Shown one piece after another: positions 1 through 64,000 of a stretch of 64,000 nucleotides of DNA. The stretch is from Mobula hypostoma (Eukaryota): NCBI RefSeq assembly GCF_963921235.1, contig NC_086108.1, forward strand, positions 65,660,001 through 65,724,000. The letters run 5' to 3'. The notes under the pieces were generated by a model that made no database searches, was not told where the DNA came from, and was given only the letters and a program-made list of their open reading frames with translations. The position numbers and the translations under genes were made by a program. How positions within the stretch are numbered: the first letter of the stretch is position 1; every line of letters starts with the position of its first letter.

Positions 1-1215
1 CCAATCAGCCACTGCTTTATCCATAATAGAATCTTTCTTGTAATACCATCGGCTCGCAGCTTGTTAAGCAGCCTCATGTGTGGCACCTCGTCAAAGGCCT
101 TCTGAAAATCCAAGTACATAGTATCAAGCAATTCTCCTTTCTCTATCCTGCTTGTTATTTCTTCATAGAATTCAAACAGATTTGTCAGGCAAGGCTTTCC
201 CTTGAGAAAACCATGCTGACTACAGCGTACTTTATCATGTGCCTCCAAGTACCCTGAGACTTCATCCTTAATATTCGTCTCCAACAACTTCCCAACTACT
301 GAGATCAGACTAACTGCCCTATACTTTCCCTTCTTCTGCTTCTTCCCCTTCTTGAAGAGTGACATATGCAATTTTCCAGTCTTCTGGAGCCATCCCAGAA
401 TCTAGTGAAAGATTATTACTAATGCCTCCCAGATTTCTTCAGCCACCTCTTTCAAAACCCTGGGGTGTACACCATCTAATCTATCTTCAGACTCTTCAGT
501 TTCCCAAGAACTTTCTGTATAGTTATAGCAACTTTGCACTCTTCATGCCCCTGGCACCTGGAACTTCCCACATACTGCTAGTGTCTTCCACAGTGAAGAC
601 AGATGCAAAATTCTTATTCAGTTTGTCCACCATTTCATTATCCCTCATTACTACCTCTCCAGCATCATTTTTCAGCAGTCCGATATTCACTCTCACCTCC
701 CGTTTACACTTTATGTATCTAAAGGAACTTTTGGTATGCTCTTTAATATTATTGGCTAGCTTACGTTTGTAATCCATGTTTACCTTCTTAATGACCTTTT
801 AGTTGCCTTCTGTTGGCTTTCAAAAGCTTCCCAATCCTCTAACTTCCCACTCATTTTTGCTCTATTATATGCTCTCTCTTTGGCTTTTATGGTGACTGTG
901 ACTTCTTTTGTTAGCCACAGTTGTGTCATCTTTCCTTTAGAATATTTCTTCCTCTTTGTGATGTATATATCCTGTGCCTTCCAAATTGCTTCCAGAAATT
1001 CCCGCCATTGCTGCTGTGCTGTCATCCCTGCCAGTGTTCTTTTCCAATCAGTTCTAGCCAGCTCCTCTCTCATGCCTCTGTAATTCCCTTTATTCCACTG
1101 TAATACTGATAAATCAGACACTAGCTTCGCCTTCTCAAATTTCAGGGTGAATTCGATTCATATTATGATCACTCTCACACTGTTCTTTTACCTTAAACTC
1201 TCCAATCAATTCTGG
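1..1215 (-). mobile_element. CR1-type LINE fragment (endonuclease-RT linker and RT start), degenerate, runs off the window start
   Basis: Minus ORFs 780-1121 (LQWNKGNYRGMREELARTDW) and 523-777 (KLNKNFASVFTVED) are CR1 ORF2-like; a homologous copy lies at 46202-47436. Confidence 0.85.
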
Positions 1216-1759
1216 TTCAGTTCTAATGTAGTTCTAGTGTGCGGGCTAAATGTTTTAACACAACCAACTGCAAGTATAATAATGAGAAAATGTTAATTAC
1301 CCCAAGTGTACCATGTCCAGGGTTCTTCAAATATATTTAGTTCTCAATTAAGTAAGCGTAAGCAACATTTAAAACAAACTTCTTTTTATTCTAAAGTACT
1401 TAAATCAGGGAAGGCTTATGGAAAGATGCCTGGTAAGCTCATTTTGAGAGAAAGGAGGCAAATCTCCTTGTAATATTTTGCAATTTTCTTTTGATTTTCC
1501 CATCTTAAATAAAAGTAAGTAATTTCACTATTCTTATGCTTGCTGCCTTTGTCTACATGTCCTTACATAAGCGCTTTCTAAAGAAAATGAATGCAAGCAG
1601 TTGCTATTGTTAAGCACAATGTGCCATGACCATGGTATATTTGATCAGAACTTGACTGACTGTAGTTTTCAGATTCTGCATTAGTTGTTTATGAATGCAT
1701 TTCAAGAACTCAGCTTCTAACTGGGCAAATCATATGTCCCAGTCCAGAGTAAACTTGAG

Positions 1760-2130
1760 ATTCCGTAGATGCTGAAAATCCAGAGCAACATACACAAAAT
1801 GCTGGACGAACTCAGCAGGTCAGGCAGCATTCCCTCCACCTTCCTTTTCCCCTATGGTCCACTCTCCTCTCTGATCAGATTCCTTCTTCTCCAACCCTTT
1901 ACCTTATCCACCTATCACCTCCCAGGTTCTTACTTCATCCTCTCCCCACCCGCCTGATTTCACCAATCACCTTCTAGTTTGTACTCCTTTCCCCCTCTCC
2001 ACCTTCATAATCTAGCGTCTTTCCCCTTCCTTTTCAGTCCTGATGAAGGCTGTCGGTCTAAATTGTTGACTGCTTATTTATTTCCTCGACTGCTAACCTG
2101 CTGAGTTCCTCCTGCATTTTGTGTGTTTTT
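1760..2130 (+). mobile_element. Old Penelope-terminus inverted-repeat remnant
   Basis: Left end gatgctgaaaatccagagcaacatacacaaaatgctgg; decayed hammerhead-like agtcctgatgaagg...gttgact at ~2036-2071; complementary right end. Confidence 0.6.
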
Positions 2131-2189
2131 TCCTGCCTAGAATGTCCCCAAGGCCCCAAAAAGTTCTCAACATTTCCAATTATAAGCAA

Positions 2190-4862
2190 GTATAAGTTTG
2201 TCAAAGTTTTAGATGTCATTCTGAATCTTTGCAAACTTCTAAGGAAATAGGGGAACTGCTGTACTCTCTTCATAATTGCACTTACATGCCGGGCCAGGAC
2301 AGGGCCTCTGAAATGATAACACTGAGGATTTTGAAGTTGCTGGCTCTCTCCACTTCTGAACCCCAAAGAGGACTGGCTCATGGACCTCTGGAAGTCAATA
2401 ACTGTCATGGTCTTGCTGACTTTGGCTAAGAGGTGGTGGTTGTGGTACCACTCAGCCAGATTATCAATCTCCCTTCTATGTGCTGGCTTGTCACTATCTT
2501 TGATTTGGCCAGTGACAGTGGTGTCATCAGCAAACTTAAATGTGGCATTGGAACTGTGCTTAACCACACAGCCATGAGTGTAAATCCAGTAGATCAGCGG
2601 GCTAAACACATACTCCTACAGTGCACCTGTGCTAATGGAGATTGTGCCAATCCAAACTGATGACATTTGCAACTGAGGAAATCAAGGATCCAATTGCACA
2701 AGGCACTATTGAGACCTAGGTCTTGAAGCTTATTGATTAGTTTTGTGGAGATGATGCACTGAATGCCGAGTTGTAGTTGTCAAAGAGCATCCTGATATAT
2801 GCATTTTGCTGTCCGGATATTCCAAGATTGAGTGAAGAGTCAATGAAATAGCATCTGATGTGGACCTGTTGTGTCCATGGCCAAATTTGAGGAGGTCAAA
2901 GTCGCTCCTCATGGAGGAGTTGATATGTTTCATCACAAACTTCTGAAAACACTTCATCATTGTGGATGTAAGTGCTACTGGATGATAGTCACTGAGGCAA
3001 CTTATCACGTTCCTCTTTGGCACCGGTGAAATCTGCTTGAAGCAGGTGGGTACTTCAGACTGCTAAAGCGAGAGATTAAAGATGTCAGTGAACACTCCAG
3101 CCTGCTGATCAGCATTGGACTTTAGTACTTCCAGAGGATTGGAGGGTTGCGGATATTGTTCCTTTATTCAAGAAAGGGAGTAGAGATAGCCTAGGAATTG
3201 TAGACCAGTGAGTCTTACTTAAGTGGTTGGTAAGTTGATGGAGATAATCCTGAGAGGCAGGATTTATGAACGTTTGGAGAGGTATAATATGATTAGGAAT
3301 AGTCAGCATGAATTTGTCAAGGGCAGGTCATGCCTTACAAGCCTGATTGAATGTTTTGAGGATGTGACTAAACACATTGATGAAGGGAGAGCAGTAGATG
3401 TAGTGTATATGGATTTCGGCAAGGCATTTGATAAGGTACCCCATGCAAGGCTTATTGAGAAAGTAAGGAGACATGGGATCCAAGGGGACATTGCTTTGTG
3501 GATCCAGAATTGGCTTGCCACGGAAGACAAAGAGTGGCTGTAGATGGGTCATATTCTGCATGGAGGTCGGTGACCAGTGGTGTGCCTCAGGGATCTGTTC
3601 TGGGACCCTTACTCTTCGTGATTTTTATAAATGACCTGGATGAGGAAGTGGAGGGATGTGTTAGTAAATTTGCTGATGACACAAAGGTTGGAGGTGTTGT
3701 GGATCGTGTGGCGAGCTGTCAGAGGTTACAGTGGGACATTGATAGGATGCAAAACTGGGCTGGGAAGTGACAAATGAAGTTCAACCCAGATAAGTGTGAA
3801 GTGGTTCATTTTGGTAGGTCAAATATGATATCAGACTATAGCATTAACGGTAAGACTCTTGGCATTGTGGAGGACCAGAGGGATCTTGGGGTCCGAGTCC
3901 ATAGGACACTTAAAGCAGCTGCGCAGGTTGACTCTGTAGTTAAGAAGGCATATGGTGTATTGGCCTTCATTAATCGTGGTATTGAATTTAGGAGCTGAGA
4001 GATAATGTTGCAGCTATATAGGACCCTGGTCAGACCCCACCTGGAGTATTGTGCTCAGTTCTGGTCGCCTCACTACGGGAATGATGTGGAAGCCATAGAA
4101 AGGGTGCAGAGGAGATTTACAAGGATGTTGCCTGGATTGCGGAGCATGCCTTGTGAAAACAGGTTGAGTGAACTCAGCCTTTTCTCCTTGGAGCAACGGA
4201 GGATGAGAGGTGACCTGATAGAGGTGAAAAGATGATGAGAGGCATTGATCGTGTGGATAGTCAGAGGCTTTTTCCCAGGGCTGAAATGGTTGCCACAAGA
4301 GGACATAGGTTTAAGGTGCTGGGGAGCAGGTAGAGAGGAGATGTCAGGGGTAAGATTTTTACACAGAGTGGTGAGTTCGTGAAATGGGCTGCTGGCAACT
4401 GTGGTGGAGGCGGATACAATAGGGTCTTTTAAGAGACTTTTGGATAGGTACATGGAGCTTAGAAAAATAGAGGGCTATGGGTAAGCCTAGTAATTTCTAA
4501 GGTAGGAACATGTTTGACACAACTTTGTGGGCCGGAGGGCCTGTATCAAGCTGTAGGTTTTCTATGTTGCTATGTTTTTTCACTCAGCCAGGTCACCCAT
4601 CTGGGCCGGATGCTTTCTCTGGGCTCACCCTCCAGATGGGTACTCTGACAACAGCCTCAGATACTGAAACTACACGGCCATTGGTGGCTGTGGGAGTTTG
4701 TGATGGCTCCTCCATATTTTGATGGTCAAAGTGAGCATAGAAGGCATTGATCTCATCTGGAAGTGCAGCCCTGTTGTCATCTAAGTTGTTTGATTTAGTT
4801 TTGTAAGAAGTGATAGCATTCAAGCCCTGCCACAGCTGTCATGCGTCCTTCATTGATTCAAG
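2190..4862 (-). mobile_element. Rex1/Babar-type LINE (RT region), split by a CR1 insertion at 3130-4581
   Basis: Minus peptides LPDEINAFYAHFD...KASGPDG (4593-4823), CLSDYHPVALTSTMMKCF (2730-3023) and FKFADDTTV (2058-2609); the halves rejoin as ctttagtact/cagccagg. Confidence 0.85.
3130..4581 (+). mobile_element. 5'-truncated CR1 LINE (RT plus 3' tail)
   Basis: [82 protein letters not shown]; tail ttctatgttgctatgttt; act duplicated at 3127-3129 and 4582-4584. Confidence 0.95.
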
Positions 4863-5181
4863 TTTTCTTCCAAGTCTCTTTATCTGTGCTTTAACCCATG
4901 CCTCATTTCTTTCTCTGAATAAAGTAGTTCACATTCTTCTTATATTTATGATTTCCTACATTATACCTCTCCTAATCTTTCCACTTTGATCACATCTTTT
5001 CACATTGCTGCTGAAATCTAACTATTGCCTCTTAGTTAAACTTCTTTCAGTATAGTTAAAAGTAAACCTATGGATGCAAGAAAAGACCAAAAATAAAGAG
5101 CTCATATAATAATCTAACCATGCTGATAAATGTTTGCATTGTGGACCACAGTCAAAATCAGGTATTAAGTCATATTACTGA

Positions 5182-7471
5182 TGTAACACGCTGTAAGGTT
5201 TCACTGCTAATGTAATGGTTTTTCTGTAGCAGAAATGTTTGCATTATGACTGGAGATAACGGGGCATGTTAGCCAATTAGTGGGATGTTGTTCTTTCTTG
5301 TGTAAACTGGGAGCCAGGAATTTGCAGTCTTTTGCCATGGAAAGATGAGAGAGTTGGTAGACCACCGGATGGAGTGGACTTGGAGCGAGGTTCCAAAGGT
5401 CAGCGATGATCGGAGGAGGTCGATGGTGGACGAACGGCTTTATCAGTGAGCTCCAATGTTGCGCATTAGACTGTTTCATGAGAATAGGCCCTTTTTCTTT
5501 TTTTTTGTTTTCTTTACTAACCATACAGTCAAAGTAAGAATTATAAAGCTCAGTCGTTTGATCGCATATTGTGTACTGTTTGTTATTTTGTGGTACTGAT
5601 TTGTAATAGGGGAACACATCGCACAGCATCCACCCAAATGAGATTTCTTAAATTTGGCCGGGCCGGGGGACTATCATCCCCTATATTAAGCCGCTAGCCA
5701 AAGCGAGAGTTACAATTGTGGGGGCTACGTTTGGGATTGATTCTGTTGGATGCTGTGTGATTATCCTGAGTGGGGTAGATATTCATACTCCGGATGAATT
5801 GGTAATTCACCTGTTAAGTACTGTTAAAGTTGTGATTGTGGGCGGAGGTTTGATGAAATGGCGGGCGCAGCTCTCGTTTTAATGCAGACCAGCGTTGATA
5901 TAGCGGTAGCTGGGGCCAGAGATTTCAAAGACAGGGTACGATCGTTTCTAAGGAGTGAGGGGAAGGAGCGGTTGCATTTGGAATGTCTAATTAGTCCGCG
6001 TCCCTCGGTGAAGAGTGAGAATTCTGAGTTAGTATCCGCCCTTACCTTTACTGCAAATAAATGGAAAAATCAGGTTCAAGGTCCCAGCTATGGTAGGCTC
6101 CACCTATTCTCTGGAATAACGCACACCCCTAAAGGGCAGGAGGAGTATGAGGCTCGGGCAGAGTGAACCTCTCAGTTATTAGATGACTGGCACTGCTCTG
6201 ATGACATAAAGCAACAGAGATTGATTGAAAGTTTGAATGGGCGGGCCGTTGACATGTTGAGAGCCATCAGGTTAAAAAGTGTCCCATAGCGACAGCTGTC
6301 AATCACATGCAAGCACTGGACAATGCTTTTGGCCGGACAGGAAGCCCAATGGAGTTCATGGTGGAGTTTCAGAATATGCCTCAGGAGAAGGGGGAGAAGC
6401 TTTCTGTTTTTATCTTTCGGCTAGAGAGGCAGCTAAACTGCTTGCGGCGCAGAGCGGTCATTCAGGCGGCTGAGGTGGATCAGTTAAGAATGGACCAGAT
6501 AACCAGAGCGCCCAGTCCCAGGACCTGATTGCTTGGGGTCTCCGACAGTCTCGTAAGACGCACCCACCCCCATCTTTTGATGAGCTGATCAGAGAGGTAG
6601 AGGAAGAGGAGAATGTGCTGGAGGTGCAGCAGGGCTCCGTCAGCAGGGTACAGTCCCCAGTAGTGTCTGAACCTGAAGAGTTAGGTGAGGGGGTGCAGAG
6701 GTCTCAGAGAGTTAGGAGACCACCAGATAGGCTGGCCTACATAGCACCAGGGGAGCAGAGTGTGACCCCTACCGTTTTGGGGCACTATGTCACTGCCTTG
6801 TGCACCTGGATTGGACTTAGTGTTTTGCAGGAAGGGTTGGTGAATTATCTCAATGTCATGAGGACATGACTAAGTTTAGTGGGGGGGGAGTGTAACATGC
6901 TGTAAGGTTTCACTGCTAATGTAATGACTTCTCTGTAATGTTCCACTGCTAAGTTAATGGTTCCTCTGTAGCAGAAATGTTTGGGTTATGACTGGAGATA
7001 ATGAGGCATGTTAGCCAATGAGCGGGATGTTGTTCTTTCTTGTGTGTCTGGGAGCCGGGAATTCGCGGTCTTTTGCCAGAGAGAGATGAGGAGAGAAGGC
7101 GCGAATGGAGAGAGTTGGTAGACTGCCGGGCAGAGTGGACTTGGAGCGAGGGTCCGATGGTCACCGATGATCGGAGGAGGCCGATGGTGGACGAACGGCC
7201 TTATCAGTGAGCTCCAACGTTGCACATTAGACTGTTTCATGAGAATGGGCCCTTTTTCTTTTTTTGTTTTCTTTACTAACCATATAGTCAAATTAAGAAT
7301 TATAAAGCTCAATCGTTTGACTGCATATTGTGTACTGTTTGTTATTTTGTGGTACTGATTTGTAACAGGGGACACATCGCACAGCATCCACCCAAACGAG
7401 AATTCTAAGTTTGGCTGGGCCAGGTGACTATCATCCCCTATATTAAGCCATTAGCCGAAGCGAGAGTTACA
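5182..7471 (+). mobile_element. Non-autonomous Ty3/Gypsy LTR retrotransposon with PNMA-like gag and deleted pol
   Basis: LTRs 5182-5714 and 6891-7471 (TGTAAC...GTTACA); 4-bp TSD ctga (5178-5181, 7472-7475); tRNA-Pro-like PBS tgggggctacgtttgggat (5719-5737); PPT agtggggggggag (6878-6890); gag remnants YGRLHLFSG...GQEEYEA and QEKGEKLSVFIFRLE. Confidence 0.93.
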
Positions 7472-8366
7472 CTGAATTAACTCTTCTAACTATATTTTAT
7501 GTAAAATAAAAACTTATTACAGCCAGCCCAACATTCCTTTTCAATAACAGATGCATTATTATTCACCACTTAATTGATGTTCTTTTAAGCCCAGTCCCAG
7601 TTATCGTAATTATTCATCCTTGTTTAGGAGCATCTAAACAAGTAAGTTTGCAACAGCTTTCTGGAAAAAGAGTTAATGTGTGAGCTAGTTTATCCTGAAA
7701 AGTTACATTGACCTTTAATTGTTGTGGTTGTTTTCCAGCATCTATGCCAAATACCACCTGTAGCAAAACAGGTTTGCAATGACCTATCCTCAGATGCCTT
7801 CAGTGTTGTGTTAAAATTTTGCAAGGAGGTGTCAAAGGGTGATTCTTGTTCTTCTAAGAGGAAATGCCTGGCAACAGCTCAGTGCCCATTGATTGAATTA
7901 GGAAATGTTCTACCTTAAAGTGAAATGGCAGCTGAGTAAAATGTGCCATTAAATCTTAAGGACTTGTTTTTCATTATATTGTCTAAACTGATTATTGTGA
8001 AACCAAACAAGGAGCACAAACAGAGATTTCAAAGACAAACCTAAGTCCTTTTAAACTTCAAGTCTCACACCTTTCAATCTTGTAACTTAAGGATGATGCC
8101 CTTATAACTGTTCCCTCAATGCATACATATAAATATGAAACTTTGGAAGTCCAGTTTGTGAAATTTTAGGTTTGCCCTGCTTCAGTGGTTTCATGGCATG
8201 CACGCATCTATTTCCAAATGTGTAAAGCTATTTGCAGGAAATAATTACAGTAAAACTCCAAGAAATTGGAATTTTAATCAAAATAACAACTAATCCAGAT
8301 CTGTGAATGTTAATTTTCCATTTGAAATTAATTTCCTTGCAAATAATTTTCTTTTTTTAATATTAG

Positions 8367-8471
8367 GTTGGGGATCGGATTGTCAGCATTAATGGGCAGC
8401 CCCTGGATGAACTGTCTCATGCAGAAGCAGTTAATCTATTGAAGAATGCCTACGGAAGCATTATCCTTCAG
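8367..8471 (+). CDS. PATJ: PATJ internal exon (end of penultimate PDZ domain): [35 protein letters not shown]
   Basis: Poly-T tract and tag acceptor, cag|gtactg donor, 105 nt, phase 0-0; close to recalled human [39 protein letters not shown]. Confidence 0.93.
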
Positions 8472-11302
8472 GTACTGAAATAATGGCAGCAACGGCTGCA
8501 TGCAGTAGATAACACCCATTCAAAAGCAGCAGCAGAGTATTGCTGGCAAACATTAGCACGTCAAACAGGGATAAGGATTCCAGTCTGTGAATCACACAGG
8601 ATTTGGCAGTGTTTAGATCTGTGGTATCTAGATATTTCAGTGCCACCCATGTAACAACTCTAATGATCAGGTGCATACTTATGTGAATTATAACAAGTGT
8701 AACTAATAAGTGGACAATAATGCTTATTGCCCTTAAGATTTGTATTTCTTGCTTTCCTACGAAAGTCTTACAGTTTGAATCAGAGTCAGCTTAATAGCCA
8801 CTGATTTCTCAATTGAAGCACAAAGATAATAAATATTGTTTTATAAGTGCTACAGTGTTTTAAACTATAATAGTAAATTAGAAGTATGAAATATTTCATT
8901 TGGAATTTCGGTAAACAAAAGTATTGAAGATTTTATGCCCTTAGTATTTGTTTATTACAGTTGTTTTGGTAACAGCCAAACTACCAGCCTATAATTTATT
9001 TCAGTCTCAAGTTTCAACTCCATTAGGTTCAATTGTATATTCTCTATATCAGAATAAACACATGCCAGGCTCAGTTTCTTAGCTTTTGTCATAAGTTAAT
9101 GATACTGTTGATGAAACATTTTCCTGGTGCTATTTTGTATTGAAAACAATAACAAAAGTAATTAAGAACTTCTACTAACATAAACAAATTATGCTATGAC
9201 TTAAATATTGCATTGTTTGCATCTTAATAGTAGAATTGACGCCAAGTAAAGTAAAAATACGGGAAATGCCTTTGAATGAGTGTCACCTGAACCATATGAG
9301 TGGTTTCACATATGAGAATATCTGTCCCTCATCTAAAAAAAATTAACCTTTCTCTAAGCAGTCAGTTTTCCTTTAACACAGTTTAATGGCTTCTGGAATC
9401 CTCCAGAGTCACATCTTACAGAATGTTGATTACGTATTAATTTTTAAATTGAGTGGCAGTGTCAAATTACTTGAGAAGCATTATACATTCACTCACTATT
9501 CTGACACATGTGAAAGACAATTTGCAAGTTGACAACAGTGACTGATTTCATTGGTCTTTCATTGACTACAGTCCAATTTTAAGATCAACTAACTGACTGC
9601 TACTACCTTGTTTTGTATGCTTGCTTCTGTGTTTTACCTTCACAGTGTTTAGATTCATTTGCCCACATCTATGGTGTCATTGTGCACTAGTTGTTGATCT
9701 CCATGTCGAGGAGATGTCAATTCTGTTTAGAATACATGCTGACATATTAGCACATTGTTGGTGCATTCATTTTTCACATAGCTTGTTAGGTATTGAGCTT
9801 CATATTAATTGGGATACGTTCCTAATGCTTTTGAAATATATGAGGAGCAGAGAAGTTGCCTTGGAACTTCATGTATTCAGCAGCTGAACCCATAAGCTGC
9901 TTCAGTGAGAGAAATAGATACAAAACTTTGATGACTGTATCTTCTATTTTTATGGACTAGGGTTCTCTCCAGTGCACATGAGTAATAGGTCCGATCCTCC
10001 TATTTACCAGCCAGAAATACCTAGTTTTCCCAGGCATCACAACCCATCAGCTTCTGTGTGGATGCATCTCTGTACTTGATTTGGCTGGATCTCTCACACT
10101 GCTGGACTGCATTTTGCTATAACATATGTAAATTGGTACATGTGACCCATATTTTCTAGCTTCAGATCTGTGTGCCTGTCTCATGTTGCTGTAACCTTGG
10201 ACTGAGTTCAAATTTATATGACTTAAAATTGCTTAATGAAGAAGGGAGAAAAACAGTGAGGAAAAGATGTAATTTGCATATTACTTGGTGAAGAAAGAGC
10301 CTCATAATATCAAACTGTTACCATAAAATTACAAGAACAATGCTGCAGAGAAACCAGAATTTAATGTTTCCACAGGTCTTTTGAGCAAAGCTACAGTTTT
10401 ACATTTTGCAGAACTTTAATCAAGAGTGCTTAAGCAGCATTTAATTTTTTTTTACAATTGTTCTAATGTGTATGTATTGCACAGATAATCCACAGTAGCT
10501 TGTCATTAGTAAACAACATGTATTTGCTATCAGCTTTTCGGCCATATTCTAACCAGAAGGTCAGATAATTGCATTCATTCATGCAAAAGACAAGGATGTT
10601 GGTTGATTATCTGCCTGTCTTCAATAGAATGTTAAGAGTTTAAAAATGCTATTTGTTAACTAAAGATTAGGGTCTCTAGGGAGCAATTACCACCTCCTAA
10701 CCCCCTGTGTCTGTAGGCTTGCTTGGTTTTTGCACGATTTAATCTGTTTGTATAGCAGGTGTAGTAATGAGATAAGGAACGGCTGAGGGTGTTTGTTGAT
10801 GTTGTGTACAAACCACAGCAGATCTGTTAATAGGGACTTTTTCACCCATTGGGATGCATTTTTTACCCTTTACATAACATTATTTTTTCTAGCAGAGAGA
10901 AGAAATGTTTTGTTTTTTCTCTATATTTCATTCTGCAGCTGGATTCTTTGGCTAAATTTTTTTTAATGAACTGAAGAAGTCAAATAATGTTTTAATACAT
11001 TTTTAAATAAAGTAAATAATTTTCTGTTATTGCTTTTGGGTTTATTTGATTCTATTACACCATCAGATTTCTTAGTAATTGGGATTTCATATTTTACATG
11101 TTTAATTTTAGACTTTAATAAAAAATGGACAAAATACTCTATGGATCGCATGAAAGCAAGCAATGGCAACAATCAATTTCGAAAGACCAATGCCACTACT
11201 CTTGACCATAATCTGCTCCGACTTGCTCAAACTAGAAAAGATAAAATGTTCATGTTTCATTCAAATCCCACAACTTACCTCCTGTCAGAATGTCCACCTT
11301 AG

Positions 11303-11985
11303 AAACATAGAAAACCTACAGCACAGTACAGGCCCTTCGGCCCACGAAGCTGTGCCGAACATGTCCCTACCTTAGAAATTACCTAAGGCTACCCATAGCC
11401 TTCTATTTTTCTGAGCTCCGTGTACCTGTCAGGAGTCTCTTAAAAGACCCTATCGTGTCTGCCTCCACCACCGTCACCGGCAGCCCATTCCACGCGCTCA
11501 CCACTCTCTGCATAAAAAATTTAACCCTGACATCTTCTCTCTACCTACTTCCAAGCATCTTAAAACTGTGCTCTCTCGTGCTAGCCATTTCAGCCCTGGG
11601 AAAAAGTCTTTGACTATCCACATGATCAATGCCTCTCATCATCATATACACCTCTATCAGATCACCTCTCATCCTCAGTTGCTCCAAGGAAAGAAGGCCG
11701 AGTTCACTCAACCTATTCTCATAAGGCAACATCCTTGTAAGTCTTCTCTGCACCCTTTCTATGGTTTCCACATCCTTCCTATAGTGAGGCGACCAGAACT
11801 GAGCACAGTACTCCAAGTGGAGTCTGACCAGGGTCCTATATAGCTGCAACATTACCTCTCGGCTCCTAAACTCAGTCCCATGATTGATGAAGGCCAATGC
11901 ACCATACACCTTCTTAACCACAGAGTCAACCTGCGCAGCAGCTTTGAGTGTCCTATGGACTCAGACCCCAAGGACCCTCTGATCC
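11303..11985 (-). mobile_element. 5'-truncated CR1 LINE 3' end
   Basis: ORF 11541-11921 ([24 protein letters not shown]); tail aaacatagaaa; flanking direct repeat tccaccttag at 11293-11302 and 11986-11995. Confidence 0.92.
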
Positions 11986-13124
11986 TCCACCTTAGTCCCC
12001 ACCACATTTTTGCCAGTGGACACCAGCACTGCCTGAATATGTCATTGTTAGCCATTAGTTGCATGCACCTCCACACATTCAGATCCATGAAAGGTAAGGG
12101 TGGGATGAACTGAATGTGGTAGCTTTGGTCGTCTTTATATTCGGGTTGAATACATCTCAGATTGAGTGTATTTTAAATTATTCACAAATTGGAAGTTAAA
12201 CAACATGAAAGCCATTGTGGAAATATAAAGTAACCATGGAGAGCCTACTGTTAGACATTGTCAGCATGCAGATGGAAGGAGAGCTTCTGTCTGGAAATAA
12301 CATCAGGAAGAGGAAGTTCCATATATCTGAATAATGGAAGGGAGTAGATGTGGCATTGTCAACTGTTTTGAAAACTGATAAGAGATTGTGGTCAACAATA
12401 AGTTTTAGAATTCCATGATCAAAGAGTGTATCGTTTTTGAAAAACCCAGAAAATGGATCTTTAACTACTCTAATTTCCTTTTAGAATGGTGATACTTTTC
12501 CTCCCTATCTGCTTTCCTCCCTTGCTGACGTTTCCTGGGTCTTATCTACATTGTCGTTCTAGAGTTCAGCTGTACAGTTTCAGAAATAAATATCACACTA
12601 TATTGTCTCATTTGAGGTACAGTAATGTTGGGTTGCAGTCATTCTTATGAGATCCTGCTTATTCTCTCCGATGATTCTTGGGGCTGTTATTGAGCACGTA
12701 AAATTATTCAAAGAGAAACAAGGCCCTTGGCTTCCTTAGCCAATGTTCTCCTTTCAAAGAGTCAAAAACATACTTGCAATTGACACTACCAAAAACCGAT
12801 TAAATTGCTATTTATCTCACATTCCCTGTGAATTTGTGTAAGTCCTGTAAGTCAATATTATTTCAAATCAGTAATAATATTTTTGAGGTTTGTGTTAAGG
12901 AGATCATAATTTCAATATATCTAAACAAGCAAATTGTCGTCCTTTGTGTCCAGTAAGCACTTGCTTCCTGAAAGCTAAAGGTAGCTACCACTGGAGTTAC
13001 ATTGGGCCATTTTAACTGATAGCATTATGTCTGTAGTAACTGGTGGTGCTGGCTGTTCATTAATCTTATTCTATATTCTATTTTTAGATAACAGTGGCCT
13101 CTTTTTTTTTTGCATTTTCTTCAG

Positions 13125-13228
13125 GTTATAGCTGACACAAATATTACTGCTATTGCAAGTCAGCTTCAAAACATGACAACTAACTCCAACTTGAATTCAC
13201 CATCTGACATTCTAGTGGAAGATCCAGA
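13125..13228 (+). CDS. PATJ: PATJ internal exon (inter-PDZ linker): VIADTNITAIASQLQNMTTNSNLNSPSDILVEDP(E)
   Basis: ttttcttcag acceptor, ga|gtaagt donor, 104 nt, phase 0-2; matches the PATJ linker VVADTNISAIAAQLENM, which favours PATJ over MPDZ. Confidence 0.92.
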
Positions 13229-13567
13229 GTAAGTATAGAGTAAATCGTTTTTGAACACTGTAAGCATGTGAGATATTCTGAGCTAAGAGATGCATATTTT
13301 TCATGCACAAAAGTATTGTCTTCTATCTTATTGTACAAAAATATTATTTCATTAAAAAATGTGTACCATACTTCTGTGGAGCAAACAGTCTGGCATTAAG
13401 AAGGGAACATTATTCAGAAAATATCCATGAAATATACCCTTCTTTTATGATTAGTTTATAGAGTGTACATAAATACACCAGAAGGGTTAATGTTGTTGAA
13501 AGAACAGAATTGAGTTCAAGTTGCAAATTGAGGCAACAGTGGCTGAAACCCAAACACCTGTGCCAGT

Positions 13568-13793
13568 AACACACATCAAAGTTGCTGGTGAACGCAGCAG
13601 GCCAGGCAGCATCTCTAGGAAGAGGTACAGTCGATGTTTCGAGCCGAGACCCTGACGAGTCCTGACGAAGGGTCTCGGCCTGAAACGTCAACTGTACCTC
13701 TTCCTAGAGATGCTGCCTGGCCTGCTGCGTTCACCAGCAACTTTGATGTGTGTTGCTTGAATTTCCAGCATCTGCAGAATTTCCTCGTGTTTG
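13568..13793 (+). mobile_element. Short hairpin-type Penelope derivative (inverted pLTR arms, hammerhead motif)
   Basis: ~85-bp inverted arms around cctgacgagtcctgacga; 13-bp TSD cacctgt(g/a)ccagt at 13555-13567 and 13794-13806. Confidence 0.9.
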
Positions 13794-14537
13794 CACCTGT
13801 ACCAGTTCAGGGTTTTGTAACTCTGATCTCACCGGGTCTCACCAGGTCACTAATGATGTAGCAAAAATTAAAACAGAGTTTGTATTATATAGTATTTGAT
13901 CACTTTTATCAGAGTCATTCCAAATTATATTTATTGAAATGACATTACTAAATGTTTTTGTGCAATCAGTTTTCTAATGCAAAGATCCACAATTGAAATA
14001 CCAGTTTTTGGTTGATTTATTTCAATGAGAAGAATGTTGCCTGTATTGCTGTGTCACAGCTTTTGAATATTGTACCAGATGCTTTATATTTCCAGAACTG
14101 CAAGTGCAGTCAAACCCATAGTTTAGCCTAAAGCATAACCAAGACTACAATGATGCCTCAGTATTGCTTTGAAGTATTAAACTTTTGAGCCCAAATTCTG
14201 CAATAAAACTTGATGTGTAGACTAAAGGGATGAGCTTTATTTGTCACATGTACATCAAAGCACGCAGTGAAGTGTGTTGTTTGTGTCAACGACCAACACA
14301 GTCCAAGGATTGTGCTGGGAGCCATATAGCATTTCACAGCTTACTAACCCTAAGCCATATGTAAGAAGCTTGAGCTAAGAATATTACCAATTAACAAAGT
14401 TATGTCCCACAGACAAGAATTTGCTGATAACCAGAATCAGAATCAGATTTATTGCCACTAGTCATTGCTTATTGGCATCAGTCATGAAATGTGTTGTTTT
14501 GTGGGAACTGTAGTGCAGGCATAAAAAATTACTATGA

Positions 14538-15040
14538 ACTCAGTGGCCACTTTATTAGGTACACCTGTACTCTTGCTCAATAATGCAAATATCTAATCAG
14601 TTGCAACAGCAGCTCAATGCATAAAAACATACAGACATGGTCAAGAGGTTCATTTGTTGTTCAGACCAAACATTAGAATGTTGGAAAAAAATGATATTTA
14701 AGTGACTTTGATTGTCGGGATGATGGGATGGTTTGAGTATCTCAAAAACTGCTGATCTGGGGTATTCACACACAACATTTTCTAGGGTTCACAGAGAATG
14801 GCATGGGAGACAAAAATAACATCCAGTGAGTGGCAGTTAATTAATGAGAGGTCAGAGGAGAATGGCCAGACTGGTTCAAGCTGACAGGAAGGCGGCGGTA
14901 ATTCAAGTAACCATGCGTTACAACAGTGGTGTGCAGAAGAACATTTATGAATTCACAGCATGCCAAACCTTGATGGGTTACTTAGCAGAAGGCCAAAAAC
15001 ATACAGAAAAACATGCACCTATGGCTAATAAAAATAACCA
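14538..15040 (+). mobile_element. Tc1/mariner-derived non-autonomous element inside a LINE 3' tail remnant
   Basis: TIR cagtggccactttattaggtacac; transposase HTH remnant RGQRRMARLVQADRKA...YNSGVQKNI (ORF 14844-15044); second copy at 29207-29720. Confidence 0.75.
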
Positions 15041-16307
15041 GTAGGAATAATTTACAATAAAAACATTGTGCAAAAGTGGAATAACGAGATCATGCTTGTG
15101 GGTTACATAGAACATTACAGCACAGTGCAGGTCTTCATGGACCATTTAGAAATCTGAAGAACCTGTTCCTAAAACACTGAGTGTTGGTCTTCAGGGCCCT
15201 GTACCTCCTGATGTGGGTAATGAGAAGAGGACATGACTCTCCACTGATCTGTTTCTTTTTAATTTTTGTGGGTGAATTGAACATTGATCAGGAAATGGGC
15301 AATAACTTCCTGATTAATATTCAACTTAGTGCTTTGGAAGCTTATATGTTTGTCTGAGAGAGCAGGGTTAATATCTCATCTGAAAGATTTTACCTCCTAC
15401 TAGGGTGTCAGCATGGATTTCACCAGATTGCAAATGAAGTAGAGCTTTCTAGCTGAAGCAAAAGTGTTATCTTTTGAGCCATGAGTGACATTTAAAGTAC
15501 TGATATTAATCTCAGTATAACAATGTAAATTGCACTCTTGCTAATGCAAAACTACATTTTCTTTTCCCTGCAAAGCATTCTGAGTTTCTATTTCAGGCAG
15601 TAATAATTTGAGAATTTGATGTTTGCCTTCCATTTCACGTAAAAGCCTGGCCACACAAAAAATCCTCGAGGCTTAATTGATTGGGTTTTCAAATGAGGCG
15701 AAAAATGGTTGAAAAGCCTATCTTTAAATAATCAATGTAAATATGTAAATAGAGTCATAAGCCAAACATAAGACATCACTCAAAGTTTTCACAAATGGTA
15801 AAATATGGTATCAGGTAAGTACTAACCATTATATAAAAACCATTGATCAGGGAAACCAGTAGTCCTTAAAAAGATCCTTGAGGCCACTCACAAAACTGTC
15901 ATTATTTTTCTTGAGGCCAACATAAGCAATTACCTATTCTCTAAAGTTCCCTTACTCTTTACATACAGAATGGGGGAAATGTCTTGTAGAATAAACAATA
16001 TATGAAGCAAACAGATCAGTAGGAAAATATGGGGATATATAAGAAACAAGGTTATGTTACATAAAATATTATAATTTTTTTTAAAAACCTTCAAAAACTA
16101 ACATAACAGCAGTGATGTGAAATATCAATTAAAAACAGAATGAATCAAAAATTTAAATATCCCTAAACTTGATGTATTAAAATATGTTAACATGAAATAC
16201 CAAAATATAAGGCAAAAAACTCACGAAATGTATGGTCACTTTAATTACTCAACCTTTTGAATATTACACAATATTCTAACCCCTCACTCTGCACAAGCAT
16301 AAGCTTT

Positions 16308-16625
16308 GGGCTTCATGGTAGTGTAGTGGCTAGCACAATTCTTTTCAGTGCCAGCGATCACCAATTGGTGTACAATTCCTGCCACTGTCTGTTAGGAGCT
16401 TGTATGTTCTCTGCATACCCGCTGGTTCCAAGTCCTCTGGTTTCCTCCCACATCCCAAAGTCGTACGGACTGCGGCTAGTAGGTTGTGATCATGCTATGT
16501 TGGTGGTGGAGCCATGGTGACACTTGCAAGCTGCCTCCAGCACATCTTGGATGAATAGTTCGTTGGCACAAAAGATGCATTTTATTGTATGTTTTGACAT
16601 GCACGTGACAAATAAAACCAATCTA
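16308..16625 (+). mobile_element. Degenerate tRNA-derived SINE
   Basis: A-box-like tggtagtgtagtgg head, central ggagcttgtatgttctc, tail gacaaataaaacc. Confidence 0.55.
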
Positions 16626-17203
16626 AATCCATTCTGTCATCTGATCTGAGCATCTCTTCCAATTTACCTTGATCAATGTTGGACTTGTTTGTAGAGTTTT
16701 GGACTTATCACCTGACTTAGAAATGAGCTTAATATGTCATCAGCTTGCTCTTAATGGCTGATGACATATCAATGTCTTTAAAGTATTTTCTGTTCTAAAT
16801 TTGTGAAACTGTGAATAATATCTTGGTCAGAATTGTAGTGTGGGCTTTACGCCGGTTATGAACACCTGGTATACAGACACCTCTACTTACGAATGAGCTC
16901 CCGTTATATTATTAAATGCAAAAGTCTAATGTACTGTACTACTGTACATATGTTCATTCCCATAAACACCAGAACTGGTTTCCCCTCTCCCTCCACATGT
17001 AGTATTTGTTTTTCCTTATCAGTCCTATGTACTTCTGATGCCATTAATTACCATATTACTAAATTCATAACTGGCTTGCCCGTAGAAAACAGAGGGTAGT
17101 GGGTTTATTCTAGATGGAGATCTGTTATTTATGGTGTTCTGCAGGGATCTGTAGTGGGAGCTCTGCTGTTTATGATTTATATAAATGACATAGATGAAAA
17201 TGT

Positions 17204-18822
17204 AACACACATCAAAGTTGCTGGTGAACGCAGCAGGCCAAGCAGCATCTATAGGAAGAGGCGCAGTCGACGTTTCAGGCCGAGACCCTTCGTCAGGACT
17301 AACTGAAGGAAGAGTGAGTAAGGGATTTGAAAGCTGGAGGGGGAGGGGGAGATCCAAAATGATAGGAGAAGACAGGAGGGGGAGGGATGGAGCCGAGAGC
17401 TGGACAGGTGATAGGCAGAAGGGGATACGAGAGGATCATGGGACAGGAGGTCCGGGAAGAAAGACGGGGGGGGTGACCCAGAGGATGGGCAAGAGGTATA
17501 TTCAGAGGGACAGAGGGAGAAAAAGGAGAGTGAGAGAAAGAATGTGTGCATAAAAAAGAGTAACAGATGGGGTACGAGGGGGAGGTGGGGCCTAGCGGAA
17601 GTTAGAGAAGTCAATGTTCATGCCATCAGGTTGGAGGCTACCCATATGGAATATAAGGTGTTGTTCCTCCAACCTGAGTGTGGCTTCATCTTTACAGTAG
17701 AGGAGGCCGTGGATAGACATGTCAGAATGGGAATGGGATGTGGAATTAAAATGTGTGGCCACTGGGAGATCCTGCTTTCTCTGGCGGACAGAGCGTAGAT
17801 GTTCAGCAAAGCGGTCTCCCAGTCTGCGTCGGGTCTCACCAATATATAAAAGGCCACATCGGGAGCACCGGACGCAGTATATCACCCCAGTCGACTCACA
17901 GGTGAAGTGATGCCTCACCTGGAAGGACTGTTTGGGGCCCTGAATGGTGGTAAGGGAGGAAGTGTAAGGGCATGTGTAGCACTTGTTCCGCTTACACGGA
18001 TAAGTGCCAGGAGGGAGATCAGTGGGGAGGGATGGGGGGGACGAATGGACAAGGGAGTTGTGTAGGGAGCGATCCCTGTGGAATGCAGAGAGAGGGGGGG
18101 AGGGAAAGATATGCTTAGTGGTGGGATCCCGTTGGAGGTGGCGGAAGTTACGGAGAATAATATGTTGGACCCGGAGGCTGGTGGGGTGGTAGGTGAGGAC
18201 CAGGGGAACCCTATTCCTAGTGGGGTGGTGGGAGGATGGAGTGAGAGCAGATGTACGTGAAATGGGGGAGATGCGTTTAAGAGCAGAGTTGATAGTGGAG
18301 GAAGGGAAGCCCCTTTCTTTAAAAAATGAAGACATCTCCCTCGTCCTAGAATGAAAAGCCTCATCCTGAGAGCAGATGCGGCGGAGACGGAGGAATTGCG
18401 AGAAGGGGATGGCGTTTTTGCAAGAGACAGGGTGAGAAGAGGAATAGTCCAGATAGCTGTGAGAGTCAGTAGGCTTATAGTAGACATATACCTCTTGCCC
18501 ATCCTCTGGGTCACCCCCCCCCCCGTCTTTCTTCCCGGCCCTCCTGTCCCATGATCCTCTCGTATCCCCTTCTGCCTATCACCTGTCCAGCTCTCGGCTC
18601 CATCCCTCCCCCTCCTGTCTTCTCCTATCATTTTGGATCTCCCCCTCCCCCTCCAGCTTTCAAATCCCTTACTCACTCTTCCTTCAGTTAGTCCTGACGA
18701 AGGGTCTCGGCCTGAAACGTCGACTGCGCCTCTTCCTATAGATGCTGCTTGGCCTGCTGCGTTCACCAGCAACTTTGATATGTGTTGCTTGAATTTCCAG
18801 CATCTGCAGAATTCCTGTTGTT
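17204..18822 (-). mobile_element. Penelope-like element, 5'-truncated, GIY-YIG endonuclease, with an inverted ~300-bp pLTR copy
   Basis: ORF 17592-18335 has CKRNKCYTC and GVIYCVRCSRCGLLYIGETRRRLGDRFAEH; arms ~17204-17501 and ~18486-18786 are near-perfect inverted repeats; TSD tagatgaaaatgt at 17191-17203 and 18823-18835. Confidence 0.95.
18690..18725 (+). ncRNA. Minimal type I hammerhead ribozyme in a Penelope pLTR
   Basis: AGUC-CUGACGA-AGG(gucucgg)CCU-GAAA-CG-UC-GACU: helix I AGUC/GACU, core CUGANGA and GAAA, GUC cleavage triplet, palindromic ACGU. Further copies at 17265-17300(-), 13658-13693(+), 46157-46191(-), 59494-59529(+). Confidence 0.8.
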
Positions 18823-19189
18823 TAGATGAAAATGTAGATGGGTTAATAAGTTTGCAGATGATACAAAAATTGGTGGTGTTGTGGATAGTGTAGTAGACTG
18901 GCAAAAAATACAGCGGGATATAGATTAATTGCAGATATGAGTGGAGAAATGGCAGATGTAGTTGAACCCAAACAAATGTGAAGTGTTGTACCTTGGTAGA
19001 TTAAATGTAATGAAAGGGTGGTAGGGTTGATAGGGTGGTTAAGAAAGGCACATGGCATGCTTGCCTTTATTGGTCCAGGCATTGTGTTCAAAAGTCGGGA
19101 AGTTGTGTTGCAGCTTTATGAAACTCTTAGGCCACATCTGGGGAATTGTATATACTATGGGAAGGATGTTGAGGCTTTGGAGAGGATGA

Positions 19190-19563
19190 AGCATCTCTTC
19201 TGCTTTCACTGGGGATTCCACATTAGCACTTGCCTTGTGATGTTGGTACTTGGTTACATGTCCTATCCATCACCAAATTCTTTTCCTTAATTCTTCTTGC
19301 ACTGATAACTGGTGTGTTTTCAGCCATTGACCAATGTTGCTGATGACATCTGGCCATCGGATCTGGAGGATTTTCCTCAGATGGCTACTAATGCAGTTCT
19401 GCACTTTCCTGATGACAGACTTTGTTGTCCTCCATGTCTCTGCTTTGTACAGAAGAACTGACTTCATATTGGAGTTGAACAGCCTGATCTTAGTACATGA
19501 TGACAGCTCCTTGGAGCACCAGATGTTCTTGAGCTGGGTGATAGTTGAAGGCAACAACCTCTT
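19190..19563 (-). mobile_element. RTE-clade LINE 3' fragment
   Basis: ORF 19270-19566 KNIWCSKELSSCTKIRLFNSNMKSVLLYKAETW...LRKILQIRWPDVISN. Confidence 0.8.
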
Positions 19564-19584
19564 CAAGTAGACTTCCCTTGAGCA

Positions 19585-20548
19585 TGAGGGCCAGATCAGA
19601 GGTATTCAGCTCTAGTGATCAAGTATGATACAAGAGGTCCAGGTATGATCTCCGGAAAGTCATCACCTGGGCAAAGTGGCAATTCCGGACAAAACATGAA
19701 TCACTGAAGGTTTCTCAACAGCTGTGGCAGGGTCTGAATGCTATTACCTCTTACCAAGTGAGATCAAGCAACATAGGTGACAACAGGGGTTTGCTTGCAG
19801 ATGAGCTTAATGACTTCTATGCACGTTTGACTGTCAAAACGCAGAGGTACTTGGCTGAGTACTAAAGATCTGTGCTGATCAACTGGCTGGAATGTTCCCC
19901 AACATCTTCAGCTTCTTGCTTCGGTAGTCTGAGGTCAAGCAGGTTTCAGTCATACCGCTACCCAAAAAGAACATGGTAACCTGCCTCAATAACTATTGTC
20001 CGCCTATTGTCCAATCGCACTTACGTCCACTGTGATGAAGTGGTTTGAGAGGTTGATGATGAAATATATCAACTCCTGCGTAACAAACGACTTGGATCTG
20101 CTCCAGTTTTCCTACCGGCACAACAGGTCCACAGTAGATGCAATTTCATTGGCACTTCACTCAACTTGGAACATATGGACAGCAAAGCTGCATATATCAG
20201 GGTGCTCTTTATAGACTACAGCTCGGTATTCAATGCTATCATCCCCTCAAAAATAATCAATGCTTCAAGACCTAGGCCTCAATACCTCCTCCTCTTTGAT
20301 CCTTGATTTCTTCATTTGCAGACCCCAGTCAGATTAGATTGGCAACAACATCTCTTCCATAATCTCCATCAGCACAGGTGCACCAAGAGGCTGTGTGCTT
20401 GTGTGCTAGCTCCCTTCTCTACTCACTTTACACTTCTGACTGTGTGGCTAAGCACAACGCTGATAACACTACAGTTGCTGGCCAAATCAATGATGGTGAC
20501 AAATCAGCATGTAGGAGGGAGAATGAAAATCTGGCTCAGTGGTGCCAC
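19585..20548 (+). mobile_element. Rex1/Babar-type LINE RT fragment
   Basis: AYCPIALTSTVMKWFERL, LQFSYRHNRSTVDAIS, LYSLYTSDCVAKH. Confidence 0.8.
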
Positions 20549-20550
20549 AC

Positions 20551-21389
20551 ACAAAGAGGAGAAAATCTGCAGATGCTGGAAATCTGAGCAACACACTCAA
20601 AATGCTGGAGGAACTCAGCAGACCAGGCAGCATCTATGGAAAAGAGTACAGTCGACGTTTTGAGCCAAAACCCTTCAGCAGGACTGGAGAGAAAAAGCTG
20701 AGGAGTAGCTTTAAAAGGTGTTGGGGTGGGGGGCGCGGAGGAGATACACAAGGTGATGGGTGAAACTTGGAAGGGGAGGGGATGAAATAAAGAGCTGGGA
20801 AGTAAATTGGTGAAGAGACAGAAGACCATGGAAGAAAGAAAAGTGGGGAAGAGCAACAGAGGGAGGCGATGAGCGGGGAAGGAGATAACGTGAGAGAGGG
20901 AAAAGGGGATGGGAAATGGTGAGGGGGGCTATAATGGAAGTTCGCAAAATCAACGTTCATGCCTTTGGATAGGAGGCTACCCAAACAGAATATAAGATGT
21001 TGTTCCTCCAGCCTAAGTGTGGCCTTATCACGACAGTGGAGGAGGCCATGGACAGACATATCGGAATGGGAATGGGAAGTGGAATTAAAATGGGTGATCC
21101 TGCTTTATCTGGCGGACAGAGTGTAGGTGTTCGGTGAAGCAGACTCTCAACTTGCGTCGGGTCTCACAGATACACAGGAGGCCACACTGGGAGCACCGGA
21201 CACAGAATATGACCCGAACAGACTCACGGGTGAAGTGTCGCCTCACCTGGAAGGACTGTTTCAGGCCCTGAATGGTAGTGAGAGAAGAGATGTAGCGGCA
21301 GGTGTAATACTTGTTCCACTTGTAAGGATAAGTGCCAGGAGGGAGATCAGTGGGGAGGGACGAATGGACAAGGGAGTCATGCAGGAACT
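20551..21389 (-). mobile_element. Penelope-like element 3' fragment (second subfamily)
   Basis: VIFCVRCSQCGLLCICETRRKL (21085-21465), LRLEEQHLIFCLGSL (20634-21059), and a diverged hammerhead at ~20650-20685. Confidence 0.85.
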
Positions 21390-21660
21390 TTGACTGGCCT
21401 CTCAGACTTAATGTACTTGCCAGACAGTTTCTTGGTGGTGTCGTGCAGCTTCTGCTTGCTGCCACACCCTGCTGATTGTCCTGCTTCTGCTGCTAGGCCC
21501 TCTATATACTAAGGTTTTTCTGCTTTCACACTTTTTTTCCCTGTCCCGTGAGCCTCTGCATGCTCTTCCTTTACGAAAGCACAGGACAGCCTGTGCTCTC
21601 ATAATAAAAATAAAGTCATGGACAGAAATATTGTGACTAACTAATCATTTTCTGATTCAG

Positions 21661-21784
21661 GTCACCACAGTGCATGAACATAACGTTAGAGAAGGGACCG
21701 GATGGACTGGGATTCAGTATTGTTGGAGGACACGGAAGTCCCCACGGAGATCTGCCGATCTATGTTAAAACAGTGTTTGCTAAG
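21661..21784 (+). CDS. PATJ: PATJ internal exon (first half of last PDZ domain): SPQCMNITLEKGPDGLGFSIVGGHGSPHGDLPIYVKTVFAK
   Basis: Branch-point-like tgactaac, acceptor tctgattcag, donor aag|gtaatt; 124 nt, phase 2-0, compatible with the previous exon; GLGF loop. Confidence 0.95.
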
Positions 21785-22723
21785 GTAATTCTGTAAACAT
21801 ATGTTTAATTTTTGGCTAATATTTAAACATTACATGAAAGAAAAGAGAGAATTAATTATTGTTGAATTATTCTTCTAAGGTATACTTATGTTCATATTCA
21901 AATTCTATTTTTCCAAAGCAAACTGGATGTAGACACGTTTCTGTTACAGGGTTTCATAAACCATCTCTCCTTTCATTACATTTAAGATCACCAATTTAAT
22001 CTGAAACTGTTTTCCAGTAACAAAATGAGATTATGCAAACGTTCCCAAAGGACTGTTGGATCGATCGAAAGAAGGCTTTGGCCTTGTCACTTAATTTAGG
22101 ATTTTTCCCAGAAAGCTGGATGAGTAGTTTTTCTATTAATAATTTCTGATTTGTATGGTTAAGATAGATTTTTATTTTTACAAAGTCTGACCTAAAAGAG
22201 GGATTGATTTTTGATATGGAGGAAATTTTAAATACTCTATCTGTGGAGCCAATACTGAAAACAAACGCCAATAATTTGAATAAGGGTTTGTCATCTGAGG
22301 AGAAATTAAGGAGCCTTGGCCTATTCCCTGCTGTGATATTCAGCACTAGGAGTTGTAACCTCACAATAAGGGATTGGCCACTCAGAATGGAAATAAGAAA
22401 AAAATTCACACTTTGAGACTACTGAATCTTTGACATTTTTTAAACAATAATGGTAGTTTGAAATAATTATTCTAAGGGAATTTGACCCCTCATACATTTA
22501 GCTTTTCAATGCTAGAGTAGTCGTTTAGCAGCAGTTATGGCACATTGTTAAAATCTCAATTGCATCTCATTCAATAATTTAATTTTCTTATGAGTTTTTA
22601 TAACCAGATTAGTAGAACTTCCATCTTTCGGAACTAGTACCCTATCACCCCCACCCTAATAATTTGTTCCAGACTGAGAGGAACTTACATCTTATTGATT
22701 TTTTTACTGTTGGCCTTTTGCAG

Positions 22724-22870
22724 GGAGCAGCAACAGATGACAACAGGTTAAAGCGAGGAGATCAGATTTTAGCAGTAAATGGGGAAAGTTTGGAAGGCGT
22801 CACACATGAACAGGCTGTCGCTATTCTGAAAAAGCAGAAAGGAACTGTAACGTTAACAGTGTTGTCATGA
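22724..22870 (+). CDS. PATJ: PATJ terminal coding exon: GAATDDNRLKRGDQILAVNGESLEGVTHEQAVAILKKQKGTVTLTVLS*
   Basis: ccttttgcag acceptor, phase 0, TGA at 22868-22870; completes the last PDZ domain. Confidence 0.95.
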   Translation, partial: GAATDDNRLKRGDQILAVNGESLEGVTHEQAVAILKKQKGTVTLTVLS

Positions 22871-25615
22871 AGATTACAATGTGGCCATGATTAATCCTGA
22901 TATATCTGTTTAAATTCTGCCAGGAAATGGTGTTGCATTGCCAAAAGCAGGAATGTAATTAAACTATGTTTGTCTGACTTTGGACCTGATTTTCTTTTCT
23001 TTTATTGCATTATAGTATTTATCAGTGTTGCTCTGTTGAAGGGAGGAATAACCAAACTACTGAGTGTCAATCACTGTGCTTTGGACTTGCGAAAAAAAAC
23101 TGCCTATTAATCTAACCCAGCTGCAGCTTCTTGAGAAATCTCACTAAGTGCTTTCATATTGTGTACCATGTTGCTATAATAAATTGCTGACTCTGGAGTG
23201 CCTGAGCCTGATATTGGATACATAGGTATAGATTTTGGTTTTCATAGTTGTGGCAATGATCTGTTTGAACAGATTACCCAATCTTTGTAGAACCCATATG
23301 GATTTAATTAATTGATTTTACTCCTCTTTTTCACTGTGTACAATATTTTTTGAACAATTTATTTTGATTTTTTTCAGATCCTGATTGTGACTTGTGTTTG
23401 AATTTTTTTTAACTTCCTTGTCATGGTAACGAATTGCGTATATTTACAATATGAGAGCATGTTGAGTCTCATGAAATTTTAAAAAACAGCTTTCACTGTT
23501 GAATATTTCTAACTGCTTAGAGAAAATATCTTACATGCCATTTACCTACTTTAACTCATTTTCCAGTAATGTACAGGCTTAATTAACCTTTTCAACAGGT
23601 ATTATAGATTGACAATATGAATTAGTCAGAAAACAGGCCTGGAACCAATCACCCATTATTTTCTCGCTTTTGTTGTCTGTGACCTTATGGTTAAAAATAT
23701 ATTGAAAACAAGCTCACGATCCTCTCTTCTAACTCAGTGTGGGAAGTAGTGTCCATTGGATCCTAGGTTAAAAGGGAATATCTTCCTTCTTTTCTTTGTC
23801 TTCTCCACCCTATGCTATCCTCTTTGCAAATGAAAACAAACTTTTTTCTCTCTATGTCCGATGAAAATTTCAGATCTGAAATGTTAACTATATCTTTCTG
23901 TCCAACGTGTTGTAATTTTCCATTATTTTCTATCTTTATTTAAGAATTGTATCATAGGAAGATTTTTGATTTTTTGGTGCAGCTGCCTTTCTGAGATAAG
24001 GTAGATATTCCCCGATGAGAATGGATCAACTCCATCTATTTGAGAGTTATTATCTTTGCAGTTGTTAAATCACCACATTTCAAATAAAAAATAAATGGGG
24101 TTAGAGCTTTACCTAAATTGTTAAAAATGCACATTCTCAATCACATTAGGCATAGAGCCTCACTAAATGCAGCACAATTCATATCAAAAGTCGAAGATTT
24201 CGTAATGTCCATCAGGAATTTTTTAGTGCCCTCAGTAACTACAAACTCCAAATGATTTAATCATGTAGGTGCTGACTGCTACTTCAAAGTTCAAAATCAA
24301 TTTATAATCGAAGTACATATACGTCACCATGTACAACCCTGAGATTCATTTTCGTCTTTTAACTTGTGTCTACTGTAGTAATATTGGTTGAATGCTTCGT
24401 GGGTAATAACCAATCTGAGGACCAATCCACTCTCTTTGCTTTTACATGTCACCTTTGTTCTTAAGCTAACAGCCTTTTGGGAATTTGATTAGTTTCTGCT
24501 TTTCTAAGTTGGCATATGTGAAGTATTTTTTTTGAAAAATAAACAGATTATGCCTGTGGTCACATTAAGTATTCCAGTATCATACAGCCTGGGGCCATTT
24601 TAGCCTCACTTATCTCCTTCGGCAGACTCACTGCATTGTGCCTTTGGCTCTCTATTTACAATGTTCAGGACAAATAACTGAAATTAGGAGCTTCTTGTAC
24701 AGGAATCACACTTTCAAGCATGTGGTCCATTATTCCCAGCTCAAGCATTTCTCAGAGTGGACTTGAATGAGAAGTTCAGGTAGGATGTTAGTAATATTTA
24801 TTCAAAACTATAACAGCAGAGGTTAGTGCCATATTTTGTCACATAAATATAAGGAACTCTTTTGTGATTTAAAGAAGTGACACAGAAAGATAGAGTAAAA
24901 AAATCTATTTTGCTACGGGACTTCATGTTGCTTCCATTTTAATGAAACAGATTATAATACATTCACATCTCTAGTGTCTGTACATGATTCTTTGTGGTGG
25001 TGAATATCACCTTCTGTTCCCACTCAAATCTACATCTCAAAATAGGTTTTTGCCTGAACAATTTTTGCATATTCAGTTAAACATTTAATTATAAATTTTG
25101 ACAAAAATAATAAATTTGAGAGATATAATATTGCAAAAATAGTTTACCAGATCAATTTATTTAATACAATAATTGTTTCTGATAAGTGGTGTTTTGAATT
25201 TTATTTCATTTCAGTGTAAATACAAGATAGTTTTATGGAAAGTGAAGGAAATTTGTTAATATGTGAGTTGATGCTCTGAAAGTTAATTCAATTGTAATTC
25301 AACTTAGAACCTTTCAGGACATTATAAAGAGTTACAGTATATGTGCTTTCTGTTTCTAATTACTTCCTAGTTCAACTTTGCCCCCTCCTCTCCAAAATTA
25401 TTGCTCTTGCTAGGCTGTGATCCCACAGATCAAGCATATCTCACTGATGGTTATTCTTTATGTATGAGATTAGACAGTGGATATTAGTTTAGTTCTATAT
25501 GTAATTTAATTATGTTTTATGTCAGTGTTTGATGTTTTGAATTGTGTATGTATCATTGTGCACATGTGCAAGGATTAATATGAACCTTGAATAAACTAGA
25601 GAGAAGTTTTAGATC
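22871..25615 (+). other. PATJ: Probable PATJ 3' UTR; candidate poly(A) signals AATAAA at 23178, ~24083 and 25590
   Basis: AT-rich, TE-poor sequence after the stop; the signal at 25590-25595 is followed by pyrimidine/U-rich sequence; the true 3' end cannot be fixed from sequence alone. Confidence 0.5.
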
Positions 25616-28389
25616 TCTTCCTGCTTCTCTTGCATTATTCTGTAAGTTACTGCACTAAGAACACACAAAGTGTGAAATTATCGAGGAATCAAAGTTGTTT
25701 GAAGCAGCAAAATTATTGATCACTACGAACAATTGCATGGTAAAGTGAGTTGAGGTAACATGAATATGCAGGCTGGAATCAACAAGTTTAGACTTTTACA
25801 CAGGCAAATTAAAGTCAATGTATAGATTAGTTGTTGAGATAAGATGTTATTCTGACCTAATCTGTGACCCTTGAGTTCTATAGTGAACCTTGGGCACCCG
25901 TTACTTCTAATAGATAAAAATGCATGGCAGAGTGAATGATAATATCGAAAGCAAGTTAAAATGGAGCTGAGCGTTAATTTATACCAGATCGTAAGGGAGC
26001 AATCTGCATGATAGGGAAAGGGCCAGACAGATGTTCTGTTCCAGAAGATCTCCTAAATGACTTGAGATGTAAAATATTTCATTTGTGAAGTGATACAGAG
26101 AGTTTGACAAATCACGCTGATGTAGCACCTTTGGAGATTGTGGAAAGTTACAAACTTAAGATGATAAACCAACATGTAAGGAAATATCCATATCTCTATA
26201 AAAGACTATATATTGGCATTAAGGCATGTAAACCTCACATGTACAATAAGCCAAATTACTGCAACCAAGGATTGGCATCAAACTCACTGAAGGTTGAACT
26301 AGACTAGTCGAACAAACTTGAATACCTTGCAGTACTGTTTAAAACTGACCAAGCCCTTAGGCAATATCCATCTTTTGCTGTATCAAAAATGGGAAAACAA
26401 GCTTTTGGGGGATTATAAGGAAACCCTTAAAGAAGTTGCAGCCAATAAACAGTTCTTCATCAGTAGTGCAGGAGATGTGTGCTAAATTGTTCCGAGCCAA
26501 TTCAGTGACCTGCCAAACATACACATAATTGCATGCTGATGAAATAAACATTGAAGATATTGGGAGACTTATACACATATAAATCTCCTTATGGCATAAA
26601 GTCATTACCCAAAATGTCTTCATCAGGATATTAAGAAAGGTAATTGAAATGAAGCATACATCAAAACACGTGTTTTAGAGGATCAGATTGCAGGATAGGG
26701 TTCGCGTGCTAAGACTTAATGTTTAGAGATGACAATATGGATATTGGAGAGATTGTGGTGATATGTGATTCTAAGAATTGTAAGGTTCACGTGGACCATG
26801 TGATCTGTGCAGAAGGTATTTTAGACAACAATCAGGAAAACTGAGTCTTAAATTGAATCCTATAATACATGAAGAACTGGTGATATAAAATATGCCACAA
26901 AGAGTCAAGAAGTGATATCTTCAATGGGTCAAGTGACACATGTTACTTTAAAACAACTGTTAAGGCTCCAAAGTCAAAAGAAGCAACATCAGTAGTTGAA
27001 AATAAAAACAGATTAGGTTAATGTTACTTAGCTACTTTTGCTCTTCTAAATGGGCAATCAGTGTAACATATGTACATAATCCCAATGCCCTCTTTGGCCC
27101 ATTTGATATTTCTGAATGATTCTGGAGTCAAAGGACAGTCTTGAATAACCCAGACACATCTTTTAGACCTTTCAGTTGTTACTGTGCAGTGCACTGTAAC
27201 TTAGCACATTAAGAAATCTCAAGAATTCAAACATTAAAACATTAAAAATCTAAATCTAATACATCAACTCTGTTTCTTTTACCTAACCAGCTGAGTGTTT
27301 CAATACTTTAATATCATATTTTCAACAAATGCAATTTTTTAAAACCTTCCTTAGTTATTTGATCTATAAGCATCACGATTTAGCTCAGTTTTCAGTGTAG
27401 CCAGTGATCACCTACTTGCACTATGTTGGCTGATGAACACACAGTACTGGGCACCTTAATACCTGCTTCCAAGCCCCGTGCCCCCCCCACACCCTTTGCT
27501 CACTACTGCTAAATTGCCACTAATAGCCCAACTGAGATCATGCAACTCTTCCTGTCACTTAGTTTGGTATCTAGACGACATTCAGTAGAAGGTTGGTTCT
27601 GTATCACATTTTTTATCTGATGTTTATATTTTGTAAACCTAACCCTATTGTCCTATTAAGTAAATAATTCTGCATTGACATCTGCTGAGGAACCAGAGGC
27701 AGAGAGGACTGCAGGAGCACCAGCTGGGTGGATAAGTAAAATATTGTTAATCACCATGACCAGAGACATAGCCCTTTGGCTAAATTGCCTCAAAACATAG
27801 ATTCTACTAATGCTACCATTAAAGATAGGTTACTTGCTGAGCATTAAGTTTTTGAAAATGACCAAGGGCAGAGTATTCCTCCATGGAGAGGTGTGAGTAG
27901 AGGTGTTACTGATTCACAGCATGTTGGCACTTATCTTTGATGCTTTGCAGTCATCATTTCTTTAAGGACAGATCTGGTATTCTGAAGGAGAATGCCATCA
28001 TGTCGGTGCATTGCTTCCAAGCCACTGATCTGTGAAAAAGAAGATGTAATTTTATCAGATTAGCCCTAACAGATGGCTTTCAGTAACCAGTTACCATGTC
28101 TTTTCATGCTGGAAAAGGCAGCACCATGCCAGGTTTCCATGACAGCAGTCTGAGAATCCATGGCAGAAGTCTTCAGGTCTCAGAAATAACACTGTAGCTG
28201 CCAAATGCTCCAGAATGGACTGAAGGCTGCAGTAGGAACATAAATGTATAAAAGTGAAAAACAGAAGCCTAAAGCAGAAAGTGTAAAGACAGGTGTAAAA
28301 TTCAAAAAGAAACATTTAATAAAAACAGGCCATTTTTGATGCTGTGTTTTATGTAAACATGCTCTGAATGGACAATCAACCAATGTACA

Positions 28390-28972
28390 CAACGTTCCCA
28401 CTAATTATTTTTAGATGCACAGACCAACTGTTACTCCAAGCAGCAAATTTTTACATGACCTGAACACTGTGCGACACTTTAAAAGTATTTTTATGTAATA
28501 TGCACATTTAACAAACACAAATCACAAACCACAACACAAGTAAATGACATGAGACAGTCAAAACAACTGACAGGCACAATAGCAAAAATAAAAGTTTTGA
28601 CTAGACAGCATCGATGTTCAGTAGGATGCCCGTTTATTAACAATGAGCTACCGACTTCCATTCTGTGTTTATTGTTACAACTTGTAATTGTGTTGTAACT
28701 TGAAACACTGACTATGTCAATATGTTAAAGCTCTAAAATGTTTCAAAGTAATGGTTGTGGTACATGTATTATTTAGAACATTTATGGATTATATTCATTA
28801 ACACATAATTACAGGGCATTTTACAATTACTGTATATTAACAGATTTCATAATTATATTAACATAATTTCAAAATTATTTTAACACTATAAAAAAGAAAA
28901 CTCCTGCTGCACAGCAAAAAAGCTATGTGAGTGGGAACATTTCAGTTACTGTGCAACCTAGAGGGAACAGTG
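28390..28972. mobile_element. hAT-type MITE
   Basis: Imperfect TIRs caacgttcccactaa and ctagagggaacagtg (11/15); 8-bp TSD-like aatgtaca/catgtact; followed by a LINE tail ending gattctgattctga. Confidence 0.6.
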
Positions 28973-29206
28973 CATGTACTATTTTTATTTTTTTATTGTA
29001 ATTTGTAGTGTTCTTATTGTGTATTGTAGTTAACAACTGCTGTTAGACAACTTGTTTCATGATCTGTCCCGATGATATTAAAGCTGATTCTGATTCTGAT
29101 TCAAGTGGTGTGACACCTACTAGAGAAAGACTAAGAAGCTTCTAGAAAAATGCAGAAGGAGCTATACTACCATTATTGGAAAATTCACTGATCAATTACA
29201 CATATA

Positions 29207-29720
29207 CACTTAGTGGCCACTTTATTAGGTACTTTTTGTGATCTTCCGCTGCTGTAGCTCATCTGCTTCAAACTTCGACACATTGTGCGTTCAGAGATGC
29301 TCTTCTGCACGCCGCTTTTATAATCTGTGGTTACTTGCGTTAAAGCCGTCTTCCTTTTAGCTGAACCATTCTCCGCTGACCTCCCCCATGAACAAAGCGT
29401 CTTTGTCCATACAACTGCCTCTGACTGAATGTCTTTTAGTTTTTCACACCATTCTCTGTAAACTCTAGAGAATGTTATGTGTGAAAATCCCCGAGATCAG
29501 CAGTTTCTGAGATACACAAAGCACCCCATATGTCACCAATAACTATTCCACAGTCAAAGTTGCTTACGTCACATTTCTTCCCCATTCTGATGTTTAGGCT
29601 GAACAACAACTGGCCATGTTTGAATATTTTTATGCATTGAGTTGTTGCCACGTGATTGATTGATTAGATACTTGCATTAACGAGCAGGTGTACAAGTGTA
29701 CCTAGTAAAGTGGCCACTGT
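29207..29720 (-). mobile_element. Tc1/mariner non-autonomous element (same family as 14538)
   Basis: TIRs agtggccactttattaggtac (29212-29232) and gtacctagtaaagtggccact (29698-29718); TA at the left end. Confidence 0.8.
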
Positions 29721-29789
29721 CTGATTATATGAAAATACAAGTATGCACTGCAAAGTTAAACTACAAGAAAAGTAAGAATTCTACACCCT

Positions 29790-31620
29790 AATCCAACGGA
29801 GGGGAGGATGTGTTATTTCTAATCTGCACTGACTGTGGTCTCCTGATGAGGATGTCAAGGATCCAGTTGTAGAAAGAGGTATAGAGGACCAGGTTTTAAA
29901 GCTTGGTGATTAGTACTGAGTGGATGATGGTGTTTGAATGCTGTGCTGTAATCAATAACAGCAGCCTGATGTAGTTACTGCTATTGTCCAGATGATCCAA
30001 GACCAAGTGGAGAGCCAGTGGGATTGCATCTGCTGTAGACCTATTGTGGCAGGCAGTATTCAATAGGTCCAGGTCCTTTCTCAGACAGGAATTGGTTCTA
30101 GCCATGACCAAATGCTCAAAGCACTTCATCACAGGAGATATGAATGCTACTGGATGATAGTGGTTGAAGCAGCTCATCCTGCCATTCTTGGGTGCTGGTA
30201 TGATTGATGCCATTTTGAAGTAGGTGGGAACTTTGACTGCAGCAAGAGAGATTGAAGATTTCCTTGTACACTCCAGCCAGTTGATTGGCACATGGTTTCA
30301 ATGCCCTGCCAGAAACACCACTGGGGCCTGATGCCTTGTGAGGGTACACCTCTTAAAAGATGATCTGATATTGAATGCTGAGACAGATATCACAGAGTTA
30401 TGAGATGCTGCAGGCATTCACACAGTTATAGTTTTATTCTCCCTTTCAAAGTGTGCATGAAAGGTATTCAGCTCGCTAAGGAGTGAAGCATCACAGCCAT
30501 TTATGATGTTAGGGTTTGCCTTGTAGGAAGTAATGGCCTGTAAACCCTGCCATAGATGATGTACTTTATATCAAGTTCCATCTCCAACTTCACTCAGAAT
30601 CGCTTTCTTGCTCTTGAGATGGCCTTCAGGAGATCGTACCTGGTCTTCTAAATCATTCATCTTGAATGCCACTGATCTAGCCTTGACACATCATAAATCC
30701 TCTGATTCATCCATGGCTTCTGGTTTGTGCATGTCTGGTAAGTTCTTGAAGACATACACTCATCCACAGAGTTCCTGATGAAGTCGGTGACAATTGTGGC
30801 ATATCCATTGAGATCCATAGATGAAAACATGAATATGGTCTGAATATTCCACTAATTCAAAGCAGACCTGTGAGCACTATTCTGTCATACCCTTGCAGTC
30901 CTTATCATTGGTGCTGCAGTCTACAGTCTTTGCTAGTACGCTGGGAGTAGAAGTATAGTCAGGTGATCAAGCTTTTCAAAGTGCAGGCATGGTATGGCAC
31001 AGTAAGAGCTTTTGATAGTGGTGTAACAGTGGTCAAGTGTGTTGGCTCTTCTGACTCCAAAGGTGACGTGTGGTGGTAGGTTAGAGACTTCTTCCGTCTC
31101 CCACAGTAGCCAAAAAGGCATAAGGGTGCACTTTCTCAAGACTGCTGATCATGGTGCTCAGCTCCTCCCGTGCCAGTCTGAGATGAAACGTACATTGCTA
31201 CGGGAATGGTGGTGGACAGATAGACTGGATGACACTTCCCCGCCACGTGTTCCAGGTCGAGAGAACAAGACTGAAATAAATCCATCATGTATGTGCACCA
31301 TGATGAGTTAATTGTGAGGCAAACACCACCATCACTGTCTCTACCTGATGCCGCTGTCAGGTCTAAGCAATGGAAGGCCAAGCTGTTGGGCTGGAGTGCT
31401 GGGGGTGTGCCTTGTTTCTATGAAGCAAAGTACACAGCAGTCACTGACGCCCTTTGGTACTGCAATCTTGCTCTGAGGTTTTCAGTTTTATTCACCTGAG
31501 TGTACATTAGCCAGGAGGATGTCAGATATTGGGGGCCTCAGGGCCCTGCACTTCAATTTTACTTGCAGCCCAGCTTGTTGACTGTGCTTTCTTAAATTGA
31601 AAACTGCATGTTACCTTGGT
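29790..31620 (-). mobile_element. Rex1/Babar-type LINE (AP endonuclease plus RT start), degenerate
   Basis: GGVCLTINSSWC, NTLDHCYTTIK...[36 protein letters not shown]. Confidence 0.85.
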
Positions 31621-32242
31621 GATCTACAGTTGGGAGTCCTCAAATTTTGAAAAGTGATAACTTCTTTTAAATTTCTTGAAACAACATTGCTTACTGAAGT
31701 ACCTATGACCGTGACTGTAGATTTCAGCTATAAAAGTCTGAAACAGGAATGTATTTGATGAGTCTCTCGGGAGCTGCAAACAGAGTTGCCATTCTTTGGC
31801 ATCGTCTTTCAGGTTGGCTTCAAATTAAACTTGCTCAGTTATTAATTGGATGATGAGTAAATCTGTGCAATTTTATTTTAAACATTTTATGGACATGTGA
31901 ATATTACAAAAAAAAAATTAGCTTGCATGAGGTGATTCTTATTCTGCCAAATTCCCCTTGAACTGAAATTCTAATTGACCAGGCAGAACCTTAGGGTGTT
32001 ATACTCTTCCTCATCTGCTCTGTCTTGTTAACCTGTTACATGCAATTTTGTAGTATGCAGCAAATTGGATTTCAGAAAACAATTTTTGACACTCACTTGT
32101 GAAAATTTTCATCAGTAAAATATCTGTTAATGATGCAGCTAAATATCAGAATCAGGCTTATTCTCGTCGAAATGTCATGAAATTTGATGTTTCGCTGCAA
32201 GACATAAAAAGTTGCTGCAAACAAATAAATAAATAATATCAG

Positions 32243-32410
32243 TGCCGGACTCCGGAGTGAGGGTCCCTGAGTTCGAATCCAAGTCAGGTTGAGTGTCGAG
32301 CTAGCAACTCGGCCTCGTAAAAACAAGAATAGCTTGCTACGGAAACACCGTCATGATGGTGCCCCGATAATGCCACTGCCGAGTTAAGGGCTATCCTTCT
32401 TCACTTCTTC
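32243..32410 (+). mobile_element. Short tRNA-related SINE-like insertion
   Basis: B-box gagttcgaatcc; CpG-rich body; cttcttcacttcttct tail; sits between LINE pieces. Confidence 0.5.
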
Positions 32411-32411
32411 T

Positions 32412-33126
32412 TTGGTGACATACCAAATCTCCTCAAACTCCTAATGAAGTATAGCTACTGGCATTCCTTCTTTGTGATCACATTAATGTGTTGGGCCCAT
32501 AATTGATCCACTTAAATGTCGATGTCCAGGAACTGGAAGCTGCTCACATTTTCCACCGCCAATTCCTCAATGAGGACTCATTTGTGTTCTCCTGAATTCC
32601 ACAACAAATGTTTCGGTCTTGCTTATTGCTAAGTATGAAGTTGATGTTGCAACACCACTCAACTAGCTGATCTACCTAACTCCTATATGCCTCCTCATTG
32701 CTATCTGAGATACTGCCAACAAGAGTGGTTTCATCAGCAGATTTGTAGATGATATTTGAGGTGTGCTGAACCAGGCAGTATGAGAGTAGAGCAGTGGACT
32801 AAGCACGCAGCCTTGAGGTGCACCAGTGTTGATTGTCAGCGATGAGGAGATGTTATCACCAATCAACAATGACTGTGCTTTCCTAATGATGGAGTCGAGG
32901 ATCCAGTTGCACAGGGGGTACAGAGAGCTAGGTTTTGAAGCTTGTTGATTAGTACGGAATGAAACATGGTGTTGAACTCCAAGTTGTAATTGATAAACAG
33001 CATTCTGATGTATGTGTTGCTGTTGTACATACAAGGCCGAGTATGAGCCAGGAAGATTGCATTCACTATGGATCTGTTGTGGTGATAGACAAACTGCAGA
33101 GTGTCCTGGTCCTTGTTAATTCTAAC
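32412..33126 (-). mobile_element. Rex1/Babar LINE fragment, continued at 41080-41305 beyond the Gypsy insertion
   Basis: SSSLTINTGAPQGCVLSPLLYS; the halves rejoin across the TSD ctaac. Confidence 0.8.
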
Positions 33127-35084
33127 TGTGATGGAGAACACTTGGTAAATGCAATCCTTACACATGCACATTCACTCACACACAAACATGCATTGTCATT
33201 CCGCTGTCATACCACACTTCAATGTCTTCCCCAATATAGTCTCATAACTAGCCCCCTGTTTTCAATCCACATTGCTACAAATATTCAGAGCCAGACACAA
33301 GGTTTGGTCTGATCTCATTCTTTATTTGAGCTTGATTAAGTGTGCGATTCTGCTGTTTCACACTGGCATTTCCCTGTGGTCACGTGGGATCTGCTGGGTC
33401 CCAAACCCAGCTGCTGTGCTCGGGCTGGCTTTATGGTGCCTTTCCCACCGTGCACGGCAGAATATTCCGTTTCTTTAGTAATGGGAATGTGTAAATGTGT
33501 ACATGTTGTTTGTATGGTGAATTTAATATAGATACTTCTGTTTATTTTGTAACGTGATTGAAACTACATTGTGGGGTGCATCATATTCTAATTTATGTGT
33601 AGTCTTAAGTTAACTTTGTTGGTAATTAAAGATGGTATGCCCTATGCCTAATAATCAGAGCTCATCGCCCTCAGTAGGAGAGAGAGAGGGACTGTCGGGA
33701 GTTCACACTGGATAAGAATAAATAGGGAGCTGTTATTGTGTTCTCTTGTAGATAGCGTTTTTTAAATATTGGCATTATTCTTTTCACTATTTTCACTAAT
33801 TTTTATAAGTTTGATTTTTGACACACCTAATAAACACCCTTGCACTAAAGTGCTAAGTGACTCCAGCCATTTCTTCTTTGTTCACAACCCCTGTATCTAA
33901 CATATGGTGGCAGTGATGGGATGGCCAGCTGCAAAGGGGTGCACTTAACCTAGGGGAGAGTGGGATTGCAATCCCAAGTCAGGAATCCTCCTGAGGCTAA
34001 AAATGAAGCAGATGCCGGGGAAGCAGTGGAGACTCCAGAGGAGAAAGAACTTCAGCCCAGGGTCAAACTCAGGCCAGAAGCAGAAGGGCCTTCAAGTGGC
34101 ACCACCTCCGAACCCACCCTGGAAAATTTGTTCAGAGACATTTTGTCTATCCAGCAGAGGAGAGATGATACTTTTAGAAAGCAACTCCAAAGCCTGGCAA
34201 TCACCCAGCCTGAGTCACCTATTTTCCCATCTGACCAGCCCTTCAACCCTCCTGCACTGCTGTGGAAGGGTCCAAAGATGCCTTCTTAACAACAAGGTGA
34301 CAATATTGTGAACTACCTCTTCAGGTTTGAAAAGATGACCCAGATATGGCAATGGCCGGAGAAGGAGTGGGCCTGCCAGCTAGTGCCACTACAAGGCTAC
34401 ACTCGAAGCCTACACTGCAATAGAAGAAGACAGACCCAAAAACTATCTTGAATTGAAGATGGCGCTGCTGGCTAACTTTAATATCTCAACAGAAACCTAT
34501 CGCCAACACTTCCGTTCCAGTACTCTACCACCAGGAGAATCACCCACCGAGACATATCATCACTCGAGGGGCTCTACTGCAGATAGATTTGACCAAGGCA
34601 GAAGTCCACGGAGGAAACTGGTGAGGCCATTGTCTAGAGCAACTGCTGCAAGTTCTTCCTCCAGACACCAGAATGGAAGTCTGAGAACATGAGCCAGTGG
34701 ATGGACGCACTGCAGCCCAACAGTTCCGCAAAAGGGATGCCATCATAGCCATCACTCCGAAGCAAGAGACTTTAACCCTCCAAGGGACTCTCAGTGCAAC
34801 TCTGCAGAATTGGAAAATGGGAGAAACAAGAGCAAAGAATCTTTGATAGTTTCTTCTGAAATTTTAATCTGCTACTATTGTCAGCAGCCAAGTTGTAAGT
34901 CCTCTGTGTGTCATTTCAAGAAGTCCTGCTATGTGGCAAGAGATGGAGAATATGATGATGACAACGATAATGACTGTAATGATGCTGATTATGGTATTGG
35001 AAACAAGCAGAATTTGAAGAGAAAGCCTTTATTTATAATAGTCAAAGTTAATGAAAAACTCATTAAAGTACCATTAGATTCTGG

Positions 35085-35638
35085 AAACACACAAAAAGTT
35101 GCTGTTGAACGCAGCAAGCCAGGCAGCATCTCTAGGAAGAGGTACAGTCGATGTTTCGGGCCGAGACCCTTCGTCAGAACTAACTGAAAGAAGAGCCAGT
35201 AAGAGATTTGAAAGTGGGAGGGGGAGGGGGAGATCCGAAATAATAGGAGAAGACAGGAGGGGGAGGGATGGAGCCAAGAGCTGGACAGTTGATTGGCAAA
35301 AGGGATATGAGAGGATCATGGGACAGGAGGCCTAGGGAGAAAGAAAAGGGGGAGGGGGGAAAAACCAGAGGATAGGCAAGGGGTATAGTGAGGGGGACAG
35401 AGGGAGAAAAAGGAGAGAGAGAGAAAAAGAATGTGTGTATACAAATAAATAACAGATGGGGTACAAGGGGGAGGTGGGGCATTAGCGAAAGTTGACTGTA
35501 CCTCTTCCTAGAGATGTTGTCTGGTACATCGACTGTACCTCTTCCTAGAGGTGCTGCCTGGCCTGCTGCATTCACCAGCAACTTTTATGTGTGTTGCTTG
35601 AAATTCCAGCATCTGCAGATTTCCTCGTGTTTGCGTTT
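35085..35638 (-). mobile_element. Penelope pLTR-only inverted-repeat insertion
   Basis: Same family as 17204; TSD ttagattctgg at 35074-35084 and 35639-35649. Confidence 0.9.
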
Positions 35639-35875
35639 TTAGATTCTGGTAACTCACTGCCATTCATTAAGAAAAATTATGCCCCTGTCTTTGGTGTTGA
35701 CTACAGTCACCAAACACCTGTCCAATGTTTCCATGGTGACTGGAAGTCTGAGCCACTGACAGAACTCACTCTTGAGCTGAATGACCACAAGTATTTGATG
35801 AAAGTGGGGGAAACTACCAGTTAATAAGATTCTGGGGAAAGATTTGCCTGTTTTACATGACTTACCGAGGAAGGG

Positions 35876-36184
35876 GTTGGCGCGTGGCCAAGTGATTAAG
35901 GCGTTCGCCTAGTGATCTGAAGATCGCTAGTTCAAGCCTTAGCTGTGGCAGTGTATTGTGTCCTTGAGCAAGGCACTTAACCATACATTGCTCTGCGACG
36001 ACACTGGTGCCAAACTGTATGGGTCCTAATGCCCTTCCCTTGGACAACATTGGTGGCATGGAGAGGGGAGACTTGCAGCATGGACAACTGCTTGTCTTCC
36101 ATACAACCTTGCCCAGGCCTGCGCCCTGGAAACCTTCCAAGGCACAAATCCATGGCCTCATGAGACTAACGGATGCCTATATAA
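35876..36184 (+). mobile_element. tRNA-derived SINE
   Basis: A-box-like tggccaagtgattaagg and B-box-like agttcaagcc; TSD accga(g/a)gaaggg at 35864-35875 and 36185-36196. Confidence 0.8.
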
Positions 36185-36654
36185 ACCGAAGAAGGGAAAT
36201 AGCCAGTCACATCCATCTGTCAATTCAAGAGTAGATAGTGATGTTTCTTATTTTGTCAAGACTCATGCTAAAACCAAAGCAATGCCTGGGTTGCAGTCTC
36301 TGCCTGACTTGGATCCTAGTCCATGTGAGGGAGGAACCAAAAGGCCTAGAAAGTCACACTGGCAACTACGTCTAGAGAAATATGCTGGTTCTCTTGCTTC
36401 TGTTGATATTTTTACAGAAGATGTACCCATTGATGATGATATTAAGGGGCCTGGGAAGGTTGACCTCTCCCATCTTGGTATTTGCTGACTTTCCATAGTT
36501 GTTTCAGCAATTGTTCCTATCACTATCATTATCGTCCTCAAGAAGGTACTTTGAGTGTATGTATTGATTTCTGAAAATTGAACGCCATTCATTTTTTATG
36601 CTTATCTTATGCCCCGGCAGTGATGATCCACCAGAAAGGACTGGACAGGTAAAC

Positions 36655-37680
36655 TCCAATCTGTGCAGATTGGAAATAACATCTCCACCTCTGCCAATCA
36701 ACAATGGTGCACCTCAGGGATGTGTGCTTCGCCCACTGCTCTACTCTCTCTATACCCATGACTGTGTGGCTAGGCATAGTTCAAATGCCATCTATAAATT
36801 TGCTGATGATACAACAGTTGTTGGCAGAATCTCAGATGGTGACAAGAGGGCGTACAGGAATAAGATATACCAGCTAGTTGGGTGATTTTGCAGCACAACC
36901 TTGCACTCAACGTCAGTAAGACCGAAGAACTGATTGTGGACTTCAGAAAGGGTAAGATGAGGGAACACAAACCAATCCTCATAGAGGGATCAGAAATTTC
37001 AAATTCCTGGATGTCAAGATCTCTGAGGATCTAACCTGGTCCCAACATATCGATGCAGCTGTAAAGAAGGCAAGACAGAGGATGTATTTTATTAGGAGTC
37101 TGAGGGGATTTGGTTTATCACCTAAAACACTCAACAACTTCTATAGATGTACCATGGAGAGCATTCTGTCAGGCTGCGTCACCATTTGGTATGGTGAGGG
37201 GAGGGTGGGGGGGGGGTCTACTGCACAGGATCTTCTCAAGTTGCAGAGAAGTGTAAAATTAGTCAGCACCATCATGGGTACTAACCTCCATGGCATCCAA
37301 GACACCTTCAAGAAGCGGTGCCTCAGAAAAGTAGCTTCCATCATCAAGGACCTCCACCACCCAGGACATGCCTTCTTCTCGTTGCCATCAGGAAGGAGGT
37401 ACAGAAGCGCACACTCAGTGATTCAGGAACAACTTCTTCCCCTCTACCATATGATTTCTAAATGGACATTAAACCCATGAATGCTACCTCAATACTTCCT
37501 TTAAAAACTTTGTTTTTTGCACTTCTCATCTTAATTTAACCATTTAATATGCATATATATACTTAAAATAATTTAGTTTCTTTTTTGTTTACTTAGCATG
37601 TATTTCATTGTACTGATGCCGCAAAGTTAACAAATTTCACAACATGCGCCAGTGATTTTAAACTTGATTCTGATTCTGAT
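36655..37680 (+). mobile_element. 5'-truncated Rex1/Babar LINE with 3' tail, inserted in the Gypsy RT
   Basis: GAPQGCVLRPLLYSLYTHDCVARHSSNAIYKFADDTTVVG; tail gattctgattctgat. Confidence 0.9.
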
Positions 37681-38084
37681 TACAACATTGGACCTTTGCA
37701 ACTTCTACTGGCAGGTTCCCCGGATGACCAGTCAAAATCTCTCACTGTCTTCTGCACACCCCTGATAACCTTTGGTCTTCCTGGTGCACGGGCAACATTC
37801 CAGCGGCTGATGGACCTGCTTCAAGGCTGTGAGGGTTGCTGTGGTCAGCTACAGTCAGCTCTGGTCAGAGCAGCTAGACCATCTGTCCATCACCCTCAAC
37901 CTACAGAAACGTGAGTGGGCAAAAAGAAAATCCAGATAGCTTGGTGACCAGCTGAGACATGGAGAGGTTTGAGCACAGGTGGAAAAAGTGGAAGCGATCC
38001 ACAACAATCCTCAACCTCAGTTTAAGAAGGAAGAGAAGTCCTTCCTGGGTTAGGTAGGGTGGTATCATAGGTTCATTCTCTAAT

Positions 38085-38785
38085 TCAGAAAGCTACAGAA
38101 CCAGGGCATCTGTACCTCCCTCTGCAACAGGATCTTTAAGTTTACGATCTGTTTGGATTGGAAATAACATCTCAACTCACTGACAATCAACATTAACACT
38201 CCTCAGGGATGTGTGCCCACCCCTTGCTCTACTCTCTCTACATCTAGGCATAGCTCACATGCCATTTATAAATTTGATGATTATACAACTATTGTTGGAG
38301 GAATCTCAGATGATGACGAGAGTGGGCATACAGGAGTGAGATACTAGCTAGTTGAGTGATGTCATACCAACAACATTGTACTCAACATCAGTATGACCAA
38401 AGAGATGATTGTGGCCTTCAAAAAGGGTAAAATGAAAGAGCACATACCAGTCCTCATAGAGGGATCAGAAGTGGAGAGAGTGAGCAGTTTCAAGTTCCTT
38501 GGTATCAAGATCTCTGAGGATTTAACCTGGTCCCAACATATCAATGCAGCTATAAAGAAGGTGAGAGAGTGGCTATATTTTATCAGAAGTTTGAGGAGAT
38601 TTGGTTTGTCACCCAAAACACTCAAAAACGTCTACAGATGGGCTGGAGAGCATCCTCACTGTCTGGTATGGGCAGGTGGGGGGGCGGGGGGCGGTGTGGC
38701 AGCCCTGTCTGTTGTAGCTACTGCGCAGGATCAGCAGAGAGTTGTAAAATTAGTTGGCTCCATCATGGGCACTAGCCTCCGTAGT
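38085..38785 (+). mobile_element. Rex1/Babar LINE fragment
   Basis: ORF 38393-38860 VERVSSFKFLGIKISEDLTWSQHI. Confidence 0.85.
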
Positions 38786-40445
38786 GTCAACTTACTTTGG
38801 CCAACTCCTCTCTCGTACCGCTGTAATTTCCTTTGCTCCTCTGAAATACTGCTTTGTTAGACTTTACATACTCCCTATCAAATTTCAAGTTGAACTCAAT
38901 CATATTGTGATCCCTGGCTCCTAAGGGTTCTTTTACCTTAAGCTTCCAAATTGCCTCTGGTTCATTACATAACACCCAATCCAGTACAACTGATCCCCTA
39001 GCAGGCTCAATGACAAACTGCTCTAAAAAGCTACCTCGTAGGCTTTCAACAAACTCACTCTCTTGAGATCCATTACTAACCTTATGTTCCCAATCGATCT
39101 GCTGTCATGGTCCGGTCAGTTGACTCCTCATTTCAGTTAATTTTCTTTTCTCCGTGTTCCACTGGGCTCCTTGATTTGGGCACCTGATTCTCATTCGAAC
39201 TGGTAGCATTAGAACTCCAGCTTACATCTACTCAGGGATTCGGTCTGCCACCTCAGCAGTGTGGCTATGCTCGTTTCGGGCAGCCAAGAATGAGTCGAGT
39301 CGAGGGCCTGCCATTTTCAGTTCCTGGGTCGAGTCGAGTGCCTGCCATCCAGCTGAGTTTTGCTGGCCATTTGCCGCTTCACGTGCTACCCAGAGTCGAG
39401 ATACGAATGGACTGTCATTGTTTGTTTTCGTTGTCTTGTGTCCGACTGAGTATTGCTTACCATTTTCCGCTGCTCCGAGCCGCGATACATATTGTCTGTC
39501 GTTGTATTCTGTTGTTGTCTCCCTATCCAAGTCCAAGTCCAAGCTCTGTGTCCGTGTCCAAGTTCCGAGTCCAGGCTCCGTGTTCCAGTCAAGTCCAAGT
39601 CCAGGCTCTGTGCTTCCAGTCAAGTCCAAGTCTGTCTCCGTGCCTGTGTCCTGCACTTGGGTCACTTCTAAATGCCGCATTGTAACACCTGCATGTTAAA
39701 ATCTTTCATGACTATCATAAAATTGCCCAGTTGACATGCCTTTTCTATTTCCCATTGTAATCTGTGGTCCACATCCTAGCTACTGTTAGGAGACTTGTAT
39801 ATAATGCCATCAGGGTCCTTTTACACTTGCAGTTTCTTCACTCAATGCACAAGAGTTCAACATCTCCTGATCCTATGTCACATCTTTCTACTGATTTGTT
39901 ACCATTCCTTACCAGCAGAGCCACATAATCCCCTCTGCCTACTTTCCTATCCCTCTGATACAATGTCTAACCTTGGATATTCAGCTCCCAACTACAACCA
40001 TCCTTCAGCCATGATTCAGTGATGGCCACAACATCATACCTGACAATCTTGTAGAAGTTCAACAAGATCATCCACCTTATTTTTTATACTCGGTGCATTG
40101 ATATATAACACTTTGAGGGGTGCATTTGCTACCCTTTTTGATTCTGCATCCCTCATGCACTGATATTCATCTTACTGGCTGCAATTTTGCCCCATCATCA
40201 GCCTGCCCTTCCTGACAGTCTGAATGCACGCTATCTTTGTTTTTTTTTTGCTATCCATCCTATCTGGATTCCCTCAACTCTGGTTCCCACCCCTCTGACA
40301 ATTAGTTCAAACCCTCCCCGTCAGCTCTAACAAACCTGCCCATGAGAATATTGGTCCCCTTTGGGTTCAGGTGCAACCTGTCCCTTTTGTGCAGATCATA
40401 CCTCCCCCAGAAGAGATACCAATGATCCAAGAACCTGAAGCCCTC
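38786..40445 (-). mobile_element. CR1 LINE 5'/endonuclease fragment carrying a solo LTR
   Basis: LCNEPEAIWKLKVKEPLGARDHNMIEF (38787-38975); the sequence resumes after 39692. Confidence 0.75.
39103..39687. mobile_element. Solo LTR (585 bp)
   Basis: TGTCA...TAACA ends; 5-bp TSD tctgc/cctgc; internal caagtc/gagtc tandem motifs. Confidence 0.8.
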
Positions 40446-41459
40446 TCCCAATTTTCCCTCCGTATTGTTACATACATTTAGAGTCAGACACCAATGTTTA
40501 GTTTAATTTAATTCTTTATTTGTACTGACTGTAAGTGTGCGATTCCATTGAGCATCCTGCCATTTCTTGCTGGCATGTCCTGGCAGCCACATGGAGTCTT
40601 CTTGGTCCTAAACTGAGCTGGTATGCTTGGGTTGGGTTGGCCTTATGGTGCCTTTCCTCACCACCGCCCCCCCCCCCCCAATACATGGTGGAATATTCCA
40701 TTTGTTTGGTATTGGGGATGAGTAAATGTGTATACGTTGCTTATATTCTGTAGTTAAGGTAGATGCCATTGTTTATTTAGTAATATGATTGTAACAGCAT
40801 TGTGGGATGCATCATATTCTAATTCTGTGTAGTCCTAGGTTAACGTTGTTGGTAATTAAAGATAGTATGTCCTAATGCCTGATAATCTGAGCTCATCACT
40901 CTCAGTATAAGGGAGAGAGAGGGGCTGCCAGGAAATTACACTGGACAAGAATAAGTACAGAGCTACTATTGTGTTTTCTTGTAGATATCTTTTTGTAAAT
41001 AGTGGCATTTGTCTTTTCACTATGTTCACTATTCTTTTAAGTTCAAATTCTTTTAAGATCATACCCCCTGAATGTAACACTAACCATGACCAAGCTCTCA
41101 AAGCACCTCATCACAGCCGACTTCAGAGCTACTGGATGATAGCTGACTCTGCCATTCTCGGGCACTGGTATGATTCATGTCCTTTTGAAGCTGATGTGAA
41201 GCTCCAACTGCAGCAGTGAATGATTGAAGCAGTCCTTGTACACTCGAGCCAGCTGGTCAGCACCCTGCCAGCTACACCGTTGGGGACCGATGCCTTAACT
41301 CCCTCGATCAAGATGCATTTGCAGATAGAGAGAAGCAGGGATAATGTTTCAGATTTCTCCTTCTACAGATGCTGTCTGAGCTACTGAGTATTTTCAGCAT
41401 TTTCTATTTTTGCTTTGGATTTCGAGCATCTGCAGTTTTTTTTTGAATTTTGCTGGATA

Positions 41460-43445
41460 TATCTTGTTTTCTTTGGGTAGTAGCAAGGTTGTGCAGGTTT
41501 TATTGTACCCAGATGGTAGAATCTAAGGATGTTTTCTTCCTGGATGACATATTCATTCAAATTGCTGAAAAATATTATGCATGTGCATTTGGTACATTAC
41601 GACTGAGGTCCAGTATGCAGCTGTCAATCAAACAGATTAAAAATCCCGCTAGCTTCTTGGCTGTCCTTTTCCAGCCTGCATATAGGCAGAGGGTAAAGAC
41701 CAAAGCTCCAGAGCTTAGGACAACAAAGAGATAGTCACAAGATGCAGAAGAGCAGCTTCAAGATTGCTGCGAGTCAGTGGACTGGACCGGGTTCAAGGAC
41801 TCATCTGTAGATTCAAATAGTGGTCATGAACTTTATTAAAGCAACTGTAGAGATGTGTGTCTCTTCAAAATTACTCGGAGTCTTCCCCAACCAAAAGACC
41901 CGTTTGAACGATGAGATCTGCAGTCTGGTGAGGCCCAGACCAGGCATTCATGAAAGTTACAAGAGGTCCAGTTACGATTTCCAGAAAGCCATCTCACGGG
42001 CGAAGTGGGAATTCTGGACTAAACTTGAATCAGCGAAGGATGCTCGACAGTTGTGGCAGGGCTTGAATACTATCACCTTTTATAAAGTTAAATCAAGCCA
42101 CATGGGTGACAATAGGGCTTTGCTTCCACATGAACACAATGCCTTCTATGCTTGCTTTGACCATCAAAACATGGAGAAACCATCATGAACTCCCTCTGCA
42201 TCCGATGACCCTGTGATTTCAGTCTCTGAGGCCATTGTTCAGGCAGCCTACGAGAGGGTGAAACCACGGGAAGCACCCGGCCCAGATGGAGTACCTGGTC
42301 ATGTACTGAGGACCTGTGCTGACAAACTGGCTGGAGTGCTCATTGAGTTCTTCAACCTCTTGCTTTGTCAGTTTGAGGTACCCACCTGCTTCAAGCTGGC
42401 TTCAGTTATTGTCTTGCCTAAGAATAGCTGCTCTACTGACTTTACACATGACTCCGTGGCGAAGCACAACTCTGAAAGCGTATTGAAGTTTGTTGATAAC
42501 ACCACTGTTGTAGGCCAAATCAAATGTGGTGACAAATCAGCACATAGGAGGGAGATTGAAAATATTGCTGAGTACCTTAACAACAGCCTCTTACTCAATG
42601 TCAGGAAGAGCAGGGAGCTGATCATTGATTTCAGGCGGAGGAAACCAGTGGTCCATGAGCCACTGCTCATTGAAGGATTGGAGGTGCAGTGGGTCAGTAA
42701 CTTTAAATTCCATGATGCTATAATTTCAGAGGACCTGTCCTGGGCCCTGCATCGAAGTGTAATTAGAAAGAAAGCATGGCAGTGCCTCTTCTTCCTTAGA
42801 AGGTTGTGAAGATTTGGCATGACATCTAAAATTACAACAACTTTCTGTAGGTGTGTAGTGGAGAGTATATTGACTGGCTGCGTCAATGCCTGGTGTGGAA
42901 ACACCAATGCCCTTGAATGGAAAATTGTACAAAAAAACAGAGGATACGGACCCGTCCATCATGGGTAAAGCTCTCCCCACCACTGAGCACATCTACACAA
43001 TGCACTGTTGCAAGAGAGCAGCATCCATCATCAGGGGCCCCCACCACCCAGGATGTGCCCTCTTCTCAAAGCTGCCATCAGGAAGAAAGCACAGGAGCCT
43101 CAGGACTCATGTCACCAGGTTCAGGAACAGTTATTATCTCTCAACCATCAGTCTCTTGAAGCAAGGGGGGGGGTAACTTCACTCAAATTCACTTGCTTGC
43201 CCCATCATTGAAATGTTCTTACAACCTATAGACCCACTTTTAAGAATTCTTCATCTCTTGTTTTTTGATATTTATTGCTTATTTATTTATTATTATTATT
43301 ATTATTTCTTTCTTTTTGTATTTGCAGTTTGTTGTCTTTTGCACACCGGTTATACACACAAGTTGGTGTGGCCTATCCCATTATGGATTTATTGTGCATC
43401 TCAGTGAATCTCAGGGTTGTATATCGTGACATAATAAATTTACTC
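41460..43445 (+). mobile_element. Rex1/Babar LINE with an internal RT deletion and 3' tail
   Basis: VFPNQKTRLN, DARQLWQGLNTIT, APGPDGVPGHVLRTCADKLAGV joined directly to FTHDSVAKH; LPSGRKHRSLRTHVTRFRNSYY; aataaa tail. Confidence 0.88.
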
Positions 43446-46057
43446 TGAAATTTAGACTTTCAACTTTGGTCTGTACTGCATTAACTAATTCCAAACAAAG
43501 TAGCACAAGATTTTCCTGGTTATGAATCAAGCATATAAGAGATTGGAACTCTGGTCTCCATTTTACCAAGAGCACTATTGGAGGTCAAATAAGAGAATGT
43601 GGAAATCTGATCTTTGCTTGATGGATACAGATGGGAAAGCAAAATATCCCAATATGTCTACTCCTCAGTTTTATCCCACTACCTCTGCTAAAAGTATGCA
43701 AGTGTGAGTAGGACTATCCTCAGTGCATTCATTCCCTCATTTGAATATTATTTTAAAAACTCACTTCATTAGCTAGATGATGTGATTTTAACTCTCATCA
43801 CAATCAAAATTAGTTATGTTTTATAGAAGTATCTGAATAAGTTCTTAGTGAAGTAAATTATTAAAGGCAGAAGGCTAGAAACACATTCTCCAGAAGAACA
43901 GTGCTGCTTATTATGTCAATTTCTTTGTCACTCCCTGCTAACCTGTTTTATGAATCTGTTCCCATTCATATGTAAACATTCCAGTAAACATAGTTTCTTC
44001 CTCTGAATGCTTTTAAAGTTTAGCTTGCACTCCTTGGAATCAATTTTTTCTCAAATTCTCCGTAGCTAATAATATGCCGAGAAAAAAGTTAGGAGTCTCC
44101 TTTATATTCTTGGGATCTGCCTGTATCCATAGAAGATAATCTTCCCTATTGCATTATTTATTGAAAGTTGGTTCACTTACAGGTATCTTGAAAATTCAAG
44201 TTCTTCCTATAAGCTTAAGAATGGCTAGGATTAAAACAGTTGTTTTTCACGAATAATTTTTCTGGAATTCATTTGAAAATCCTTAGCAGGAAGATGGATG
44301 AGAATTATATTTGCAATTTCCCAGTAGGTACATTGGTACTGTATCTCCAAATGTCACTCTGGGATCAATAAATCAGTGAGACTAAAAGTAGGTTGTTTTC
44401 ATATTTGTCCTGTCCCATCCATGAAGTGAAAGTGCTTGGAGCTGAGCTACCCAACATTGTTTATTAACATCCCTCATTCTCAAGGGTTTAATAAATTCAC
44501 TGAAACATTTAGATTTCCTTTGCATGAAATGTACAAAACGTGACTACAGTACTTCTCTGATAATCTGTGAATCCACCCACCATAACACAGATAATCACTC
44601 ATCATTTATTGAATCATTTATTGACATGTGCTTACACTCCAATGACAAACTTCATTCCTTGGATCTGCGTGGCAGCTCTCATATCACAGTACTAGTTTAA
44701 TGGACCAATGAGGACCCCCTGCAAACAGCAATTACAGTTCACTGGTTCAGTATGAACTGTGATCAGAATTTAGATCAAACTGCTCTCACACATTGCATCC
44801 AGCACACATAAACAAATCAGCACTATCCAATTCCGAGTCACTGGACTGTTAGATTACAAAGGAGACTGCTTAAGTGTATAGATATCAAGCCAGCTCCTTG
44901 TAACATCAATCTGATCAGTCCTGTTTCCAAATTCTTTACTCCAAAGCCCTTTTGCTCATGTCCCTTGACTCTTTTGCCAGAACTTAAAATCTATATCTGT
45001 TTATCTTTTGATTCTTAACTATTCTGATAGGACAGTTGCTCAATTTTAACACTGTTTATACTCTACATCCTCCTTTCAATCTCCTCTGCTGGCAATCTCA
45101 GATGAGAGGGGAAGTGTTGGTTATCTCTAATCTTCTTCGATAATGCCATGGGATCTTTCATGGCAACAGCCTTACTTTCATATCCAGTCTGAAACATATT
45201 TGCACAAGCAAAGTAATATGACTTCTATACTGCATTGCAGTGTTGCTCTAATTATGTGCTCTAGTCTTTGGAGTGGATCTTAAACCTATAGTTTTCTCAT
45301 GTAAAATAGACTGACATACTAGTCACTCCAATTAATTAGTTCAAGGGCAGAGAGTTGAAACTGAGCTTCTCACATTGATCTAATTTTAACACAATAAGAT
45401 CCAGGCAAGTTAATCTAAATAGGGAATATAATAATTCTCCACCATACAATAGAAGAGACCTTAAAAAAGAGGGAGCAGTGAAAAAAACTAAGGTGAGACT
45501 CCAGACATCAACAATATGTTTGCATTCAATGTCCTTATAAATATGCTATATAATTGCTTTATCTGTCAGGAAAATCCTAAGGGCAGAAAGTAATTTGGAT
45601 CTAATGATATATGACACTTTGCAGAGTGGAATTGACAAAAGGAAATTACCCACTGACTTTCAGTTGGACCAAAGATGTCAAGGTGTTCTTCCAAAATGAA
45701 GAGCAAAAGAAAATTGATTGTCATAAGAAAAGTACAATGACAGTAAAGCAGAGAATCACATAGGCGAAAGAGGATTGACCGCTGTGAAGCAAAACACAAG
45801 ACCTATAAAGCAGTTTAGAGCATTTCAATTACTAGTGTGCAACAACTTGTAGATCAATCATTGTTGGCTGTTGAGAAGCTGCCAACACTGGGAAGGCTAA
45901 AGTGAAAAGATTCAGTAAACCTGCTAAGAAAAGATAGATATATGTGATGATGGAAGAAAAGAACTTTGGTGAACAGATGGGAAGGGAAATAATTGGAGCA
46001 TGATAGGATGAAGCTAGTAGGCAATACAAGAGTGAAAGACAAAATACCTTGTGAACT

Positions 46058-46190
46058 CAAACAACAGGAATACTGCAGATGCTGGAAATTCAAGCAATAT
46101 ACATCAAAGTTGCTGGTGAACGCAGCAGGCCAAGCAGCATCTATAGGAAGAGGCGCAGTCGACGTTTCAGGCCGAGACCCTTCGTCAGGA
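46058..46190 (-). mobile_element. Single-arm Penelope terminus starting at the hammerhead
   Basis: Sequence matches the 17204 family; TSD cct(t/a)gtgaact at 46047-46057 and 46191-46201. Confidence 0.85.
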
Positions 46191-46201
46191 CCTAGTGAAC
46201 T

Positions 46202-47436
46202 ACCTGGTCCTCCACCTGTCTTTGTATTGTCTACAAATTTGGCCACAACACCATCAATTCCGTAATCCAAATTGTTGGCATATAATGTGAAAAGAAGCGG
46301 CCCCAATACCAACACCCGCCATCCACCAATCTTCTATCCATGCTAAAATCTTTCCTGTAATACCATGGGCTCTTATCTTGTTAAGCAGGCTTATGTGCAG
46401 TACCTTGTCAAAGGCCTTCTGAAAATCCAACTAAACAACATCCACTGATTCTCCTTTGTCTATCCTATCTGTTATTTCCTCAAAGAATTCCAACAGATTT
46501 GTCAGGCATGATTTTTCCTTAAGGAAACATACTGACTTTGGCCTACTTTATCATGCATCACCAAATACCCTGAAAACTTGTCCCTAATAACGCACTCCAC
46601 CATCTTCCCAAACATTGAAGTCAGAATAACTGGCCTAAAATTTCCTTTCTTCTGCCTTCCTCCTGTCTTAAAAAGTGGAGTGACATTTGCAATTTTCCAG
46701 TCCTCCAAAACCATTCCACAGTCCAGTAATTCTGGAAAGATCTTTGCTAATGCCTCCACGAGCTTTTCAGAACCCTGAGGTGTAGTCCGTCTGGTCCAGA
46801 TAACTATCTATCTTCAGAGCTTTCGGCTTCTCAAGCATCTTCACCTCAATAATAGCAACTACACTCACTTCTTCCACCTGATATTCTCAAATTTCTGTCA
46901 TATTTCTAATGACTTCCACAGTGAAGAATGACACAAAATACGTAAGTTTTTCTGCCAGTTTTCGTCTTCCATTACAAACTCCCCAGTATCATTTTCCAGT
47001 GGTAGAATATCCTCTCTTGTCCCTCTTTTACTCTTTATACAGTATATCTGAAGAAAACTTTTGGTATCCTCTTTTATATTATTGGCCAGCTTACCATCGT
47101 ATTTTGCCTTTTCTCTCCTATTTTTTATTGGTTGCCTTCTGTTGGTTTTTAAAGCTTCCCAATCCTCTAACTTCCCACTAATTTCATTATATTATATGCC
47201 CTCTCTTTTGCTTTTATGCTTTCTTTGATTTCACTTGTCAGCCACAGTTACCTTTAGAATACTTCTTCATCTTTGGGATGTATCTATCCTACGCCTTCCG
47301 AATAGCACCAAGAAATTTCAGCCATTATTGTTCTGCTGTCATCCCTCATAGTGTCCACTTCCAATCAACTCTGACCAGCTCCTCTCTCATGCCTCTGTAA
47401 TTCTCTTTACTCCGCTGAAATACTAATATATCCGAC
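46202..47436 (-). mobile_element. CR1 LINE fragment (same family as 1-1215)
   Basis: LEDWKIANVTPLFKTGGRQKKGNFRPVILTS; VLGPLLFTLYANNLD. Confidence 0.85.
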
Positions 47437-47449
47437 TTATAGAAACCAT

Positions 47450-47976
47450 GGTTTTCGGTCAGGTGCCAGACGCTCGGAGAGATTCGCCGTGGTTGAGTGG
47501 TCGGCGACTTGGGCTGGCTCCCCCACTGGACTTAGTCTGGTGAGGAGGATGTGAGGACACCCAGCAGGACTGAAAAAACAAGACTTGACAAAGGGCGGAT
47601 GAGCTCCTTGTGAGCCAACGGCCATCTCCTGTGGAAGAGATTAAAGCCTCACCACATATCTATGAATTGTATGCTATGCACTTAGTTAGAAGAGACATGG
47701 TGAACTTGGGCACTGCACCGTGTGCCTGGACTTGCCCAAGGCATCAGCCTAAGGGAGGGCCGAGCTCGAAGAAGCGGCCTCAGCTGGAGGCCGACATGGC
47801 CTCGGGCTCGTGTTCGGCGGGGGGGGGGGGGGGCGGCGGTGGGTGGTGCCAAGGTGGCCAGCGAGAACAAACTGGAGGAGAGGCTGTACTCAGTGCTGTT
47901 GCAAGATCGAAGAAGATGGAGGTGCATAGCCGCCAACCCTGGATTCAGGAAGTCACCCACTGACTGACTGACTGAC
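47450..47976 (+). mobile_element. Short RTE-tailed non-autonomous retroelement hosting a captured gene fragment
   Basis: 3' QDRRRWRCIAANP resembles the RTE ORF end and is followed by a (ctga)n tail; possible TSD agaaa(c/g)cat at 47441-47449 and 47977-47985. Confidence 0.55.
47714..47903 (+). pseudogene. ZFTRAF1: Circularly permuted fragment of the ZFTRAF1 (CYHR1) 5' coding region
   Basis: 47714-47746 encodes [11 protein letters not shown]; 47748-47898 encodes PKGGPSSKKRPQLEA...[16 protein letters not shown] (frameshift in the G run). The recalled gene order is ...KKR...[25 protein letters not shown]. Confidence 0.85.
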
Positions 47977-48029
47977 AGAAAGCATAACGAGCATTCTCAC
48001 ATCTGTCTGGTTTGGTGCAACATCCTCTC

Positions 48030-48520
48030 ATGATGTATGAAAACTACAGTAATCTGTCAGGATATCTGTAAAGGTCTTGTCTGCAGTCTACCATCACTGC
48101 AGGATTTATATGTGTCCTGGACAAAGAAGCGGGCAGGAAAAATCACTGGGGACACTCTCACCTTTTCCAAAAGCTCCCTTATAGAAAAGTACTGCAGGGC
48201 TATTAAAACATAAACTTCAAGCCATCTTAAAAGTTTCCTCTCCCAGACAGTTAATCTGATTCTAGTTAGCTCTCCAACTTGTTCTCTCTATTACCTCAAT
48301 AATGGCCCTGCACATTTAAGACCACTCTCATAATGCTGTTTACACTGATATTTATTTACATTTTATTTTCATATCTGTTCAATACTTCGACATTTATTTT
48401 AGACAATTTTTATTCTTTCTAATTGCTGAATGCTGTGTTTCTGCTGCATGTCGTCCCAACACATCACAGCAAATTCCAGATACATGTAAGTGGACGTGGC
48501 AAATAAAGTTGATCCTTGGA
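48030..48520 (+). mobile_element. Old Rex/L2-type LINE 3' fragment
   Basis: Degenerate 3' ORF followed by a tail ending gcaaataaagttgatcc. Confidence 0.5.
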
Positions 48521-48919
48521 GATTTCGAAGCAGCAACAATATCTGTCCATGGTGTTGGGTGATTCAAAAGGAAACCAACAGGTGGTGTCTTCATGCCATG
48601 GTCCTCCTTGCGTTCACAACCGGTGACTTGCTATCAGAGTTCACTAGAGAGTAACATTGAAATCTGTGGATGGTAAACACTGAGGCAGTGGTAAAGTAGG
48701 TGGAGGGAGTGAAAGCTGGGGGTGGTAAATGGGGTCTCAGTTGGTTTATTCTGGATGGTGCTCAACAGCCAGCAATCTTTTTCAATGAACAGAACCTGAG
48801 ACCCTGGATCACTAATCTGGACTACCTTATTGGCACTGCATGCTCATCAGTGATGTGTCTGCCCAAGACCGGATTGCCATCGATTACCAGTGTATGTCAA
48901 CTTGTATAACTGGTTAGAG

Positions 48920-49685
48920 TTCAATATATACAACTTTAGTGATGACATAAAATAGGTGAGAGAACATGTTAGGCCTCTGTGAGGAAATTAGGACTCTGAA
49001 ACAGGAAATAATAAGGCAAAATGAGTGCACCCAAATTTGGCAACTGGAGGTTAAATGTAGAAAAATCTGAGGTCAGGCACTTTAGTCAAAAAAGATTTAA
49101 AAATTATTACCTAAATAGGGAGAGGCTACAAATGAGTGGAGTTCAGAGGGATGGAGGTGTTCATAAACCATGAAACATGAAACACAAAACCTTAGCATGC
49201 ATGTTAAAACATCAAATTGTTTTATTGCATGGGAGCTGGAGTTTAAAAATAGGGAAGTATTTCAAAGTGTTGATGAGGCCACACTGGAGTACTATGCACA
49301 GTGTTAGTTCTCTTGCTTGAGAAATGATAAACTATCATTCTTGCTGGATGACAGCTGGCTAAAAGAATCAGACCTGTACACCTTGGAGATTAGAATGAGG
49401 GGTGATCTTATTGAAGCTCAAGGGGGCTTGGCAAAATAGATTCTGAGATGTTTCCATGAATGAGAAGGTCATGAATCTCTGAATTCTCTACTCCAGAGAG
49501 TTGTGGAAGCTAGAACATTAGACGTATTTAAAAAGGCTGAATGTATTTTTGAAAGATTGGGGAAGGGAGGAGTCTAGGAAAATGTCACAGAAGAGGAAGT
49601 GGAGCCCTGGGACAGATCAGCAGTAATCACTTGAAGTTTGGGCTGACTTGAGGGAACAAGTGGCCCTTTCCTGCTCCTGTTCGCT
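48920..49685 (+). mobile_element. Old CR1 3' fragment
   Basis: Degenerate equivalents of FADDTK, RPHLEY and MRGDLIE; CR1 3' UTR motif gatcagc...cctgctcct. Confidence 0.65.
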
Positions 49686-49939
49686 GGTATTTTTGTGTTG
49701 TACATCAGCAATCCAGTGGAAGAGCCTAGATGACATTTAGTAATCCCTTGACTGCTCCTTTGCAGATTCACCAATACTGATTACATGACATCGTAATTGA
49801 ATCCTTGATTCAGTTATTGAAATAGCTCACTGCAGCTGGCCTCCAACTTATCCTGTCATTGGTTGAGGACAAAAATTTTGTCTGTGCATTATTCAATTGA
49901 GTTCATATTCTCACAGCTGAAGGAAATAAGTGAAACAAG

Positions 49940-51565
49940 GCAACACTCACAACACACTGGAGGAACTCAGCAGGTCAGGCAGAATCTGTGGAAAAGATCG
50001 GTCAACGTTTTGGGCCGGAACCCTTCATCAGGACTGAAGAGGGAAGGGGCAGAGACCCTATAAAGAAGGTGGGGGGAGGGTGGGAAGGAGAAGGCTGGTA
50101 GGTTCCAGGTGAAAAACCACTAAGGTGAAAGATAGAGGGGTGGGGGAAGGGAGGCAGGGAGGTGATAGGCAGGAAAGGTGAAGAAAGAATAGGGGAAAAT
50201 ACAATGAGTAGTAGAAGGAGGCGGAACCAGGAGGGAGGTGGTAGGCAGCTGGGGGAGGGGGCAGAGTGACATAGGGATGGGGGAAGGGAGGGGGAGGGAA
50301 TTACCGGAAGTTGGAGAATTCTATGTTCATACCAAGGGGCTGGATACTACCTAGACGGTATATGAGGTGTTGGTCCTCCAACCTGAGCTTAGCCTCATCA
50401 TGGCAGTAGAGAAGGCCATGTATGGACATATCTGAATAGGAGTGGGAAGCAGAGTTGAAGTGGGTGGCTACTGGGAGATCCTGTCTGTTTTGGCCGACGG
50501 AGCGGAGGTGCTCGACGAAGCAGTCCCCCAATCTGCGTTGGGTTTCACTGATGTAGAGCAGGCCACACCGGGAGCACCGGATGCAATAGATGACCCCAAC
50601 AGACTCACAAGTGAAGTGTTGCCTCACTTGGAAGTACTGCTTGGGGCCCTGAATGGTGGTAAGAGAGGAGGTGTAGGGACAGGTGCAGCACTTATGCTTA
50701 CAGGGATAAGTGCCAGGTGGGAGATTTGTGGGGAGGGACGTGTGGACCAGGGAGTCGCGGAGGGACCAATCCCTGCGGAAGGTGGAGAGGGGTGGAGAGG
50801 GAAAGATGTGCTTCGTGGTGGGGTCCTGTTGAAGGTGGCGGAAGTTGTGAAGGATAATGTGTTGGATCCGGAGGCTAGTGGGGTGGTAGGTGAGGACAAG
50901 GGGAACTCTGTCCCCGTTGTGGTGGCGGGAGGATGGGGTGAGAACCGAAGTGCGGGAAATGGAGGAGATGTGGGTGAGGGCATCATCAATGACAGCAGAA
51001 GGGAAACCACGATCCTTAAAGAAAGAGGACATTTGAGATGTCCTGGAACAGAAAACCTCATCCTCGGAGCAGATGCGGCAGAGACGGAGGAACTGGGAAT
51101 AGGGAATGGCATTTTGCATGTGGTTGGGTGGGAAGAGGAATAGTTGAGGTAGTTATGAGAGTCAGTGTGCTTGTAGAAGATGTCAGTGGACAGTCTGTCT
51201 CCAGAGATGGAGACCGAGAGATCGAGAAAGGGAAGAGAAGTGTCGGAGATAAACCAAGTGAATTTCAGGGCTGGGTGGAAGTTAGTAAAGTCGATGAAAT
51301 TGACGAGCTCAGCATGGGTGCAGGAAGCAGCACCAATGTAGTTGTCAATGTACCGAAGGAAAAGTTGGGGAGCAGTACCAGAATAGGTTTGGAGCACAGA
51401 CTGTTTCACATAACCAACGAAGAGGCAGGCATAGCTATGGCCCATGCGAGTTCCCATAGCTACACCCTTGGTCTGAAGAAAGTGGGAAGAGCCAAAAGAG
51501 AAGATATTGAGTGTGAGAACCAGTTCTGCCAACCGGAGGAGGGTAGTGGTGATGGGGAACTGGTG
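49940..51565 (-). mobile_element. Penelope-like element with RT and GIY-YIG remnants
   Basis: QTKGVAMGTRMG and FLRYIDNYIG (RT, YIDD changed to YIDN); frameshift at ~51115; GVIYCIRCSRCGLLYISETQRRLGD; hammerhead-like motif at ~50000-50034. Confidence 0.92.
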
Positions 51566-52652
51566 AGGTCTATTGGTCCTGTCAGTCTCTTTTAAATTTG
51601 GCCTTAGTTGGATGCTTGACACTTGTGATCTCCCTTCTGGCATTGAGTTGGACATGCATGTTCTCTGGGTGAACGTGGAAGCTGCTTTTAAAGACTAATT
51701 CCCCTTCTTAGATTGGTGTGCAGCAGAATGCCTGGAACTGTGCTGAACTGAATATGGTTCCATCAATAGGGAAGCGGGGAATATCTCGCGTTGTAGACCA
51801 GCTTAGTGCTGTTTCAAATATATTCTTAGTCATCTTCTTGATTTTACTTAGCATACCTAAATGGATATTAGTGCTAAATGTCACGAAGGTATAGCCAACC
51901 GAATTAATTAAATCCATTTTCTAGGTTAATATATTACTTTTTCCATATACACTTCTAAATCATCTGAAGTTTCACACACAAAATGTTAGAAGATTCCAGA
52001 AGTTCAGGCAGCATCTGGAAGAAGATGAACACTCCACGTTTTGACTGAGATGCTTCACGAGGACTGAGAAGAAAGAGGGCACATATTTTTATTCCAGCTC
52101 CTGCCTGCTTTCTTTCTAGTTCTGATGAAGGGACTCGGCTTTCTTGTCCTTGAGTTTGTCCAGCACTTTGTGTGTTTTGCTCCAGACTTTCAGCATCTGT
52201 AGTCTCTATGGTGTCTTCACTATGAAGCTCACAGGCAAACATCTTTTCTGAGTAAAACTGAAAGCACGGGAAAAATTATTACTATAATTCCAGTAACAAA
52301 TTGAAGTAGACTACTGTTACTGATAGAAACCAGCATAAGCACCGGCCTGATGGGCCACAAAGGCTCGGGACAGACTTTAAATTGTTACTGATGTCATTCT
52401 AAATGATGGGCGCTTTCTTCACTGAAACACTTTGAAGCTGATTTCTACCTCCTCACAAAGTCTCTTTGAGCTGTGTTTGTGCCCCTCCTAGTGGCTGGTT
52501 TCACAGCAGATTTGGGAACACACTGACTGCATGCAGCAGTACCCGGCCTGATCCAAAGGCCTCTCTAACCGTTCAGTACTTGGCTGATTTTGAAAGATCT
52601 AGTGCACATAGTTCAAGAAGTTGTACACAAAAAAAATGTTGAACAGTATTGA

Positions 52653-52658
52653 TTTATT
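52653..52658 (-). promoter_or_regulatory. Poly(A) signal of the PDZK1IP1-like gene
   Basis: AATAAA on minus, then CA ~15 nt later and a U/GU-rich tract (ttttttttgtgt); ~265 nt after the stop. Confidence 0.7.
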
Positions 52659-52922
52659 CTTACATATCTCCAGGAAGCTAAAGGAACAGATAATCTGCTT
52701 ATCCCTCAACACTGAGAATGAAATCATTGCATAAAGATACATTAAAAGATCCGATCAGACATCATATATATGAAGCACTCAGATTGCAAAATGAAGCTGC
52801 AAATACATAGCACTCTGTTTAAATATTCAAAAGAAGAAAACATACAGTGTGTCATTGGATCATATGAAATTAACTCATTACTTTAAACAGATCTTCTGGA
52901 AACTATTCTTTGATTTACAATA

Positions 52923-53007
52923 TTACATTTCAGTTATAGTTATCTTTGGTGATTCATCATTGACGGTCTCAAATAGATTTTCATAGGCATTTGGATGTTC
53001 ATTTGAT
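52923..53007 (-). CDS. PDZK1IP1: MAP17/PDZK1IP1-like terminal coding exon: (R)SNEHPNAYENLFETVNDESPKITITEM*
   Basis: Acceptor ctctttcctgtgactacag, phase 2; matches the recalled MAP17 C-terminus RSSEHENAYEN...STPM; class I PDZ-binding motif T-E-M. Confidence 0.88.
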
Positions 53008-56000
53008 CTGTAGTCACAGGAAAGAGTAATCAGTACTGAAATACACAGTAAATATTTTCTTAAAATCATAGTGCTCACATTTTCTTCTAGATTAAAGATA
53101 GTTCACTTTATGCTACATATCAATATGTGAACTGATAATGATATGAAGATTTATTAAAGAAAATTACGTGCATGATAAATTGTCATAATAACCACAATCA
53201 ACCAGTTCCCATGTTATTTAGTCTCGGTAGATAGTGGTGATGAAATGAATGTGTTTGTGTATGTTAAATACAAGATCTGACTTGCCAAAGCTGACCACAA
53301 TATTTAAATAATCCTGTTCAAACACAGACTCTGAGCTTTCAGAGATGATACAACTCTCAGTAGGAGTCTGTAGTGAATGAAGAGGAGAAGAAATGGAACA
53401 AAAAATCACCAGTATGCCAAAGAAGGGTCTTTGTTTTACTTTGGGCATCATCATTTTCACTTCCAAATCTATCAGGAGCTGTGAAAGTGGCAGAAGTATA
53501 ACTATCTATGCTTATCAGGAATACAAATATTTATTGTGGGATTTCCAGATAGGATTAAAAAGAACATGCTAAAATATGCAATAAGTATTGCACTATGCTT
53601 TGTTATTTGAATCACACCAGCTTTGTTTTACTGTTTGGCTGTAATATTGCTGCCAGATTTCCTGTGGTTTACAATGCACATCAAATATTTTTAAATCCAT
53701 TCAGAATTGCACTGGACATGGCAAACTAGTTCAAACCCTTGCTTGAAATTCTATTCAGCCATGAAATATTTCTGTCTTGTTTATTGTCTACATTTGGTGC
53801 AGACACATCAGGATCTTTTGCTTTGCACCAGTGCCAACATAATATTGAAACACAAAGTTTGGCAGCTCCAGCAGTACCACCTGATCTCATGCTGCCGGCA
53901 TGTTACATCTGTTCCAGGCCAGTCACAGCTGCGTTAGTTGACAAAAACACAGCATTGGACACCTTTAATTTCAATGAATTTCTACTAATTATTTTCTACG
54001 CCATGAAATATTACTGGCTGCTAAAGATTGAGAATAGGGCTGTGTGTAAATATTTATAAGTACACATCTACATAGCTTTGCCTTCACCCACATGGATGGG
54101 CTGTGATGTGACGGTACAACTACAGCCAGCTGGGCATTTCACTGTTTTTGATGACTGCTTACACTCCCACTCTACGCGTGGAATTTAAATCAAGCATTTG
54201 GACAATCCCCGTGGGCTTTCCAACTGTGTTAATAGGAAAAGAAGAGAATAATTCCTTCAGGGGGAAAATCTTTAAACAGAAAGAAAATATGCCTCAATCT
54301 GTATGTACCTATATCAATCTTCTATCATCTTAATATTTTCATGTGTGGTTCAAATAAAAGCAACAGCTGTTACAGCTTATTTTAGTATTAAGATACAATG
54401 AAATTGAAAACCAGTTCAATGACTGATCGGCTTGAATAAAAAGCAATGAATGACTACTTATGACAGAGACGATGAGGGGACCATTTTCAGTTCTATATGC
54501 TCTGGAGTACAGAGTACTCAGTGTTGTCACCATTGAAATAAGGTAAATGAAGCACAATTTGTGAAGCTTTTTGTCAAGATTATTCTATAAATATATGTCA
54601 GAGACAGTGGGCCTCAAATAATTTTGTTATCACCCCTTAAGTTGGCTTTTTTTTTGCAAATTATGTTTTTAAACCCTACTACGGTGCTAAGCACTGTTCT
54701 GCCAAATTTAGAACACTGAGAAGAGTGTTAGATATTTGCTGACCTCACATCTTTTAAAGACAGTGCTCCTGTGATAGGGATTCCATTGGTGTTTGCGAAG
54801 TCAGGCTCCAGTGCTGGTGATTCCAGATGATTAGTAACTCTGCAACAAGTGAGAAATATTTTTCAAATTATTAATATACAATTTTCTTTATGAAATTCAA
54901 GTTCTGTGTTACAAACTGCTTTCTGAACCATTTGGCATTGCTGGATGTTCCATGATGTATCTCTGTCACATTGCAGAGCTCCATGTAATTTAATAATACA
55001 TCCATTGCTGAAAATGCCAAATATTAATTTAATTTTCTTTGCAGCTCTTGGTTATGACAGGTCTTCCTAACCCATACCAATCAAATGTTTAGTAATGTTT
55101 GATAAAATGGTTGCACCGTGGTCTGATATGGTCATTTGAATGCGCAAAAATGTAAGAAGCTGCAGACAGTAAAGGACTCCTCTCACCACTGGTAGTATCT
55201 ACACGAGGTGCTGCCTCAAGAAAGGAAGATCTACTGCATCATCAGAGATTCCCACCATCCAGAGCAGTTTACAGCTACTAGAAGGTAGGAGGTACAGAAG
55301 CCTGAAGTCCCACAACACCAGGTTCAAGAATACTGTCATTATTTCCCTTCAACTATTTGATTCTTGAACCAACCGGCAAAGCCCAAATCACTTAAGTTTT
55401 GCACCAGCATTAATATGGACTTTGTTTCTTTTTGTTCTCCTTGTGTTTTCTTGTGAAGAAGTGTGTATAATTTATGATTAATTTATGTGTTTCTTATGAA
55501 TGTTGCTTATATGATGCCATGTGCTTGTGTTATTACTACAAGTGTGTTTTCATTCCACTTGTGCAGACGTCTTCTTGTGCCGATGACAGTAAGATAACAA
55601 ACAGTGAACTCTATAAACTCTAAACTCTATTCGGAGTGTCAGACAGCATCTGCGGAAAAAGAAACCAAGTTAATGTTTTCAGAAGAAGACCCATGCAGTG
55701 GCAAAATCTACCATTAGCATTTTCTGATTTTACTTTGTATTTCCAACTCCTACAGCTTTTTATTAAAATTTTGATTAAATGTTTATTGTGTAATTCTGGA
55801 AAATCCTACTATAAATACTATTAATCAATATCTTGTAAATTCATGTTCCTTTAGATAGTTGTTTTACCTGATAAACATTAAGGAATGTATTACCTGCATT
55901 TTACAGGGCACTATTGTGTGAAACAGTTTTTGCCATCACTTCCCCATGTAACTGAGAACAACATCAGTTTTTTTCATATATGCAGGTTAATGCAGGAACT

Positions 56001-56824
56001 TCAAATCTGCTATCCATGAGGTAGCACAGGGCTCCTCACAGGAGGGGATACTTAAATGAAATGACTACACTTATATTGAGGACTTGCTGACGCATACCAT
56101 GCCAAGTCATGAGAAAGAGATTGCTTCCCTTAGGTTTGAATGGAAGCAAATAGTCACTGGTAATTAAAAAAAAATACCTTAGTTTGAAAATACCCTTCAA
56201 TTTTTTCTAAGTTAAAAAAAAACTAGTGGATTGTGCCTCACAAACTTCCTGTAATATCCAGTGCAATCTAATACTTTAACAGTCTGACAATTCTGGTTGT
56301 TAAGTTGTACAACCCAGTCTGAGCGCGTTTTGGCCATTCCACATAATATCCTTTATGCTTTGGAAGGCTATTTTGCCCTGAGACTTTGTCAGCTGTTTCA
56401 AGAATTTCTAGCATGGAGAATCACCAGAGTAGGAGTTGATTTTTTTTTCATTTACTTCATTGGGGATCTGCCTGTGTTATTATGCTACCATTAGATTTAT
56501 GGGAAATGTTGCTTTATTTCACCAGGAACAATATCTAGATTTGGCAATGTATATCACAAACTAATGTGAAGGTGATGATTCCTCTGGCTGGGATGTTTCC
56601 TCTGAGTCATGGTCAGGAAAAGGCGTTGGACCAAGATGCAAAGAAATTTCTTAACCCTGAGGGTGTCAAATCATTATAATTTACAACCCTAGAAGGTTGT
56701 AGTGGCTCAGTTGTTGAGGGCATCAAAGACATTGATAAAATGTTAGGAATTTCATTAAGGAATGAGGAGATATGGGATTCATGCAGGGAAATTGTGGTGA
56801 GGTAGAAATTTCAGCCATCATCTT

Positions 56825-58342
56825 CTTTCAATATTTTTATTAAATTTCAGATATTATAAAAATAGGATAGTACAGAATGCACTGTATTTAAATCATACTA
56901 TTGCAATCACAGTACCCCGTATTCATAATCAAACAAATGAATTAAATTGAATTATAATAGTTTTATTATTTAAAAAAATCTAAATCCACTACCAAGGTCA
57001 AAGCTGTTTGGTAAAGAAAAGGAAGACAAAAAAAATCCTTATCACATAGTGATTTATGTTATTAGCCAACATCTGTACTTTAACGCCAAATCAAAGGTTT
57101 CGAAAATAGTTCAAAAAAGGTCCCCACCGTGTTTGAAAGTCTTGATTAGAATCAGAAATTGAACAACAGATCTTCTCTAAATTTAAGCATGACATAACAT
57201 CACGTAACCATTGAGCGTGAGTAGGCGGAACAATGTCCTTCCATTTAAGCAACACCGCCCTCCTAGCCATGAGAGAAATAAAGGCCAATACAAACAAATC
57301 AGATGTCTCCAAAGTTATGCTTCCTTCTCCAACATTACCAAACATGGCAGTCAAAGGATTAGGCTTAAAAATTACTTTAAAAAGTACGGAAAAAGTTTGG
57401 AATACTTCCTTCCAGTATTTTTCAAGACTCGGACATGTCCAAAACATATGAATTAATGAAGCCTCTCCATTGTTACATCTGTCACAACAGGGAGATATAT
57501 CTGCATAAAAACGAGATAGCTTGTCTTTGGACATGTCAGCCCTGTGGACCACTTTAAGTTGCAGGAGGGAGTTGCAAGCACATAGAGATGAGGTATTAAC
57601 CAATTTAAAAATTACATTCCAAGACTCTTCAGAAATTGAAATTCCTGTTCCCAGGCTTTTTTAATTTTGTCTAAAGGAGCATCTCTCATTCCCAACAGCA
57701 TGCCATAAATATTGGATATTGAGTCATTATGAAAAGGTTTCAAATTAAAAATTATATCTATTAAGTTCTTATCAGAACTCATAAGAAATGTATGTAATTG
57801 AGGTCGCAGAAAGTCTCTGATCTGTAGATATCATAAAAAGTGGGTATTTGATAAGTTATATTTAACTGACAATTGCTCAGAAGAAGAGAGACTCCCTCCA
57901 ACAAAAAAATCTTGGAAGCATTTAATACCCAATCTGTCCCATTCTTTAAAAAATACATCAGTCATAGAAGTTTTAAAAAAACAATTAGAAAAAATGGGAG
58001 TAGAGAGAGAAAATCTCAATAAACCAAAATATTTTCTAAATTGCAGCCAGATTCTCAAAGTATGCTTAACTACCAAATTGTCAGTTAATTTATTTAAAGA
58101 TAAAGGAAGTGAGGATCCAAGAAGAGAGATAATAGAAAATTTCATAACAAAATTAGCTTTCAAGGAGACCCATACTGGACAGTCTTCATGGTTAATGTAA
58201 TATGACCAGAACTTAAGATTTTGAATATTGACTGCCCAGTAATAGAACCTAAAATCTGATAAAGCTAAGCCTCCATTCTTTTAAGCTTTTTGAAAGTGGA
58301 CGTTGTTTAATCGAGATTGTTTATCTCGATTAAACAAAGTCT
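56825..58342 (-). mobile_element. 5'-truncated L1-clade LINE (C-terminal cysteine-rich region) inserted in an old CR1 tail
   Basis: ORF 57091-57603 CDRCNNGEASLIHMFWTCPSL; A-rich tail; TSD atcatctt at 56817-56824 and 58343-58350. Confidence 0.88.
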
Positions 58343-58506
58343 ATCATCTTACTGAATTGAGCAAACATGGGAGATCAAATGCCCCAGCCCTGCTTTTATC
58401 TGATGTTCATACATTAATACATAAAGACATCATAAGCAAATAGTTATGGGAAAATATTTCAGAATGACCAATTCACTGCAAAGTCAGAAAGAATCTATTG
58501 ACTCAC

Positions 58507-58549
58507 CTGGAAGGTTTCAGTGTTTCTAGGTCTGGGAGGTACATATTTT
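58507..58549 (-). CDS. PDZK1IP1: PDZK1IP1-like candidate internal exon (43 nt): (E)NMYLPDLETLKPS(R)
   Basis: Strong donor cag|gtgagt and a pyrimidine-rich acceptor ending aag; joining to 53007 gives AG|A = Arg before SNEH, as in the family. Confidence 0.6.
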
Positions 58550-58990
58550 CTTTATGAAGGCACAGCAAAATATAAGAATAGAGCAAGTACTCATCGAGTC
58601 AGGAAACATCCATGGGGAGAGAAACTGCATTAACATTTTAGGTCAAGTACTCTCCATCACATTAGTTCTTTCATTCTGATAAAAGTGTATTGGCCTTAAA
58701 CACTGTCTCTGTTTCGCTCCCTACAGATGCCACATGTCCTGCAGACATTTACAATATTTTCCCTTTCTGCTTCAAATATATAATATGCATTTAAAAATGC
58801 ATGTGTAGCTTTTGTACAAAGCATTAGACACTATACACACTTATTTGACAGTTAAAACAATTTTTCACATCATAGAACTTTATTCCTACAATCTTAGCTC
58901 AGTGAGTGGGGTGTATGAGGCCAGGCTGTAGACTTTCAAGACTAATTGTAAGGATAAGTTTTTATTTATATGGCTACTTTGATGCATCAC

Positions 58991-59043
58991 CCTGAGCTGC
59001 ATTGGTGGAGCTGTGATAAAGATCCCATTGAGCTAACTCCTTT
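58991..59043 (-). CDS. PDZK1IP1: PDZK1IP1-like candidate internal exon (53 nt): (E)KELAQWDLYHSSTNAAQ(E)
   Basis: Acceptor ttttcttccattccctggtctcttaag, donor agg|gtgatg; phase 2-1 bridges the TM exon and the 43-nt exon in frame. Confidence 0.45.
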
Positions 59044-59166
59044 CTTAAGAGACCAGGGAATGGAAGAAAATCGTGTAATTAAAAGAATAATTGTGATTTC
59101 CAGAAATATTTCCAACATCAATTTATAGATAAAAAGTTCATGCAATAATAAATGTTAGCAACTTAC

Positions 59167-59293
59167 TCAGCATTCTTGCACCAGATTTTATTCACTATAA
59201 ATCCAACAAAGCATAGGCACAGGAATACAACTACTGCAATGATCCCTGTAAGCCAGGGTTGCAAACCTTTCCTAGGCTGCTCTTTAGTTTCAC
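59167..59293 (-). CDS. PDZK1IP1: MAP17/PDZK1IP1-like transmembrane exon: ETKEQPRKGLQPWLTGIIAVVVFLCLCFVGFIVNKIWCKNA
   Basis: Acceptor tttccccacag, donor ga|gtaagt, phase 1-2; matches recalled MAP17 [29 protein letters not shown]. The signal-peptide exon was not found in the window. Confidence 0.9.
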
Positions 59294-59429
59294 CTGTGGG
59301 GAAATGAATCAAAATCACCAGAACTTAAATACATTTAATGGAATTCAGTTATTCGACCACATATTGAAAATGATTCAATGAAGAACTTGTGATTATTTTA
59401 AAGGAAAACATAAATAACTGTGTGTGTAA

Positions 59430-59589
59430 ACGCGAACAACAGGAATTCTGCAGATGCTGGAAATTCAAGCAACACACATAAAAGTTGCTGGTGAGTCCTG
59501 ACGAAGGGTCTCGGCCTGAAACGTCGACTGCACCTCTTCCTAGAGATGCTGCCTGGCCTGCTGCGTTCACCAGCAACTTTTATGTGTGT
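59430..59589. mobile_element. Minimal Penelope hairpin derivative with intact hammerhead
   Basis: Inverted tail joined to agtcctgacgaagggtctcggcctgaaacgtcgact; TSD aact(g/a)tgtgtgtaa at 59416-59429 and 59590-59603. Confidence 0.88.
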
Positions 59590-60857
59590 AACTATGTGTG
59601 TAATGGTCCAGACTGTGCTAGACTGAGCCTGCTGCCTGGCTTTGGCTAAACGTGGAGGGTCTACAAGCTGTGAGGGCAGGACAGTAAGGACTCCGCTCCC
59701 AAGTCAACCTGTAGCTGGAGAACTGGCGTTAGGGAGAAGGGTGTTAATGGAGGGGTGAGTTGGGTTTGGAGCTTTGGCAGCTGTGAAACCAATAGGTCAC
59801 TCCTAAAAAATCTTGACTATCTCTGACATCTAGATACATTCAAAATTTTACATTTGAAATAAATATTTAAAAAATAGAAACTTAAAGAATGTTATCAGTC
59901 TAAAATAAAATTAAAATATAAAACACACTAAAGAATGAATTAAAAGATCTTATCTTCAACTTTGCCTCAAAATTCACAGGACTAAAATCTCATCAAAGTC
60001 AAGGTTCTAAGCAGCAGTCTAGTTCTGGGCAATCCAGCATGACCAGTCTCTGCAGTTAAATATTTGACAAGGTGAAGTGGAGGAGTCAGCCTCCAAATCT
60101 GTTGGTTTTCCTCTTTCCATGTTTCATGGTGCACAACAGCAGTCTGGCAATTGTAGTCATTTAAGGGCTTGAATGTAAGCAGCTTCCATTATAGCAATCG
60201 ACAAAACTGCACAATCCATGGCAATACATTTTTTGTTAATTGTACAGTCACTGTTGTAATGTCAGATTTATGAAAATTCAGCTTCCTCTAGGACACAAAA
60301 GGGGCCTTTTGGCCCATTGGTCCTATGCTGGCTCTCAGAGCAATCCCATTATCTGGTTTATTTCTCTGTAACCTTATTCTCTCTCATAGACCCATGAGCT
60401 CCCCCTGATTCACCTGCCTAGAAGCTTCACGAAGGAACAATTACAGTGGTTAATTAATCTACAAATTATTCTGTGGGAGGAAATCAAAGCACCCAGGGAA
60501 AATTCACGCATATCGAGACAGTTGAACTTGGTTCACTGGAGTTGTGAAGAAGCAGAACTATTTGCCCAAAGAGTGTGCTACCTTGTCTGACTCCTCTACA
60601 ATCACCTTTAGGATCTCCAATTCCAAACCATTGTGGCATTAGAAGAAACATTTAGAAGAAATACTATTTGCAGACAGTCCCAAGTAAAGAATAGGTCCTT
60701 AAATTGAGTTTGTCCATGTTAGAAAATACACAAAAATCACACCAGAGAGTAACCATATCTCTATTGTATTGTAATGAAAAGCATCAGAAGGACAGAAGAC
60801 TGATAAGAAAACATATATACTAGAAGTGGATAGAGAGGACATTAGTAAAAATGAGCG

Positions 60858-60878
60858 TATATATATATATATATATAT
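60858..60878. repeat. (TA)n microsatellite
   Basis: Run of about ten TA units. Confidence 0.9.
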
Positions 60879-62009
60879 GTATATCGGACTTCTGAATTTA
60901 GTAATATTAGGGGGCCTCATTTGTAAGTGGGAGGGGTCCATAAGTGAGGTGTTTGTAATCTGTATACTGCTGCATCTACAAAAGCCACTGTGGACCTTGT
61001 CATCGGAGCACGTGGCAACATGCTGTTGTGCCTGCTTGCTGAGGGTGGTGGTGCGCTGACAACAACAGAGGAGATGGAAATTTCCTTTCCACATTAGTAT
61101 CACTGCTTCTCTATGGAGAGTACATTAGTGCCAAGAATCCTGCCATCCTAGCTAAAGCAGCAGACAAGATGGCTTCAAGATCATACACACCTACAGACAA
61201 GCCATACATGGCCCCATTGGATCGGCACTTCCGATGTGTGACAGAATTGGTCACTCTATCAAATACATACAGTAAAATCCATCTGGAATTCACTCACTCC
61301 ATGATATATCATTATAATTCTCTGAGCGAGTCACGTACTCACATGGTGGAGAATTCCACTCACTTTTCAAATGTGCTGCAATTCTTTTTGTCATCAAATC
61401 CCATAAAATACAGCATCGGATCCAGATAAATAGAGCTTGATGGCACTGTGCCCATTAGTGCAGACTCTCCACAATGGTCCCTCCCAGCACCATCTGTTCC
61501 TGCTTTCTTATGTGACTTGCAAGGCGAGAGCCTAATTTTCAGTAATAATGTCTAAGCATCCAAGCCAGTACATGCTGTGAATGTGTCCTGTGAGAGAGGA
61601 CATCCACAAAGATTCAACCCCTCTGTGGCTTACACTTCCTACAGCCACACTGCTAAAGGCATTCTTAGAAGACCATGAGTTGTCATTAGTAGAACGAAGT
61701 GGAAGAGGGTTGGGGGCTCCACACACTTCACATGATAAAAAGTAGGAGTTAGATTGGCTTCAAAAATGGGAACACATGGAGGCCAACTTTCAAGATCTTT
61801 GGCCAAGAATCAGGAAGTGAGACATTTGCCACAGAATTCCTAGCATCTGACCTGCATTCATGGAAAATATTGACCTGCAAAATATTCATGTTAAGAGTCC
61901 AGAAAAGTTCCTAGTCAATCATGAATAATTCAATTATGATGAGCTGTTGAGTACCACGGATATGTAGAGATAATCATTATCTGGCACTCGGGTGCCATGA
62001 ACATACTTC

Positions 62010-62988
62010 CATACTATGTGAGATTGCAGAGCTGTGTATCAGATACTGTGGTTAGCAGCACAGGGGCACCTCAGGGGACTGTTCTGTCACCCTTCCTGTT
62101 CACTGCTTATACCGCGGACTTCTGATACAACTCAAGAGTCCTTCCACCTGCAGAAGTTTTCTGATGATTTGGGCAGTTTTGGGCTGTATCAGCCAGGGTC
62201 AAGAGGCTGAGTACAGAAGAGTGGTGGACAACTTTGTTGAGTGGTGTGGGCTGAATCACCTGCAGCTCAACATCACTGAGACAAAGGAGTTGGTGGTGGA
62301 CTTCTGGAAGATGAAATCACCCATCTCCATCAAGGGAACCGATGTGTAAGTCGTCCGGGACAATAAACTGGACTGGTCTAAAAATACAGGGGCTCTGTAC
62401 AAGAAGGGACAGAGCCGACCATACTTCCTGAGGAGGCTCTAGTCATTCAACGTCTGCAGTACTATGCTACAGATGTTCTGCGACTCAGTGGTGGCCAGCA
62501 TTCTATTCTACACTGTGGTTTACTGGGGCAGCAGGGTGAGAGCAGCTGATGCCAAGAAGATCAATGAGCTCGTCAGGAAGTGTGGTTCTGTTCTGGGGGT
62601 GGAACTGGATTCCCTGGTGGTTGTGTCTGAGAGGAGGATGCTGCAGAAGCTACAGAGCATTATGGACAATCCCTCTCACCCCATCCATGACATGCTGGAC
62701 TAACAGAGGAGTATGTTTAGTAACAGACTGATTCCACTGAGGTGCACCACTGAACAGCACAGGAGATCCTTTCTCCCTGTGGCTATTAGACTCTACAACA
62801 TCTCCTCCTTAAGTATATAAGAATATGGTTTCATTGCACATCTGTATTTTGCACTTTTACTTTTTAATGCACATTTTGTATTATTTTTCATACCTCAGTG
62901 CTTACAGTTTCCATTTTAAAGTATATATTTCTGAACTTTGCAACAATAATTTCCTTCTGGATAAATGAAGTTTTATGTTATCTTATAA
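62010..62988 (+). mobile_element. 5'-truncated Rex/L2-group LINE (distinct family)
   Basis: STGAPQGTVLSPFLFTAYTADF; FVEWCGLNHLQLNITETKELVVDF; tail ttatgttatcttat. Confidence 0.85.
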
Positions 62989-64000
62989 CAGCCAAATATT
63001 GTATATTATTCTGCTGTAGTTTCATATAAGGTGTACTTCTTTATCAGAGGAGATACAACTGAATATTGTACGTCCAACTAACATCTCTTTTTCTGACCTT
63101 CTGAAGGAAGGAGCAACATTGATGAAGCAGCTGAAGATGGTTGGGTCTTGGATGCCACCTGAGGAGCTCCAACAGAGTTGTCCTGGCTGAGTTAATTAAC
63201 CTCCAGCCATGGTGACTCTTTTCCTCTGTACCACATATAACTCCAGTCAGCAGAGAAGGACCAACTTGGTTTCCTTTGGCTGCCTAATTCTGCTCTTAGT
63301 TAAAATGCTACCTTGATATTAAAACCAGTTATTCCTTCCTAATCTCTAAGTGGCAAGTCTTTAATCTATGTTTGGACTGATGCCGTGAAGAGGTCTTACA
63401 GAACTCAATATCAGCATCCTTAGAGTTTACTGTGGGTAAGTCCCATTGTTGTTGACCCCTTTCATTATTATATTAAAAACTGAGAACAGGCTAATAGTGT
63501 AGTATTTAACTGATTTACATTTGTTCCTCTTTTTTTCAGACTGAACAGACCTAGCAACTTTATACTTTGTTGGCCATATGCTAATTTTATAGTTAAAGTG
63601 AAATAGTTAGCTGCAAGTACAAATGGTTCCAGAACATAATACCTCATCTCTGCTGCTGAAATGAGGCTAAGATGAATCATCTTGAAACCCTTGACCTAAT
63701 ATGATTGTGAAAGCATTCTCTCAGTATTTTGCACGATGGGCAGGACTCATAGAAGCTCTTCTATATGCTAACTGGTGAATATCCTCACTTCCTGACATCC
63801 CAAAAGAATTTCTGCCATTTACAAAGCACATGATAGCTATGCAAAGGAACACCCCGCTTGCCAGGATTGGGGAAGCTCCAAAAGAACCCAGGAAGTTCAA
63901 CACTACTCAGTCAATAGAGTAGCCCAGGAAGCAGAGCTTTGGCAGCCACGGTTCAATGATGCTGTCTGTGTGAAGTTTGCAGGTTCTCCCTATCACAGTA

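Follow-up and report, generated by a model that had tools for sequence, protein, structure and literature searches.

A non-autonomous retroposon family in Mobula hypostoma with a permuted ZFTRAF1 exon-1 piece between LINE ends

Bov-A, RTESINE1/2, WALLSI3 and MAR4_MD are described in the available text of Kojima 2018 as bipartite, ORF-absent, non-autonomous RTE LINEs, and a 5′ ribozyme is known for some RTEs (PMC5786205). Dong et al. reported that open but structured RNAs can yield non-colinear junctions (PMC4897178). Furthermore, a modified non-LTR reverse transcriptase (RT) is able to copy several templates in end-to-end succession in vitro, as stated in the available part of the source (PMC8594491). 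Here, we describe an element that lies in a stretch of 64,000 nucleotides of the Mobula hypostoma genome (contig NC_086108.1, positions 65,660,001 to 65,724,000; hereafter the window). An earlier note on this DNA had proposed that a small DNA circle carrying a ZFTRAF1/CYHR1 fragment was integrated at this place. It is practically certain that the sequence is instead a member of one non-autonomous retroposon family, whose body is a permuted piece of a ZFTRAF1 exon held between two LINE ends.

The window copy occupies positions 47446-47976 on the plus strand; it lacks about the first 25 nt of the element and carries an internal deletion of about 33 nt at 47485/47486. It starts with a rearranged 5′ piece (47446-47485, +), in which short stretches of the LINE 5′ region stand in inverted and direct orientation and for which comparison of the full-length example L081 (about 580 bp) with the LINE copies L097 and L101 gave matches of 24-40 nt (E 8e-5 to 0.15). 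The first approximately 130 nt of L081, which correspond to 47446-47510 of the window, begin with an inverted LINE segment that recurs about 100 nt further in; full-length copies could thus form a predicted long 5′ hairpin, unlike the LINE copies examined. A segment of LINE 5′ UTR and ORF N-terminus follows (47486-47711, +), which is 84-89% identical to the LINE 5′ region over about 215 nt, up to the last base before the exon piece, and which has family-specific deletions of 7 nt and 10 nt relative to most LINE copies. Next comes segment A (47712-47751, +), the downstream 40 nt of the exon-1 piece (parent G000:C5:228091045-228091006 (-)), and then segment B (47752-47899, +), its upstream 138 nt (parent G000:C5:228091183-228091046 (-)), which measures 148 nt here through expansion of a G run. 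The resulting G15 run (47819-47833, +) is private to the window copy: it was found in one of the 42 copies scored at this site, 29 of which have G5. The LINE ORF C-terminus and 3′ end (QDRRRWRCIAANPGF...) extend from 47900 to 47959 (+), with T as the first base where most copies have C, and the copy ends with a (CTGA)n microsatellite tail common to the LINE (47960-47976, +). The pentanucleotide AGAAA directly upstream (47441-47445, +) is repeated at 47977-47981 and is a candidate 5-bp target-site duplication, uncertain and under the threshold of 6 nt; a duplication of at least 6 nt was sought at the window copy and none was found. GC content in 47714-47903 is 67%, compared with 33-45% in most of the flanks. 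The window copy is an ordinary family member and shows no sign of function, and a search of Rfam gave no credible RNA family, the one weak match (E 0.81) lying outside the element.

The neighbourhood contains further repeats. The left flank (46501-47436, minus strand) is an older LINE fragment that matches a second copy at 184-1119 with 71% identity over 974 nt; from its peptide, we take this fragment to be CR1-like, and the tested frame matched no Pfam family. Short matches of 74-77% between 49940-50046 and 46111-46189 and the flanks of the loci L005 and L007 represent another dispersed repeat.

The family is large. With 47714-47903 (190 bp) as query, 925 first-look candidates were obtained in the genome, and all 40 that were scored, 39 of them at 85-87% and one being the window itself, span essentially the full 190 bp. 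An exact 26-nt pattern across the junction of segments A and B matched 383 places in the genome (control 0), and since this motif is exact in 26 of 52 sampled full copies, the scaled estimate is about 770 copies; the samples were top matches and are biased to well-preserved copies, so that the true number may exceed this value. The full insert was present in 52 of the 65 distinct loci examined, and L072, which is the same place as L002, and the 13 loci without the full insert were left out before junctions were counted. Of the 50-51 copies aligned per site, 49-51 have the three junctions in common, as well as three fixed deviations from the parent sequence. As nearly all aligned copies share the same junctions and fixed differences, there is little doubt that the exon piece was captured once, by a single founder. 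Full copies differ from the parent at a mean of 5.3% of non-CpG sites and have kept 66% of the CpGs.

The family also occurs outside this assembly. Sequencing runs from three other organism labels have contigs that cover the element: one X9 contig spans both the junction of the LINE head with segment A and that of A with B, and contigs of X5, X9 and X11 span the junction of B with the tail, with at least 31 letters on each side. An X12 contig across the A-B junction was set aside, as X12 was only guessed to be RNA; no RNA run was found among the listed holders of the element when expression was considered. None of the contigs listed from runs of other organisms spans the flanks of the window copy. 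A literature search of titles and abstract openings returned no description of the family, which may be catalogued already in Repbase or Dfam.

The copies carry marks of retrotransposition. Target-site duplications of at least 6 nt were found in 22 of 53 copies, compared with a mean of 5.4 and a maximum of 10 in shuffled pairs; L030 (inverted head), L072, L074 and 10 LINE loci were left out of this count. The 5′ starts of the copies are scattered, as in 5′ truncation, and both features argue for target-primed retrotransposition. The duplications often open with bases that continue the (CTGA)n tail (for example in L012, L068 and L073), suggesting that the tail may pair with the target at insertion. 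Inverted 5′ parts occur in the element copy L030 and in the LINE copies L040 and L088, which is presumably what twin-priming-like events would leave.

Both flanks of the exon piece derive from one LINE. The element consists of a LINE 5′ part, segments A and B, and the last approximately 75 nt of the LINE with its (CTGA)n tail. When the 73-nt tail was used as query, the sequence upstream of it was A and B at 18 of 29 loci, part of B at one and LINE ORF at 10. Likewise, about 35 of the 40 scored LINE matches to the head run on past the junction into LINE sequence. The two LINE parts of the element lie about 3 kb apart in the LINE; the ORF interior is absent, and the element encodes neither endonuclease nor RT. 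The head is LINE-derived and is not the tRNA, 5S or 7SL RNA head of a classical SINE. A reading of the upstream flank as the LINE C-terminus was rejected, the sequence being the 5′/N-terminal region. In one copy of the partner LINE, the families PF03372 (endonuclease, E 3e-8) and PF00078 (RT, E 7e-9) were detected, and the homologues listed are single proteins of 913-1131 aa, with a top match of 1010 aa at 68%. A single ORF of about 1000 aa with AP endonuclease and RT, no ORF1 and a microsatellite tail are what we take to be the marks of the RTE clade, and by this architecture the partner LINE probably belongs there. A near-full-length partner LINE lies at 762-4862 of L046 with an open stretch of 508 aa; it is interrupted at about 3025-3900 by an insert of about 0.9 kb of another LINE-like sequence.

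The 7-nt head deletion of the element is also present in two of 20 LINE copies (L095 and L098), and L098 shares one diagnostic base in addition, pointing to these copies as possible representatives of the donor LINE subfamily. Exact patterns for a precursor in which the head with the 10-nt deletion runs on into LINE sequence, and for an empty element with the two LINE parts directly joined, had no match in the genome, a search that misses diverged copies.

The parent of segments A and B is exon 1 of ZFTRAF1/CYHR1, the gene named in the earlier note. A pattern across the native junction, in which B precedes A, matched a single place in the 3.48-Gb genome (control 0), which bears out the expectation that the parent has the opposite order. 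An exon in a CpG island lies there, and its open frame runs for 109 codons between an ATG and a GT donor. The last 50 residues of the exon were matched by 118 of 291 candidate proteins (best E 6.8e-16); the best matches are from rays and skates, and most of those with names are called ZFTRAF1 or CYHR1. The identity of the gene rests on exon 1: short motifs of exon 2, sought in 100 kb around exon 1 (80 kb of it on the downstream side), gave two matches that were judged spurious, and a query of the ESM Atlas gave generic RING/Sina leads only. Segment B of one copy, translated and used as a protein query, matched none of 331 candidates. The exon sequence upstream of segment B is single-copy. In L039, 25 nt upstream of segment B, an acceptor-like motif (CTAAC with an AG 12 nt on) lies inside the ZFTRAF1 exon-1 coding sequence. 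All five cartilaginous-fish orthologues that were viewed have Val at the codon altered in segment A, and the change therefore lies on the side of the element.

The swapped order of the exon piece is real and exact. The element has the last 40 nt of the 178-nt piece first and the first 138 nt second; on the gene's strand of L039, B corresponds to 1378-1515 and A to 1516-1555. Both peptides read by the earlier note are present in the sequence, the second one with the G15 run downstream of PKGGPSSKKR; the base-level account of the note needed correction. The insert is 47712-47899 rather than 47714-47903. The closure, placed by the note at gcatcag|cctaag, is cta|agg, at 47751|47752 in the window. 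At the opening, where about 2 nt were thought to be lost at the Cys-Cys codons, parent base 1515 is the last of B and 1516 the first of A, with no base lost or repeated. There is no overlap at the A-B and B-tail junctions and 0-2 nt at the head-A junction. The exon-1 splice donor lies 4 nt beyond the end of segment A, and the insert is in sense orientation to both the gene and the LINE.

How the founder arose has to account for this exactness. The native B-A order is found only at the parent, the upstream exon sequence is single-copy and the closure has no extra bases, so that the unit was taken exactly once around; it is thus quite likely that a looped or circular 178-nt unit was copied for one turn. 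A circular or held-together unit that was cut once would be needed, because one would not expect independent internal switches to end on exactly the starting base. We give about an even chance to capture by template jumping, in which the LINE RT passed end to end over a nicked or looped exon-1 RNA. The RT would begin on the LINE 3′ end and jump onto the nick-side 3′ end of B; having copied B, it would jump to the 3′ end of A, copy A back to the nick and thereby complete one full turn, and finally jump to a LINE 5′ fragment. The product would keep the LINE start and recognition signals and could later be copied in trans. Template jumping is favoured by the sense orientation to both gene and LINE and by the joins, which are blunt or nearly so, like those of end-to-end jumping by the modified non-LTR RT in vitro; these in vitro data, however, concern R2 and not the partner LINE. 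The end of A, 4 nt short of the donor, would be close to where a free first-exon RNA ends. Folding of the RNA predicts that base 1516 is unpaired (P 0.99-1.0) and that A pairs back on B with 19-27 expected pairs; in the two contexts folded, 19% and 4% of control cut points had a higher value. This pairing signal is weak and a prediction only. In longer folds, however, the ends of the piece are ordinary in their proximity, their distance being matched or undercut in 41% and 50% of control pairs. Template jumping also requires three jumps in a single reaction, and searches with exact patterns found no intermediate. It does not predict that 178 nt falls on the peak of about 180 bp of germline DNA circles given in the available text of PMC10581685, and under a DNA route the sense orientation would simply be a coin toss.

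That DNA route, which we consider rather unlikely, assumes a circle of 178-180 bp (microDNA) that originated in the CpG island of ZFTRAF1. A single cut would have opened this circle for insertion into a LINE copy whose interior was lost, and retrotransposition would then have spread the product. The origin from a DNA circle proposed in the earlier note is thus possible for the founder event, but not at the window locus. As that note had argued, size, GC content and 5′-exon origin fit microDNA: the piece is 178 nt long, has 71% GC and a CpG o/e of 0.91, and the available text of PMC10581685 gives the peak near 180 bp, GC richness and 5′-UTR enrichment for germline circles. A circle explains the exact adjacency of B and A without extra assumptions, and permuted duplications through circular DNA are known for large segments from what is available of PMC9132208. 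Microhomology, for which the note had suggested inspecting the circle ends of the parent and which the accessible part of PMC10581685 gives as the main route of closure, is 0 nt at the closure as found. An AGG repeat lies 2 nt off, and a 180-nt version of the circle would have it at both ends; however, this near-match needs a further 2-nt deletion and occurs in 19% of random circles in the island, and copies with 1-8 extra closure bases were sought by exact pattern and not found. In addition, the route needs a lossless cut and a deletion of about 3 kb of the LINE that ends at the very parts bipartite LINEs keep.

It is improbable that the unit was a back-spliced circular RNA, joined from the exon-1 donor to a cryptic AG within exon 1, which later lost 2 nt and around which the LINE RT made a single turn. 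Since segment A stops 4 nt ahead of the donor and B opens with AG, restoring 2 nt would give a donor-to-AG junction, and pseudogenes derived from circRNA exist (PMC4897178). The junction as found, however, is not at a splice site, and extra bases are present in none of the 51 aligned junctions and in no genome-wide match to an exact pattern, which misses diverged copies. The acceptor context, which the earlier note had suggested inspecting, is weak: this AG comes third in line behind the branch-like CTAAC, and no more than 41% of the 22 nt ahead of it are pyrimidines. Moreover, first exons lack a normal splice acceptor, which counts against back-splicing.

The chance that the window holds a private, recent insertion of a DNA circle through TGCA microhomology is negligible. 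TGCA is indeed present at both ends in the window copy (47714-47717 and 47900-47903); however, the right end reads TCGCA in 34 of 51 copies, TTGCA in 7, TCACA in 6 and something else in 4, and 8 of 10 LINE copies read CGCAAG at the same site. The right TGCA is therefore likely to be a CpG decay of TCGCA in the window copy, and with it the readings of microhomology, of an empty site and of a recent event fail. Removal of the insert does not restore an empty site either, since the flanks are two distant LINE parts about 3 kb apart and an exact-pattern search found no head-to-tail form. The kept CpGs, taken as a sign of a recent event, amount to 12 of the 20 in the parent, with 8 of 138 non-CpG sites changed, which is not notably recent, and the lack of poly(A), held against retrocopying, is explained by the (CTGA)n tail of the LINE. 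Hundreds of copies share the same junctions; this census refutes a single local recombination, and the window copy arrived by retrotransposition as one of them. An assembly chimera, for which we see equally negligible room, is refuted for the family by the 383 exact junction matches over many contigs and by contigs from public runs of other organisms that bridge the junctions.

Besides template jumping, the DNA circle and back-splicing, a small share of the probability for the founder mechanism is left to other routes. Tentatively, and with clearly less than even confidence in the statement as a whole, it can be proposed that a transposon family was founded by a single nucleosome-sized circle, either a small DNA or a non-spliced RNA, which derived from a host exon in a CpG island and underwent one opening in the germline; as the body of a LINE-derived element, it would then have multiplied to at least several hundred copies in related species. 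In the family, one event has been kept at base resolution in hundreds of copies, namely the copying of a host exon piece for exactly one turn, out of register, into a retroposon. It offers a route by which bipartite LINE derivatives can gain a middle part and bears on the origin of SINE bodies, which is named as an open question in the available text of PMC5786205. The family furthermore provides a natural setting in which template jumping can be tested against the reinsertion of small circles in the germline. The hundreds of scattered CpG-rich exon copies will mislead gene annotation as well as callers of circular junctions.

The family can be compared with several known systems. With germline microDNA and eccDNA, as presented in the available text of PMC10581685, it shares the size of about 180 bp and the origin from a GC-rich 5′ gene region, whereas its closure as found is without microhomology, the nearest repeat (AGG) lying 2 nt off. 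The swapped order resembles that of duplications that arise through circular intermediates after reinsertion; the reinsertions described in the available part of PMC9132208, however, involve large DNA segments and not the body of a retroposon. Like the circRNA-derived pseudogenes of Dong et al. 2016, the family has a non-colinear host-exon junction and no poly(A), and such pseudogenes reached multiple copies once, with 33 copies of circRFWD2 (PMC4897178). Those pseudogenes have exon-exon back-splice junctions (PMC4897178), while the closure described here lies within a single exon, 4 nt ahead of the donor; the exon piece, unlike theirs, is joined to LINE ends and has multiplied as a family. 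SVA_F1 (MAST2) and the chimpanzee SVA subfamily with an STK40 exon are likewise non-autonomous retrotransposon subfamilies in which a host first exon has become fixed; according to the available text of Damert 2018 (PMC6139936), the exon was spliced onto the 5′ side of the element in SVA, whereas it is internal, permuted and not joined at splice sites in the present family. The bipartite RTE derivatives share with the family a LINE 5′ part, a 3′ end with a microsatellite tail, the lack of coding capacity and, probably, mobilisation in trans; a permuted host coding-exon middle is not among the features described in the available text on these elements (PMC5786205). In bipartite LINEs the two LINE parts are directly joined, whereas here a 178-nt host piece lies between them, and the family is a variant, not a plain member, of the bipartite non-autonomous LINE derivatives.
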